Assembly (NCBI RefSeq): GCF_028641065.1
Contig: NC_073405.1
Span: 11,780,001-11,844,000, forward strand
Direction: 5' to 3'
Source of the DNA: Leucoraja erinacea
Taxonomy: Eukaryota
Length of the DNA stretch: 64,000 bases
Shown here: positions 1-64,000 of the stretch, one piece after another
Layout of the letters: each line of letters starts with the position of its first letter
Position numbering within the stretch: position 1 is the stretch's first letter
Notes under the pieces: model-generated
The model's database searches: none
Told to the model about the DNA's origin: nothing
What the model saw: only the letters and a program-made list of their open reading frames with translations
Program-made: the position numbers and the translations under genes

Positions 1-385
1 TGGCTGATCATCCAACTCAGTATCCCGTACCTGCCTTCTCTCCATACCCTCTGATCCCCTTAGCCACAAGGGCCACATCTAACTCCCTCTTAAATATAGC
101 CAATGAACTGGCCTCAACTACCCTCTGTGGCAGAGAGTTCCAGAGATTCACCACTCTCTGTGTGAAAAAAGTTCTTCTCATCTCGGTTTTAAAGGATTTC
201 CCCCTTATCCTTAAGCTGTGACCCCTTGTCCTGGACTTCCCTAACATCGGGAACAATCTTCCTGCATCTAGCCTGTCCAACCCCTTAAGAATTTTGTAAG
301 TTTCTATAAGATCCCCTCTCAATCTCCTAAATTCTAGAGAGTATAAACCAAGTCTATCCAGTCTTTCTTCATAAGACAGTCCTGA
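1..385 (-). mobile_element. CR1-clade LINE 3' fragment (ORF2 C-terminus), young copy
   Basis: ORF 17..397 encodes LSYEERL..LGLYSLEFRRLRGDLIETYKI..FFTQRVVNLWNSLP, typical of the CR1 ORF2 C-terminus. Nearly identical to the copy at 20195-20580. Confidence 0.9.
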
Positions 386-892
386 TATCAAGACCATCAG
401 ACCTTAATTAGATATTACGTCTACGTCTAATCATTCTCCTTCCCACCCCACTGAAATGAATGAGTCATTGCGTCTGCAACTGGCCCAATCTGGCTCAGGA
501 TCAATTGATAAGATTGCTCAACATAACCATTGAGAAAATGCAGGCAGTTTGCATTCCTGTGCTGGAGTAGGACAACTGGAAACACAGTTATGATCAGCTG
601 ATAGAATGTTCAGGGTTTCCACGTCTGATTGAGCATTGGTAAGAAACAGACAAACACACATTTCCACGCGTATTGGGCCTTTCTGGGTATATATTATGCT
701 TTGATCTAATGTGCTAAGAATTATATTCTCTCTTGATAAAAATTAATTCTCCTGTACTCTACAAATCATATTTTATTAAGCCTATACACAACTTGAAAAC
801 ACCTGCTCCAAATAGGAAAACATGACAAAAAGTTGGTTTACTGAATATTGGGAATGAGAAAGATTAAAAACAACAAAAAATAACTACTAGAC

Positions 893-956
893 CTTTGCCA
901 GTATCAGAGGTTACATCTTTAGCTTTTCTGTTTTGGCTGGGTGACTTTTCATTTTC
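893..956 (-). CDS. FZR1: FZR1/CDH1 (APC/C activator), coding exon 3: ENEKSPSQNRKAKDVTSDTGK+G; gene continues beyond the window start
   Basis: 64-nt exon flanked by AG/GT on the minus strand, in frame with the upstream exons. Peptide matches vertebrate FZR1 ENEKSPSQNRKAKD. Confidence 0.95.
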
Positions 957-1771
957 CTAAAACAGAAACGAATCAGAATATATTTTCAGTTATATGTATT
1001 CAGTGCTCACTTTTACACCTTGCCGACCTTTAAATGGTCCACAAATGTATATATGAATAGGTGACATTTAATGTATATTTGCAGATCTGGTCTGGTTTTG
1101 TAATTCAATACAATCCAAAAATGTTTTGTTGATGGGTCGGACAGAATGACCAAAATAGTTTTTACTACTCTAAAACCACACGTGCTTTTGTGGTCAATTA
1201 CTTTCACTGTCCATTAAAAGAACACAGAGAAAGGTATGCTTTTTTTTTCTAGGATATTTTTCAAACCAAAAATGAGATACATAGCACTAAAGAAATTGAT
1301 AGCACCTTTGTAAAAAAAAAATTTATCCACGGATCCAGTAATTCTTAGCCCTTGCAAAATGCAAAAACTGAGTCAATGCCAATAGCATTTTCATTTGGCT
1401 CAGGGAGGAGGAATTTCGATCAGGAGTAAATTCCCGGCTATTAAAAAAAAAAAGCATTTTAAAATCTTTCATTTAACTGTTAGAATCAATTCCATTGAGA
1501 TGACTGGATTTTACTTATTTAAAAATGTTACATAACCAAACAGCCAACTAAAAATATTCATAAAGAGCAAAATGGAAAATCAGGTAAAAGTAACTTCAGA
1601 ATTTGCACATAATCAACAAAGAAAAAGACCTGTATTACATTATATAAAAGACTTCACAGCCAATAAAGACGAGAACAACAAAAACTACGATCATAGTTAC
1701 GATAGCTCTTAAGGCAGGTACGTTTACCCCCAAAATGTCCGCTAATCCAAATAATTTTGAAAATAACATAC

Positions 1772-1897
1772 ATTTATTCTGTGGAAGTTTATACTCCAGT
1801 TAGCTGCTGCTCTTGATGGAATAAATCGGTCCCCACTTTTACTTGGTGATGATACTGGTGAATTGGATGGTGTTAATGTTCTCCTAACTTCTGATAT
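1772..1897 (-). CDS. FZR1: FZR1 coding exon 2: ISEVRRTLTPSNSPVSSPSKSGDRFIPSRAAANWSINFHRIN
   Basis: 126-nt phase 0/0 exon (tgtgcag / gtatgt). Contains the C-box DRFIPSR and CDK-type TP/SP sites. Confidence 0.97.
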
Positions 1898-2179
1898 CTG
1901 CACAAGATTAACAAAGGACGAATGACATAGTTCAAATTAAATTGCGACAACATTATTTTTAAGATAAAGACCGCAGAATTATGAGATTTAATAAGAGTTT
2001 CAAATCAGTTTATCATATACTGTTGATCAAGGTGCAATGAAATGCCTTGTTCACATGAAGCTCAGAGTAAATACTGTACATAAGGTAATGATAAATACAG
2101 TAATAAATACTATAACAAGCAGAAAACAGCAGAATGGTGCAAGATTGTAGTGCAAGTCTAAGTAGTGCAAAATAATATT

Positions 2180-2915
2180 CAACGGTATCAAAGGTATTTT
2201 ATTGGTCACATTCACATACACCGAGGTGTAATGAAGTGAAATGCTTTTTGCCATTTTGCAGCACACAAAGAAAGAATACAGACATAACACCAATGAGAGT
2301 CTTAAACACAAAGAACATCCCCCCACAATGGCTCCCACCATGAGGGGAGGCACAAAGTCCAGTCCCCAACCCCAGTTCACCCATAGTCGGGCCTATTGAG
2401 GCCTCCACAGTTGCCTCTACGGAGGCCCGATGTTCCTGGCCGTTCTCGCTGGGTGGTGGTGCTCCGGCGTTGGGAGAGTCCTCACAGCGGCATGGGAACC
2501 CTGGAACGGCCGCCTCCGTACTGGAGGCCGCGGCTTCCGAAGCCGACAAGGCCGCGCCGGTTGGAGCTACACAACCTGCGATCTCGTCGCAAGATCCCAG
2601 GCTCCCGGTGTAAAGTTTGGCGCCGCCGCCCGCAGCTGGTCGCTTCCACAGTCCCGCAGCTCCGCCATGTTTTACCCGACGGTCTCAGCTCACCAGAGCT
2701 CCAGCGTGGCGACCCAGGCAAGGCATTGCCCGCTCCACGATAGCACTCCAGCGCTGTGCTGCCGCCGAAGCCGAGGTTCTGGGCGGTCCGTGACAGGAAA
2801 CGCCGCTCCAGGCCCGCTGGTAGGCTGCGAGGACGGGTCGAAGCTGCAGCCCGGAGAAAAGCTGCCTCTCCGACCAGGAAGGTACCCTAAAAGGCAGTTT
2901 CCCCCTCCCCACACA
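2180..2915 (-). mobile_element. GC-rich non-autonomous retroposon with AATAAA and a simple-repeat tail
   Basis: GC-rich block inside an AT-rich intron. Minus-strand 3' end TGTGACCAATAAAATACCTTTGATACC resembles the tails at 8000-8030, 11425-11458 and 41880-41910. Boundaries approximate. Confidence 0.6.
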
Positions 2916-3951
2916 AAAGTAATTAAAGTACAATATCAGATTAGCCAAATTCGCCAGAGTTGAGAGAACATGTATTCTGCTGTAAACGCATAATTCAATA
3001 AAACTAATTGAATATAACACAATGAATAAGGGAACATGATTTGTACAACATGGGGCAAAGTCGTATAACATGATTTCGATCAGAAACTACAGAACCAATT
3101 AAATTACTTTGGAAATTGACAAGCAGAAATTGCCTGGGAAAGTGAAACTGACGACCATCTTTACAGCAGGTTCGTTGATGTGGACAGGGTTGTATTCATC
3201 CTCTCACTTCCTTGCATCGTCAAACAACTCTTTTGTCTTGGTAACGGTAAAGGCTCTTGTATTTGCACCATTACAGTAGGTTATTGACCCCTCTCAAGTG
3301 CTTCATGTTTTTGTTGTAGATCTGGCCGACAATTCTGCATATCATTGATTAACGTAAAAGTTCTAGTCAGTGCTATTCTTGGCTCCACAGTCATAGGTGA
3401 ACAGGGAATTGATCAAAGGACTGAGTAGACAACCCTAATAGGCACCGGTGTTCCGGGTCAGGTTGGAGGAATGTTATGACCTTTTCTAACCGACCACGAA
3501 GTCAGAAAGCCAGTTTAAGATGGCAGCCCCAAAGTCAAGCTGTCTATCAAGTAGGAACCATTAAGAAGTCTTTATGCCAACCATCTGGGAAAACCTCCTT
3601 TACATCTCTAGCCTGCTCATTGGCATTTTTAACACATGACAGAAATGTACGTAATACTCCTGAGATCAGAAAAATATGTAATTTTTAATATCAATGCCCT
3701 GTTTACAAAGGCAAACTTTCCATGCTTTCTTAAAAACGACTCATCTGTTGTTTATGCTTCAAGTTACCTAGCACCATGCTGGGGCTAGAAGTTTAAATGT
3801 CACTACCTTTCAATGTAATTTGTTGAAATTGTATCACTTTATTTTCCTGCATTAAATTGCATTTACATTGGCTGCCATTTTCCTAATTACATCCTCATGA
3901 AGTTCACTACTCAGTATTTTCAAAATGTGGCAAAGCAGTTTCCACACACAC

Positions 3952-4107
3952 GGGGGGGGGGGGGGGGTGGGGGGGGGGGGGGGGGGGAGGGGGAGTGTGG
4001 GGGGGGGGGGGGGGGGGGGTGTGTGGGGGGGGGGGTGGAGTGGGGGGGGTGTGTGGGGGGGAAGAGTGTGAGGGGGAGAGAGTGTGAAGGGGGAGGGGGG
4101 ATGTGGG

Positions 4108-4157
<50 letters not shown>

Positions 4158-4170
4158 GTGTGTGGGGAGG
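3952..4170. repeat. Poly-G / G-rich low-complexity tract in an FZR1 intron
   Basis: Long G runs interrupted by T/A. Confidence 0.9.
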
Positions 4171-4317
4171 AGTGTATATGGTGCAACCGCATAATTTAAT
4201 GACAACATGGCAAAATTACTGCCTTAAGTTAACAATACCACCAGTTTAAGATAAAACACCCATAAATACTAAAAAAAAGTGAATATGAAACAAATATATA
4301 TTAAAAATTGTACTTAC

Positions 4318-4386
4318 ACAAGGTACTGTATTTTCATTCTGTACATTAATTTGTCTTAGAAGGCGCCTTTCATAGTCTTGATCCAT
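4318..4386 (-). CDS. FZR1: FZR1 first coding exon: MDQDYERRLLRQINVQNENTVPC (whole exon about 4318-4428 including 5'UTR)
   Basis: ATG at 4386, donor GTAAGT at 4317, acceptor tttcctgatttcAG at 4429-4430. MDQDYERRLLRQI is the FZR1 N-terminus. Confidence 0.97.
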
Positions 4387-5254
4387 ACTGAGGGAGGTCA
4401 ATTTAAAGCTTTTACCAAGATATGAAATCTGAAATCAGGAAATAAGCATTATTTGAAACACCCAAAATAAACATTTGGATCTATTGTGGACCTTTGTACC
4501 AACAGTGGCCGTGACAGGAATAACAATCAATTCACTAATTGATGTTCAGATAAATTAATTGGATATTTTTTGAGAAAAGATCCTCATGGAATAGTGTTTT
4601 TTTCTCTCATTTAAAGCTGCCAGATCTACACACATATTTTCACTCTTAATTCACTTTTCCAACATCTACAATTCAGCGATTAATGCTTTGACTCCTGAAA
4701 TATGGAAAGAAATTACTTAGTTTCAGAGATGCAACGTGGAAAGAAGCCACCGAATCCACGCGGACCCGCAATCACCCATACACTTGTTCTATCCTACAAA
4801 CTAAGGATAACCTACAGCAGCCAATTAACCCTCAAACCTTCAAATCGCTGGAATGAGGGAGGAACCAGAGCATCTGACGATTTCGAACCAAGAGGGAAAT
4901 AAAATCTCAGTTTCTACCCAAGAGTCCACTCTTGTCATTCAAAGACCATAATTCTTCAATTTATTTTCTACTCAAAATTCATTTTCACAGTGTTGGTATA
5001 TATTAATATAGTGTTGCGTTACAGAGGGCACCAAAGTGTTTCTATTACTTCCAGAATTATCACTTAAAGACCATTTGGTAGTCTGAAACCCATCTTCGCC
5101 TTCCTCTCTCTTATCTGTCTCGCCAGCTGATACTCCCCACCATAGAAAACACACCGCAGAAATACACCACTGCATTATTTTTTTCAATATACTGCCTTAT
5201 CCATTGATCCCTAGAGATGTGTGTGTGTGCGCACATTATTATAACATTAAGGTG

Positions 5255-5685
5255 CAGATGCTTATATAAGACCAATGAACTGATTGTGGACTTTGGAAGA
5301 GGGAGGATGAGGACCCACAATGTTGTTTATATCATGACGATGGCGGAGAGTAAAAAACTTCAAATACATATTTCTGAAAATCTTTCCCGGACCCAACACA
5401 CTGATGTCATTATAAAGAAAGCACATCAACGCTTCTACTTCCTGAGAAGATTACTCAGATTTGGTATATCAGAGAGGATTCTCTTGATCTTCTACAGGTG
5501 TATAGTAGAAAGCATATTGACTGTCGCATCATGGCCTCGTTCAGCAACTTGAACGCACAGGAATGAAGACTGCAAAATGGTGTGAACACTGCCCAGTCCA
5601 TCACCGGCTCTGACATCCCACCATTGAAGGGATTTACCGGAGTCACTGCCTCAAAAAGGCAGCTATCATAATCAGACACCCACAT
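5255..5685 (+). mobile_element. Degraded Rex/L2-like LINE ORF2 3' fragment
   Basis: ELIVDF..KKAHQRFYFLRRL..FYRCIVESILT motif (ORF 5217..5552). Confidence 0.75.
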
Positions 5686-5689
5686 GACT

Positions 5690-6559
5690 GTGCGTGTGCG
5701 TGAGAGATTTCGCCTTTGATTCACATCTCCTCGAAAACCCAACGCCAAAACGGTGAGATTTTTACATATTCCGGCAGAGATTCGCCTCATGATTTAAAAA
5801 ATCTCCTCATCTGTGAATTTGGTTAATTATTTCCCGGGTTTCTCACTAAAATTGTTCACAGATCGGACTTTAAAAAAAAAAATCAAATCTAACCGCTGGC
5901 CAGCTGATAACGTCACAATGCCTTTGCTCGTGGCCCAGCTCCACCCCGCCCCCGGCTCTGGATTAAAACAGCTGCTGTCAATGTGCAGGCGCACTGTTTT
6001 CCACGAGTTACGTGACCCCCTCCCCCCCTTCAAAAGGCACAGAAAGAACGAGCAAGTTCTGCAGATCTCGAGGTCACCGGCGCTCAAGAGCTTCCCGGCT
6101 TGCTTTTGAAGAACTTTCTCCTCGCAGCCTGCACAGCGAGTGAAGTCATGCCCCTCCCCCGCCCTCCCACTGGTACCCGCTCCAGGTTTCCAGAGTCGGG
6201 CCACCTCTCCCCCACATCCTCCCCCTCCTCTCTACTCTGCCCCTCCTACTCTCTCTCCCCCCCCCCACCCTCCCCCCCCCTCTTCTCTCCCTCCCCCTCT
6301 CCTATCCCCCCCCCTTCTCTCCCCCTGCCCCTCCCTTCCCCCACCTCTGCCTTCCCCCATCATCTCTCTCCGTTTCCCCCCCACCTCCCTTTCCACCATC
6401 TCGCTCCCCATCCCTTACCCCCCCCCCCTCTCACCCTCCTCTCCCCCTCCTCCACTCACCCCCCCTGTGTGTGTGGGGAGTGGTTAGTGTGTGACGCCGC
6501 AGCCCCCCACGCAACCGCGCTTCGAGGGGACGGGACCCAATGGGTCCCCTTTGGACTAG
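5690..6559 (+). mobile_element. Non-autonomous Helitron-like element
   Basis: 3' hairpin GGGACCC-AAT-GGGTCCC (6532-6548) followed by CTAG (6556-6559). The 5' part is homologous to 6560-6800 and 26664-26930. Confidence 0.75.
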
Positions 6560-7160
6560 TAACTTATAAAACGTTGATCTGATCTTTCGTTAGTTTGCTT
6601 GCGATTCACATCTCCTCGAAAACCTGAAGCGGCAACGGTGACATTTTTACATATTCCAGTAGAGATTTACCTCATGACGTCAAAAATCCCCTCATCTGAA
6701 AATTTGGTTAATTTTTTTTTAGTTATTTCTTCAAATTCTTCACCAATTTGAAGCTAAAGCTAACTGAAGCTGAAGCTAACCGGCTGATGACATCTACTCC
6801 TCGAGCTGCGCCGATTTTTCAAGGCGCAGCCTGCAAAAGCCACTCTTTACCAAGAGCTGAGAGTTGTGTGCCCCCCCAAAAACTCCGCACTCCGACGGCC
6901 AACCCGAGAGATGCCGACGAGCATCCGAGTGCGGCCAGCCATAGTGTCCCGCCCACAGCCATCCCCCCAGGCTCTGGATTGACACTACGAGAGACCGAGA
7001 AATGCTGAGCACCCGAAAACTGCCGGCCATAGGTCCCGCCCCGCCCAAAGCCCTCCAGGGTTGAGTTACGTGCCCCCCCTCCTCTCTCCCCATCTCAACC
7101 CCCATCTATTTTATCCCCTCCCCTCCTCTTCCCCCCCCCCTCCTTCCCCCTCTCCCCCCT
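6560..7160 (+). mobile_element. Second Helitron-like unit, head-to-tail with the first and 3'-truncated
   Basis: Starts TATAAAACGTTGATC..GATTCACATCTCCTCGAAAACC immediately after CTAG, the same 5' sequence as at 26664. Confidence 0.7.
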
Positions 7161-7669
7161 GTTGTGCTGCTGCAATTAAGAATTTCATTGGTCTATATGG
7201 AACATATGACGAGAAAACACTCTTGACTTGACTAATGACCCAGGTGTTAAATGACTTATTGAATCCATATCAGCCAAGAGATATCCAGCCACTATCAATT
7301 GCTCGTTCATGGTCCACAGCCCTGCAGATTATAGCACAAAGTGGTCAAAGATAATTTAAATACAACACTTTCTTTCCACTAGCCCCAGTACACCCATCTA
7401 ATGCCCTTTATTGTTTTACTGATTATATTGTGATGAACATTTGACAATTAATGACCTCTCTACTAATGGAAGAAATCCATCAGCCACACTATCTTGGTCC
7501 TTCAGTTTATACACCTCATTTAAATCTTCCTTTGGATACTGTTTTAAAGGCATAAATGGAAGTTGTTTCTCTGACCCAGTGGGCCATTGTCATTCTCCAC
7601 AAAGGATGCACGAATAAATCAAAGCTATTTTAAACTCCTCAACAGCTTCCCGATAACGTGTTTGTGCAT

Positions 7670-8030
7670 TCGTGGTCAAGTCTAGGTTGACGCGAGGTTC
7701 GACCGCCCGGCGCGGGGAAGCTGATAACCCTCCGATTCAGGAGCTGAACGCCTCGACCTGGAGGGCCCGAACGCCGCCGACTACAGGAGTCAAGATCGTC
7801 CCATCAACGGAGGGCTCGAGGTCCCCCACCGAGGAAGAACAAAAGGAAGGCCTTGAACTTTATTTCGCCTTCCATCACAATGAGGAATATGTAGGAGTCA
7901 CTGTAGTGGATGTTCATGTTAAACTGTGTTTTTGAGTCTGTTGCTTTTAATTGTATGACTGACCTGGCCAATGAAATTCATCGTATGTTGCAAAACATTC
8001 TTGGTGAATAAAGTGTGATTCTGATTCTGA
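7670..8030 (+). mobile_element. 5'-truncated GC-rich non-autonomous retroposon
   Basis: Similar to 41560-41910. Ends AATAAAG..GATTCTGATTCTGA. Confidence 0.65.
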
Positions 8031-8552
8031 AATAGTCATATTCAATTAAAAATGGCAATCTTCTCGAGATAAGGAAACAAAAATAGTGTACAATTCTCAC
8101 AGAGAAAATGTATTATCAATGCAATCACTCACTGGCAAAGTTCTGCACATAACTGGGAACCGCAGAGGCTGTTCTGGTAAAGAGGTTATAAATCTGTGAT
8201 TGTTCACTCGACAAACTAAATTATAATTGACACAGCAACTTCTACTTTTGTGGCACAGATTAAGTGTTGCACCTTGGGAACATCAACTGCTAGCAAGGAA
8301 GATCAGGTATTGCTGCATGTTGATGTTCAAACTAACAAATTAGTAACTATTTTGCAAAACTTGTGAGAATTACAGCAAGTGATATGTATCAAGAAACATT
8401 AAATCTATTAAACAGCAGTAATGGGGGATAACTTAACCCACTCATGAGAGTTTTCTCAGTCATAAGCAAAATGCACTCTATGTTGCTCAGTAAGTATGAA
8501 TTCGATGGTCCTATGCTGCTGTCAACAAGTATAATAGGTCAAGATTATGTAT

Positions 8553-8790
8553 CCAAGATGGCTGCCGTGAAGAGAGAGTGGAAGCTGGCGCGCTTTGGCT
8601 GCCGCTGCTCTCTCTTCACACTGTGTTTTTGATTTTCTGTTTTTGGATTGAATTCTGTTTTTAATTTGTGTCTCTGTGATGTCTTTATTACTTATTTTGA
8701 TTATATGTTTTTATTCCGATTACTATGTAAGGTGTCCTTGAGATGTCTGAAAGACGCCCATTAAATAAAATTTATTATTATTATTATTAA
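8553..8790 (+). mobile_element. Short SINE-like insertion with an (ATT)n tail
   Basis: Starts CAAGATGGCTGCC and ends AAATAAAATTTATTATTATTATTA. Confidence 0.55.
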
Positions 8791-10169
8791 GATCTAGCTA
8801 ACGCTGCAAACCAGAGCTGGGACTGCAAATGTCTGTATTTACAGATCACATTTGACCCTGTGTTTGTGGAAATTACCTTTGTTGAGTAAAAAGTGATCAA
8901 AACGAATGACATGGATGCAAATGGACAACCCCCCCCCCCCCCCCCTCAAGAATTGCCATGCTTGCAACTCTAAATGCAACTCTAAAGTGCCCATGGAACA
9001 TGTGGCATATGTTCATACTACTGTAACCAATTTAATATTGCCTACATAAAATAATGAGAAGGCATAGAGAAACAAGAGACTGCCAATGCTGGAATCTTGA
9101 GCAAAGTGCTGGAGGAACTCAGCAAGTCAGGCAGCATCTGTGGAAGGAAATGGACAGACAATGTTTTGGGTTGGGACCCTTCCTCATAATGTTGAGTACC
9201 CATAAAAGAAAGAAAGGGGAATGGCCAGGATAGCAAGTATTCTTGGCAATACTTCCAGTCTTCTCAACGCACCTATCAGGTTAGCAAATGAAAAACCTGT
9301 TTTCTAAGTATGCTCATCCTTTTAAAGCTCTATCCAAAAGTATTTGCCACCAGTTTTATGCTAGCATGCTTTTCTAAAAATATCTTTCCTATTTTATCAC
9401 CTTTTATGGATAGAGACTGTGGTTGCCCAGAGAGGTTTTAAACGATCATTCTATATGCTAAACTATAGCATTCTGTTCTGTCCAGATGTTACATGACCTG
9501 CTGTTTCTAGTATTACCTTCAACACATTAAAAGCATGTGATTTTGTTTTATTTGTACCTTACTTTTAAGGAAAACAAAAATGCAGTAAATGAAAGAACAG
9601 ATGCACTGAAAACGCTCAGTTCACATAGCACCTGTGGGAAACACTCCTGAGAGTCTTCGAAGTGGAATGTTAATGCTCTTTCTCTTACCACAGGTGCAGC
9701 GTTGCTTGATGAGTGTTTCCAGCATATTCTGTTTTTTTATCTCCTGATTTCCAGCACCTGTAGCTTTTTTTCCCTAAAAACTTTCATTTGATGACCATTC
9801 CTATATTTTGGCTAACTATTTCTCCCTCAGTTAACATGACAGAATAAACAGATTTCATCTGATGAATGATCAAACTTTGCTACAACTCAATAGTGGAGTT
9901 CCCAAAAGGTTTCAATACAGGCATGTATGCACATGAAAGACATTAATCAAAATGATTCTTGAGATCAGTGAAAATCCCTAGCCCACTGACAAGCAATGGC
10001 TATGCAGCAACCGAATAGTGCACTGTTATGTTTCATGTGTTAGGTTCAGCATTTTGTGAAGATAAATGCCAGAAGCTATCCAATAGGTGGGAAGACACTT
10101 TTAAAACTAGGCCATGCTCTAGCGAGAAACAGGAGTGCCAGGGAATTCAGAGCATGAAGACCACAGGAT

Positions 10170-12330
10170 GTTGCAGTGGCTGCTTCCAGTGCAGAACTCC
10201 ACCTGGATCAGATGCCCCTTGGCCCTGACACCGATTACCCACAGGCTCCAAACACCCTGACACCGTGCCCACCGGAACCAGGGCTCCATCTGCCACCAGG
10301 ACAAGCAACCCCTTAGCCTTTATACCCACTTCTCACATGGTAATCACCAGGATAAGACACATATACCCTATTCAGCTCAATCATTGGACGGCACCCCCTT
10401 AGTAACAGAAACCCCTGTCACCCGAGGACCCATTGGGATTATACCCATTGATAAACCCTGACACAAAGTGCCCATCACCACCAGGAAACATCTCCACTCC
10501 CATACCATCAAGGTACCTACCAAGAGCAGGCAATCCCTTTAGCCATTCACAGAGTAAACACTCAGACCTGTCACACACACCAAGCACTGTACTCCATTGG
10601 CACTAGAAACGCATCATCGAGAACCCACTGGCACAGTATGGCCTGATACCATGTGTCCACCAGCACCAAGCACAGCCATGGGACGTACTCCCGAGTAACA
10701 GGAAGCCCTGTCACCAAGGACCCATTGGGATTATACACACTAGGATATCAAGTTACCACAAGGATGCCCACCGCACAATCAATCTCTTCCCCCGTCTGAG
10801 CTGAGGCGGAGCTGGCGGCCTCCAACCTGCGACCGACCTCGAGGCTCCGGAGGTTGAGCCAGCCAGGACTTACCAACACGAGGCTGGCCATCTCCGAGCT
10901 GCGGCGGCGTTCAGGCAGCGGCATGACTCGGCGCTCTAGTGAGGGCGGCCGGCGCGGGGCTGAGACACTCCCGTGAGGGCGGCCCGGTGCGAGGCTGAGA
11001 CGCTCCTGTGGGGGCTGTGCGGGGCGGAGACGGTGCTCCGGTGGCGACCTGAATCCGGGGGTCGGCCGTGGGCCAGTGGACGACATCGTCGGGAGCTCGC
11101 GGGTCTCAGGCTGGTGCCTGTTTTACGGAGCTCCCGTGGCAACAGCTGCGTCCGCTGGACTGGAGAGCGGCAGCTTCGACCACCCCCGGGCCGCGGAGCT
11201 TGAACCGTGGGACTGACTTACCATCGCCCGGTGGGGTATCGCCTCAGCGCAGAGGGAGAAGAGGAGGGAAGAGACAGTAACCCTAAGACTTTTGCCTCGA
11301 TCACAGTGAGGAGGTGCTTGGTGAACTCACTGTGGTGGATGTTAATTTGTGTTTATTGTGTGTTGTTTATTATTACATGTGTGGCTGCAGGCAACGACAT
11401 TTCGTTCAGACCGAAAGGTCTGAGTGACAAATAAAGGATTCAATTCAATTCATTCAATCATCCTATTCACAGGATAACCACCAAGATCAGGTACACAGAC
11501 CTTGGTATCATGCACAGTGGTGGGGCTGTAGTGGCTAGAGTAACCCTTGTCACCAGGAACCCACTGGTGACAATCCTTACACCAGGCACCCACCAGGATC
11601 TGTTTAAGAAGGAACTGCAGATGCTGGAAAATCGAAGGTACACAAAAGTGCTGGAGAAACTCAGCGGGTGCAGCAGCATCTATGGAGGAAATAGGCAACG
11701 TTGTCTATTTCCTTCACTCCATAGATGCTGCTGCACCCGCTGAGTTTCTCCAGCATTTTTGTGTATCCACCAGGATCTGATGTACACACTAAGCACAGAC
11801 AAAGGGTGGTATTGCCTTGACAACAGGAACCCTTCACTAAATATCCACTGGAATCCCATTAAGACACCCACCACCACCAGGCATTCTCCTGCCACCAGGT
11901 ACATGGCAAGACCAAGCAACTTCTTAGTCTTTACACCTATCACAGGGTAGTTAGTAGGAACAGGCACGTATACCCAGGCACTATTCTCAGCCATGGGACT
12001 GCACCCACTTCTTCAAAAGCATTCACTGGAATGATACACCCTGAAGCGTCAGCCACTACTAGATTTTCGCCAGGACCAGACACACACACACACCCCTACG
12101 GAATCATGGAATGATATTGTATTGGCAACAAGAGCCCTACACTGAGTCCATCACCAGGTAACTGACAGGACCAAGACAAATCCCTTAACATCACCCACAC
12201 CAGTCAACCGGCTTATCTTCAACTTTATTCGCGCAGGACAACCAGCAGGATCCATGGCACCGAGCACAGACGTGGTCTGGACCCATCACCGAGGACTCCT
12301 AGTGTCCGAAATACCATCCCGGGGCAAACA
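10170..12330. repeat. Old degenerate tandem-repeat region (CACCAGG / TGTCACC / GACAC-rich), interrupted by insertions
   Basis: For example AGTAACAGAAACCCCTGTCACCCGAGGACCCATTGGGATTATA (10401) versus AGTAACAGGAAGCCCTGTCACCAAGGACCCATTGGGATTATA (10694); many CACCAGG motifs. Confidence 0.55.
10785..11458 (+). mobile_element. CpG-rich non-autonomous retroposon with AATAAAG and an (ATTCA)n tail
   Basis: Sharp GC-rich block ending GACAAATAAAGGATTCAATTCAATTCATTCAA. A related minus-strand tail lies at 15555-15705. Confidence 0.7.
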
Positions 12331-12399
12331 CTCGCCGGAAACAGTCACCGTTGACCCTCCCGGTCCCACACCCACCCAGTTGCTGTCACCGCCACCATC

Positions 12400-12790
12400 C
12401 CAGTCCCACATTCGTGTACCTACCGCCGCCGGCCGGGCCACGCTCCCCCGTCAGCCGCGACTCCCGCACAACATGGCGGCCACCGCTTCCGGCCGTCCGA
12501 CCGTTACCTTTGTGACGTCACCAGGATTCAAACCGCCGCCGGAAGTGCTGCGTTGCCACGGCGACGACGTTTGCATTTGCCTCCGGGCGATGCTTCGGAC
12601 CGGGACCGTTGAACGATGGGCGATGCTTAGGACCGATCGGAGCGCTCTCCGCCCCCCTTCCTCATTCCGCGATTCGCGCCGGAGTCTCGTTCGAGAGCTT
12701 TGCCCTGTAGGATCTTTGGCTTTGGCGGCGAAAAGCGGAAGGGATGCCCAGGGTCACGTGGAGGGGAGAGGGGCACTTCCGGCGAACATG
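12400..12790. promoter_or_regulatory. Bidirectional CpG-island promoter (FZR1 and the Harbinger-derived gene)
   Basis: YY1-like ACATGGCGGC 12471-12480; ETS/GABP CTTCCGG 12486-12492 and CCGGAAGT 12539-12546; palindromic CRE GTGACGTCAC 12512-12521; RFX X-box-like GTTGCCACGGCGAC 12552-12565. Confidence 0.8.
12424..12490 (-). other. FZR1: Probable non-coding first exon of FZR1 (TSS approximate)
   Basis: Minus-strand donor GGCG|GTAGGT at 12423 at the edge of a CpG island. The first FZR1 coding exon has an acceptor, so an upstream exon is required. Confidence 0.6.
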
Positions 12791-12949
12791 GCGGAGGAGA
12801 CGGCGCTCCCGCTCATGTTCCTGCTCCTCTTCCTGCTCACCAGGCGCCGGGCCGACCTGGAGCACACCAGCCTGGGCCAGAGGAACGACGCGCGGCGCAG
12901 GCTGCGGATCAGGCAGTATTTCCAGCAGCGGCAACGCAAGATGATTCTG
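12788..12949 (+). CDS. Harbinger-transposase-derived (HARBI1/ALP1-like) gene, exon 1 (54 aa, MAEETALPLMFLLLFLLTRRR..RQRKMIL)
   Basis: Good Kozak context AACATGG; donor CTG|GTAGGG in phase 0 joins in frame to the acceptor at 13611-13612. A hydrophobic then Arg-rich N-terminus is typical of PIF/Harbinger transposases. Confidence 0.75.
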
Positions 12950-13612
12950 GTAGGGGTGGGAGGGGGGTGGAGCGACGCGGCGGTGGGGTTGCCCGGGTTA
13001 CGGTGGGAGAGAGGCGATGCCCGGGTTACCGGTGGGGGAGGGGGTTGGAATTGATATTCCTGATTACGGGACGATGGGGGTATTTCGGGAGGGGGGGAGG
13101 GGTAATGATCGATTTACGTGGAGGGGGAGTTGATGTGTAGGAAGTAACTGTAGATGCTGATTTACACCTCAGGGTGCAATGGTATTCAACATTATTTATT
13201 ATTTAAAAACCTTGTGGTTAAGTGAATTCACTGTGTACTGATTTTACAATGATATAAATGTTGATTAGTGGTGGTATTCCTATTCAATTATGTAACTTGG
13301 ATATTTTTCTTTCTCTGTAAAATATTGTCAGGACAAGTGGAGAGACCTTTGTTGCAGTTGGCTACACACCCTGTGACCTGAAGTAATTAATTCAAATATT
13401 GGGTGCCTGAAATGAAAAATGGTCAACATTCCCCTCTTGAATGCAATCATTTCCAAGATATTCCTTTGCATGCTGTGGTACTTCAAGGCAGGAACTAGCT
13501 GTAATGGCAAGTCCCTTTGCAATCTAACTTTTTTTTCATTTATTTTTTTTAATTAAATCCTATGGTAGTTCAGGATGTTTTAGTCCATTTGTGATGATTT
13601 CTTTGTTTTCAG

Positions 13613-14728
13613 ATGGTGATGGCACACGGAAATAGTAGCACTAACTGTCGCAAACGAATCTGGTGTAAGCCAAGAAGTTCAGACTGGTGGGAACGTGTGG
13701 TTTTGGATGAGTTTCAGCCAAACGATTGGCTTGAAAATTTCAGGATGTCTAAAGAAACATTTTTTCATGTCTGTAACAAACTGAAGCCCATGGTTTCTCG
13801 CCGAAACACCCACCTACGTCCAGCGCTACCCCTTGAGAAGAGAGTGGCAGTGGCGTTTTGGCGACTTGCTACTAATGTGGAATACAGAACAATTAGCCAT
13901 TTGTTTGGGATTGGCCGTTCAACTGTGTGTAAATGTGTAAGGGAGGTGTGCCATGCCATAGTGACCCTTTTAAAACCTCTGTATCTGAGTCTGCCTTCTG
14001 ATGATGGATTTGAAATGACGGCTCAGAGATTTGTAAGGAAGTGGAATTTCCCCCAGTGTGTTGGTGTGATCGACAGTTGCCACATACCCATCAGTGCCCC
14101 ACCACAATATCACAGAGATTTCTTAAATGGAAAAGGGTGGCATTCTGTTGTGTTACAAGGAGTGGTTGATGATACTGGGAAATTCTGGGATGTCTGCACT
14201 GGATCTTCTGGTAGTTCTCTTGATGCAAAAATTCTGAGGAACTCTGATCTGTGGACAACGGCTACTGAAAGAAGGTTGTTCCCTGACTGTTCAAAAAACA
14301 TTATAGGAACTCCAGTGAACTACCTCCTAATAGGCAGCTCTTCGTATCCACTGCAGGAATGGCTCCTGAAGCCCTATTCAGAAATGGAAGCACTAACGCC
14401 GCATCAGCTTGTGTTCAATTACACTTTGAGCCAGGCTCACGCCATAATAGACGACACGTTCGGACGGCTCAAAGCACGTTGGCAGTGTCTTCTCAAGAGG
14501 AATGACTGCAGCCTAGAACTGATCCCGACCATGATCACTGCCTGTTGCATTCTTCACAATGTCTGTGAGAAACATAACGATGGATTTAACAGTGAATGGC
14601 TGGGTGTTCTGGGCCAGGAGGAATTTCCTCAGCCAAACCAAATGGTGTCAGATAGAACTGTTGACAGCCAAGCAGAAGAGATCCGTGAGGCATTGTCTGT
14701 TTATTTTATGGGTCTGCATGAAAGATAG
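13613..14728 (+). CDS. Harbinger-transposase-derived gene, exon 2 (371 aa; DDE_Tnp_4-type fold; full protein 425 aa)
   Basis: Uninterrupted ORF with FRMSKETF, an HTH region (YRTISHLFGIGRSTV), FPQCVGVIDSCHIPI, FGRLKARWQCL and ACCILHNVC. Polypyrimidine tract and AG directly upstream; AATAAA at 14829 and 15096. Confidence 0.93.
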   Translation: MVMAHGNSSTNCRKRIWCKPRSSDWWERVVLDEFQPNDWLENFRMSKETFFHVCNKLKPMVSRRNTHLRPALPLEKRVAVAFWRLATNVEYRTISHLFGIGRSTVCKCVREVCHAIVTLLKPLYLSLPSDDGFEMTAQRFVRKWNFPQCVGVIDSCHIPISAPPQYHRDFLNGKGWHSVVLQGVVDDTGKFWDVCTGSSGSSLDAKILRNSDLWTTATERRLFPDCSKNIIGTPVNYLLIGSSSYPLQEWLLKPYSEMEALTPHQLVFNYTLSQAHAIIDDTFGRLKARWQCLLKRNDCSLELIPTMITACCILHNVCEKHNDGFNSEWLGVLGQEEFPQPNQMVSDRTVDSQAEEIREALSVYFMGLHER

Positions 14729-16184
14729 TTCTCTTAGTTGTAAAATTTTTAGAAATTGTAAATAATATGATTTTTCACTAGCTATGTGAATACGAATGTC
14801 TTGATATTGTGGTACGATATGTCATTATAATAAAACTGTATGCCTCATGGTTATTAAATGAAAATGAAATACACTAAACAATTATTTGGTTAAATACAGC
14901 TGCTGCTAGCTCAGTAGTAGATTTATTTATTTAGTTCCAAGCATGAGAAAGAAATTGAGAAGGGAAAGTGAGTGTTTTGATTGATGTCTAGATCTCATCA
15001 TGCAGTGGTGCAAGACATGACTTGTATTTTCTATTTTCTATAATCATTATTAGTAATTTTCTGATATGATACTTGAGCATATATTTTCATTGTAGAATAA
15101 AGAAAATAGCTTGAATAGTATTGAATATCTCACTAGTGAATTCAATAATACAGCATGGAAACAAGCCTTTTAGCGCAATGACACATCATGTATCATTTTT
15201 TTTAAAGTAAATGAGATATTTAACTGGGTTTTTAAATAACGAATAAGGTAGACCTTTAAATGTGGGTCAAGAGGTTATGGGGAGAAGGCAGGAAAATGGG
15301 GTTAAGAGGGGAAGATAGATCAGCCATGATTGAATTTTGGAGTAGACTTGATGGGCCGATTGGCCTAATTCTGCTTCTATCGCTTTTATGAACTACATAA
15401 ACTGCAAATGACCCGCTGAGTTACTTCAGCACTTTGTGTCTATCTTTGGTATAAATCAACATCTGCAGTTCTTTGTTCCTACATCTTTAACCAAATTTTT
15501 TTTAAACAATGAACAAGTCATCTGAAGAAGGGTCTCGACCAGAAAAGTCACCCAAGAGTCAAGAGTCAAGAGTCAATTTAATTGTCATTTGGACCCCTAG
15601 AGGTCCAAACGAAATGCCGTTTCTGCAGCCATACATTACACACAAATAGACCCAGACACAACATAAATGCATAAACATCCATCACATAGCTGTGATGGAA
15701 GGCCTTCCCACCACTGCACTCTCCCCCCCCCCCCCCCCCCCCGATGTCAGAGTCCTCGATGTCAGAACCCATTCCTTCGCTGCCTGTCCCGCTGAGTTAC
15801 TCCAACATTTTTTGCCGATCTGCAGTTCCTTCCCACACGAGTCGTCTTTAACCTTTTTTTTAAGTGAATCGGGTACATCTTTAACTATGCGTTTTTAAAC
15901 ATGGAACGAGATACATCACTAACCATGGATATGTAAACACATTTTAAACTGAACATTGACTGGAATGTAATTTAATGGATGTGTGAACATGGTTTAAACT
16001 GAGATGCAACATTATGAATTTGTAAAGTAAGTTTAAACATTGAGAAACAACTTCATGGATTTGTAAACAAGTTTTAAACATTGACAGGGTAACAAATTTA
16101 AATGGGTTTTAAGATTTGTGGACAACTTTAAACACTGAAGGAGTTGATTCGGTCACTTTCTCCCACGGCCCTCCCTCCCGAAGG

Positions 16185-16275
16185 CCCACAGCACGTGACT
16201 GAGCTCTGATTGGCTGCTGACCGCGGTGGGGGCGTGGCGTGGGTGACGTGCCCCCGGACGGGGTGGAAGATGGCG
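16185..16275 (+). promoter_or_regulatory. DOHH proximal promoter
   Basis: E-box CACGTGAC 16192-16199, inverted CCAAT (CTGATTGGC) 16206-16214, GC box GGGGGCGTGGC 16228-16238, TGACGT, and YY1-like AAGATGGCGG overlapping the ATG; CpG-rich. Confidence 0.75.
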
Positions 16276-16543
16276 GACGACAAGGTGGTGGAGGCGGTCG
16301 GCAAGGTGCTGGTGGACGCGTCGAGGCCGCTGAAGGAGCGGTTCCGGGCGCTCTTCACCCTCCGCAACCTGGGCGGCGCGTTGGCCATCGAGTGGATCTC
16401 GAAGGGTTTCTCGGACGAGTCGGCGCTGCTGAAGCACGAGCTGGCCTACTGCCTGGGTCAGATGCAGGACGAGCGCGCCATCCCCGTGCTCCGGCGGTTG
16501 CTGCACGACCGCGGCCAAGAGCCCATGGTCCGGCACGAAGCAG
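16270..16543 (+). CDS. DOHH: Deoxyhypusine hydroxylase, exon 1
   Basis: [52 protein letters not shown]; 274 nt; donor G|GTGGGG. Confidence 0.97.
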
Positions 16544-17342
16544 GTGGGGACCCGGGTCACGGCACCATGGGCTGCTGGGGACACAAGAGACTGTGGCTAA
16601 AAGGAATCCCGAGCAAAGCACAAAGTGCTAAAGACTCGCTGGGTCAGGCAGGATCTGTGGAGGGAGTGTGTAGGAAGGAGCTGGTTTAAACCGAAGATAG
16701 GCACAAAAAGCTATAGTCATTCAGGGAGACCTGACAGGCACAAAAGGTTGGAGTAATTCAGCGGGAGTGAAGCATCTCTGGAGAAAAGGACTAGACGTTT
16801 CAGGTTGAAACCCTTCTTCAGATTGAGAGTCGGGGAGAGGGAAACTAGATGTGTGAAATGGTACAGGGAATAAATCAATGAAAGGTATACAACATGACAA
16901 TAAAGCCAGCAATGATGATCAAGGAATAGTGGAGCCCTCAGTAGGTATTGTTGGCTGTGGGAAAGGTGACAATGAGTAATATAAACTGAATCTCAGCAGG
17001 ACAACAGCGAAACTAGTATGCTGACTTGGATGGGGGAGGAATGAAGAGAGAAGCAAGGGTTACTTGAAGTTGGAGAAATCAACATTCATACCGCAGGGTT
17101 ATAAGAGAAGATAGACCCAAAAAGCTGCAGTAACTCAGCACATCAGACAGCATCTCTGGAGAAAAGGAAAAGGAATTTTGTGTCGAGACACTTCTTCTGA
17201 AACGTGACCTATTTTCTCCAGAGATGCTGTCTGACCTGCTGAGTTCTAGTTTCGCTGTTGTCCTGCTGAGTTCCAACTTTTTGTGGCTATCTTCAGTTTA
17301 AACCAGCTTCTGCAGTTCCTTCATACACATTGCTGGGTTATA

Positions 17343-18056
17343 GGGTGATTTCACGAAAGGTCACTGGAGCGTAGATCCGCAGCCACGTGACCGAAAATCT
17401 CAACTGGAGTACATGTTATACATCGGTACATGTTAGTGAATGGGAAAACACGCACTTTCCCACCCGTTAAAAACATGGAAAACGGCCGATATTTGGGCTG
17501 AAATTTTCTGTGCTAGTCGGAGTGACCGTGAAGCACAGCGACCTAAATTTTCAGGCAAAAAAAAAGATAGCAAGTAAGGTAATTACAAGAGGGAACTGAA
17601 GGTGGCAAAACAGCGGAAGTGCTTAGCAGACATTTGCCATGGAGATTTAAAGATCCAAAATATCGGGAATTATCGCGTTTGCTCGCTGAATTTCATCAAA
17701 AGTAAGGCATTATTAACTTGCTTTTGATGAAATTCTGCGAGCAAACGCGATAATTCCCGATATTTTGGATCTTTAAATCTCCGCGGCAAGTGTCTCCACC
17801 TTCAGTTCCCTCTTGTAATTACCTTACTTTCTGGTTTTTTTTGCCTGAAAATTTAGGTCGCTGTGCTTCACGGTCACCCCGACTGGCACAGAAAATTTCA
17901 GCTCAAATATCGTCCGTTTTCCATGTTTTTAACGGGTGGGAAAGTGCGTGTTTTCCCATTCATTAACATGTACTGATGTATAACATGTACTCCAGTTGAG
18001 ATTTTCGGTCACGTGGGTGCGGATCTACGCTCCGGTGACCTTTCGTGAAATCACCC
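17343..18056. mobile_element. Foldback non-autonomous DNA transposon (near-perfect palindrome of about 714 bp) in DOHH intron 1
   Basis: Begins GGGTGATTTCACGAAAGGTCAC and ends GTGACCTTTCGTGAAATCACCC. Arms are complementary up to a short spacer near 17705-17718; flanked by TATA on both sides. Confidence 0.92.
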
Positions 18057-18337
18057 TATAAACTGTCCAAGCTAAATATGTAGATGGAGGAATTTGGATT
18101 AGAGGATAGAGTCTTTGCAGGAAACAGGTTGGGTTGAAGTGTCTAGATAGTTGTGGGAGAGTCAATATTTTTAAAATAGATGTCAGTCGATATTCTATCT
18201 TCTGTGATGGAAACGGTGAGATCAAGAAAGTGGGGGGGAGATGATGGAGATGGACCACGATGAGTTGTACTACCGCACATTCAAATTATTTATTTTCCTG
18301 AATTCTGATTTTTGTTTTTGTCACAATATTATTTCAG

Positions 18338-18414
18338 GCGAGGCGTTGGGAGCTATTGGGAAACCAGAGGTCCTTGAAATGTTGAGAAACTACTCAAGTG
18401 ATCCAGTCATAGAA
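18338..18414 (+). CDS. DOHH: DOHH exon 2 (GEALGAIGKPEVLEMLRNYSSDPVIE)
   Basis: tttcAG| ... |GTAAGA; 77 nt; frame-consistent. Confidence 0.96.
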
Positions 18415-18851
18415 GTAAGATTATCTTAACTTAATTTTACAGATCCACATTTTAATATTCAGTGAATTAGGTATGCCTGCTTGCATTACTTTAAAAGGTT
18501 TGAACGACAATACTCTTTTAAGGAGGAAATTGATTTGTTGATAAATTTGTTATTCATATTTTCACTTTCACAAAAGCAGCAGATGTAGATTACTATGTTA
18601 AATTAGTTAAAATAAAATCCAATTGTACCGAAGCTTCATTAGTTAACTATATAGTTCCTTTTTGTATAGAATGTATAATCGTGTGATTATTTTCTCCCAC
18701 TCAATGGGATTTTGGTGTAATTTCAGAACTCTAACTTGCCATTGCGTTATGCTTGCAGCCTTTCAGTTACCTTTCCTAGATCCAACTGGTTATAAAAATG
18801 GCAGGCAACACAAATGGCTTTCTTCCCACCCTAACCCTCAAAGTGAACTAT

Positions 18852-19640
18852 GTAGGAAAGAACTGCAGATGCTGGTTGAAATCAAAGGTAGATACAAAAT
18901 GTTGGAATAACAGCGGGACAGGCAGCATCTCTGGAGAGAAGGAATGGGTGATGTTTCTGGTCGAGCCCCTTCTTCAGACTGATGTCAGGAGAGTAGGCGG
19001 GACAGAGATAGAATGTAGTCGGAGACAGTAAGACTGGTGGGAGAACTGGGAAGGGGGAGGGATGGAGAGAGAGGGAAACCAAGGGCTATTTGAAGTTGGA
19101 GAAGTTAATGTTCATACTGTTGGGGGGGGTATAAGCTACCCAAGCAAAATATGAGGTGCTGCTTCCTCCAATTTGCCCTCCAATGGTTTGGCATCCAAAG
19201 GATGCCCAGGACAGAAAGGTCAGATTGGGAGGGGGAGTTAAAGTGCTGAGCAACCGGGAGATCAGGTAGGTTAAGGCGGACTAAGAGGAGGTGTTCAGCG
19301 AAACGATCGCCGAGCCTGTGCTTCGTCTCACCGATGTATGGGCGTTGACACCCCGAACAGCGGATACAGCAGAAGAGGTTGGAGTAGGTGCAAGTGAACC
19401 TGTGCCTCACCTGAAGAGACTGTTGGGGTCCTTGGATGGAGTCGAAGGGGGAGGTAAAGGGACATCTCCTGCAGTTGCAGGGGAAAATACCTGGGGAGGG
19501 GGTGGTTTGGGTGGGAAGGGACGAGTTGACCAGGGAGCTGTGGAGGGAAAGGTCTCTGGGGAAAGCAGAAAGGGGTGGAGATGGGAAGATGTGCCTGTAG
19601 TGGGGTCCCGTTGAAGGTGGCAAAAGTGTTGGAGGAATAT
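18852..19640 (-). mobile_element. Penelope-like element 3' fragment (GIY-YIG domain and pLTR)
   Basis: Minus ORF 19105..19623 contains CIRCSGCQRPYIGETKHRLGDRFAEH; homologous to 48370-49100. Confidence 0.85.
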
Positions 19641-19642
19641 AT

Positions 19643-20650
19643 GCTGGGTGCTGGGACCCCAGCTATTTACAATATATATTAATGATCTGGATGAGGGAAT
19701 TGAAGGCAATATCTCCAAGTTTGCGGATGACACTAAGCTGGGGGGGCAGTGTTAGCTGTGAGGAGGATGCTAGGAGACTGCAAGGTGACTTGGATAGGCT
19801 GGGTGAGTGGGCAAATGTTTGGCAGATGCAGTATAATGTGGATAAATGTGAGGTTATCCATTTTGGTGGCAAAAACAGGAAAGCAGACTATTATCTAAAT
19901 GGTGGCCGACTAGGAAAAGGGGAGATGCAGCAAGACCTGGGTGTCATGGTACACCAGTCATTGAAAGTAGGCATGCAGGTGCAGCAGGCAGTGAAGAAAG
20001 CAAATGGTATGTTAGCTTTCATAGCAAAAGGATTTGAGTATAGGAGCAGGGAGGTTCTACTGCAGTTGTACAGGGTCTTGGTGAGACCACACCTGGATTA
20101 TTGCGTACAGTTTTGGTCTTCAAATCTGAGGAAGGACATTATTGCCATAGAGGGAGTGCAGAGAAGGTTCACCAGACTGATTCCTGGGATGCCAGGACTG
20201 TCTTATGAAGAAAGACTGGATAGACTTGGTTTATACTCTCTAGAATTTAGGAGATTGAGAGGGGATCTTATAGAAACGTACAAAATTCTTAAGGGGTTGG
20301 ACAGGCTAGATGCAGGAAGATTGTTCCCGATGTTGGGGAAGTCCAGGAAAAGGGGACACAGCTTAAGGATAAGGGAGAAATCCTTTAAAACCGAGATGAG
20401 AAGAACTTTTTTCACACAGAGAGTGGTGAATCTCTGGAACTCTCTGCCACAGAGGGTAGTCGAGGCCAGTTCATTGGCTATATTTAAGAAGGAGTTAGAT
20501 GTGGCCCTTGTGGCTAAGGGGATCAGAGGGTATGGAGAGAAGGCAGGTACGGGATACTGAGTTGGATGATCAGCCATTATCATATTGAATGGCGGTGCAG
20601 ACTCGAAGGGCCGAATGGCCTACTCCTGCACCTAATTTCTATGTTTCTAT
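19643..20650 (+). mobile_element. CR1 LINE, 5'-truncated, nested in the Penelope fragment
   Basis: [20 protein letters not shown] region followed by an open ORF to 20560, then a 3'UTR ending (TTCTATG)n. Confidence 0.92.
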
Positions 20651-20980
20651 GCTGTATGCGGTCCTTGTTGCGAATGGGGGGGGGGAAGGTAAGGGCCTCA
20701 TCTATAATGGAAGAGGGATTTACCAAAGAATGCGGACATCTCCGATGATCTAGTATGGAGAACCTCATCCTGGGCGCGGATGCGGCGTAGACAGAGGAAT
20801 TGGGAGGATGGTATAGAGTCTTTACAGGAAGCTGAGTGGGAAGAAGTATAGTTTGGATAGTTATGGGAATCAGTGGGTTTGTAGTAGATGTCGGCCAATA
20901 GATCCAGAAACGGTAGGGAGATGTTGGAGATGGTCCAAATGAATTTGAGTGCAGGATGGAAATTAGTCGTGAAGTTGGTA
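20650..20980 (-). mobile_element. Continuation of the Penelope-like element (RT C-terminal region)
   Basis: TTNFHPALKFIWTIS..LPFLDL..YYKPTDSHNY (minus ORF 20698..21114), homologous to 47920-48200. Confidence 0.8.
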
Positions 20981-21030
20981 CCTACCCTCAAAGAAAAGTT
21001 TTGTTTTCCAGCTTGTGACTGCCGATAAAT

Positions 21031-21157
21031 TGATCTATAGACATTAAGACTGGTTTCATTAATTCCTGTTAATTTGGTCAAATCTGGTGCTGGTTTCTGG
21101 CTTTGATTTGTCATGTTGCCAGGAATTAATGAAACCAGCCTTAATGTCTAGAGATCA
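21031..21157. repeat. Inverted repeat with 38-bp arms (2 mismatches) and a 51-nt spacer
   Basis: TGATCTATAGACATTAAGACTGGTTTCATTAATTCCTG ... CAGGAATTAATGAAACCAGCCTTAATGTCTAGAGATCA. Confidence 0.85.
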
Positions 21158-21374
21158 CCTATTAGTGGAGGTGAGGATTCTTCAATTCCCTGCAAATCCA
21201 TGTGCCTATCAAAAGGCCCCTTAAGTGCCACTATCATATCTGCCTCCACCACCACCCCAAGCAGCTGGTTCCAGACACCCACCAGCATCTGTGTGCATCT
21301 GTTGCACATCTCCTTTAAACTTTTCCACTCTCATCTTAAAGCTATGTCCTCTAGTCTGACATTTCCATTTGAAA

Positions 21375-21526
21375 ACCATGTATCATTTTCCTTCCACTTC
21401 ACAATTATGCGCCACTTTGTGTTGGGCTATCACATAAAATCCCAATAAAATACATTTACATTTGTGGTTGCAACGTGACAAAATGTGGAAAAGTTCAAGG
21501 GGTATGAATACTTTTGCAAGCCACTG
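21375..21526 (+). mobile_element. Tc1-like transposon right terminal fragment
   Basis: Ends GGGGTATGAATACTTTTGCAAGCCACTG followed by TA, the terminus pattern of fish and amphibian Tc1 elements. Confidence 0.75.
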
Positions 21527-23557
21527 TATGTTTATCAGGTTTCCCCTCAGCTTTTAGTGTTCTAGATTGGGCTGACTCACTGGTCTGGATTACTTAGTTC
21601 ACTGGTTTACCTCCTTTTTGAACATGAACTCCACTTCACTTTTATAAGAAATATATCACCTCAGAAACATCTGCATTATGATGGATTGTGGTTGTCCCAG
21701 GTCTGCTGACAACCTCAGACGAGGGTAGCTGGCATGCTGAATATTTAGTGGGGGGGGTGGGTTGTGACCTTTCAGACTAAATTGCCTCTTACTGAAGCCT
21801 CATCTTCCCCATGTTTCCGGTTCCGGCGCTGTGCACACGGCAGCCAGCCAACAGTTGATAGCTATCAAACTTTACTACTCCTCCCCCTTCTGTCGTGGGG
21901 TAGACTGAGACTGACTGACACCCTCCCCAATCTTTGCACATCCCCCAAGCCTTTCCACTCGTCACTTTACTTTCATGTTTCATGTGTTTTGTGTTTTTAT
22001 GACAGTTGGCAGATCAATTTCCCTCCTGGGATAAATAAAGTTGTATGGTATTGTAGATAATCTCTGGTATCTGCCAGACTGGGCCCTATTTCCCAGGTTG
22101 TCAATTCCTAATGCAGTATAAATCAGTCATTTTGCTGCATTCTCACCTTGTCTGTGGCATTCTATTGATGTTGGTCTAACATTTATCACAGTTTGCGACT
22201 GGTTTAAAAAAAAACGGAGCTGAGTAGAAATTATTAGACAAAACGTGCCCTTCTGCCACTCTGTTGCACACTGCCACTCCTTCACAGCCTGTCCTGTGAC
22301 CTCCAATGAAATTTTCTACCTAATAGCAATGTATTTGGTTTTTAAATGGCCTTTAAAAATGTCAACCAGATTTGTTTGATTTATTAGTACAGAGCTGAGT
22401 TAAAAGCCATCTGCTTTTTCTTTCTGCCTGGGGACTTGGGTTTCTCTGGTTTGGTTCCAGATGCAGGAAATAAGGATCCTGATCTGTGCTCAGTTCAGTG
22501 AGTTCAGCTTTATGATGTGTCAGAGACCATAGGACACTACAATTGACCTTAAATCAGTGAGAGAAAATATAGTTAAGCCTGCATTCTGATTTCTCAACCC
22601 TATCCAGAGACTGCAATGCAGCATTGATATGTCAAATTTGAATTATTTATGTTCAGTATTTCGTATTCAACATTCAGAACAATCTTCAAAAGGTGTAGCT
22701 GGTCAAAATGATGCAACAAGTTCTCCAGAACTTGGAAAAACATTACTAAGTGTTATTCACTTATCTTTTCATTGCAACAGTAGCAACATTTTTTTGATAG
22801 TATCATGGCTTTCTAAACAATAGCCGTAATACGAGTTATCAGGAAATTGTTCTTTCACAACTCAGTCATAAACTGCAGTAATCATTAAGTAGTTGGCTGA
22901 GCTGTGCCCAACTCCAAGCCTCAGTAATATGGGTTTCAAATATAAGAAGAGAAATTGAAGGCACATTTTGGATGATATGAATAGATTTCAGTTGAATTCT
23001 TGTCTGCTTTGGTTGAATTAATAATCCATGATAAACCTTCAATTTAGATTCTCAGATAGCACTGTGTGCAATGTGTAGGGGAGGGGGGTGGTGATGGAAA
23101 GAAAATGGGTTGCAAGAGTGTCTACAAATCATATTTCTGTTCAGTTGCTATTGCTCAATAAAAAGATGCTGAGTTTATCTGACGTGTCTGCAGCAGTTCC
23201 CGACTCACGAGAAGTTGTCTGTCCGTTTCCCTCTACATATGCTGCTTGACCCACTCAGTTCCTCCTGCACTGTATTTTGCTGATGATTTTTATATTGGTG
23301 AAAAAAATAAAAATGCCAGACTTCAGTTTAGAAGATGGTGTCAATCTCTTTTGTAGTTCTGTTACTATTGTTGAATGAAGTGACAGCCCATGAAGTATTA
23401 TACTCCAAGGATCAACAAGGTGTTGAAAGCCATGGCAGGTGAAAGTAATGGAATCTGAATTGAAGCATGGAACTGTGGTTTTAATTTACTTTGGAATGTA
23501 TGTAGTTGTCAAATGCTTTTAAAAAGATTAATTAGCGTATTGTATTCATTTTTTTAG

Positions 23558-23792
23558 GTGGCTGAAACGTGCCAGCTTGCAGTTAAACGGATTGAATGGC
23601 TACAGAACAACAAAGACCTCAGCGGAAGCCAATACTGTTCAATTGACCCTGCTCCCCCATCTCCAGAGAAAGACATTCAAAAATTGAGGGAAACTCTGCT
23701 GGATGAATCCTTGCCCTTGTTCGACAGATACAGAGCTATGTTTGCCCTTCGTAATATTGGAACTAAAGAAGCAGTCCTGACTTTAGGCGATG
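23558..23792 (+). CDS. DOHH: DOHH exon 3 (VAETCQLAVKRIEW..SIDPAPP..LFDRYRAMFALRNIG..LGD)
   Basis: ttttttAG| ... G|GTATGA; 235 nt; frame-consistent. Confidence 0.96.
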
Positions 23793-24890
23793 GTATGAAG
23801 TTCATTTGTTTCTGCCATGTCATTCATTCACCTTGGGTGTTAGGTTAGATTGTAACGTAACACCTAAATCATGTTAAGTTTTCACTCTGACTTGGTTTTT
23901 TGACCAACTAAGGTTGTTCTTTAGATTTATCATGGGGTGAAAATTAATGTTCTCTACTGACTACATCAGAATGTTGTGTGCTCTAGCTTTCATCTCTGAG
24001 ATCAGAGGGCGTATAAACTAGATTAATATTCCAATAGAAAAATGCGGCATGGCTTTGATGTCTTAGAGTGAAACTATAAATTGGGCCTTTTTCTGATTTC
24101 TTCAGAACATTAAGATCTTATCACATCATCCAGGGAAGAAAGAAAATAATGACATTTCTCCCATTGTGGTTGGTATTTATTTGAACCAATCATCCAGTTA
24201 GTTGCTATTTTTAGTCATTAAAACAACTATGAAATATTTTTCAGTGACATGAGATCCTCTATGGGGGGAAGCCTGATAAATAGTGAAAGATGCTGTAGCT
24301 GAGATTGGTGGTATGCGTATTCAAGCTTTTGTGTCTTCTGTGATGGGAGAAGGAATAAAGGGAATAACTGGGTTAGAAAAGGTTTAGGAATGTATTGCAG
24401 ATGCTGGTTTAAACCAGAGATAGACAAAGTGCTGGAGTAACTCAGTTGGACAGGCAGCATCTCTTTGGATCAAGACCCTTCTTCAAACGTCACCCATTCC
24501 TTATCTCCAGCGGTAGAAAAAGTCCTTGATTGCTAATTACTGAAAAATAGGCTCCTTTCAAATCATGTGTTGAAGGTGTTTTTGCAGCAGGGAAGCTAGT
24601 TCCTGTTCTCACTGACCAAAGTAGCAACTACTAAACGCGATGGGTTTTGGTTTAGAAAAATGTGCAGCTACAATTTTCGCATTTCGGAGTGCTATTTACT
24701 CTTGTTTAATCTTGCAGATAGATTACGCCAAGAAGCTTTGTTTACATTTGAGAAAGATGTAAAGCAACAAATTACCTTGTTATTTACAATGCTCAATAAA
24801 TTTCCACACTTGGATGTATCAGGTCTTACACATGGGATCTTCCTAATTTAACTTGTGGCATCTAACTTCATGTGCATTTTCCTTGTCCAG

Positions 24891-25204
24891 GTTTACAATG
24901 CGGCAGTGCATTATTTCGACATGAAATCGGCTATGTCTTTGGTCAGATGCAGCATGAAGCCAGTATTCCTCCGCTTGTAACAGCGTTAAAAAAAATGGAT
25001 GAGAGCTCCATGGTACGTCACGAGTGTGCAGAAGCTTTGGGTTCCATCGCCAAAGAGCCGTGTGTGGAAGTATTGAAACAATATCTGCACGATAAAGAAC
25101 GCGTTGTGAAAGAGAGTTGTGAGGTGGCACTGGACATGTCTGAATACGAAAACAGTCCCGAGTTCCAGTACGCTGACAGTCTGATCAGATTACAGCCAAG
25201 CTGA
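24891..25204 (+). CDS. DOHH: DOHH exon 4 to stop codon (total CDS 900 nt, 299 aa)
   Basis: [55 protein letters not shown]. All four His-Glu metal-binding motifs are present across the exons. Confidence 0.97.
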
Positions 25205-26663
25205 TGTGGAGAATTTAATATCGACTCAATGGGACTTCTATCACACAGCCGATAGACTCTTGAAAATCTTTGACACAATTCTCAGAACCTCTTCCAGTAT
25301 TGGAGATATTTATTGTAAATTTCTTGATGTTTAATTGTAACTTGTAGAAATGACAATGAAACGCGTTGCTTTATTTATCTATTGTCGTACCTCTTTACAT
25401 ATAGAGGATACTTGGACCATCAAATCTTTGCTAGCTCTGAGTATTGCCATCAATCTTATTCCCCGGTAACCTAAGATAAATACAAAGTTCTGGAATAAAT
25501 GAGCAGGTCAGGCAGCATCTCTGGAGGACCTGGGCAGTCGACGACCCACAACATTATTTCACCACTTACTCCACGGATGCTGCCTGACCAGCTGAGCTAT
25601 TTCAGCACTTTGTGTTTGAATTAGTTAATGCATTAGATATGATAAAGATTGACACAGTGGTGCCTCGGTCATTACTTATGCCTCAATTCCAGTGATTGAG
25701 TTTCGATCCAGCATCTGCAGTTCCTTTTTTCCCCTGGAACCTATTCCATCTCACATGTTCATCAACTCCCCCTACTCCATTTGATTCTTCTGCCATCCTC
25801 CCAGACCAACGATAATTTCTAGTAATCGAGTTGCTACCAGCATATGTGTGAGGAAACTGACGCACCTGGGTGAAGCCTGAGAGGTCACAGAGAATGCAAA
25901 TTTTCACACAGGCACCGGAGACGGATGAGGATGCTGATCTGATTTTCTTTATGTTCAGCAGCTAAATGACCCCTGAGAAGGATTGGACCTTAATCCAATG
26001 AACGTACAATTCTCAAAACTGGTAACTTCCTCCAAATAATGAAACCAAGTTGCTGGAATTGTGAGGCAGCAGCAATAAGTGATGCTCCACTGAGTCATTC
26101 TTTATATTGTGTCTAATTTATTAACTAATTCAAAATTTGATCATTTTATATGATATTTTATTAGCTGCTAATTTGGGGGAAAATACAAGCAAATGTAGTA
26201 CTATGGGGGGGGAAAGGTTTCATTGATGATTGCAGATCTGTACTTTGGAACTCTGAAATCCTTGCACATAAGGTATTAGAAGCAATTTAGAATCTGTATC
26301 CCTTGTGCATTTTTAGGAAATATTAAATGTTTTTTGCAAATTCTGCAACTTAATTTTTTACTGCTCTAGTGTGTAACTGATAAAGTTTGGTAAAGTAAAC
26401 TTGTAACCTAGGAACAAAAATTATAAACAAGATAGAACATAGCGTAGTATAGCACAGGAACAGGCTCACAGTTTGTGCCAAACGTGATCCCAAGTTATCT
26501 GATCACCTCTGCCTGTACGTGATCCATGTCCCTCCATTCCCTACACTACCACGTGCCTATCTAAAAGCCTTTTAAATGCTATTATTATATCTGTCTCCAC
26601 CACCACTCTTGGCAATGCATTCCAGGTCCCCACTATGTGTAAAACAAAAACTTGCCCCACACA

Positions 26664-27183
26664 TCTATCTATACCTATAAAACGCTGATCGTTTATTTGT
26701 TTGCTTGTGTGTGATTCACAGCTTCTCGAAAACCCGACGCACTAATGCTGAATTTTTTACATATTCTGGTAGAGATTTACCTCATGATGTCGAAAATTGC
26801 CTCATCTGAAAATTTAGTTCATTATTTCTTCAGTTATTTCTTCAAATTCTTCACCGGTCTACAACTAACTGAAGCTGAAGCTTATGGGCTGATGATGTCA
26901 CAATGCCTGCTCCTCGCAGGGAGCTGCGCAGATCTTTTTACAGGTGCATCCTGCTGGCCATAGTTTTACACAAGCCTGCGAAAATTGCCTCGAAAATTTA
27001 GGTCATTACCCCCCCCCCCCCCCTGAAGCTGAAACTATGGGCTGATGATGTCACAACTCTGCTCCTCGCAGGGAGCTGCGCAGATTTTTTAAGGTGCATC
27101 CTGCTCCGCGGCCAACCCCCCCCCCCCCCCCCCCCCTCTCACTCCGACGGCCAACCCGTGAGATGCCCCCCCCGCCCCCCCAG

Positions 27184-27215
<32 letters not shown>

Positions 27216-27520
27216 AGGGCTCTGGATTGAGAACACTATTGATGATGTCGCAAAGAGCGACACGCAGTATGCTCTCGCCTCGGGCCACGTACTACAGCTC
27301 TCTCCCCCGCTTTTCGCAGCACCATTGCTCACCTCGCTCACCCTGGCTCCCCCCCCTTTTCTTCCCCCCCCCTCCTTTTCTCTCCCCCCCCCCCCCCTCC
27401 ACTCTCTCCCCCCCCCTCTCTCCATCTCTCTCTCCCCCCCTCCCTTGGTACTCTCTCCCCCCCCGCCCCACTCTCTCCCCCCCCTCTCTCTCTCCCCATC
27501 CCCCTCTACTTTTTGATCTC
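26664..27520 (+). mobile_element. Helitron-like element, 5' part (same family as 5690-7160)
   Basis: A|TCTATCTATACCTATAAAACGCTGATC 5' end, inserted in a CR1 fragment; internal duplication and poly-C tracts. Confidence 0.7.
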
Positions 27521-27535
27521 TCACTTTAAGCCCCT

Positions 27536-27666
27536 CCCTAAATTTTCAGGCAAAAAAAAGATGAAAGGCATAGGGTGATTTCACGAAAGGTCACTGGAGC
27601 GTAGATCCGCACCCACGTGACCGAAAATCTCAACTGGAGTACATGCTATACATCAATGGGAAAACA
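27536..27666 (+). mobile_element. Rearranged partial copy of the 17343-18056 foldback element
   Basis: CCTAAATTTTCAGGCAAAAAAAAGAT and TAGGGTGATTTCACGAAAGGTCACTGGAGCGTAGATCCGC match the foldback arms. Confidence 0.85.
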
Positions 27667-28814
27667 AGTCCTAGGGTACTTTTAAAGCAGTGATTAACAG
27701 GTTCTTGATTAGTAAGGGTGTCAAATGTTACAGGAGAATGGGATTGAGGAGGAATGATAGATCATTGGGATTGGGGAGGAGTAGACTCGATGGGCCGAAT
27801 TACCTAATTCTGCTTCTTTGATTTATGAAGGAACTGTAGATGCAGGTTTATAGCAAAGATAGACATAACATTCTGGAGTAACTCAACAGGCCAGCAGCAA
27901 CAGAAGAAAGTGGTGATATTTTGGGTCGAGATTCCGGAGCAGCCTTCTGGAGTTGCCGCTACGAAGCCGTGGCCTCGTGGGTTGAAGGTAAAGCCTTGCG
28001 AGTGAACGACGACCCATGGGGCTGTGAGCTGCAGCTGGGCTCTGGGTCGGCGCCACGGAGGCATCCGGAGAAGAAACGGTGGCAATAGTGGAGAGGTTGA
28101 TGTGGCAGTCGATGATGGGCCGACCGACGGACATGTGGAAGTGAGGACGCCGCTGTCTGGGGAAGGGAAGAAGGAGGACCCGGTGTGGAAGGACCACCGT
28201 GAGGAAGGGGGAAGAACGATGGACAATGAAGGACATGGCGTGAGGGGGAGGGGGGGAACTTTGCGAGCACCCTTTATGGGCGACTGCATACAAGTATACA
28301 AGCAATGGATTTCACTGTTATTTGTCACGTGACAAACTATTCAATTCACAACTTCAGATAATAAATTTGGAACAGTCGGGCTGAACGGCCTGCTATATGC
28401 TTTCATAACTGCTTCCTTAAATGTTATATCTGAAACGTTAAACTTTCTCACTGCAAGTGCTGCCTGACTCAATGAGTGTTTCTGGCATTTATTTTTTATT
28501 ACAGAAGGTAATTGATGCAAGGGCTTCTTACTTGCATGCTCCACATAGCCTTCACATCCAGGCTCACGTGCACATATACGCACACAATGACTATCTCCTT
28601 GCCCTGTAACTAAGATTTGGTAATTTATAAAAGTGCACCTTGTACCATCCTAATGCTGTTTATCTGTTTATATTAATTTACCTTTTAATTGCGTCATATG
28701 TAATTTCTTAGCCTCGGCTTTGTATTTTGTAGCTTGAAGGTTATAACTGCAATTATTAGGCGTGTCTGTAAATCACGAGCTCTAAATACTGTGCTCATTT
28801 ATGTCATAGCCATA

Positions 28815-29450
28815 GAGTGATACAGCATGGAAACAAGCCCTTCAGCCCAATTTGCCCACACCGGCCAACACGTTCCAGCTACACTAGTCTTATCTGCCCA
28901 CGTTTGGCATATTTTCCTCCAAACGCGTACTATCCATGTACCTCTCTAACTTTCTTAAATGTTGGGATAGTCCCAGCCTCAACAGCTCGTTCCATACACC
29001 CTCCACCCCTTGCGTGAAAAAGGTACCCCTCAGATTCCTATTAGATCTTTTTCCCTTCATCTTAAACCTGTGTCCTCTGGTCCTCGATTCACTTACATTG
29101 GGCAAGAGGCTCTGCATCACCCTGATCTTTTCCTCTCATGATCTTGTACACCTCAATAAGATCACCCCTCATCCTCCTGCGCTCCATGGAATAGAGTCCC
29201 AGCCTACTCAACCACTCCCTATAGCTCAAACCCTCTAGTCCTGGCAACAACCTCGTAAATTTTCTCTTGCTTTCCAGCCTGACAACATATTTTCCTGATG
29301 CCCAGAACTGAAAATAATACTCTAAATGTGGCCTCGCCAACATCTTTTACAACTGCAAAGTGACCTCCCGACTTCTTTACTCAATATTATGACTCATGAA
29401 GAGCAATGTGCCAAAAGGCTTTTTGACCACCCTATCTACCTGCGACTCTT
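28815..29450 (-). mobile_element. Degraded CR1 3' fragment
   Basis: Minus-strand ORFs contain RPHLEY..LSYRE.L.RLGLYS.ERRRMRGDLIEVYKI. Confidence 0.8.
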
Positions 29451-30243
29451 AAGGCAGTATACAAAGGTGAATATGAAATAAGCTGACATACACAATGTGC
29501 AAGACCTTATGTTAACTATCATTGCTTTCATTTGAAGTTGATGTTAAGTGTGCTTATTGCCATACATTCTTTTTTCTGTTACCTGTTATATTATTCCTTA
29601 CTTTCAACAAATGTTTGAAATATGGCACAACATGGAGCTCTGCCTCACAGTGCCTTAGAGTTGGGCTTTGTGACCTTGGGTGTTGTCTGAGTGGAGTTTG
29701 CACATTCTCCCTGTGACCAAGTGGGTTACCTCTGGGTGCTCCAGTTTCCTCCCATATCGTAATGATGTGTGGGTTTGTAGGTTAGTTGGCCCTCTCACCA
29801 TCTAGAGTGCAGTCCTGATCTCCCATCTACCTCGTTGGAGACTTTTAAATTATCTTTAATCAGACTTTGTCTTGAAACTAAATCACTAAACTAAACTAAA
29901 TAAAATAAGTGTCTCCTGTCCTGTGACAAAAATATTTGGGCTCAGGAGCAGATACTTCACTACCTTGAGATGGAAGAAAATGAGGGATGAATATATAATG
30001 AGTGGTAGAGCATTATAGAACCAGCCCCTTTAAAGGTACTCCTATGAATCTACTCGATGCCAGGAAGAAATGCAGCTTCTAAAGGATTAAGAACAGGAGA
30101 GGATAAAGGATATTATTTAATAAGGCTTGTCAGCTGGATCCTAGGGTTAATCTGCACGATATGTATTTAACAATGCAACCTTGTTTGTAATACACACAGC
30201 ATCTGCAAGGTACAGCTATAATAACGGGAGCACTACTTCATAA

Positions 30244-30486
<243 letters not shown>

Positions 30487-30963
30487 TAACCTCCAATTTA
30501 AAATTACATCACAAAAAAGTTACTATTTGGGTAGAACAGAAATCTTGGGAAGGCCACCAGGCAATCCTTGAACTGATGATTTCAATTTGGGGGACACAGT
30601 GGTGCAGCAGTAGAGTTGCTGCCTTACCATGCCAGAGAGCTGGGTTTGAACTGTTATCTGTATGGATGTTGTCTGTATGGAGTTTCTATGTTCTCCCTGT
30701 GACTGTTTGGCAGAACTAGTTGCAGTCTTGTATAATTTATATTCTTGCGTGTTTGCCTGAGTCTCTGTGTCAGTGATGCTGTTCTCATTGTGTCCGTACC
30801 TCACCCTACTTCTGCATTAACGTGACTTGACTTGACACAACACCATCTGGATCAAAGCAGCCCACGTGATTAGCACACCATCTACCATCCCAAACATGAA
30901 TTACTCCACCACCAGAGCTCAGTAACTACAGTGTGTGCTGTATTCAAAACTCACAACAGTTAT

Positions 30964-31099
30964 CTTCTTCTTTCATGTGTCGTGCACAGCCTAAAGTTGT
31001 TGGACAACTTGTTCTATTTGATCTTCCGTTTGTGCACGTCGAGTTGATTGCATTAGTCGAAACAGGGCGGACCACATGAAGGTTGCAATCTTCCACCCC
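30964..31099 (-). mobile_element. Short retroposon A (about 136 bp): 5' HDV-like ribozyme, (GAA)n tail, TSD
   Basis: TSD AACAGTTAT at 30955-30963 and 31102-31110 (11 bp allowing one mismatch); minus-strand tail GAAAGAAGAAGA. Confidence 0.85.
31046..31099 (-). ncRNA. Minimal HDV-like (double-pseudoknot) ribozyme motif, 54 nt
   Basis: GGGGUGG(P1) AA GAUUGCA(P2) ACC(P3) UUCAUGU(L3) GGU(P3') CCGCCCU(P1', G1-U wobble) G UUUCGA(minimal P4) CUAA(J4/2, catalytic C at 31056) UGCAAUC(P2'). Confidence 0.8.
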
Positions 31100-32218
31100 A
31101 TAACAGTTATTCACCCAGGCTACTCCTAACGCAGCCCTAAAATCACAACCTCTATCATACAAAGGTCCAGGCTGGCACATAGATACACTGCCTTCACCTA
31201 CAGGCTTCCCACCGTCAAACCTCATCCTGATCATCACTGGTCCTTCACCATTGCTGCATCTAAATCTGGAAGGTCCCTCCCCAAAACCATAGGGGGGGAG
31301 CACCATCACCAGAATGGTGACTCACCACCACCATCTCAGAGATAATTAAGGTTGGATAATAAATCCTGGCCTGGTCACCACTGCCTCAGAAAATAAATCT
31401 GAAGCTTCATAGAGTCCAGCTAGGTCTTGTCTCCACCATTAAGCTGGATCTGAGTGGTGAAGGAAAGGTGTAGACCCTTTTAGTGGAGTCAGGACCAGGC
31501 AAAACTGACCGATTTGTCATTTGGAATCAGAATCAGAACACAAATTGCTGGATGAACTCAGTGGGTCAGTGATTAGAACATAGACAGGCGATGTTTCAGG
31601 TTTTGGATCCTTCTTCGAATCAGAACCAAAATGTCGCCTGTCCATTCCTCCACAGATGATGTCTGATCCGCTGAGTTGTTCTAGCACTTTGCATTCTGTT
31701 CAAGATTCCAGCATCAGCAGTTCCTCGTGTTTCCAATGAACCTTAACTCCTGATTTTTGACAGAACAGGGTTATCTGTCACTTAAAGATGGACACAAAAT
31801 GCTGGAGTAACTCAGCGGGCCAGTCAGCATCTCTGGATAGAAAGTATGGGAGACATTTCGGGTCGAAACCCTTCAGACAGTCTGAAAAAGGGTCTTGACC
31901 CGAATCGTCACCCATTCCATCTATCCAGTGATGCTGCCTGCCCCGCTGAGTTACTCCAGAATTTTGTGTCTATCTTCGGTGTAAACCCGCATCTGCATTT
32001 CCTTCCTAAACATTTAACTGTCACTTAAATGACTAAGAACCAATTATTTAAACCCAACTGCAAACTCCAGCAAGAAGCCACCAATCATTGTCTAACATGG
32101 TCCAGCACAGTCTAGCGATTGGTCATTAATGCAGTGAATCCGTGCAACTTCACCCTTATCATAAACAGAACGGACAGATTGATGCTTATTTCTAAAGCAG
32201 TACTTGCCTCCACTACAG

Positions 32219-32385
32219 ATTGCTTCTTTGGACCTAGTACTGACTTGGAAGACTGGAAGATGCAAATTACTGATGATGATTTCATTGTGAAGATTGAAGA
32301 GCCAGAAGAACAAATGGACCATGTCAACATTGCAGTTGACATCCCGAAAATCTGCGTTACATCAAGCCACGCGCCGTACCAATGA
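32219..32385 (+). CDS. SMIM44: SMIM44-like exon 2 to stop codon (DCFFGPSTDLEDW..HAPYQ; total 124 aa)
   Basis: ctacAG acceptor; phase-1 join gives HDFA-DCFFGP (compare SMIM44 HDLADWAFGP); AATAAA at 32579 and 32588. Confidence 0.8.
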
Positions 32386-33639
32386 CTCCATTAAACGACT
32401 GCCGCTGATGTGGACAAGAAAAATAAGGTTGACAACAAAACCTCGCGACATTACGGAAATGTGCAGCTAGTTCCCGAGAGAGACAAAGATCCGTCCGAAA
32501 GATTTTTGAATATTGGGTCAATATTGCTGTAAAACGATACTGTAGCCAATTGTTGTTAAATTCAATTATATTTAAATGAATAAACTAAATAAACCAATTT
32601 CCCAAAGAGCTTTTCTCCCTTTCCTGCATCAGCGTGGTAAATGGAATTAAATTGTTCAGGATATGTTCTCTGATTTCCACTTGACAAAGAATTGGTAGAA
32701 GTTGCTTTTATTCTTGTTAAGGGCTGTGGAGGCCAAGTCAGTGGATATTTTTAAGGCAGTGATAGACAGCTTCTTGGTTAGAATTGATGTCCAGGGTTAT
32801 GGGGAGAAGGCAGGTAAATGGGATTAGGAGGCAGTGATCAGCCATGATAGAATGGCAGAGTGGACTCTATGGGCCGAATGGCCTCATTCTACTCCGATAA
32901 CTTGTGAACAATTAAGTGTTTTATTCAGCAGTGAAGCTGAGAATTTAATATGTGGAGCAAAGGTGATCTCAGTCGTAAACCGACAACTATTTTCTGGGGA
33001 GAAAGCTTGTCACTGCTGGAGATGCATATCGTATCATGTTCACAGAACATGGAGCAGTACAGCACCGGAACTCTGTACTCTTAGTCTGAAGGACTGATGT
33101 TCTTCCTACCCCCATCCCAACCCCACCCTCCCCCACAACCCCACCTACGTTTACACCAGCCATGTTGTACTGAAGTCCTGAGCAGACATTAGTAAATGAC
33201 AAAGGATGAGAAGACCTTGCTCTGTGCTGGTACATGGAACAATACAGCACAGGAGCAGGCCCTTCGGCCCACCATGTCTGTGCTGACCATGGTGCCAAGT
33301 TAAACTCATGCCATCTGCCTGCTCATGTATCCTATCTCTTCATTCCCTACCTGTTTGTGCGCTAGTCTAAATGCCTCTCAAACATTACTACCCTATCTGC
33401 TTCCACCAACTCCACTGGCAGCATGTTCTAGGCACCCAACTTGTCTTGAGGTTCTGAGATTCCAGCAACCTTCCTGTAACAGTGGATTGAACGACACGCT
33501 GTACTTTCTCTCTACAAGGTGACCCCTCCATATACTCAGTCATCTCCAGAGTATTTCTGCCTGGATAGCACCTACAAATTTTCACGGCACCACGGTACAC
33601 GTGACAATAATAAACCAATACCAATACTAATAAGGAGGT

Positions 33640-34095
33640 CCTACTGCCTGGTGAGACCGCATCTAGAGTATTGTGTGCAATTTCGGTCTCCTAATTTGAG
33701 GAAGAACATTATTGCTATTGTGCGAGTGCAGCGTAGGTTCACCAGGTTAATTTCTGGGATGGCGGGACTGACATACAATGAAAGAATTGACTGGGCTAGT
33801 ATTCATTGGAATTTTGAAGGATGAGAGAGGATCTTATAGAAACATATAAAATTCTTAAAAGATTGGACAGGCGAGATGCAGGAAAAATGGTCCCGATGTT
33901 GGGGGAGTCCAGAACCGGGGGTCACAGTTTAAGAATAAGGGATAGGCCATTTAGGACTGAGATGAGGAAAACCTTCTTCACCCAGAGAGTTGTGAATCTG
34001 GAATTCTCTGCCACAGAAGGCAATGGAGGCTAATTCACTGGATGTTTTCAAGAGATAGATATATATTCCTGCACCTATTTTTTCTATGTTTCTAT
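33640..34095 (+). mobile_element. CR1 3' fragment
   Basis: LVRPHLEYCVQF..RRFTRLI..DLIETYKI in two frames. Confidence 0.8.
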
Positions 34096-34834
34096 CTGAT
34101 TTTTAATTCACAGATTTTATTCAATTGGAAAATGTTAGGCTAATTTAGTACCTCAAAATTATAGGTCAGGAATTGAGGCTAAAATATTGTCTCCAGGACC
34201 TTTACAATAGAGCCCCCTTTTCAATAGGAATCACAAAAAAACATCTATGTTAGCTGCCTTTCATAAGCCCCACCCTAATGTTCTGCATTGAAGACAAAGT
34301 GTTTTGTTGGAATCTGCAACAGGAATTCAGAAAATGCACATTAAAGATACCAGTAACAGCTCAAAGCTCTCTACGTTAGCTGTAAATTTGGGGAGTTGAT
34401 GCTTCGATTTCCAAGGGTCTCTGTATAAAAGCAGAGTTTAATCTGCCAATTTGAGCACAAAACTGGGTGAGCACTGCATGAGTCTCACTCTCCAGAAACA
34501 AAACCTAGCACCTGCTCCCAGCGAAAAAAAGATTTCAAAGTCCATTCTTTCGTTGTTTATTTGCAAAAGCACCAGATAATAATATAGCTCATGTTGAATT
34601 AAATCTTCAGGTTGTTACTGTGCTTTCACTAAAACTCCCATGCAACATTCATAAAACAAAGCTTCTTTTTAAAGGTCCTAGTATTCCTAAATATTCATGA
34701 GTATTTATTAGTTTAATTGCACACACAATTGCCTGCAGTGTTCAGAACTTTGATCCTTGGCTTGCCATATAGATCAGAGCACTCGGGTCACCTGTACTCA
34801 TTGTTTGGCACCATCTTAGATTCACCTGGTGAAA

Positions 34835-34898
34835 ATGGCTTTACCCTGGCAACCCCTTATTGTTCTGCTTTTAATCAACACTGCAAGTGCACAGAGCC
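34835..34898 (+). CDS. SMIM24: SMIM24/PDZK1IP1(MAP17)-family gene, exon 1 (signal peptide MALPWQPLIVLLLINTASAQS)
   Basis: Kozak AAAATGG; hydrophobic signal peptide with an A-S-A cleavage pattern; donor C|GTAAGT in phase 1, compatible with the next exon. Confidence 0.75.
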
Positions 34899-37800
34899 GT
34901 AAGTACTATCTTATTATTTTTCCGTGCTCTATCTCTCAAGAAACCTGAGTTGTAACTCTGTTTACAAGGAGGAAGTGTCCAATGAAAAGATTTTTATTAT
35001 GAAGTGTCAAAAGTCATTTTAATTCTGCCCATTCACTTTTACAGTAAACCTGGTGTTCCAAGCAACCCACCCCACTGAGGGCTGTTTTATTTTAATTCTT
35101 GCAGAAATGGAAATTAGAGTTGTGGGATATCTCTTCCTGGAAATGTGTGCCCAGAGCTCTAACTTTTAAATTTAACATTTCCTGTAAATTTCACCCTTCG
35201 GGAGATTTTATGGGCACAGATAAACATTTATTGAACAGTGTCAATTGGAATACTTGTCTATATTTATGGACCCTTGAATAAAAACATGTTTTAGTTTAAA
35301 AAAAACAGCATGGAATCAGGCCCTTCAGCCCACTGAATCCGTGCACATTATCAATCACCCATTCATATTAGTTCAGCGTGATCCCACTTTGTCATCCACT
35401 CCCTGCACATTTGGAGCAATTAACACAGGCCAATTAACCAACAAATCCACTCGCCTTATTGTCTCTCATTGTCATGTGTACCATTGTCAGGTACTGTGAA
35501 CAGCTTTGTTTTGCATGGTATCCAAACAGACCAGATAATACCACACATTAATATGTTCAAGCAAAACTCAAGTACAACAGTTTGAGCAAAGAGGAAGACA
35601 TATAGTGTGGAATGTAGTTTCTCAGCATTGAAGCAAAGCAATTCCAGAGATGGAGTCTAATGTCTGTGATGTGATGTAGGAGAAGCACTAATACCCTGGC
35701 TTATGGAAGGGCCGTTCAGAAGCCTGATACCCGAGGGGAAGAAGCTGTTCCTGAGTCTGGTGGTGCACGCTTTGAAGGGAATGGGGTGAAGAAGGAATGA
35801 CCAGGGTGGGAAAGGTCTATCTTTATGTTGGTTGCTTTGCAGAGGTAGCGTGAAGTGGAGATGAAGTCAATTGTGTGGACTCTGGTCTGTATGACAGACT
35901 GTGCTACACAACTCTCTTCGATTTGTTGCTGTGTCTTAAACCGAGCTCTGATGCAACCCGACAGTATACTTTCTATGTAATAACAGGAACTGCAGATGCT
36001 GGTTTATACCAAAGACACAGACAAAGACACGGTATGCTTTTTATGGCAAATCTGGTGTAATAATTGTCTTTAGGAGTCTCTTAAGAGTCATTTTACTTGT
36101 AAGGGAAAAGTGTTTAATTAAACAATATTCAATGTAAAGTCAAAAATAATGTTAATTTTGTCTATTTGCCTTTGCACTAAAACCTGATGTATCAAACACA
36201 TTTGCCAGGACTTGAGGGCCTGAGCCATAGGGAGAGGTTGAACAGGCTACGACTTTAGTCCTTGGAGGCTGAGGGATGATCTGATAGAAGTGTATAAAAC
36301 TATGAGTGTAGATAGAGTGAATGCACAGAGTCTTCCCAAGAATAATGGAATCAAGAACCAGAGAACATACAGTAGATTTAAAGTGAGAGGGCGAAGATTT
36401 ACTATAAATCTGAGGGGCACGTTTTTCACTCAGAAAGTGGTGGGTATACGAAATAAGCTGCTAGAGGAGATAGTTGAGGCAGGTACTATAACAACATTTA
36501 AAAGATGCTTGGAGATCTATAGGGATAGGAAAGGTTTCAAGAGATTTTGGCCAAAAACAAGAAACTGAGAGTAGCTTAGATTTGATATCTTGGTCGGCAT
36601 GAATGAGTTGGGCTGAAAGGTCTGTTCCCATGCTGTATGACTCTAAGTGCTGGCAACTCATCGCGCCAACCAAACACACATAGTTCAATAAGTTAGACAA
36701 AAAACGCTGGAGAAACTCAGCGGGTGAGGCAGCATCTATGGAGCGAATGAAATAGGTGATGTGTTTCGGGCCGAGACCCTTCTTCAGCCCACCCGCACAT
36801 CAGTCTGAAGCAGGACTCAACCTGAAACGTCGCCTATTTCCTTCGCTCCATAGATGCTGCCTCACCTGCTGAATTTCTTCAGCAGTTTTGTCTATCTTTG
36901 ATTTTCCAGCGTCTGCAGTTCCTTCTTGAACAAATAGTTCAATGTTAATTGTTTTCCATGATTTGATATGTAACTATGATTTACAATGGACATTATTTTG
37001 GTTGCACTATATACTTTGGTTTAGCACTGTTATGGGCTGATAAGTTAGTACTATTGATTTTTTAATTTGTTTTAGTATTGCTTATCATATGGAGAACCAA
37101 GGAACTGCAGATTGTGATTTACAAACAAAAACTCAAGGTGCTGGAGTAACTAAGCAAGTCAGGCAGCAACTCTATAGGACATGGATAGGTGACGTTTTCA
37201 GGTCGAGACCCTTTTTCAGATTGATCGTTGTAGCGGGAGAAAGTTGGAAGAGGGGGGAGGTGATTGGCAGATGGGTGGAGTAGGTGACAAATGCTAGAGA
37301 TGAAAAGGAGACAAAAAGGTGTTAGGCAAGGAGAGAAGAGGAGGGATATGTGTAGGCAGAGGAAGGGATATAAATGGAAGGGAATGGGTGGATTATTGTA
37401 CATTTATTCTCGTGTTATTGTATTGGTGCGTTTGTAAAGCTGCAGGGAGTAAGGATTTCACTTTTCTGTTGCTGGTACATACGATGACTAAACACTCTCA
37501 GCTTCTCTCTTCATAAGGGTGGCACAGTGGCACAACTGGTGCCAGAAGCCTGGGTTTGATCCTGACCACTCCTGCCTGTGTGGAGTTTGCATGATCTTCT
37601 GGGTGCTCCAGTTTTCACCCATTTCCCAAGGTCATGTGGATTTGTTGGTTAATGGGTCGCGGTGAAATTGCTCCTAGAGTGGATGAGAGAGTGGGATAAC
37701 TTACAGCTAATGGGAATGGGTGACCAGACCGATGGTCGCCGCAGACACCGTGGGCCAAAGAGCGTGTTTCCATGCTGTATCTCTAAAACTAAAACTAAAT

Positions 37801-38191
37801 TAATAGTTTAAAACAATATTCAGTAATAAATTAGTTTGATCCTGACCATGGGTGCTGTCTGCATGGAGTTTGCATGTTCTCCTTGTGACCGCATGTGTTT
37901 TCTCCGAATGCTCCAGTTTCCTCCCACATTCCAAAGACCAACAGCTTTGTAGGTTATTTGGCTTTGGTAAATTGTCCCTAGTGTGTAGGATAGAATTAGT
38001 GAACGGGGGATCGCTGGTCGGCACGGACTCAGTGGGCCGAAGGGCCTGTTTCCAAGCTGTATCTCTAAACTAAGACTGCTTTAAAATGTACCCAATGAAA
38101 GGCCAAAAGTGAACAGCTGCTTCGTGAGATATTTTTTTGATAAGTTTAATGAGTATCTTAAACTACCTTTGAGCTTTGTTGACTTTGAAAG

Positions 38192-38312
38192 GTTCAGCAA
38201 AAGCAGACACTCCCCTGGCCTGGCAACCTTGGCTGGTTGGGTTCACCGCTGTCATTGTGTTCCTCTTCATTGTCTTTGCTGCACTGATAATCAAGAAAGT
38301 TCTGCACGGAAA
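38192..38312 (+). CDS. SMIM24: SMIM24-like exon 2 (transmembrane: AWQPWLVGFTAVIVFLFIVFAALIIKKVLHG)
   Basis: PWLVGxxAVxxFLFIV is the SMIM24/MAP17 hallmark; donor AA|GTAAGT; an alternative in-frame acceptor would start the exon at 38198. Confidence 0.85.
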
Positions 38313-40308
38313 GTAAGTAAATGCATTGTATCTACTTTGTTTTAGATATTAAATTTCCAAGGTCAAAGAATCAGCAAGACATTCAAGAGAGAGAACATAG
38401 AACATAGAACAGTACAGCACAGGAATAGGCCCTTTGGCCCACAATGTCTGTGTCGGACATGATGCCTACTTAAACTAATCTCTGCCTGCATGTGATCCAT
38501 ATCCTCCTAATCCCTGCATACCTTCTAAATGCCACTATCGTATCTGCTTCCACCACCATCTCTGGCAGTGTGTTCCAGGCACCCACCACAAGCCACACAA
38601 ATGCCTCTACTCCTTCATGAGACAGAGGAAATTCAGTAAGTCTCCAATGACTCCTACGAACTTCCACAGAAACCGCAGAATGCATGATGTGGGGTTGCAT
38701 CACAACTTGGTTTGGGAACATCTCTGCCTACGACTGCAAGAAATTGCAGAGTTGTGGATGTACTCCAGTCCACCACACACACCAAACTCCCCACCCTTGA
38801 CTCCATCTACACTTCACGCTGCCTTAATAAAGCAGTCAACATAATCAAAGGCCTGTCCCACCCCAGTCATTCCTTCTTCACCCACCTCCCATTGGGCTGA
38901 AGATACAGAAGCTTGAAGGTGGGCACCACAGACTCAAGAACAGCGTCTTCCCTTCCATTATCAGGCTTCTGAAAGGGCTTCCAGAAGCTAGGGTACTACC
39001 CGATGCACCTCTACTCCATTGTGTCCATTGGACTTTGACTCACTGTAATGCTTCAATGCTGAGAACTATATTCTTCACTTTATACCTTCCCCTCTGCTCT
39101 TCCTATTGTACTTGAGTTTGACTTGATTGTATTTATGAATGGTTTACCTGATCTAATTGAATAGCATTGGGGACAATCAGCCATGACAATCAGCCATGAT
39201 CACAATGAATGGCTCGAAGGGCCGAATAGCCTCCTCATACACATATTTTCTATGGTTCTATCTCTATATTTCTAAAACAATGCTTTTCATTCTACCTTGG
39301 TACATGTGACAATAATAAACCTAAACCTAAATATTTTTTCTGTGTATAAACAATTGTTGCGCACACCTCCTTTAAACTTTGCCCCTCTCCCCTCAAAACT
39401 ATGCCCTCTAGTCCCTGACATTTCCACCCTGGGAAAATGCTTCTGACTGTCTACCCAATCTATGCCTCATAATTTTATATACTTCTTTCAGGACTCTCCT
39501 CAATGTCTGATTTTCCGGAGAAAACAATCCAAATTTGTCCAACCCCTAATCCAGTCAGCATTCAGGTGGTGCCTGTCAACGATGGCAGCCTCGCCAACAG
39601 TCTATCTGTCCTTTCGTCTTTTTTAACTTATTTTTAGTGTGTTTTAAAAGTATGTGTTAATGTTCTCTGGTTTGTTTTACGTGAGGTCGGGGGTCGGGGG
39701 AAACCTTTTTCAATCTCTTTCCTGGCCGGAGAAGTGACTTTTTTCCGGATGGTATCTCTGGTCGCTCTGCAGCCTAACATCATGGAGCTGGCGGCCTTGC
39801 TCGAGACTGACTTTGAGCCCCATCGCGGAGCCATGGACTTACCATCGGAGCCTGCGATCCCTTCCCTGGGATCGACGCTCCAACCATGGCCTTCGCATTT
39901 CTACAATCAGTAGCTTGCGTTCTCGGGTAGAGACTGTAAGTTTCTGAGTCATGGGCACACTACAGCAAGCATCTCAAAGTACGGAAGAGATACCACCAAT
40001 GTTGCTTCCATAAATTCCCTCTTTTCCATCAACAGGATAAGTGGACTAACATCAATGTCCACTCCCAGGCTAACAGCCCCAGCACAGACTCTCTATTGCA
40101 GTAAGATAGCTCTGAGGGGCAGACCATACCATTTGCACAGCCAACACCAGTCCACAGTGGGCCCACAATTTATTTGTCCTTTCTTCTAAATCACAAATGG
40201 CCATCAGTGAGGGTGCATGGGCATTGCTGACATATAGTTTAGTCCGTGAGTTCTGTGTTAATACTGCGGAAGAATTGTTGTAATTTAATTACTCATTAAA
40301 TTTTACAG

Positions 40309-40356
40309 GAACAAGGAAACTGATGATTCTTGCCTTGGGTTAAACACTGAGGAAAG
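40309..40356 (+). CDS. SMIM24: SMIM24-like 48-nt exon, copy A (KNKETDDSCLGLNTEER)
   Basis: ttttacAG|...AG|GTAAGG; phase 2/2; open in the frame set by exon 2. Confidence 0.7.
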
Positions 40357-42500
40357 GTAAGGCACTGTTTGTATAGGATCTTTATATTTTACTCTTATAT
40401 TCAATTCAGTATTAGCTTTGGAACTTATTCTGCTCTTCACTGGTACAAAATACGTAAAATACCAGTGAATTCGATTAGTGGGGCTTTGATGTTAAAGGTC
40501 AAGTCTTTCTTTCTCAAACTTGTCACGTGAAGGAAAATGAAAAAAAATAGAGTTTGGAGTTTGGGCCACACAGTGGCGCAGCGGTAGAGTTACTATCTTA
40601 CAGTGCCAGAGACCCGGGTGCTGAGACATGGTTTATCTCTTGGCGTGTATACATGGGGAAATATTGTTACATTTTATTTCCTCATTACATCCCACAGGAG
40701 CAAGGACATTGAAATGCTTGGCACCAACTCATGCCCTGGTGAAAGGTAGGGTGCTCAATAATCTACCTCATCTCCATCTTCCTGTCCTGACACCGTTTGA
40801 TGGATTTGCTTTCTCTCCAAATATCTGTCGTTCTCAGTCTTGAGCAATGGAGCATCAGAGCTGGCTGAGACAGAAATTCTCTGCACTCTGACTGAAGATA
40901 TCTTCCTCAAGTCTGACATAAATAACCAACAGTATCTCACAATGCTATGATCAGGAACTATCCATGTTTCAATCAAGTAGTTTACTCATAAAGTAATAGA
41001 CCCAACTTGCCCACACCAACCAGCTACACTAGTCCCACTGCCCACATTTGGCCCATATCCCTCCATTCCTGTCCTATCCATGTACCTGTCTAACTGTTTC
41101 TTAAACGTTGGGATAGTCCCTGCCTCAACTGCCTCCTCAAATCCAGTGAGCATTCGGGTGGCTTCATCTGCGATGGCAGCCTTGCCAACAGACTGTCTGT
41201 CCTTTCGTCTTTTTTGTTATTTTTAGTGTGTTTTAAAAGTGTATGTTAATGTTCTCTGGTTTGTTTTATGTGGGGGAGGGGGTTGGGGGGAAACATTTTT
41301 CAATCTCTTACCTGGCCGGAGATGTGTTTTTTTCCCCGGATCGTATCTCTGGTCGCACTGCGGCCTAACTCAAGGCCTCTGGCGGCCTTGCTCGAGACTG
41401 ACTTTGAGCCCCATCGCGGAGCCATGGACTTACCATCGGAGCCTGCGATCCCTTGCCTGAGATCGACGCTCCAACCGCGGCCTGCGCATTTCAACAGCCA
41501 GTAGCTTGCGTTCTCGGGTAGAGACTGATGTCGGGAAGCTCCAAGCTACAAGAGGATCGACCAGCCCCGACCTGGAATCCGTTCGCACGGCGCGGGGAGC
41601 AGAGATCCCCCTGATGCGGGAACTTGATCGTCCCGATGCAGAGGTCTCAACTGCCGGCTGCGGGAACCAAGATCGCCCCGACAACAGAAGTTCGAGTGCC
41701 CCAACCGTGGGAGGGCAAAGAAGGGAAGAAAATTGAACATTTTCTGCCTTCCATGAAAGTGTGGAATGTGGGGATGTCGCTGTTGGATGTTCATGTTAAA
41801 AATATATTTGTGTGTCTTGTTGCTCTTTATTGGTATGACTGTTTTGCAAATCAAATTCCTCATTTGTTGCAAAACATACTTGGCTTATATATTACTATTC
41901 TGATTATGATTCTGGTAAACCTTTCATGAACCCTCTCCAAAGCATCCACATCTTTCCTGGAATGGAGAAGACCTCCCACACATTGTAGTGAAGGAGGACA
42001 CCGATAATAACATTGTGTGATAATAAACAGGTGTATTAGGGAGTATCTTTGGCCTTGACTCTGGGAACAGTGAGTGAAGATAGAGTCTGTGGACCCTACA
42101 TGGGGGTTTTGATTTATCTGCCCTCCTGTAAGGTTCTGAGTCATGGGCACACTACAGCAAGCATCTCAAAGTACGGAAGAGATACAACAAATGTTGCTTC
42201 CATAAATTCCCTCGTTTGCATCAACAGGATAAGTGGACTAATATCAATGTCCACTCCCAGGCTAACATCCCCAGCACAGACTCTCTATTGCAGTAAGATA
42301 GCTCTGAGGGGAAGAACATACCATTTGCACAGCCAACACCAGTCCACAGTGGGCCCACAATTTATTTGCCCTTTCTTCTAAATCACAAATGACCATCAGT
42401 GAGGGCGCATGGATAATGCTGACATATAGTTTAGTCCGTGAGTTCTGTGTTAATACTGCGGAAGAATTGATGTAATTTATTTACTCGTTAAATTTTACAG

Positions 42501-42548
42501 GAACAAGGAAACTGATGATTCTTGCCTTGGGTTAAACACTGAGGAAAG
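42501..42548 (+). CDS. SMIM24: SMIM24-like 48-nt exon, copy B (identical to A)
   Basis: Same sequence and splice sites as 40309-40356. Confidence 0.65.
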
Positions 42549-43929
42549 GTAAGGCACTGTTTGTATATGATCTTTATATTTTACTCTTATATTCAATTCA
42601 GTATTAGCTTTGGAACTTATTCTGCTCTTCACAGGAACAAAATACGTAAAATACCAGTGAATTTGATTAGTGGGGCTTTGATGTTAAAGGTCAAGTCTTT
42701 CTTTCTCAAACTTGTCGCTTGTGAAGGAAAATGAAAAAATAATGTTTGGAGTTTGGGCCACACAGTGGCGCAGCGGTAGAGTTACTGTCTTACAGTGCCA
42801 GAGACCTGTGTGCTGAGACATGGTTTATCTCTTGGCGTGTATACCTGGGGAAATATTGTTACATTTTATTTCCTTATTACATCCCACAGGAGCAAGGACA
42901 TTGAAATGCTTGGCACCAACTCATGCCCTGGTGAAAGGTAGGGTGCTCAATAATCTACCTCATCTCCATCTTCCTGTCCTGACACTGTTTGATGGATTTG
43001 CTTTATCTCCAAATATCTGTTGATCTCAGTCTTGACCATATCCATCAATAGAGCTGGACTGAGACAGAGATTTCCAAAGTTTCTCTGCACTCTGACTGAA
43101 GACACCTTCCTCAGCTCGGACATAAATAACCAACAATATCTCACAATGTTATGATCAGGATCTATCCATGTTTCAATCAAGTAGTTTACTCATGGAGTCA
43201 TAGGCCTAACTTGCCTAGACCGGCCAGCTACACTAGTCCCACCTGCCCACATTTGGCCCATATCCCTCCATTCCTGTGCTATCCAAGTACTTGTCTAACT
43301 GTTTCTTAAACATTGGGATAGTCCCAGCCTCAACTACCTCCCCTGGCAGCTTGTTCCATACACCCACCATCCTTTGTGTGAAAAAGTTACTTCTCAGATT
43401 TCTATTAAATCTTTTCCCCTTCACCTTAAACCTGTGTCCTCTGGTCCTCAATTTCCCTACTCTGGGCAAGAGACTCCATGCATTTAGCTGTGTTTACCCA
43501 TGGTCACAATCAAGCTGTTCACAGTGTACAGGATAAAAAGTATAACATTCAGTGTAAAATAAAGTCTAATAAAGTCCAATTGGAGATGGTTCAAAGGTCT
43601 CCAATGCAATGCGGTAGATAGGAGGCCAGGGCCACTCTCTAGCGAGTGAGAGGGTGGTTCAGTTGCCTGAAAACAGCTGGGAGCAAACTGTCCCTGAATC
43701 TGGAGGTATCCATTTTCAAACTTCTATACCTCCTCCCCTATGGGCTGGGGGTGAAGAGGGAGCGACCGGGGTGAGACTCATCTGTGATTTGCATCAAAGG
43801 CTAATTTGGAGATCTATTCTGTTTTTCAATCCCCACTTCTTTCCTTGTGAAGTAATATTTGCTGTTTTTTCTCTCTTTCTCCTTCTAAATCGCAGCTGGC
43901 CATGTGTGAGGGTGAATTGGCACTGCTGA

Positions 43930-45520
43930 GATCTGGTTTATTCCTTGGTTGCTGAGTTACAGCTGGATGTAGATTAGCTACAGAAATAGCCTGGAGAAGT
44001 GGCAGGTGGAGTTTAATCCAAGCAAGTACTTTGGGAGGTCAAATATAAAAGAAATATAGAATTAATAGCACAACCTCAACAGCAGTATGGAGGGATCTTT
44101 GATGTACAGAGGGATCATGGGGTCCAACCCCATAACTCCCTGAAAGTGACTACACACTTAAACAGAGTGCTAAAGAAGGCATATAACATGGGGGCATTGA
44201 GTATAAGAGTTAGGAAGTCATCATGCAGGTTTGCAGAACTTTGGGTAGGCTGCATTTGGCTATTGTGCGTATTTCTGCTTGCTCTATTATGGAATGGGAC
44301 GTGGAGGCATTGGAAAGAGTACACAGGAGGTTTACTAGAATGATCCCTGGATTAGGGGGGGCATTACCTACAGGAAACGTTGTCCAGACTTGGATTGTTT
44401 TCTCTGGAATGCCGGAGGTTGTGGGGAGACTTGATAGAAGTATATAAAATTGTGAGAGGCTTAGATAGTGTAGACAGTCAGAATCTTTTTCTCAGGATGA
44501 AAAAATCAAATGCTGGAGGGCATAGCTTTAAAGATTACTATCTAAATGGCGTCATGTTGGGAAAAGGGGAAGTACAACGGAATCTGGGGGTCCTTGTACA
44601 TCAGTCTATGAAAGTAAGCATTTAGGTACAGCAGGCAGTGAAGAAAGCGAATGGCATGTTGGACTTTATAACAATAGGAATCAAATATAGGAGCAAAAAG
44701 GTCCTTCTGCAGTGGTACAGAGCCCTAGTGAGACCACATCTGGAGTATTGTCTACAGTTTTGGTCCCCTAATTTGAGGAAGGATATTCTTGCTATTGAGG
44801 GAATGCAGCGTAGGTTTACAAGGTTAATTCCCGGGATGGCGGGACTGTCATATGCTGAGAGAATGGAGCAGCTGGGCTTGTGCACTCTGGAGTTTAGAAG
44901 GATGAGAGGGCATCTCATTGAAACTTATAAGATTATTAAGGGTTTGGACATGCTAGAGGTAGGAAACTTATTCCCGATGTTAGGGGAGTCCAGAACCAGG
45001 GGCTACAGTTTAAGAATAAGGAGAAAACCATTTAGAATGGAGATGTGGAAACACTTTTTCACACAGAGAGTTGTGAGTCTGTGGAATTCTCTGCCTCAGA
45101 GGGTGGTGGAGGCAGGTTCTCTGGATGCTTTCCAGAGAGAGCCAGATAGGGATCTTAAAGATAGCGGAGTCAGGGGATATGGGGAGAAGGCAGGAATGGG
45201 GTACTGATTGTGGATGATCAGCCATGATCACATTGAATGGTGGTGCTGGCTGTCTATTGTCTAAAGTTTAAAGGAGATATGCGGGACACGTTTTTTTAAA
45301 TACAGAGAGCGATGAGTTCCTAGAAACCGCTACCAGGGTTTGTGGTTGAGGCAGATGTGATAATGACATTTAAGAGCCTTCTGGATAGGCATTTGGACAT
45401 GTTGGAAATGGGTGGATATAGATTATGTTTATATTAGACAGATAAGAGTTGGTCTTGGCATCATGTTTGGCACAGACTTTGTGGGCTGAAGAACCTTTTC
45501 TTGTGCTGTACTGTTCGATG
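43930..45520 (+). mobile_element. Nested CR1 fragments (younger copy at about 44533-45260 inside an older one)
   Basis: ORF 44638..45207 is the CR1 ORF2 C-terminus. The older copy is interrupted at AGCTTTAAAG (44530) and resumes at AAAGTTTAAAGGAGAT (45263). Confidence 0.8.
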
Positions 45521-45583
45521 TTCTGCATAACAGAAATATCTGCAAAAGGATTGCTATGTTTTATTATTCATTAAATCTTCCAG

Positions 45584-45631
45584 GAGCAAGAAGACTGGAG
45601 ACTCCAGCAGGGACTTAACCATTGAAGAAAG
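45584..45631 (+). CDS. SMIM24: SMIM24-like 48-nt exon, copy C (diverged; RSKKTGDSSRDLTIEER)
   Basis: tcttccAG|...AG|GTAGGG; 32/48 nt identical to copy A without gaps; flanking intron sequence is also similar. Confidence 0.7.
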
Positions 45632-46204
45632 GTAGGGCACAGTCCTGTACAATTTTTTTCATGTTTTACAATAAACATTAACGAGACGAAGGAATTAAAA
45701 GTAACATTAGCAAATTTGAAGATGACACAAAGCTGGGTGGCAGTGTGAACTGTGAAGAGGATGCTGTGAGAATGCAGAGTGACTTGGACAGGTTGGGTTA
45801 ATGGGCAGATATATGGCAGATGCAGTATAATGTGGATAAATGTGAGGTTATCCACTTTGGTGGCAAGAACAATTAACTAATTATTTAATTGCAAAGATAA
45901 GTATGGAACAAGCTGCCAGAGGAGGTAGTTGAGGCTGGGACTATCCCATTGTTTAAGAAACAGTTAGACAGGTACATGGATAGGACAGGTTTGGAGGGAT
46001 ATGGACCAAGCGCAGGCAAGTGGGACTAGTGTAGTTGGGACATTGGTGGCGGTGTGGGCGAGTTGTGCCAATGGGCCTGTTTCCTCACTATGTCACTCTA
46101 GGACTATGACTATGATTCTATAAAGGATTTGATTTTGATTTTAGTTTAGTTTATTATTGTCACGTGTACAGTGAAAAGCTTTTTTGTTGCATGCTATCCA
46201 GTCA

Positions 46205-46400
46205 CCTTCTTCTTCTTTTGAGTCCATCTTGCTACAAATGTTGACATCGCTGTCATCGTCCGTCCTGAAAAGGACGTAAGCTTCCGTCGACAATCGGTGG
46301 GAGCCACCACTTGTTACAATAAATGATGGTGGGGAGCAGAATTAGCTCGGGATACTTCCAGTTTCCAGCCCCGCGATGTGGGCGCTTCTGCTATGGGGCC
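46205..46400 (-). mobile_element. Short retroposon B (about 195 bp): 5' HDV-like ribozyme, (GAA)n tail, TSD
   Basis: TSD ATCCAGTCA (46196-46204) / ATACAGTCA (46401-46409); minus-strand tail AAAAGAAGAAGAAG. Confidence 0.8.
46335..46400 (-). ncRNA. HDV-like ribozyme motif, 66 nt
   Basis: GGCCCC(P1) AU AGCAGAA(P2) GCG(P3) CCCACAU(L3) CGC(P3') GGGGCU(P1', G1-U wobble) GG(J1/4) AAACUGGAAGUAUCCCGAG(imperfect P4) CUAA(catalytic C at 46345) UUCUGCU(P2'). Confidence 0.8.
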
Positions 46401-46856
46401 ATACAGTCAGTGAAAAGCATTATAATCCAGCCATCTACAGTATAAAATAAATAACGTTTAATGCAAGATAAAGTCCAGTACAGTCCACTTAAAGATACTT
46501 CAAAGGCCTCCAATGAAGTAGATAGTGGGTCAGGTCTGCTCTCTAGTGAGGACAGGCCAGTTCAGTTGCTTGATAACAGCTGGGACTGGGAGGAAACTGT
46601 CCCTGAATCTGGAGGTATACATTTTCACACCGCAGTACCGCTTGCCTGATGGGAGAATGGAGAAGAGGGAGTGAGACTCATAATTGATTATGCTGGTGAC
46701 CTTGTCGAGGCAGCGTGATTCTTGGAGACTCCCCTCATCTCTCTAAAGGGATTGATAGGGAAGCCACAATACACCAGCTGATCATATCGACATATTCGTA
46801 ATGTAGATAAACACATGTAAATTATTGTTTCTAACTGTATCTATGTCCTGATTTAG

Positions 46857-46926
46857 AACTTCAGACTGTGAGGAATCTGAGGGAATCTCTAACCCAATGG
46901 ATAAGGATAAAATGTCCAACCTCTGA
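46857..46926 (+). CDS. SMIM24: SMIM24-like last exon (TSDCEESEGISNPMDKDKMSNL*)
   Basis: atttAG acceptor in phase 2; ends S-N-L (class I PDZ-ligand pattern, as in this family); AATAAA at 47069-47074. Total 132 aa if all three 48-nt exons are included. Confidence 0.7.
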
Positions 46927-47171
46927 AGTGCTCTAATTGGAATCGTGCCGATGAGTTCATTGTCATCCCTCCATGGATAAAACGTTTATTTTCCTCTGAA
47001 TGTATAAAGTGACAACTCGGTAATTAAAATCTTTCACTCTCTCCCCGTGGAGTAATGTCCTTTCCTGCAATAAAGCCACGTAGAAAAGATTGGTGAACTT
47101 TTAAAATGTTTTGGGACGGATGAAAATGTAAAGTACCCTGTGACAGGAAGCGATCTTCTGTAAGAGGTGTT

Positions 47172-49102
47172 TAAGAAGGAACTGCAGATGCTGGAACAAT
47201 CGAAGGTAGACAAAAATGCTGGAGAAACTCAGCAGGTGAGGCAGCATCTATGGAGCGAAGGAATGGGTGACGTTTTGTGTTGAGACTCTTCTTCAGACTG
47301 ATGAGGGGATGGGGTGGTGGGAAGAAGATAGGAAGAGGCGGAGACAGTGGGCTGTGGGAGAGTTGGGAAGGGAAGGGGAAAGAGGGAGAAAGCAAGGACT
47401 ACCTGAAATTGAATAAGTCAACGTTGATACCGCTGGGGTGTAAACTCGACTGCATCCTATCCCCCCTGGTTAAATCCCTCCCTACCTATGTATAAGACAC
47501 CTCACACGCTCCTCGTCTCCTCCATGACTTCCGTTATCTAGGCCCCCATTTCCTCATCTTCACCATGGATGCCCAGTCACTCTATCTCCCATTAGGAGGG
47601 TCTTAAAGCCCTCCGTTTCTTCCTCGACCGCAGAACCAACCAATCCCTGTCTACTGATACTCTCCTCCGCCTAGCGCGGAGCTGGTCCTTACCCAAAACC
47701 ACTTTTCGTTTGACTCCTCCCATTTCCTCCAAATCCAAGGCGTAGCTATGGACACGTGCATGGGCCCCAGCTGTCCCTGCCTCTTTGTGGGGTACGTCGA
47801 ACAATCCTTGTTCGAGGCGTACCATGGCCCTATCCCCGAACTATACCTCCGCTACATTGACAACTGCATTGGTGCTACCTCCTGCATCCATGCAGAACTC
47901 ACTGACTTCATCCATTTCACCACAAACTTCCACCCAGCACTCAAATTCACCTGGAACATTGCCGACATCTCCCTACCATTTCTAGACCTCACTATCTCCA
48001 TTGTAGGCGACAGACCTCTGACCGACATCTACTAGAAACTCACTGACTCCCATGGCCACCTGGACTACACTTCTTCCCACCCTGCCTCCTGTAAGGACTC
48101 TATCCCCTACTCCCAATTCCACCGTCTACGCCGCATCTACACCCAGGATGAGGTGTTCCAAACCAGGGCATCGGAGATGTCCTCATTCTTCAGGGAATCG
48201 GGGTTCCCCTCTTTGACTATAGATGAGGCTCTCACCAGGTTCTCTTCTATACCCCGTAACTCTGTTCTCATTCCTCACCCACCCCCACCCCCCCCCACTC
48301 GTAACAAGGGCAGAGTCCCCCTTGTCCTCACCTTCCACCCTACCAGCCGTCACATACAACAGATAATCCTCCAACGGGATCCCACCACTGGCCACATCTT
48401 CCCATCTCCTCCCCTTTCGGCTTTCCGCAGAGACCGCTCCCTCCGTAACTCCCTGGTCAATTCTTTCCTTCCCACCCAAACCACCCCCTCTCCTGGTACT
48501 TTCCCTTGCAACCGCAGGAAATGCTACACTTGTTGCTTTACCTCCCCCCTTGACTCCATCCAAGGACCCAAGCAGTCTTTCCAGGTGCGGCAGAGGTTCA
48601 CCTGCACCTCCTCCAACCTCATCTATTGCATCCGCTGCTCTAGGTGTCAGCTGCTCTACATCGGTGAGACCAAGCGTAGGCTTGGCGATCTCTTTGCCCA
48701 ACACCTATGCTCAGTTCGCAATAACCAACCTGATCTCCCGGTGGCCCGACACTTCAACTCCCCTCCCATTCCGAATCTGACCTTTCTGTCCTGGGCCTCC
48801 TCCATGGCCAGAGTGAGGACCACTGTAAATTGGAGGAGCAGCACCTCATATTTCGCTTGGGCAGTTTTCACCCCAGCGGTATGAACATTGACTTCTCCAA
48901 TTTCAGGTAGTCCTTGCTTTCTCCCTCTTTCCCCTCTGCTTCCCAGCTCTCCACCATTCCACCCCTTCCTTTCTTATTCCCGCCCCACCCCCCATCCCCT
49001 CATCAGCCTGAGGAAGGGTCTCGACCCGAAACGTCACCCATTCCTTCGCTCCATAGATGCTGCCTCACCCGCTGAGTTTCTCCAGCATTTTTGTCGACCT
49101 TC
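47172..49102 (+). mobile_element. Penelope-like retroelement, 5'-truncated, with an inverted pLTR copy at its 5' end
   Basis: RT motifs (AMDTCMGPS, LYLRYIDN, LPFLDL) and GIY-YIG (NLIYCIRCSRCQLLYIGETKRRLG), with frameshifts. 47172-47446 is an inverted copy of about 48860-49102. Confidence 0.9.
49008..49036 (+). ncRNA. Minimal hammerhead ribozyme motif in the Penelope pLTR
   Basis: CUGAGGA-A-GGGUC-UC-GACCC-GAAAC-GUC; stem I is weak. Confidence 0.6.
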
Positions 49103-49628
49103 TGTTGGAGGTGGGTCTGTCCAAAATTATGCTGGAAATCTGAACTAATCCACTGTGTTGTCACTCTGAAATGAGGTTAATCACATAGATGCAGTTTGGA
49201 ATTTGATGCAGACTTGAATCCTTTAAACATTAATGAAATACAACAGATGGTTTCATGTACTGCCTTGGCAGCTGTTCTTTCAAAGACCAAGATTAACTTG
49301 CTTAAATTGAAATGAATTGCCCTGCTTTTGATCATGTAATTGTTAATTATTTTTTTCAATGTTATCCATAACAAAGTACTTCTTTGTGAAACAAGTCGAG
49401 TTGCTCCTGTTTAACAATTTAATATTAAATGTTAATATCAATATCAAAAGACAACCACATAATGGGCGATGCATAATTGTGGTCCAGCTAGTGGAGCTGC
49501 TGCCTTACAACACCATTGATCCCAGGTTCAATCCTGATATTCGAAGCTGACTTTGTGGAGTTTGCACACTCTCCCTGTGACTGCTTATTTTGGATTTTTT
49601 TTAAATTTCATAACAAGGTCCAATAAAA

Positions 49629-49935
49629 GGGCGGTACGGTGATATAACGGTAGAGCTACTGCCTTAAAACAGCGCCAGGGACCCAAGTTTGATCCTGACT
49701 ACGGGTTCTTGTGTGTACGTACGTTCTGTCCCGTGACTGCGTGGCTTTTCTCCGGGTCTTCCCGCACTCCAAAGACGTACAGGTTTGTAGGTTAATTGGC
49801 TTGGTATATATGTAAAAAATGATCGAGAGTGTGTGTCGGATAGTGTTAATGTGCGGGAATCACTGGTCGGTGCGGGTTTGGTGGACCGAAGAGCCTGTTT
49901 TCGCGCTGTTTCTGAACTAAGCTAAACTAAACTAA
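49629..49935 (+). mobile_element. tRNA-derived SINE
   Basis: A/B-box-like head (CGGTAGAG..GTTTGATCCTG) and (CTAAA)n tail. Related copies at about 29625, 30590, 37517-38070, 53196-53510(-), 58400-58700(-), 59790-60085(-) and 62960-63215(-). Confidence 0.8.
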
Positions 49936-51754
49936 ATAAGAGGAAAACGCAAAGTGCTGGAGTAACTCAATGGGATGGGCAGCATCTGTTGAGGGAATAG
50001 ACAGGTTATGTTTCGGATCGGGATAATTCTTTGGACTGATTCTGTCCTGACTCAAAACATCCCCTGTCCATTCCCTCACACACCCCAAAGACGTGTGGCT
50101 TTGTATGTGTTCATCACACGGAGACACAAGGAACTGCAGATTCAGGTTGACAAAAATACACACAAAGTGCTGGAGTAATTCAGCGGCTCAGGCAACATCT
50201 CTGGAGCACATGGATCGGTAACATTTTGGAGATGGACCTTTCCTCATACTCAGACTGATATTAGTATTGGTGTAGTGTTGACATGTATACTGAGATACAG
50301 TGAAAACATATGTTTAGCGTGCTATTTAGCTAAACTATGCTTAATGTTGCTGCAAACAATCCGTGCATGGGTATAACAGGAGGAAGTGTAGAATATCGTG
50401 TTACAGCTACAGAGAAAGTACAGATAAAAAAGTGCAAGAGTTGCACTGTTTTAGGACTGGGTGAAAGATGGTCAAGAATATAAATACTCATCTCCTATCT
50501 CCTATTTTCTATTTCCTTTTCTCTCTTTTTTTACTTCTTTTCCTCACTCTCTCTCTCTCTTCCTTTTTCTTTGTCACACACTATACATCACATGTTTTTC
50601 TATTCTCTACTATCTAGTCACTCTTTCTCTCTTCCATTTAAAAAAAAAGGAAGCTGGATATAAAATGTAACATGCCAATATATATTTGGCACCTGAAAAA
50701 AGGTGCCACGTTATTGTACTTCTAATAAAGAAATTATTGTTTTAAAAAAAGGTAGATTGGGAGGTTGGGAATGTACCCTTACCTAATGAGAGATTCTTTC
50801 ACGAGTCTGATCATAGCGGGGAAAAAGTTGTTCTTGAACCTGGTGGAACGTGCTTTCAACCTTTTGTACTATCTACCCAATGGGAAAGGGGGGAAGAGAA
50901 AATTACAGGGGTGTGAGTGGTCCGTGATGAAATTGCCTTCTTTCCCGAGGCAGCGTGAGGCGTAGACGGAGTAATTGGGGGGGACGAGACTGGTCTGTGT
51001 GATGGACTGGGCTGCATCTGCAACTCTCTGCGGTTTTGGGCAGAGCAGTCGCCAAACCAAGCTGCAATGAATGCTGTTGGGATGTTTTCTACAGTGCATC
51101 TGCTGAGAGTCAGTGGCAACATGCCAAATATCCTTGGTCTTCTGGGGAGGCGGAGGCACTGATGTGTAGGAAAGAACTGCAGATGCTGATTTATATCGAA
51201 GGTAGAGCTGTTGATGTGCTCTCTTGACCATAGTCTGGTGGTTTCATGGTTAGCACTCATGAAATTAGCTCCTTAACTCCAGATTTATTTAATTACTTGA
51301 ATTTAAATCCACCAGCTGCCACAGTGGGATTCAAACTTCCGGGTCCAGTAATGTGGATGCTGCTTCAATCATTCAAGCAACACAAGAGAGTCATGGCCAT
51401 TCAAATGTCATGTAGGCCGACAACGGAATAATTAAATTCTTACCTGCTGCAGCATTTGCAGGCACATTAATGTAATAACACACAATCCATAACCAAACTT
51501 GTATATAATGCTATATAATATAATAAATTAATAATCAATAATAACTAGATCTTTATAGTGCAAAACCTAGTCCATGGTGCAATCAAACAAGTCCATTGTA
51601 GTTCTGCTGAAGCGTCCCATCCCGAAACATCACTTATCCATGTTCTCCAGAGACGCTGCCTGACCTGTTGAGTTACTCCAGCACATTGTGTCCTTTTTTA
51701 AAATCAGCACCTGCGGTTCCTTGTTTTTCCACAGTAGACCATAGTTGCTGAGGT

Positions 51755-52950
51755 ATTGGCCGTGTTCAAGAGCCTGATGGTTGTTGGTGAGAAGCTGTTC
51801 TTGAACCTGGAGCTCATGGTTTTCATGCTCCTGTACCTTCAACCCGATGGTGACAGCATGTTGGGTGCATGGTAAGGGTGTTGTTGGTCTTTGATGGTAT
51901 TTGCTGGTATTTTGAGACAGCACCTCCTGTAGACCCCATCGATGGTGGGGAGATCAGTACCCACGATGAACTAGGCAATGTCTACCACTCTTTGTAACCC
52001 CCTTTGTTTCTGGGTGTACGAGTTACCAAAGCAGGCCACCATGCAAGAGTCAATATATTCTCTACTGTACATCTTAGAGGTTTGATAATCGGGCACTAAA
52101 CTGAATTTATTTGATCTTCTAAGGAAGTAGAGGTGTTGATGAGCCATCTTTGTGATCGCATCAATGTGTTGGGCCCCGGACAGGCCTTCAATGATACACA
52201 TGCCATGGAACTTGTTCTTGACTCTTTCCACCATGATTCCCATTGATGAAAACAGGTTCATGGAACCTCAACTTTCCCTTTCTGAGTTCAATAACCAGCT
52301 TCTTGGTCTCGATGATATTGAGGGCAACATTGTTGTTGTGGCACCATTCGTTCAGACGATCGATCTCCCTACTACGCTCTGACTCGTCATTACCTGAAAT
52401 TCGCACAACAGAGGTGGTGTCATCGGCAAATTTAAAGATGGCATTGGAGCTGTGACTGACCACATAGTTATGGGTGTAGAGTGAGTAGAGCAGGGGGCTG
52501 AGCACACAGCCTTCTATGCTGGTGGTCATCCAGGAGGAAGTGTTCATACTGATTGTGGTCTGTCAATGAGGAAGTCGAGGATCCAGTTGCCAAGGGACCC
52601 AGTTCCCTGAGTTTAATGGTAAGTCTAGAAGGGATTGATGGTGATGAACGCTGAGCTACAGTCGATGAACAACAAGCAGCCTGATGCACATGATAGTCCA
52701 GGTGGTTCAGTGCAGAGTGGAGAGCCAGCGAGATTGCATCCTCCGTTGAGCTGATGTGGCAGTAGGTGAATTGTAGCGGGTCCAGGTCCTTACTCAAGGA
52801 GGATTTGATATGCGATATAATAACCAACCTATTAAAGTATTTTATCACCACTGACGTTAGTGCCACCGGTCGGTAGACATTGAGCCAAGGGATCTTACTC
52901 TACTTAGGTACCGGTATTATGGATGTCCTTTTTAAGCAGGTGGGCACCTA
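51755..52950 (-). mobile_element. Degraded Rex/L2-like LINE RT fragment
   Basis: ALTSVVIKYFNRLV..LDPLQFTY..STEDAI; GCVLSPLLYSLYTHN..KFADDT; AHQHLYFLRR in successive minus-strand ORFs. Confidence 0.85.
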
Positions 52951-53195
52951 AACAGCCTAGTCTTGTGATATTTCACACTGAAATGCTCAGAGAGAGTTTT
53001 ACAATCCTTGGAAAAGGAGGTACGACATACTCTGCATGTCCTTGGTTTTGATCCCAGGACCTAATAAATCCATTGTGGAAACAAGGGACTACAGATGCTG
53101 GTTTACAAAAAAAAACACAAAATGCTGGAGTGGGTCAAGCAGCAAAATTCCAAATGTGTCTTGACCAGCACCTTATAAAGCCTCAGCATTACCAG

Positions 53196-53510
53196 TTTAG
53201 TTCACAGATACAGCACAGATACAGGCCCTTCAGCCCACCGAGTCCGCACCAACCAGCGATCCACGCACATTAACACAAGCCTACACACACTAGGAACAAT
53301 TTATACTTATACCAAGTATACAAACCCAAGCCAATTAACCTACAAACCTTTACGTCTTTGGAGTGTGGGAGGAAACCGAAGATCTCGGAGAAAACCCACG
53401 CGGTCATGGGGAGAACATATAAACTCCGTACAGACAGCACCCGTAGTCAGGATCGAACCCGGGTCTCTGGCGCTGTAAGGCAGCAACTCTACCGCTGCGC
53501 CACCGTGCCA
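53196..53510 (-). mobile_element. tRNA-derived SINE, well preserved
   Basis: Minus strand reads GGCACGGTGGCGCAGCGGTAGAG..CCCGGGTTCGATCCTGAC (A and B boxes). Confidence 0.85.
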
Positions 53511-56500
53511 GCCGCTATTTTATATTCTAGTTCTCTTGAAGTACATGCCAACATTGCTTTTGCTTTCCTTACTCCCGCTCAACCGGAAAATTAACCCTTT
53601 TGGGAACCGTGTACCAGCACTCCCAAGCCCCATTTGCACTTCCGTTGCTGAAAATCCTCTCCCCCCATTTAGAAAACAGCCTTTATTCCTTCCACCAAAG
53701 TGCATGACTGCGCACTTTGCAATGCAGTATTCCCTTTGCCACTTCTTTGCACACTCTCCCAACCTGTCCAAGTCCTTCTGCAGACTCCCTGCTTCCTCAA
53801 CACTACCTGCTCCTCCACCTATCTTCGTATCATCCGCAAACTTATCCACAAACCAATCAATTCAGTCTAGATGTATTATCGTCGTGTGTGCCGTGGTAGA
53901 GTGCAAAGCATTGTTTTGCATGCTATACAATCAAATCCAAACATTCACACAACATTTAAAAGACATTTAGATACGTACAAGGATAGGAAAAGGGTCGGAG
54001 CGATATGGGCCAAATGCGGGCAAATGGGACGAGTGTAGATGGGGCATCATGGTCGGCATGGACAAGCTGGGGTGAAGGGTGTGTAGAAAGGAACTGCAGA
54101 TGCAGGTATAGTCTGAAGATAGACACAAAGTGCTGCAGTAACTCAGCAGGTCAGGCAGAATCTCCGGTGAAAAGAATGGGTGACGTTTGGGTCTGAACCT
54201 TCAGACTGAAGGGCCTGCTGTATGACTCTATGGCTCTAAATCATATAAATCGATACATAAATACAGTCAAGCCAAACTCAAGTACAGCAGATAGAGTGAA
54301 GGGACAGATACAGAGTGCAGAATATTGCCCTACACATTTCCAACATGGATATCTTGACCCATGACCTTTTGTGTGTGGGCTCAGTCACTATTTGGAAAAT
54401 GATTCCATAATAATACTGTGAAAAACACGTTGCCTTGATAAAAACAACCACTAGAGGTCGGCAGCAGTTTGCATTTAAAGGAAGCACTTCCACTAGTTTG
54501 ACTGCCAAGAAGGTCTCGACCCGATGCGTCGCCTATTTGTAAAGAACCATAACTGTTTAAAATCCTAGACATTACGTTGTCGCCTATCCATGTCCTCCAG
54601 AGATTCTGCCTGACCCACTGAGTTACTCCAGCACTTTGTGTCTTTTTTTTTTGCCAAGAAGTAAACTTAAGTAAATTAAATATTATTAACTGAACTTTGA
54701 GATATAACTCATAGTTTCAGTATTACAGTCAATGTTTAACTCTATCCGGTCATGAGTATGGGTGAGACTAAAGCAGGTTTCATAAAATGGCCTCCAAAAG
54801 CCGATTGTGATCAGTCCCTAATATTCAATGGGGGCAGCAAACTAAAGCTGGTTCTTTTTCTCATCATTGGGAAATTAAAGCTCGTAAATCTGCTAAGTTT
54901 CCTTTCTGTGCTGTTGCACGTTGACCACTTGGAAGGACCGCCATTTCTGTCAGGCATTGATTTATCCACCTTATAAACCTTATTTCATTCACAGTTTCCT
55001 TCCTCTCTGAGTCTAAAGATTGGTCCCAACCCAAAGGTCACCTTAGCTTTAGGGTTTAGTATTGAATGTCACGTGTACCGAAGTACAGTGAAAATCTTTG
55101 TTTTGCATGCGATCCAAACGGACCAGATAACACTATACATTTATCCAAACAAGTCAAACTCATAGAGGAAAGGGGAAGAATAGAGTTCTCAGCATTGTAG
55201 TGCACCAGTTCCAGGGACAAGTCCACTGTCCTCAATGGAGTAGAGCTGAATCAGACAGTACCCTAGATTATGGAAGGACCATTCAGAAGCCTGATGATAA
55301 CAGAGGGGAAGAATCTGTTCCTGAGTCTGGTGGTGCACGTTTTCAAGCTTCTGTACCTTCTGCTGGATGGGAGCGGGCAAAAGGAATGGCTGCAGCTAGA
55401 CGTCTCTGATTATGCTGGCTTCCTTTCCAAGGCAGAAGATCAGAAGCCTGCTAACAGAAGGGAAGAATCTGTTCCTGAGTCTGTCGATATGTGCTTTCAA
55501 GCCTCTGTATCCTCTGCCTGACAGGACCAGGGAGAAGAAGGAATGACCTGGGTGAGTAAAGCCTTTGATTATGTTGGCTGCTTTTCCGAGACCGGGTGAA
55601 GTGTAGGTGGAGTCAGTGGTGGGGAGTGTAGTCTGTGTGATGGGCTGGGCAACATCCACATCCCACTGCAATTCCTCACAATCTTGGGCAGAGTTGATCC
55701 CCAACCAAGCTGTGATGTAGAATGCTTTCAGTATGCTTTCAATGGTGCAAATGTAGAAGGTTGATTGCATTGTAGGAGACCAGCAGAAATCCCACAGTCT
55801 CCCACTATCAAAAGTCAGCTTTCCAGGTACAAGGAACTGCAGGTGCTGGTTTAAAAAAAAAAAAAAAAAGACACAAAGTGCTGGAATAACTCAGCGGGTC
55901 AGGCAGCATCTCTGGAGAATAGGGACAGGACAGCCCTTTGTTTCTATGCAGTTCCATGTTGTTCTATGCTCTATGTTTTATGACTGTGTGACTTTGACAC
56001 AGACTGGGCAAGTTACAGAAGAACGACTGTGAACTGACACGTTGAAGTGATATGAATATGGCAGCGACATCGCGGAAAAATCAGCCCGGAATAAATTATT
56101 ACACAAAAAAAGTAGGAATTATCTGTGATGACTGCTTATCTGGCAGCTGGACCAGTTTCTGAGTTTTCACAGTTTCCACGGTTTCTTCTGAGTGCATATA
56201 AAATATTTAAAAAGGAACATAATGATTTTTTTTCCCCCCAAGGATAGTGGTTTAGATTGGGGTGTTTTTCGTTAGCAGCACATTGCTGAGGGTCATTATG
56301 GTTTATGCAACAGATGGATGTGTGTTGGAAGCCAAGGCTTAAATTATATCAATTCTCGATTTAGAAATGGCAAGTTTCTTTCCCGAACAACGGTATTTTG
56401 AAGTAAAAGAAAACAACCCTCGGGAGGATACTCAGCGGGCCAGGCCGCATCTGTGGAGGCAGAGGCAGAGGAAGAGGGATGGTCGACGGTTCGGGTAGAG

Positions 56501-56889
56501 ACCTTGGGGAGGGGAGATAGCTGGTGTATGGAAGTGAGAGGGAGGGGTGAGGCAGAGGCCAGGAGTGATGGGTGCAACCAGGTGAGGTGGGAGATGATGG
56601 GCTGATGGAACCAGTTGGGGAGAGGGGAGGGGCGATGGGAAGGGGATGAGTGGAACCAGATCAGGGAAGGATAGGATCACAGTCATTTCATGTTCATAAG
56701 AGATAGGAGCAGATTTAGGCCATTCGGCCCATCAAGTCTACTCCTATTCAATCATGGCTGATCTATCTATCCCTCTTAACCCCTTTCTTTTGCCTTCTCC
56801 CTTCATTGTTCTATCTGGAACATATGACAATAAAACACTCTTGACTCTTGACTCTCTACCCATAACCCCTGACACCCGTACTAATCAAT

Positions 56890-57380
56890 GCAGCACGGAA
56901 ACAGGCCCTTCGGCCCAACATGCCCATTCCAACCAATATGCCCTATATACGCTCATCCCACCTGACCACATTAGGTCCATATCCTTCTAAACCATTCCTA
57001 TCCATGTACTTGTCCAAATGTATTTTAAACATAGAAATAGTACCTGCCTCAACTACCTCCTCTGGCAGATCGTACCATACACTTACCACCCTTTGTATAA
57101 AAAAAAGTTAATATTCAGTTTCTTATTAAATCTTTCCCCCTTCACCATAAATCTGTGTCCTCTGGTTCTTGATTCCCCCACTCTGGGTAAAATATTCTTG
57201 GCATTCACGTTATTTAATCCCCTCACAACTTTATACACTTCTATAAGATCACCCCTCAGTCTCCTGCGCCCCAAAGAATAAGGTCCTAGCCTGCTCAACC
57301 TCAGGTTCTTGATTCCTGGCAATATCTTCGTAAATCTTCTCTGCACCCTTTCCAGTTTAACGACCTTCTTCCTATAGCGC
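56890..57380 (-). mobile_element. CR1 3' fragment
   Basis: LERVQRRFTK..RRLRGDLIEVYK..SRTRGHRF (minus ORF 57083..57382). Confidence 0.8.
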
Positions 57381-60300
57381 ATCCAACATCCATCCTTCCT
57401 TCAGATGGTGGGCAGAGGGGGGTGAGGATAGGTAATGTAGGCCAAGGGAGCGAGAATCCGGGTGGGTAGGTGTGTGGGTGATGAGCAAGTGGAACCAGAT
57501 AGGGGATGGTGACATATCTAAATAACTGGGAGAGCGGGCGCTGTAGGGTTGGTTGAAATGGAAAAGGTGAATGAAGAGAGAGAACCTCGTGGTTCAGTAG
57601 TTCAATGGTTCGATAGTTCGGTGGTTCAATGGTACATTAATGTCACATGTATCTAGATAAAGTGCAATTCTTTGTTTTGCAACTAATACAGTAAAATCAT
57701 ACTATATATAAGCACAAAGATACCTAAGTACAAGAGTTCAACAATTGTGTAAGAATATTAGGTTACACCGAGGCAATACACAAAGAGTTGCTATGTTTCT
57801 AGTGCCATCTTGCATCCTGCAGTTCAGAGTTGTTTAAAATATTAGAAACTTATCTTGGCCACAAAGGGCCATTGTCCTGGTGACTGCATTGGTTCAGAGT
57901 TAGAGAGTTAACCGGGTCAGGCGATGCTGTCGATGACCTCCGCCACCACAGGACAGGGTAAATCTGGGCCAGCTACAAATGACCACAGGCAGGGTGGTGC
58001 CCTGGTTGGCCAACTGTTGGCTAGGGAAGGTGTGACCTCAAGAGGGATGCACCATCTCTGGGCAACATTTGTCAACTGAACCTAAATGGAAAATCTACTA
58101 TTGAACTCATGCCAGGATGTAACAACTTTGTGTAGAATCCTTAAGAACTGGGTTCAAATCTTTTGCAACCAGACATTAACCTCTTGTAGATTTCATCAAG
58201 TTTGCATCCAAAATGTACAGATTGCAGTGGTAACTGGTAGATGTAAAGTCTAATGATGTCTCTTTGTTCTGTAATGTCACTTTTGTTTCTCTTACCATAG
58301 ATGCTGTCTGACCTGTTGAATATTTTCAGCATGTTCTGTTTATATTAGAACTCTTGAATTACCTCGTACAGTGTTTGATTTGATTGATTGCATGTTTTTT
58401 TAGTTTAGTTTAAAGATACAGCACGGAAACAGGCCCTTCAGCCCTCTGAGCCTGCATCAACTAGCAATCCCCGCATATTAACACTATCCTATACACTCTA
58501 GGGACAATTTACCACTTATACCAAGCCAATTAACCTATAAACCTGTACGTCTTTGGAGTGTGATCTCGGAGAACACCCATGCGGTCACGGGGAGAACGTA
58601 CAAACTCCGTACAGACTGCACCTGTAGTCGGGATCAAACCCGGGTCTCTGGCGCTGCGAGTGATGTAAGGCAGCAACTGCACTGCTGTATCACCGTGTCA
58701 CACCATGTATGTCTAATATTAACAGATTTGATTGGATAGAATGCCAAACAAAGCATTTCACTGCACCTCAGTACACGCGATCCTAAAAACTTAAACCTAA
58801 AGTTTGAGTTAGGTTGTAACAACGACAAGATATATAGCGTACAAACCAAACTAGTCTCTTTTAAATAAAACGAGTTGAAGTATTCTTCAACCCCTTTGAA
58901 TTTCTTTTCTTCTGCCCGTCCTTGATGTGAATGATTGCTAATGCGCTTGGGTTGTTTGCCCAAGCTATAAAGGATTAGCCAGATGAGGTGCCTGTGGAAG
59001 TAATGACTTTTTTTAATGTTGGAGGATGTGTTGAAAAAAAACCCCAGAAGAACCCCTCCATTTTGAGAGGTGGAGGAAGGATTTGCAAGGTTTTAGAATT
59101 CATCTGCCAGGGTGCCAGGTGGGCTTAGCTTTGCTGACACGAAGATAAGGAACACCTCAGCTGGCATGTGCCCACGCCAGGTGTCATCTGCACAGACTTC
59201 GACAGGGACCATGTTTGGCCTGAACTCCCATTCCCTGACCGAAGCAGAGCTGGCCAAGTTTCTGTCATGAGGAGGAGATGAAAATCTTTTGCACAATCCA
59301 GTTATTACAGCTGTTGGGGTGAAACCCAAATGGCCGGGAACACTGAGTGGCATCATGCCAAGAGAGAGACGAATCATGACCCTTCACCCTGATGTTATTG
59401 CAGCTGGCTTCGGATAACACGGGATTAATTCCTTTCTTAAATAAAGGAAGAAGTTTCTTTTTCCCACTGCCTCTGTTTACAATCCCAATCAGCTCGGCTC
59501 GGGCTGGGAAGGGTAGGTAATTATTTAAGTAGTGAGAACTTAGAGCAGGAATTAAAGCAGTAGACCCCTTCGCCAGTCTATGGGTGCTAGCTGTGTGCTC
59601 ATCGCAACAAGTCAGTTACAGTAATCCTGCCTTGCAAATATGACTGGTTTCATTGAGGGGAAATACTCTTTGGAATGTACTGAGCTTGCAAAAAGGAATA
59701 TGTAAATAAATGTATGCACTCACCTGTATTTAGCTACAAGTAATAAAACCATCTTGCTTGTACCTGATTGAATTGAAAGATGGATACAGACCATTCGGCC
59801 CATCGAGTCCACGCTGGCCATCAATCACCCGTACACACTAGGTCTATGTTATCCCGCATTCTCATCCACTCCCTATGCACTAGCGGCAATTAACCCTCAA
59901 GGCCAATTAACCCTCAAATTCGCAAGCTTTTGGGATGTGGGACGAAACCGGCGCACCTGGAGGAAATCCACGCAGTCACAGGGAGAACGTGCAAACCCCT
60001 CGCAGACAGCACCCGCGGTCAGGATCGAGCCTGCGCGACTGAAGCTGTGAGGCAGCAGCTCGACCCGCTGCATCGCTCTCTGCTGCCCTCAGTTCACTTA
60101 TAATATTTCTTGTATAACGCTACAAGAAATGTTTCTTGTACCAGTTCCTGTAGAGTGCTCAAATGGATCCCAAAAGTATTATAAATCATTTGAGTCATTG
60201 ATCATCAATATGTCACCCATGTATTCTTACGGGCAGATTTTACAATCATTGAACATTACCTCATAGAATCTGGGTCTTTGGCTCTCAATGTTTGTGTCCA

Positions 60301-60727
60301 AACATGATCCAAGTTATACAAATCTCATCAGGCTGCATATGATCCATATCCCACCATTCCCTATATATCCATGTGCCTATCTAAAGCCTCTTAAACGCCA
60401 CTATTGTATCTGCCCCCATCACCAGCGCTAACGGTGTTTTCTAGGCACCCACCACTTTCAATGTAAAAGATGTTGCCCACATCTTCTTTAAACATTGCCC
60501 ATTTTGCCTTAAAACTATGCCCTCTAGTCTTTGACATGTTCACTCTGGGAGAATGGTTCTGACTGTCTACTCTATCTACGCCTCTCATAATTTTATAAAC
60601 TTCTATCAGGCCTCCCCACAACCTTCTACGCTGCAGGGAAAACAATCCAAGTTTGCCCAATCTCTCCTTGTAGCTAACACCCGCTAATCCCGGCACCACT
60701 GTTATATTTTCCATAAGTTCATTGTAA

Positions 60728-61357
60728 AGGGTCTGTCCCAGTTGGACGACCTAATCCACGAGTTGAGAAGACCCCAGACGAGTTGAAAAAAATGTCAAGG
60801 TCGCGTTGTCTCGCCAAAGTAAAAGACCTCCCACGACCTCCTACGACTATGTCTACGACCTCTTACGACCCCCCTCGACCTCAGTCTTCCACACCTAAGA
60901 CCAACTACGACTAGCTATCAGCTAAAATGATCACATGATAAAATGATGTCATGTTTGCATTTTGTTTTCGGGCCAGTTACCGACCTACGACTACCTACAA
61001 CTACCATGACAACCTACATACGACCTACCTGCGACCTACATACGACCTACCTGCGACCTACATACGACCTACCTGCGACCTACCTGCGACCTACATACGA
61101 CCTACCTGCGACCTACATACGAGTAAAAAGTGTCAATTTTTTCCATGCCGACCTTTTTTTTTACTCGTGGACATTTTTTATCAGGCTGGAAAAAACGCCG
61201 CGACCTACTTGAGGCCACGAGTACGCGGGGACCACTCACGAGCACGAGGAAGATTTACGAAGACCTCCTACGACCTTGTGGCGACCATGCTGCGAGTATG
61301 AGTCAAGGGCAAACTCGGCAGATTGCCAATTAGGTCGTGAAAGTGGGGCTGGGGCTT
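60728..61357. mobile_element. MITE-like DNA element with imperfect TIRs and internal CGACCTAC repeats
   Basis: Left end AGGGTCTGTCCCAGTTGGACGACCTAAT; right end ATTAGGTCGTGAAAGTGGGGCTGGGGCTT; TA-rich flanks. Confidence 0.65.
61010..61119. repeat. 11-bp tandem array with two unit types (CGACCTACATA / CGACCTACCTG), 10 units
   Basis: Read directly from the sequence. Confidence 0.92.
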
Positions 61358-62920
61358 TAATTGGAGGCAGATACAATAGTGGCGTTTAATAGGCTTTTAG
61401 ATTGGCACATGGATATGCTGGGAATGGAGGAATATTGATCATGTGCAGGCAGAGATGATAGTTTCATGGCATCATGTTCATCATGAACATTGTGGGCCGA
61501 AGGGCCTGTTCCTGTGCTGTACTGTTCTAAGCCTATGCTTCTGAGGGAATCCATTTGGTTGCATTCAACTATGGAACAGTCTTTAGGAAGATCTTGAGCG
61601 AGGCACCTAGTAAATAATTTTCATCAATCTTCTGCGCAGAAGATGGACCATTGGACCATGATAGAGAATGCAGATCCTCTCTCTGTTACTTCATCAATTA
61701 TCCACCAATGTTTGTGGTAAAGAAGCACAACTATGGTCATATCAATCAGCTATACTGTTGCTATAGCCTCCTGTCTCTGGTGCCGATGGTTCTGTTGCAG
61801 TTTCATTTAATTTTTCAATGCCTGAGGTTTATTTAGGTTTATTACTGTCACGGTACTGAGGTACGGTGGGAAAGCTTTGTTTTGCATACTATCTAATCAA
61901 ATCAGATAATACGATACGTCAATGCCAATCTGCTCAAACTCAAGTGCAATAGGTAGAACAAAGGAGAAGATACTGAGTGCAGTATATAGTTCTCAGCATT
62001 GGAGCGCACAAAGTCCAATGTCCGCATGGGGTAGAAATGAATCAGGCAATATCCTGGCTTATAGAAGGACCGTACTGTACCTAATTTAAACGTAAAATGC
62101 TGAAAATACTCAGCAGATCAGGCAGCAACTTTGGAAAGAGGAACAGAAGTGACATTGTAAGACAAAGAGGATTTTCCCAATGTCTGTAATGACAAGCACA
62201 AAGTCCAATATATGCAACGTCCATAATGGGGTAGAGTTGAATTGGACAGTGCCTTGGCTTATGGAAGGACAGTTCAGAAGCTTGATAACCCAGGGGAAGA
62301 AGCTGTTCCTGGGTCTGGTGGTGCTTTCAAGCTTCTGTACCTTCAGCCCGATGGGAGTACGGAGAAGAAGGAATGACTGGAGTGGGACAAGACTTTGATA
62401 CATTGGCTGCTTTTCCCGGGCAGCGTGAAGCGTAGATGGAGTCAATTCGATATCCGCATGGAACCTGTGGTGGTCGCTTCAAAATCCACAGGATTTCAGT
62501 TTCAATAGATAAAGAGAAATGTTTCCCTTTCCTTCTAAAATATCATTATTGTAATCTACTGTCAGGAAGATGCAAGGGTTTCTGCTAATTCCGTCTGGAA
62601 TAACTTTCATATTTTAATTTGTGTTTTCATAAAAACTCACACTCTATTATCAGCAGCTTTTAAACTGGAAGATATTTGCGGTTAGGGTGCAGTGGGAAAA
62701 TGTAAAAATGTAATAATGTGGGTGGAAGACATATAATCTACATTTCAGTTCTATTTTGCGTATGTCAGCATGATCAAGAAAGGAATTGGATCATTCCAGT
62801 TAGTCACAAGACAAAGATTTCATTCAGATACAAGGATTACAAGATACAATTACAAAAAAATGGATACAAAGTGCTGGAGTAACTCAGCGAGTCAGGCAGC
62901 ATCTGTGGAGAACATGGATA

Positions 62921-62954
62921 GGTGACGTTTCAGGTCGGGACCCTTCTTCAGACT
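62921..62954 (-). ncRNA. Minimal hammerhead motif in a solo Penelope pLTR fragment
   Basis: Minus strand reads AGU-CUGAAGA-A-GGGUC-CC-GACCU-GAAAC-GUC-ACC. Confidence 0.55.
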
Positions 62955-63379
62955 AGACTTTAGACTAGAGATACATCGTGGAAACAGGCCCTTTGGCCCA
63001 CCGAGTTCACACCGACCAACGATCACCCCATACACTAACACTATCCTACACATTACTGACAATTAACCTCTAAACCTGTACGTCTTGGAGTGCGGGAGGA
63101 AACTGGACCTCTCTGGCTGAATGTACAAACTCTGTTCAGACAGCACCAGTAGTCAGCATCGAACCTGGGTCTCTGGCGCTGTAAGGCAGGAACTCTACCG
63201 CTGTGCCACTGTAGCACTAGTCGGGCCGAAGGACCTGTTTCCAAGACTCATGGTCTCTCCGAATATATGACCTGATCAATTGTGTATCTCACGGATTTAC
63301 TGCACTTGTTTTCAAGCATTTTGCTTTTGAATAAAATTGAATATGTGTGTGTGTGTGTTTGTGTTGTGCGTGTGTGTCT

Positions 63380-63770
63380 NNNNNNNNNNNNNNNNNNNNN
63401 NNNNNNNNNNNNNNNNNNNNNNNNNNNNNNNNNNNNNNNNNNNNNNNNNNNNNNNNNNNNNNNNNNNNNNNNNNNNNNNNNNNNNNNNNNNNNNNNNNNN
63501 NNNNNNNNNNNNNNNNNNNNNNNNNNNNNNNNNNNNNNNNNNNNNNNNNNNNNNNNNNNNNNNNNNNNNNNNNNNNNNNNNNNNNNNNNNNNNNNNNNNN
63601 NNNNNNNNNNNNNNNNNNNNNNNNNNNNNNNNNNNNNNNNNNNNNNNNNNNNNNNNNNNNNNNNNNNNNNNNNNNNNNNNNNNNNNNNNNNNNNNNNNNN
63701 NNNNNNNNNNNNNNNNNNNNNNNNNNNNNNNNNNNNNNNNNNNNNNNNNNNNNNNNNNNNNNNNNNNNNN
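63380..63770. other. Assembly gap (N run) flanked by TG/CA microsatellite
   Basis: 391 N characters. Confidence 0.99.
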
Positions 63771-64000
63771 NATACAAACACACGCAATAATGTTTTCATA
63801 CTATATATATTATAATCAAGTATTCTAACACTGCAAGCCTGATTTTTCCCACAATTTAGTTTAGTTTAGTTTAGAGATGCAGCATGGAAACAGGCACTTC
63901 GGTCGACCGAGTCCACGCCGACCATCGATCACCCGTTCACGGTTCTCCTATGTTATCCCACCTTTTCATCCGCTCCCTAAACACACTAAGGGCAATTTAC

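What the first reader, a model, noticed from the sequence alone, without database searches (positions are those of the whole stretch)
12788..14728. Intact, probably domesticated Harbinger-transposase gene with an altered catalytic site between FZR1 and DOHH
Seen: a spliced 425-aa ORF with no stops or frameshifts, in a region where the recognisable transposon ORFs are truncated or decayed. No TIRs and no Myb/SANT partner ORF are visible, and it has poly(A) signals. The first acidic motif is kept (VIDSCH, codon 14072, D208), as is SLDAK (14222, D258). The usual LGDxxYP motif reads IGSSSYP (codon 14336, S296) and IExxFG reads IDDTFG (codon 14450, D334). Established: Harbinger transposases were domesticated as vertebrate HARBI1 and as plant ALP1/HDP1, which act in chromatin complexes; I know of no such gene between human DOHH and FZR1. 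Inference: a nuclease-dead host gene distinct from HARBI1, possibly ancient and lost in mammals, that may pair with a Myb/SANT (MSANTD/NAIF1-like) protein encoded elsewhere.
Basis: partly seen in the sequence, partly recalled or inferred. Interest (0 to 1): 0.85.

Follow-up and report, generated by a model that had tools for sequence, protein, structure and literature searches.

The report
Ancient tamed Harbinger transposase beside DOHH
This is a single-copy gene made from a jumping-gene enzyme that sits next to DOHH from sharks to crocodilians, turtles and birds, appears to be lost in mammals, has lost its DNA-cutting residues in sharks and skates, and likely works as a non-cutting partner of a DNA-binding protein.

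Summary
There is a two-exon, 425-aa PIF/Harbinger transposase ORF between FZR1 and DOHH, with the catalytic triad reading D208-S296-D334.

It is a domesticated host gene:
- Single copy; the next genomic hits are 25-36% identical.
- Orthologs from chimaera to birds form one clade (UFBoot 100) that broadly follows the species tree.
- It shares a contig with DOHH in 28 of 30 species compared, with accessions within 2 in 11 of 25.
- Among elasmobranchs it is about as conserved as DOHH.
- A spliced assembled transcript crosses the junction.

No mammal, frog or lizard ortholog appeared, which argues it is not HARBI1. Teleosts keep two copies.

One correction: triad loss is lineage-specific. All 10 chondrichthyans lack DDE, but 28 of 72 clade members keep it.

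The likely mechanism is a non-cutting scaffold bound by a Myb/SANT partner, as for HARBI1-NAIF1 and ALP1-ALP2. This is inferred and untested. I found no description in ten literature searches. Verdict: new member of a known kind.

The parts
12788..12949 (+). Coding exon 1 (54 aa). Hydrophobic stretch plus basic residues forming a predicted long N-terminal helix, the region that binds the Myb partner in related systems
   Evidence: orthologs start at the equivalent Met; helix 6-59 in the model of the chimaera ortholog; PMC7282668 passage
12950..13612 (+). Phase-0 GT..AG intron
   Evidence: junction crossed by Logan protein P0128 and RefSeq model P0122
13441..13506 (+). Coding part of an alternative exon with a GC donor; gives isoforms that lack the N-terminal helix
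   Evidence: matches residues 1-22 of the Amblyraja model; 6 of 12 Logan cluster members start with the extra Met it supplies
13613..14728 (+). Coding exon 2 (371 aa plus stop): HTH_Tnp_4 and DDE_Tnp_4 (RNase H-like) domains
14072..14074 (+). D208, first triad Asp, kept; the next residue is Ser rather than the usual Gly
14222..14224 (+). D258, extra conserved Asp, kept; the preceding His is replaced by Leu
14336..14338 (+). S296 in place of the second triad Asp
   Evidence: 10 of 10 chondrichthyans
14450..14452 (+). D334 in place of the triad Glu
   Evidence: Asp in 9, His in 1 of 10 chondrichthyans
14829..15101 (+). Candidate poly(A) signals at 14829, 14853 and 15096
   Evidence: use not tested
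12001..13000 (.). CpG island, likely a promoter shared head-to-head with FZR1 (inferred); contains an upstream in-frame ATG at 12590 used by the 491-aa RefSeq model
   Evidence: GC 0.57-0.65, CpG o/e 0.83-1.12
4318..4386 (-). FZR1 first coding exon (left neighbour, divergent); right end exact, left end approximate
16270..25201 (+). DOHH coding exons (right neighbour, same strand)

Best explanation
This is a single-copy host gene derived from a PIF/Harbinger transposase, fixed beside DOHH across jawed vertebrates, whose skate protein lacks two of three catalytic residues and likely acts as a non-cutting scaffold that a Myb/SANT protein encoded elsewhere would bind and bring to chromatin. Shown: intact spliced ORF, single copy, an orthologous clade from chimaera to birds, linkage to DOHH, strong protein conservation, two copies in teleosts, and independent loss of different triad residues in different lineages. 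Inferred: origin in the jawed-vertebrate ancestor; loss in mammals, frogs and lepidosaurs; no nuclease activity in chondrichthyans; binding of the N-terminal helix to the C-terminal part of a Harbinger-derived Myb protein; a role in a chromatin complex. My odds by step: domesticated gene 0.97, not HARBI1 0.93, non-catalytic in skate 0.85, Myb-partnered chromatin scaffold about 0.6.
For: Copy number: 1 match at 100%, the other 110 of 111 at 25-36%; the only other DNA matches are to a ~40-nt intron piece. Control: a mobile Harbinger family in the same genome has copies 83-99% identical in DNA with D-D-E. Orthologs and tree: clade of 72 of 125 sequences, SH 0.999; UFBoot 100 on 41 of those 125. 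Fused transposase+DOHH gene models exist in tinamou and Labeo, and the tinamou model repeats the window's three-gene order. Constraint: 80-97% identity in 7 elasmobranch pairs against 83-99% for DOHH. Active site: the triad is broken at different positions in chondrichthyans, caecilians, bonytongues and the teleost a copy. Gly after the first Asp is kept in 1 of 72 against 32 of 37 DDE-intact outgroup proteins, and His257 likewise in 1 of 72 against 32 of 37. Fold is kept: pLDDT 86, pTM 0.78, best PDB match piggyBac transposase E=3.7e-4. Precedent: the nuclease N-terminus binds the Myb C-terminus in HARBI1/NAIF1, HDP1/HDP2 and ALP1/ALP2 (PMC7282668 passage); ALP1 keeps DDE in basal plants and lost it in angiosperms (PMC4671723 passage). 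The genome holds five solo Myb_DNA-bind_4 loci, at least three with the C-terminal helix.
Against: 28 of 72 clade members keep D-D-E, including all 11 turtles, crocodilians and birds in the set and 6 of 6 coelacanth, bichir, sturgeon and holostean proteins, which suggests selection on those residues in some lineages. No partner, localisation or phenotype is known. dN/dS could not be computed without ortholog DNA. Synteny rests on contig lengths and accession order, not fetched DNA; 14 of 25 pairs were not within 2 accessions, and 2 teleost a copies lie on another contig than DOHH. No HARBI1 sequence was obtained for the tree. An isoform lacking the N-terminal helix is common: 6 of 12 Logan members start at the alternative exon and only 1 crosses the exon 1 junction.
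Confidence: 0.6

Rival explanations
1. The gene is a domesticated but still active nuclease in lineages with D-D-E (coelacanth, holosteans, turtles, crocodilians, birds, teleost b copy), used for host DNA processing; chondrichthyans and others changed its function later.
For: D-D-E in 28 of 72 clade members, uniform in the archosaurs and turtles sampled; metal-type Cys/His residues are conserved.
Against: The Gly and His beside the active site are lost across the clade. The triad was lost several times while the protein stayed conserved, and the triad-less chondrichthyan protein is about as conserved as DOHH.
Confidence: 0.17
2. It is an anti-transposon decoy that soaks up Myb or transposase subunits of active Harbinger elements and blocks their movement.
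For: The skate genome holds a multi-copy Harbinger family with intact D-D-E. Harbingers are absent from mammals (PMC9392472 passage), where the gene also seems absent.
Against: It is only ~30% identical to the resident family. Slow evolution that follows the species tree is not what an arms race usually gives. Birds keep it although Harbinger activity there is doubtful (recalled).
Confidence: 0.12
3. It works without a Myb partner, for example through its own HTH domain or through the short isoform lacking the N-terminal helix.
For: HTH_Tnp_4 E=3.4e-6; short isoforms in Logan and RefSeq records; no Myb gene nearby.
Against: The exon 1 peptide is conserved (70-72% to horn shark and chimaera, about 50% to coelacanth and sturgeon). 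Every domesticated pair examined kept the interaction (PMC7282668 passage).
Confidence: 0.09
4. It is HARBI1 itself or a recent intact transposon copy.
For: Databases label several orthologs 'putative nuclease HARBI1' or 'ALP1-like'; no HARBI1 sequence was compared directly.
Against: Single copy, no TIRs, deep synteny. No mammalian protein among the 120 listed of 499 hits or among 94 of 94 hits to the turtle ortholog, whereas HARBI1 is conserved in mammals (PMC9710019 passage).
Confidence: 0.02

Closest known systems
HARBI1 (with NAIF1), jawed vertebrates
   Same: Harbinger transposase-derived single-copy gene of similar age; DDE_Tnp_4 domain; no Myb gene in cis.
   Different: Not found in mammals here. 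Locus FZR1-DOHH, whereas HARBI1 is recalled as lying beside ATG13 on human chromosome 11. About 425 aa against about 350 (recalled). No direct sequence comparison was possible.
Plant ALP1 and HDP1 (with ALP2 and HDP2)
   Same: Domesticated Harbinger nuclease with a lineage-specific loss of DDE residues; source of the partner model.
   Different: Plant ALP1-like proteins fall in a separate branch; no link to PRC2 or acetyltransferase complexes is shown here.
Five putatively domesticated Harbinger ORFs of Anolis (442-466 aa; PMC3014272)
   Same: Solo Harbinger transposase ORFs without TIRs in a non-mammalian vertebrate.
   Different: The squamate proteins recovered here (449-462 aa) form their own clade and, in Podarcis and Zootoca, lie on other contigs than DOHH. 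Whether they match the Anolis ORFs was not tested.
Mobile PIF/Harbinger transposons (zgc:113227-like teleost and invertebrate proteins; the skate multi-copy family)
   Same: Fold and domains; 42-47% identity to the nearest such proteins.
   Different: No TIRs, no Myb ORF, single copy, altered active site, fixed locus.
Insect DPLG genes
   Same: Recurrent domestication of PIF transposases, often with a Myb/MADF partner (PMC9710019).
   Different: Independent events; not compared by sequence.

Membership tests
PIF/Harbinger transposase superfamily (protein) | DDE_Tnp_4 / Plant_tran domain with N-terminal HTH | tested here: met
   Atlas features 0.97-0.99 to DDE_Tnp_4 clusters
PIF/Harbinger transposase superfamily (protein) | RNase H-like DDE fold | tested here: met
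   model of the chimaera ortholog; top PDB hits are transposases and integrases, only one at E<0.001
Autonomous Harbinger transposon | Intact D-D-E triad | tested here: not met
   D-S-D
Autonomous Harbinger transposon | Terminal inverted repeats and 3-bp target duplication | tested here: not met
   flanking inverted pairs are dispersed repeats
Autonomous Harbinger transposon | Second ORF encoding a Myb/SANT protein | tested here: not met
   0 of 20 Myb matches on this contig; 0 of 100 minus-strand ORFs left of the gene hit a Myb family
Autonomous Harbinger transposon | Multiple similar copies | tested here: not met
Domesticated transposase gene | Single copy, no TIRs | tested here: met
Domesticated transposase gene | Same locus in distant species | tested here: met
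   28 of 30 same contig, 11 of 25 adjacent accessions; indirect, no ortholog DNA fetched
Domesticated transposase gene | Tree follows species tree | tested here: met
   some short internal branches are unresolved or misplaced
Domesticated transposase gene | Purifying selection (dN/dS well below 1) | not testable with these tools
   no ortholog DNA; proxy is protein identity about equal to DOHH within elasmobranchs
Domesticated transposase gene | Expression | tested here: met
   Logan proteins that need splicing: 1 of 12 across the exon 1 junction, 6 of 12 across the alternative junction; no read-level test
HARBI1 ortholog | Present in mammals | tested here: not met
   no mammal in 120 listed of 499 hits or 94 of 94; cluster members were listed only in part
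HARBI1 ortholog | Groups with HARBI1 in a tree; HARBI1 locus | tested here: inconclusive
   four attempts to find skate HARBI1 gave nothing
HARBI1/ALP1/HDP1-type nuclease-Myb pair | Binds a Harbinger-derived Myb protein | not testable with these tools
   needs co-IP; candidate partners exist in the genome
ALP1/HDP1-type chromatin cofactor | Subunit of PRC2 or a histone-modifying complex | not testable with these tools
   needs IP-MS

The most novel reading that the evidence does not exclude
Non-mammalian vertebrates carry a hidden Harbinger-derived toolkit that human-based screens missed, and this protein is the nuclease-derived half of a pair whose Myb half is fused to the ACC-synthase-like aminotransferase ACCS, tying a transposon-derived chromatin factor to a PLP-fold enzyme; mammals lost both halves.
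Probability: 0.1. Interest if true: 0.85.

Novelty: new member of a known kind. Interest (0 to 1): 0.62.

Why it matters
The papers read name HARBI1 as the only Harbinger transposase-derived gene shared across jawed vertebrates, and the systematic screen started from human proteins (PMC9392472 section 6), so a gene lost in mammals would be missed. This adds a second, apparently independent domestication of similar age. It is kept in chicken-type birds and in two zebrafish copies, where it can be knocked out. It is also a natural experiment: the catalytic triad is intact in some lineages and broken at different residues in others, and the two zebrafish copies differ (G-D-D against D-D-E). That makes it directly testable whether domesticated Harbinger nucleases need catalysis, an open point for HARBI1 too. 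Automatic labels ('HARBI1', 'ALP1-like') currently hide it.

Tried and rejected
1) TIRs. The inverted pairs around the gene were rejected as dispersed repeats. The CpG-rich stretch near 10.8-11.4 kb ends in one of those repeat arms and is probably a repeat, not a promoter (inferred).
2) Complex prediction. Transposase residues 1-425 with the C-terminal helix of the skate Myb-ACCS protein scored 0.00 and 0.00, verdict 'no answer'; my alignments were not used. This is no evidence either way.
3) Finding skate HARBI1 for the tree. The ATG13 family search and three recalled short motifs gave 0 matches; uninformative.
4) RNA runs. No listed holder is on record as RNA, and no read-level result was obtained, so start sites, junction depth and read-through remain open.
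5) Hagfish protein as ortholog. Rejected: it groups with zgc:113227-like proteins (UFBoot 96).
6) Squamate proteins as orthologs. Rejected: separate clade and other contigs.
7) Fused transposase-DOHH models (tinamou, Labeo). Read as merges of neighbouring genes, not true fusions: 2 models among some 200 hits, one of which also swallows a third gene.
8) No solved relative by sequence.
9) Pfam found no family at E<=0.001 in 46 longer ORFs to the right, and one sub-threshold hit in 100 minus-strand ORFs to the left.
10) Literature. Ten searches found no description of this gene. One search was swamped by number matches (20 of 982 listed, none with a gene term). The only paper with DOHH, FZR1 and transposase is a chicken GWAS that lists unnamed LOC genes. 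Sinzelle 2008 and 2009, Smith 2012 and Cosby 2021 were not held under the ids tried; Kapitonov and Jurka 2004 and Repbase were not seen; no supplements were read.
11) Two look-ups of earlier scan findings returned nothing.

Full report
**Observation.** The sequence is as described. ATG 12788 to 12949 (54 codons) splices through a GT..AG phase-0 intron to 13613-14728, giving 425 aa with no internal stop. D208, D258, S296 and D334 sit at the codons given. Exon 2 matches DDE_Tnp_4 (E=2.6e-28), Plant_tran and HTH_Tnp_4. FZR1 starts at 4386 on the minus strand and runs left; DOHH runs from 16270 to 25201 on the plus strand. The gene starts in a CpG island at about 12.0-13.0 kb, probably shared head-to-head with FZR1 (inferred). 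The protein equals residues 67-491 of a RefSeq skate model, XP_055514595, so it is annotated automatically but unnamed.

**Not a mobile element.** In the 2.19-Gb own genome the protein finds itself and 110 other places at 25-36% identity. The DNA finds only itself, apart from a ~40-nt intron piece. The top other hits are a true Harbinger family: copies on many contigs, 83-99% identical in DNA, with a shared end motif and D-D-E in the 4 of 4 copies aligned. That is an internal control for what a live element looks like here. No Myb ORF lies on this contig (0 of 5 and 0 of 15 matches). The inverted pairs flanking the gene are dispersed repeats.

**An old orthologous gene.** The search with exon 2 returned horn shark (85%), coelacanth (63%), sturgeon, bowfin and gar (59-61%), turtles, crocodilians and birds (53-55%), caecilians and axolotl (50-52%) and most teleosts (about 47-60%) (120 of 499 listed). 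I chose 125 sequences by hand from the hits. Of these, 72 form one clade (SH 0.999), and a 41-sequence subset gave UFBoot 100. Inside it, chondrichthyans, amphibians, turtles and archosaurs, and ray-finned fish separate broadly as in the species tree. Teleosts have two copies, which fits their genome duplication (inferred). Hagfish, sturgeon B, catfish and squamate proteins fall outside.

**Synteny.** This was read from database metadata. The ortholog and DOHH share a contig length in 28 of 30 species, and accession numbers are within 2 in 11 of 25 species with both, including skates, sharks, coelacanth, a caecilian, gharial, alligator and two turtles. The 2 misses are teleost a copies; a b copy is merged with DOHH in a Labeo model. 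A tinamou model merges transposase, DOHH and a small membrane protein in the order seen in this window at 14147, 16270 and 30280.

**Constraint and expression.** Within elasmobranchs the protein is 80-97% identical against 83-99% for DOHH in the same 7 pairs. It is 79% identical to chimaera, but it diverges faster than DOHH towards bony vertebrates (50-62% against 70-75%). Assembled Logan contigs from related skates give one protein that crosses the exon 1 junction, and 6 of 12 that begin with an extra Met explained by an alternative exon ending at 13506 with a GC donor. These need spliced transcripts. No read-level evidence was obtained.

**Losses.** No mammal, frog or lepidosaur protein falls in the clade, although lizards, tuatara and a frog appear in the DOHH search of the same database. 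A turtle query would be expected to rank a mammalian ortholog near the top, and 94 of 94 hits held none. Limits: this covers predicted proteins only, the search depends on shared words, and cluster members were listed in part. HARBI1 is conserved in mammals (PMC9710019 passage; PMC9392472 section 6), so this is very likely another gene. I could not obtain HARBI1 for the tree.

**Active site.** All 10 chondrichthyans read D-S-D or D-S-H. Caecilians (3 of 3) lost the first Asp; the teleost a copy lost the first Asp and often more; bonytongues vary. In contrast 28 of 72 clade members keep D-D-E. Across the clade the Gly after the first Asp and the His at 257 are each kept in only 1 of 72, against 32 of 37 DDE-intact outgroup proteins. 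One triad change strongly reduces rice Ping transposition (PMC4671723 passage), so the skate protein very likely does not transpose DNA. The simplest reading is that the conserved function does not need catalysis; catalysis in birds, turtles or gar is not excluded. The fold is kept: the chimaera ortholog models at pLDDT 86 with a long helix at 6-59 and an RNase H-like core, and its best PDB matches are transposases.

**Mechanism.** In mobile Harbingers and in HARBI1/NAIF1, HDP1/HDP2 and ALP1/ALP2, the nuclease N-terminus binds the Myb protein's C-terminus (PMC7282668 passage), and NAIF1 imports HARBI1 into the nucleus (PMC9392472 passage). The exon 1 peptide here is conserved. The genome has five solo Myb_DNA-bind_4 loci: two resemble MSANTD1 and MSANTD2 (names recalled) and three others keep the C-terminal helix, one of them fused to ACCS. 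I therefore favour a Myb-partnered, non-cutting chromatin scaffold (about 0.6) over a lineage-limited nuclease (0.17), an anti-transposon decoy (0.12) or a partner-free role (0.09). The partner step is inference only.

**Novelty.** The kind is known. I read passages of PMC9392472 (plus sections 6 and 7), PMC4671723, PMC9710019, PMC9179366, PMC5753468, PMC5741667, PMC3014272, PMC7282668 and PMC12649552; none describes this gene in what I saw. PMC3014272 reports five putatively domesticated Harbinger ORFs in Anolis, which match the separate squamate clade in length rather than this gene (inferred). The human-based design of the main screen explains the gap. Ten searches cover open-access papers and bioRxiv only, so an entry in Repbase, a subscription paper or a supplement is possible.

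**Verdict.** Real, ancient, apparently undescribed domesticated Harbinger transposase gene; new member of a known kind; interest 0.62.

Noticed in passing
L035:1135-1797 and L055:5812-6456 (G000 contig C18), minus strand: A complete Harbinger-type Myb protein (Myb domain plus C-terminal helix) forms the N-terminus of the ACC-synthase-like aminotransferase ACCS. Atlas clusters show the fusion in chordates. Human ACCS is recalled to lack it. One literature search found nothing.
   Followed up: partly
L036/L063 (contig C9) and L037/L066/L067 (contig C18): Two further solo two-exon Myb_DNA-bind_4 genes with the C-terminal helix and no transposase hit nearby; possibly undescribed domesticated Myb genes.
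   Followed up: partly
proteins P0354, P0355, P0357, P0378: A squamate clade of Harbinger transposases with all three triad residues lost, on other contigs than DOHH; probably a separate domestication.
   Followed up: partly
proteins P0068/P0177 (hagfish), P0084/P0183 (sturgeon, paddlefish), P0359/P0361/P0364 (catfish): Further long-branch, conserved Harbinger transposase clades, each a candidate domestication; the hagfish pair lacks the second Asp.
   Followed up: no
window 13441-13506: Alternative exon with a GC donor giving isoforms without the N-terminal helix, also in Amblyraja and Pristis models; could regulate partner binding.
   Followed up: partly
L002-L020, L031-L034 (many contigs): A multi-copy Harbinger family with open 446-464-aa frames and intact D-D-E, apparently recently active in this genome.
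   Followed up: partly
window 30280-30468: Exon of a small membrane protein downstream of DOHH, 60% identical to the tail of a tinamou model; recalled as SMIM44-like.
   Followed up: no
window 11639-11765: Short hairpin repeat with 49-nt arms at 98% complementarity; its arm has 21 copies in the window.
   Followed up: partly
window 19108-20560: Overlapping retroelement fragments inside DOHH, by motif a LINE reverse-transcriptase tail and a Penelope-type endonuclease (recalled); no Pfam hit at E<=0.001.
   Followed up: no
proteins P0015 and P0444 (zebrafish): Both teleost duplicates are retained; copy a reads G-D-D and copy b keeps D-D-E but has the longer branch.
   Followed up: partly
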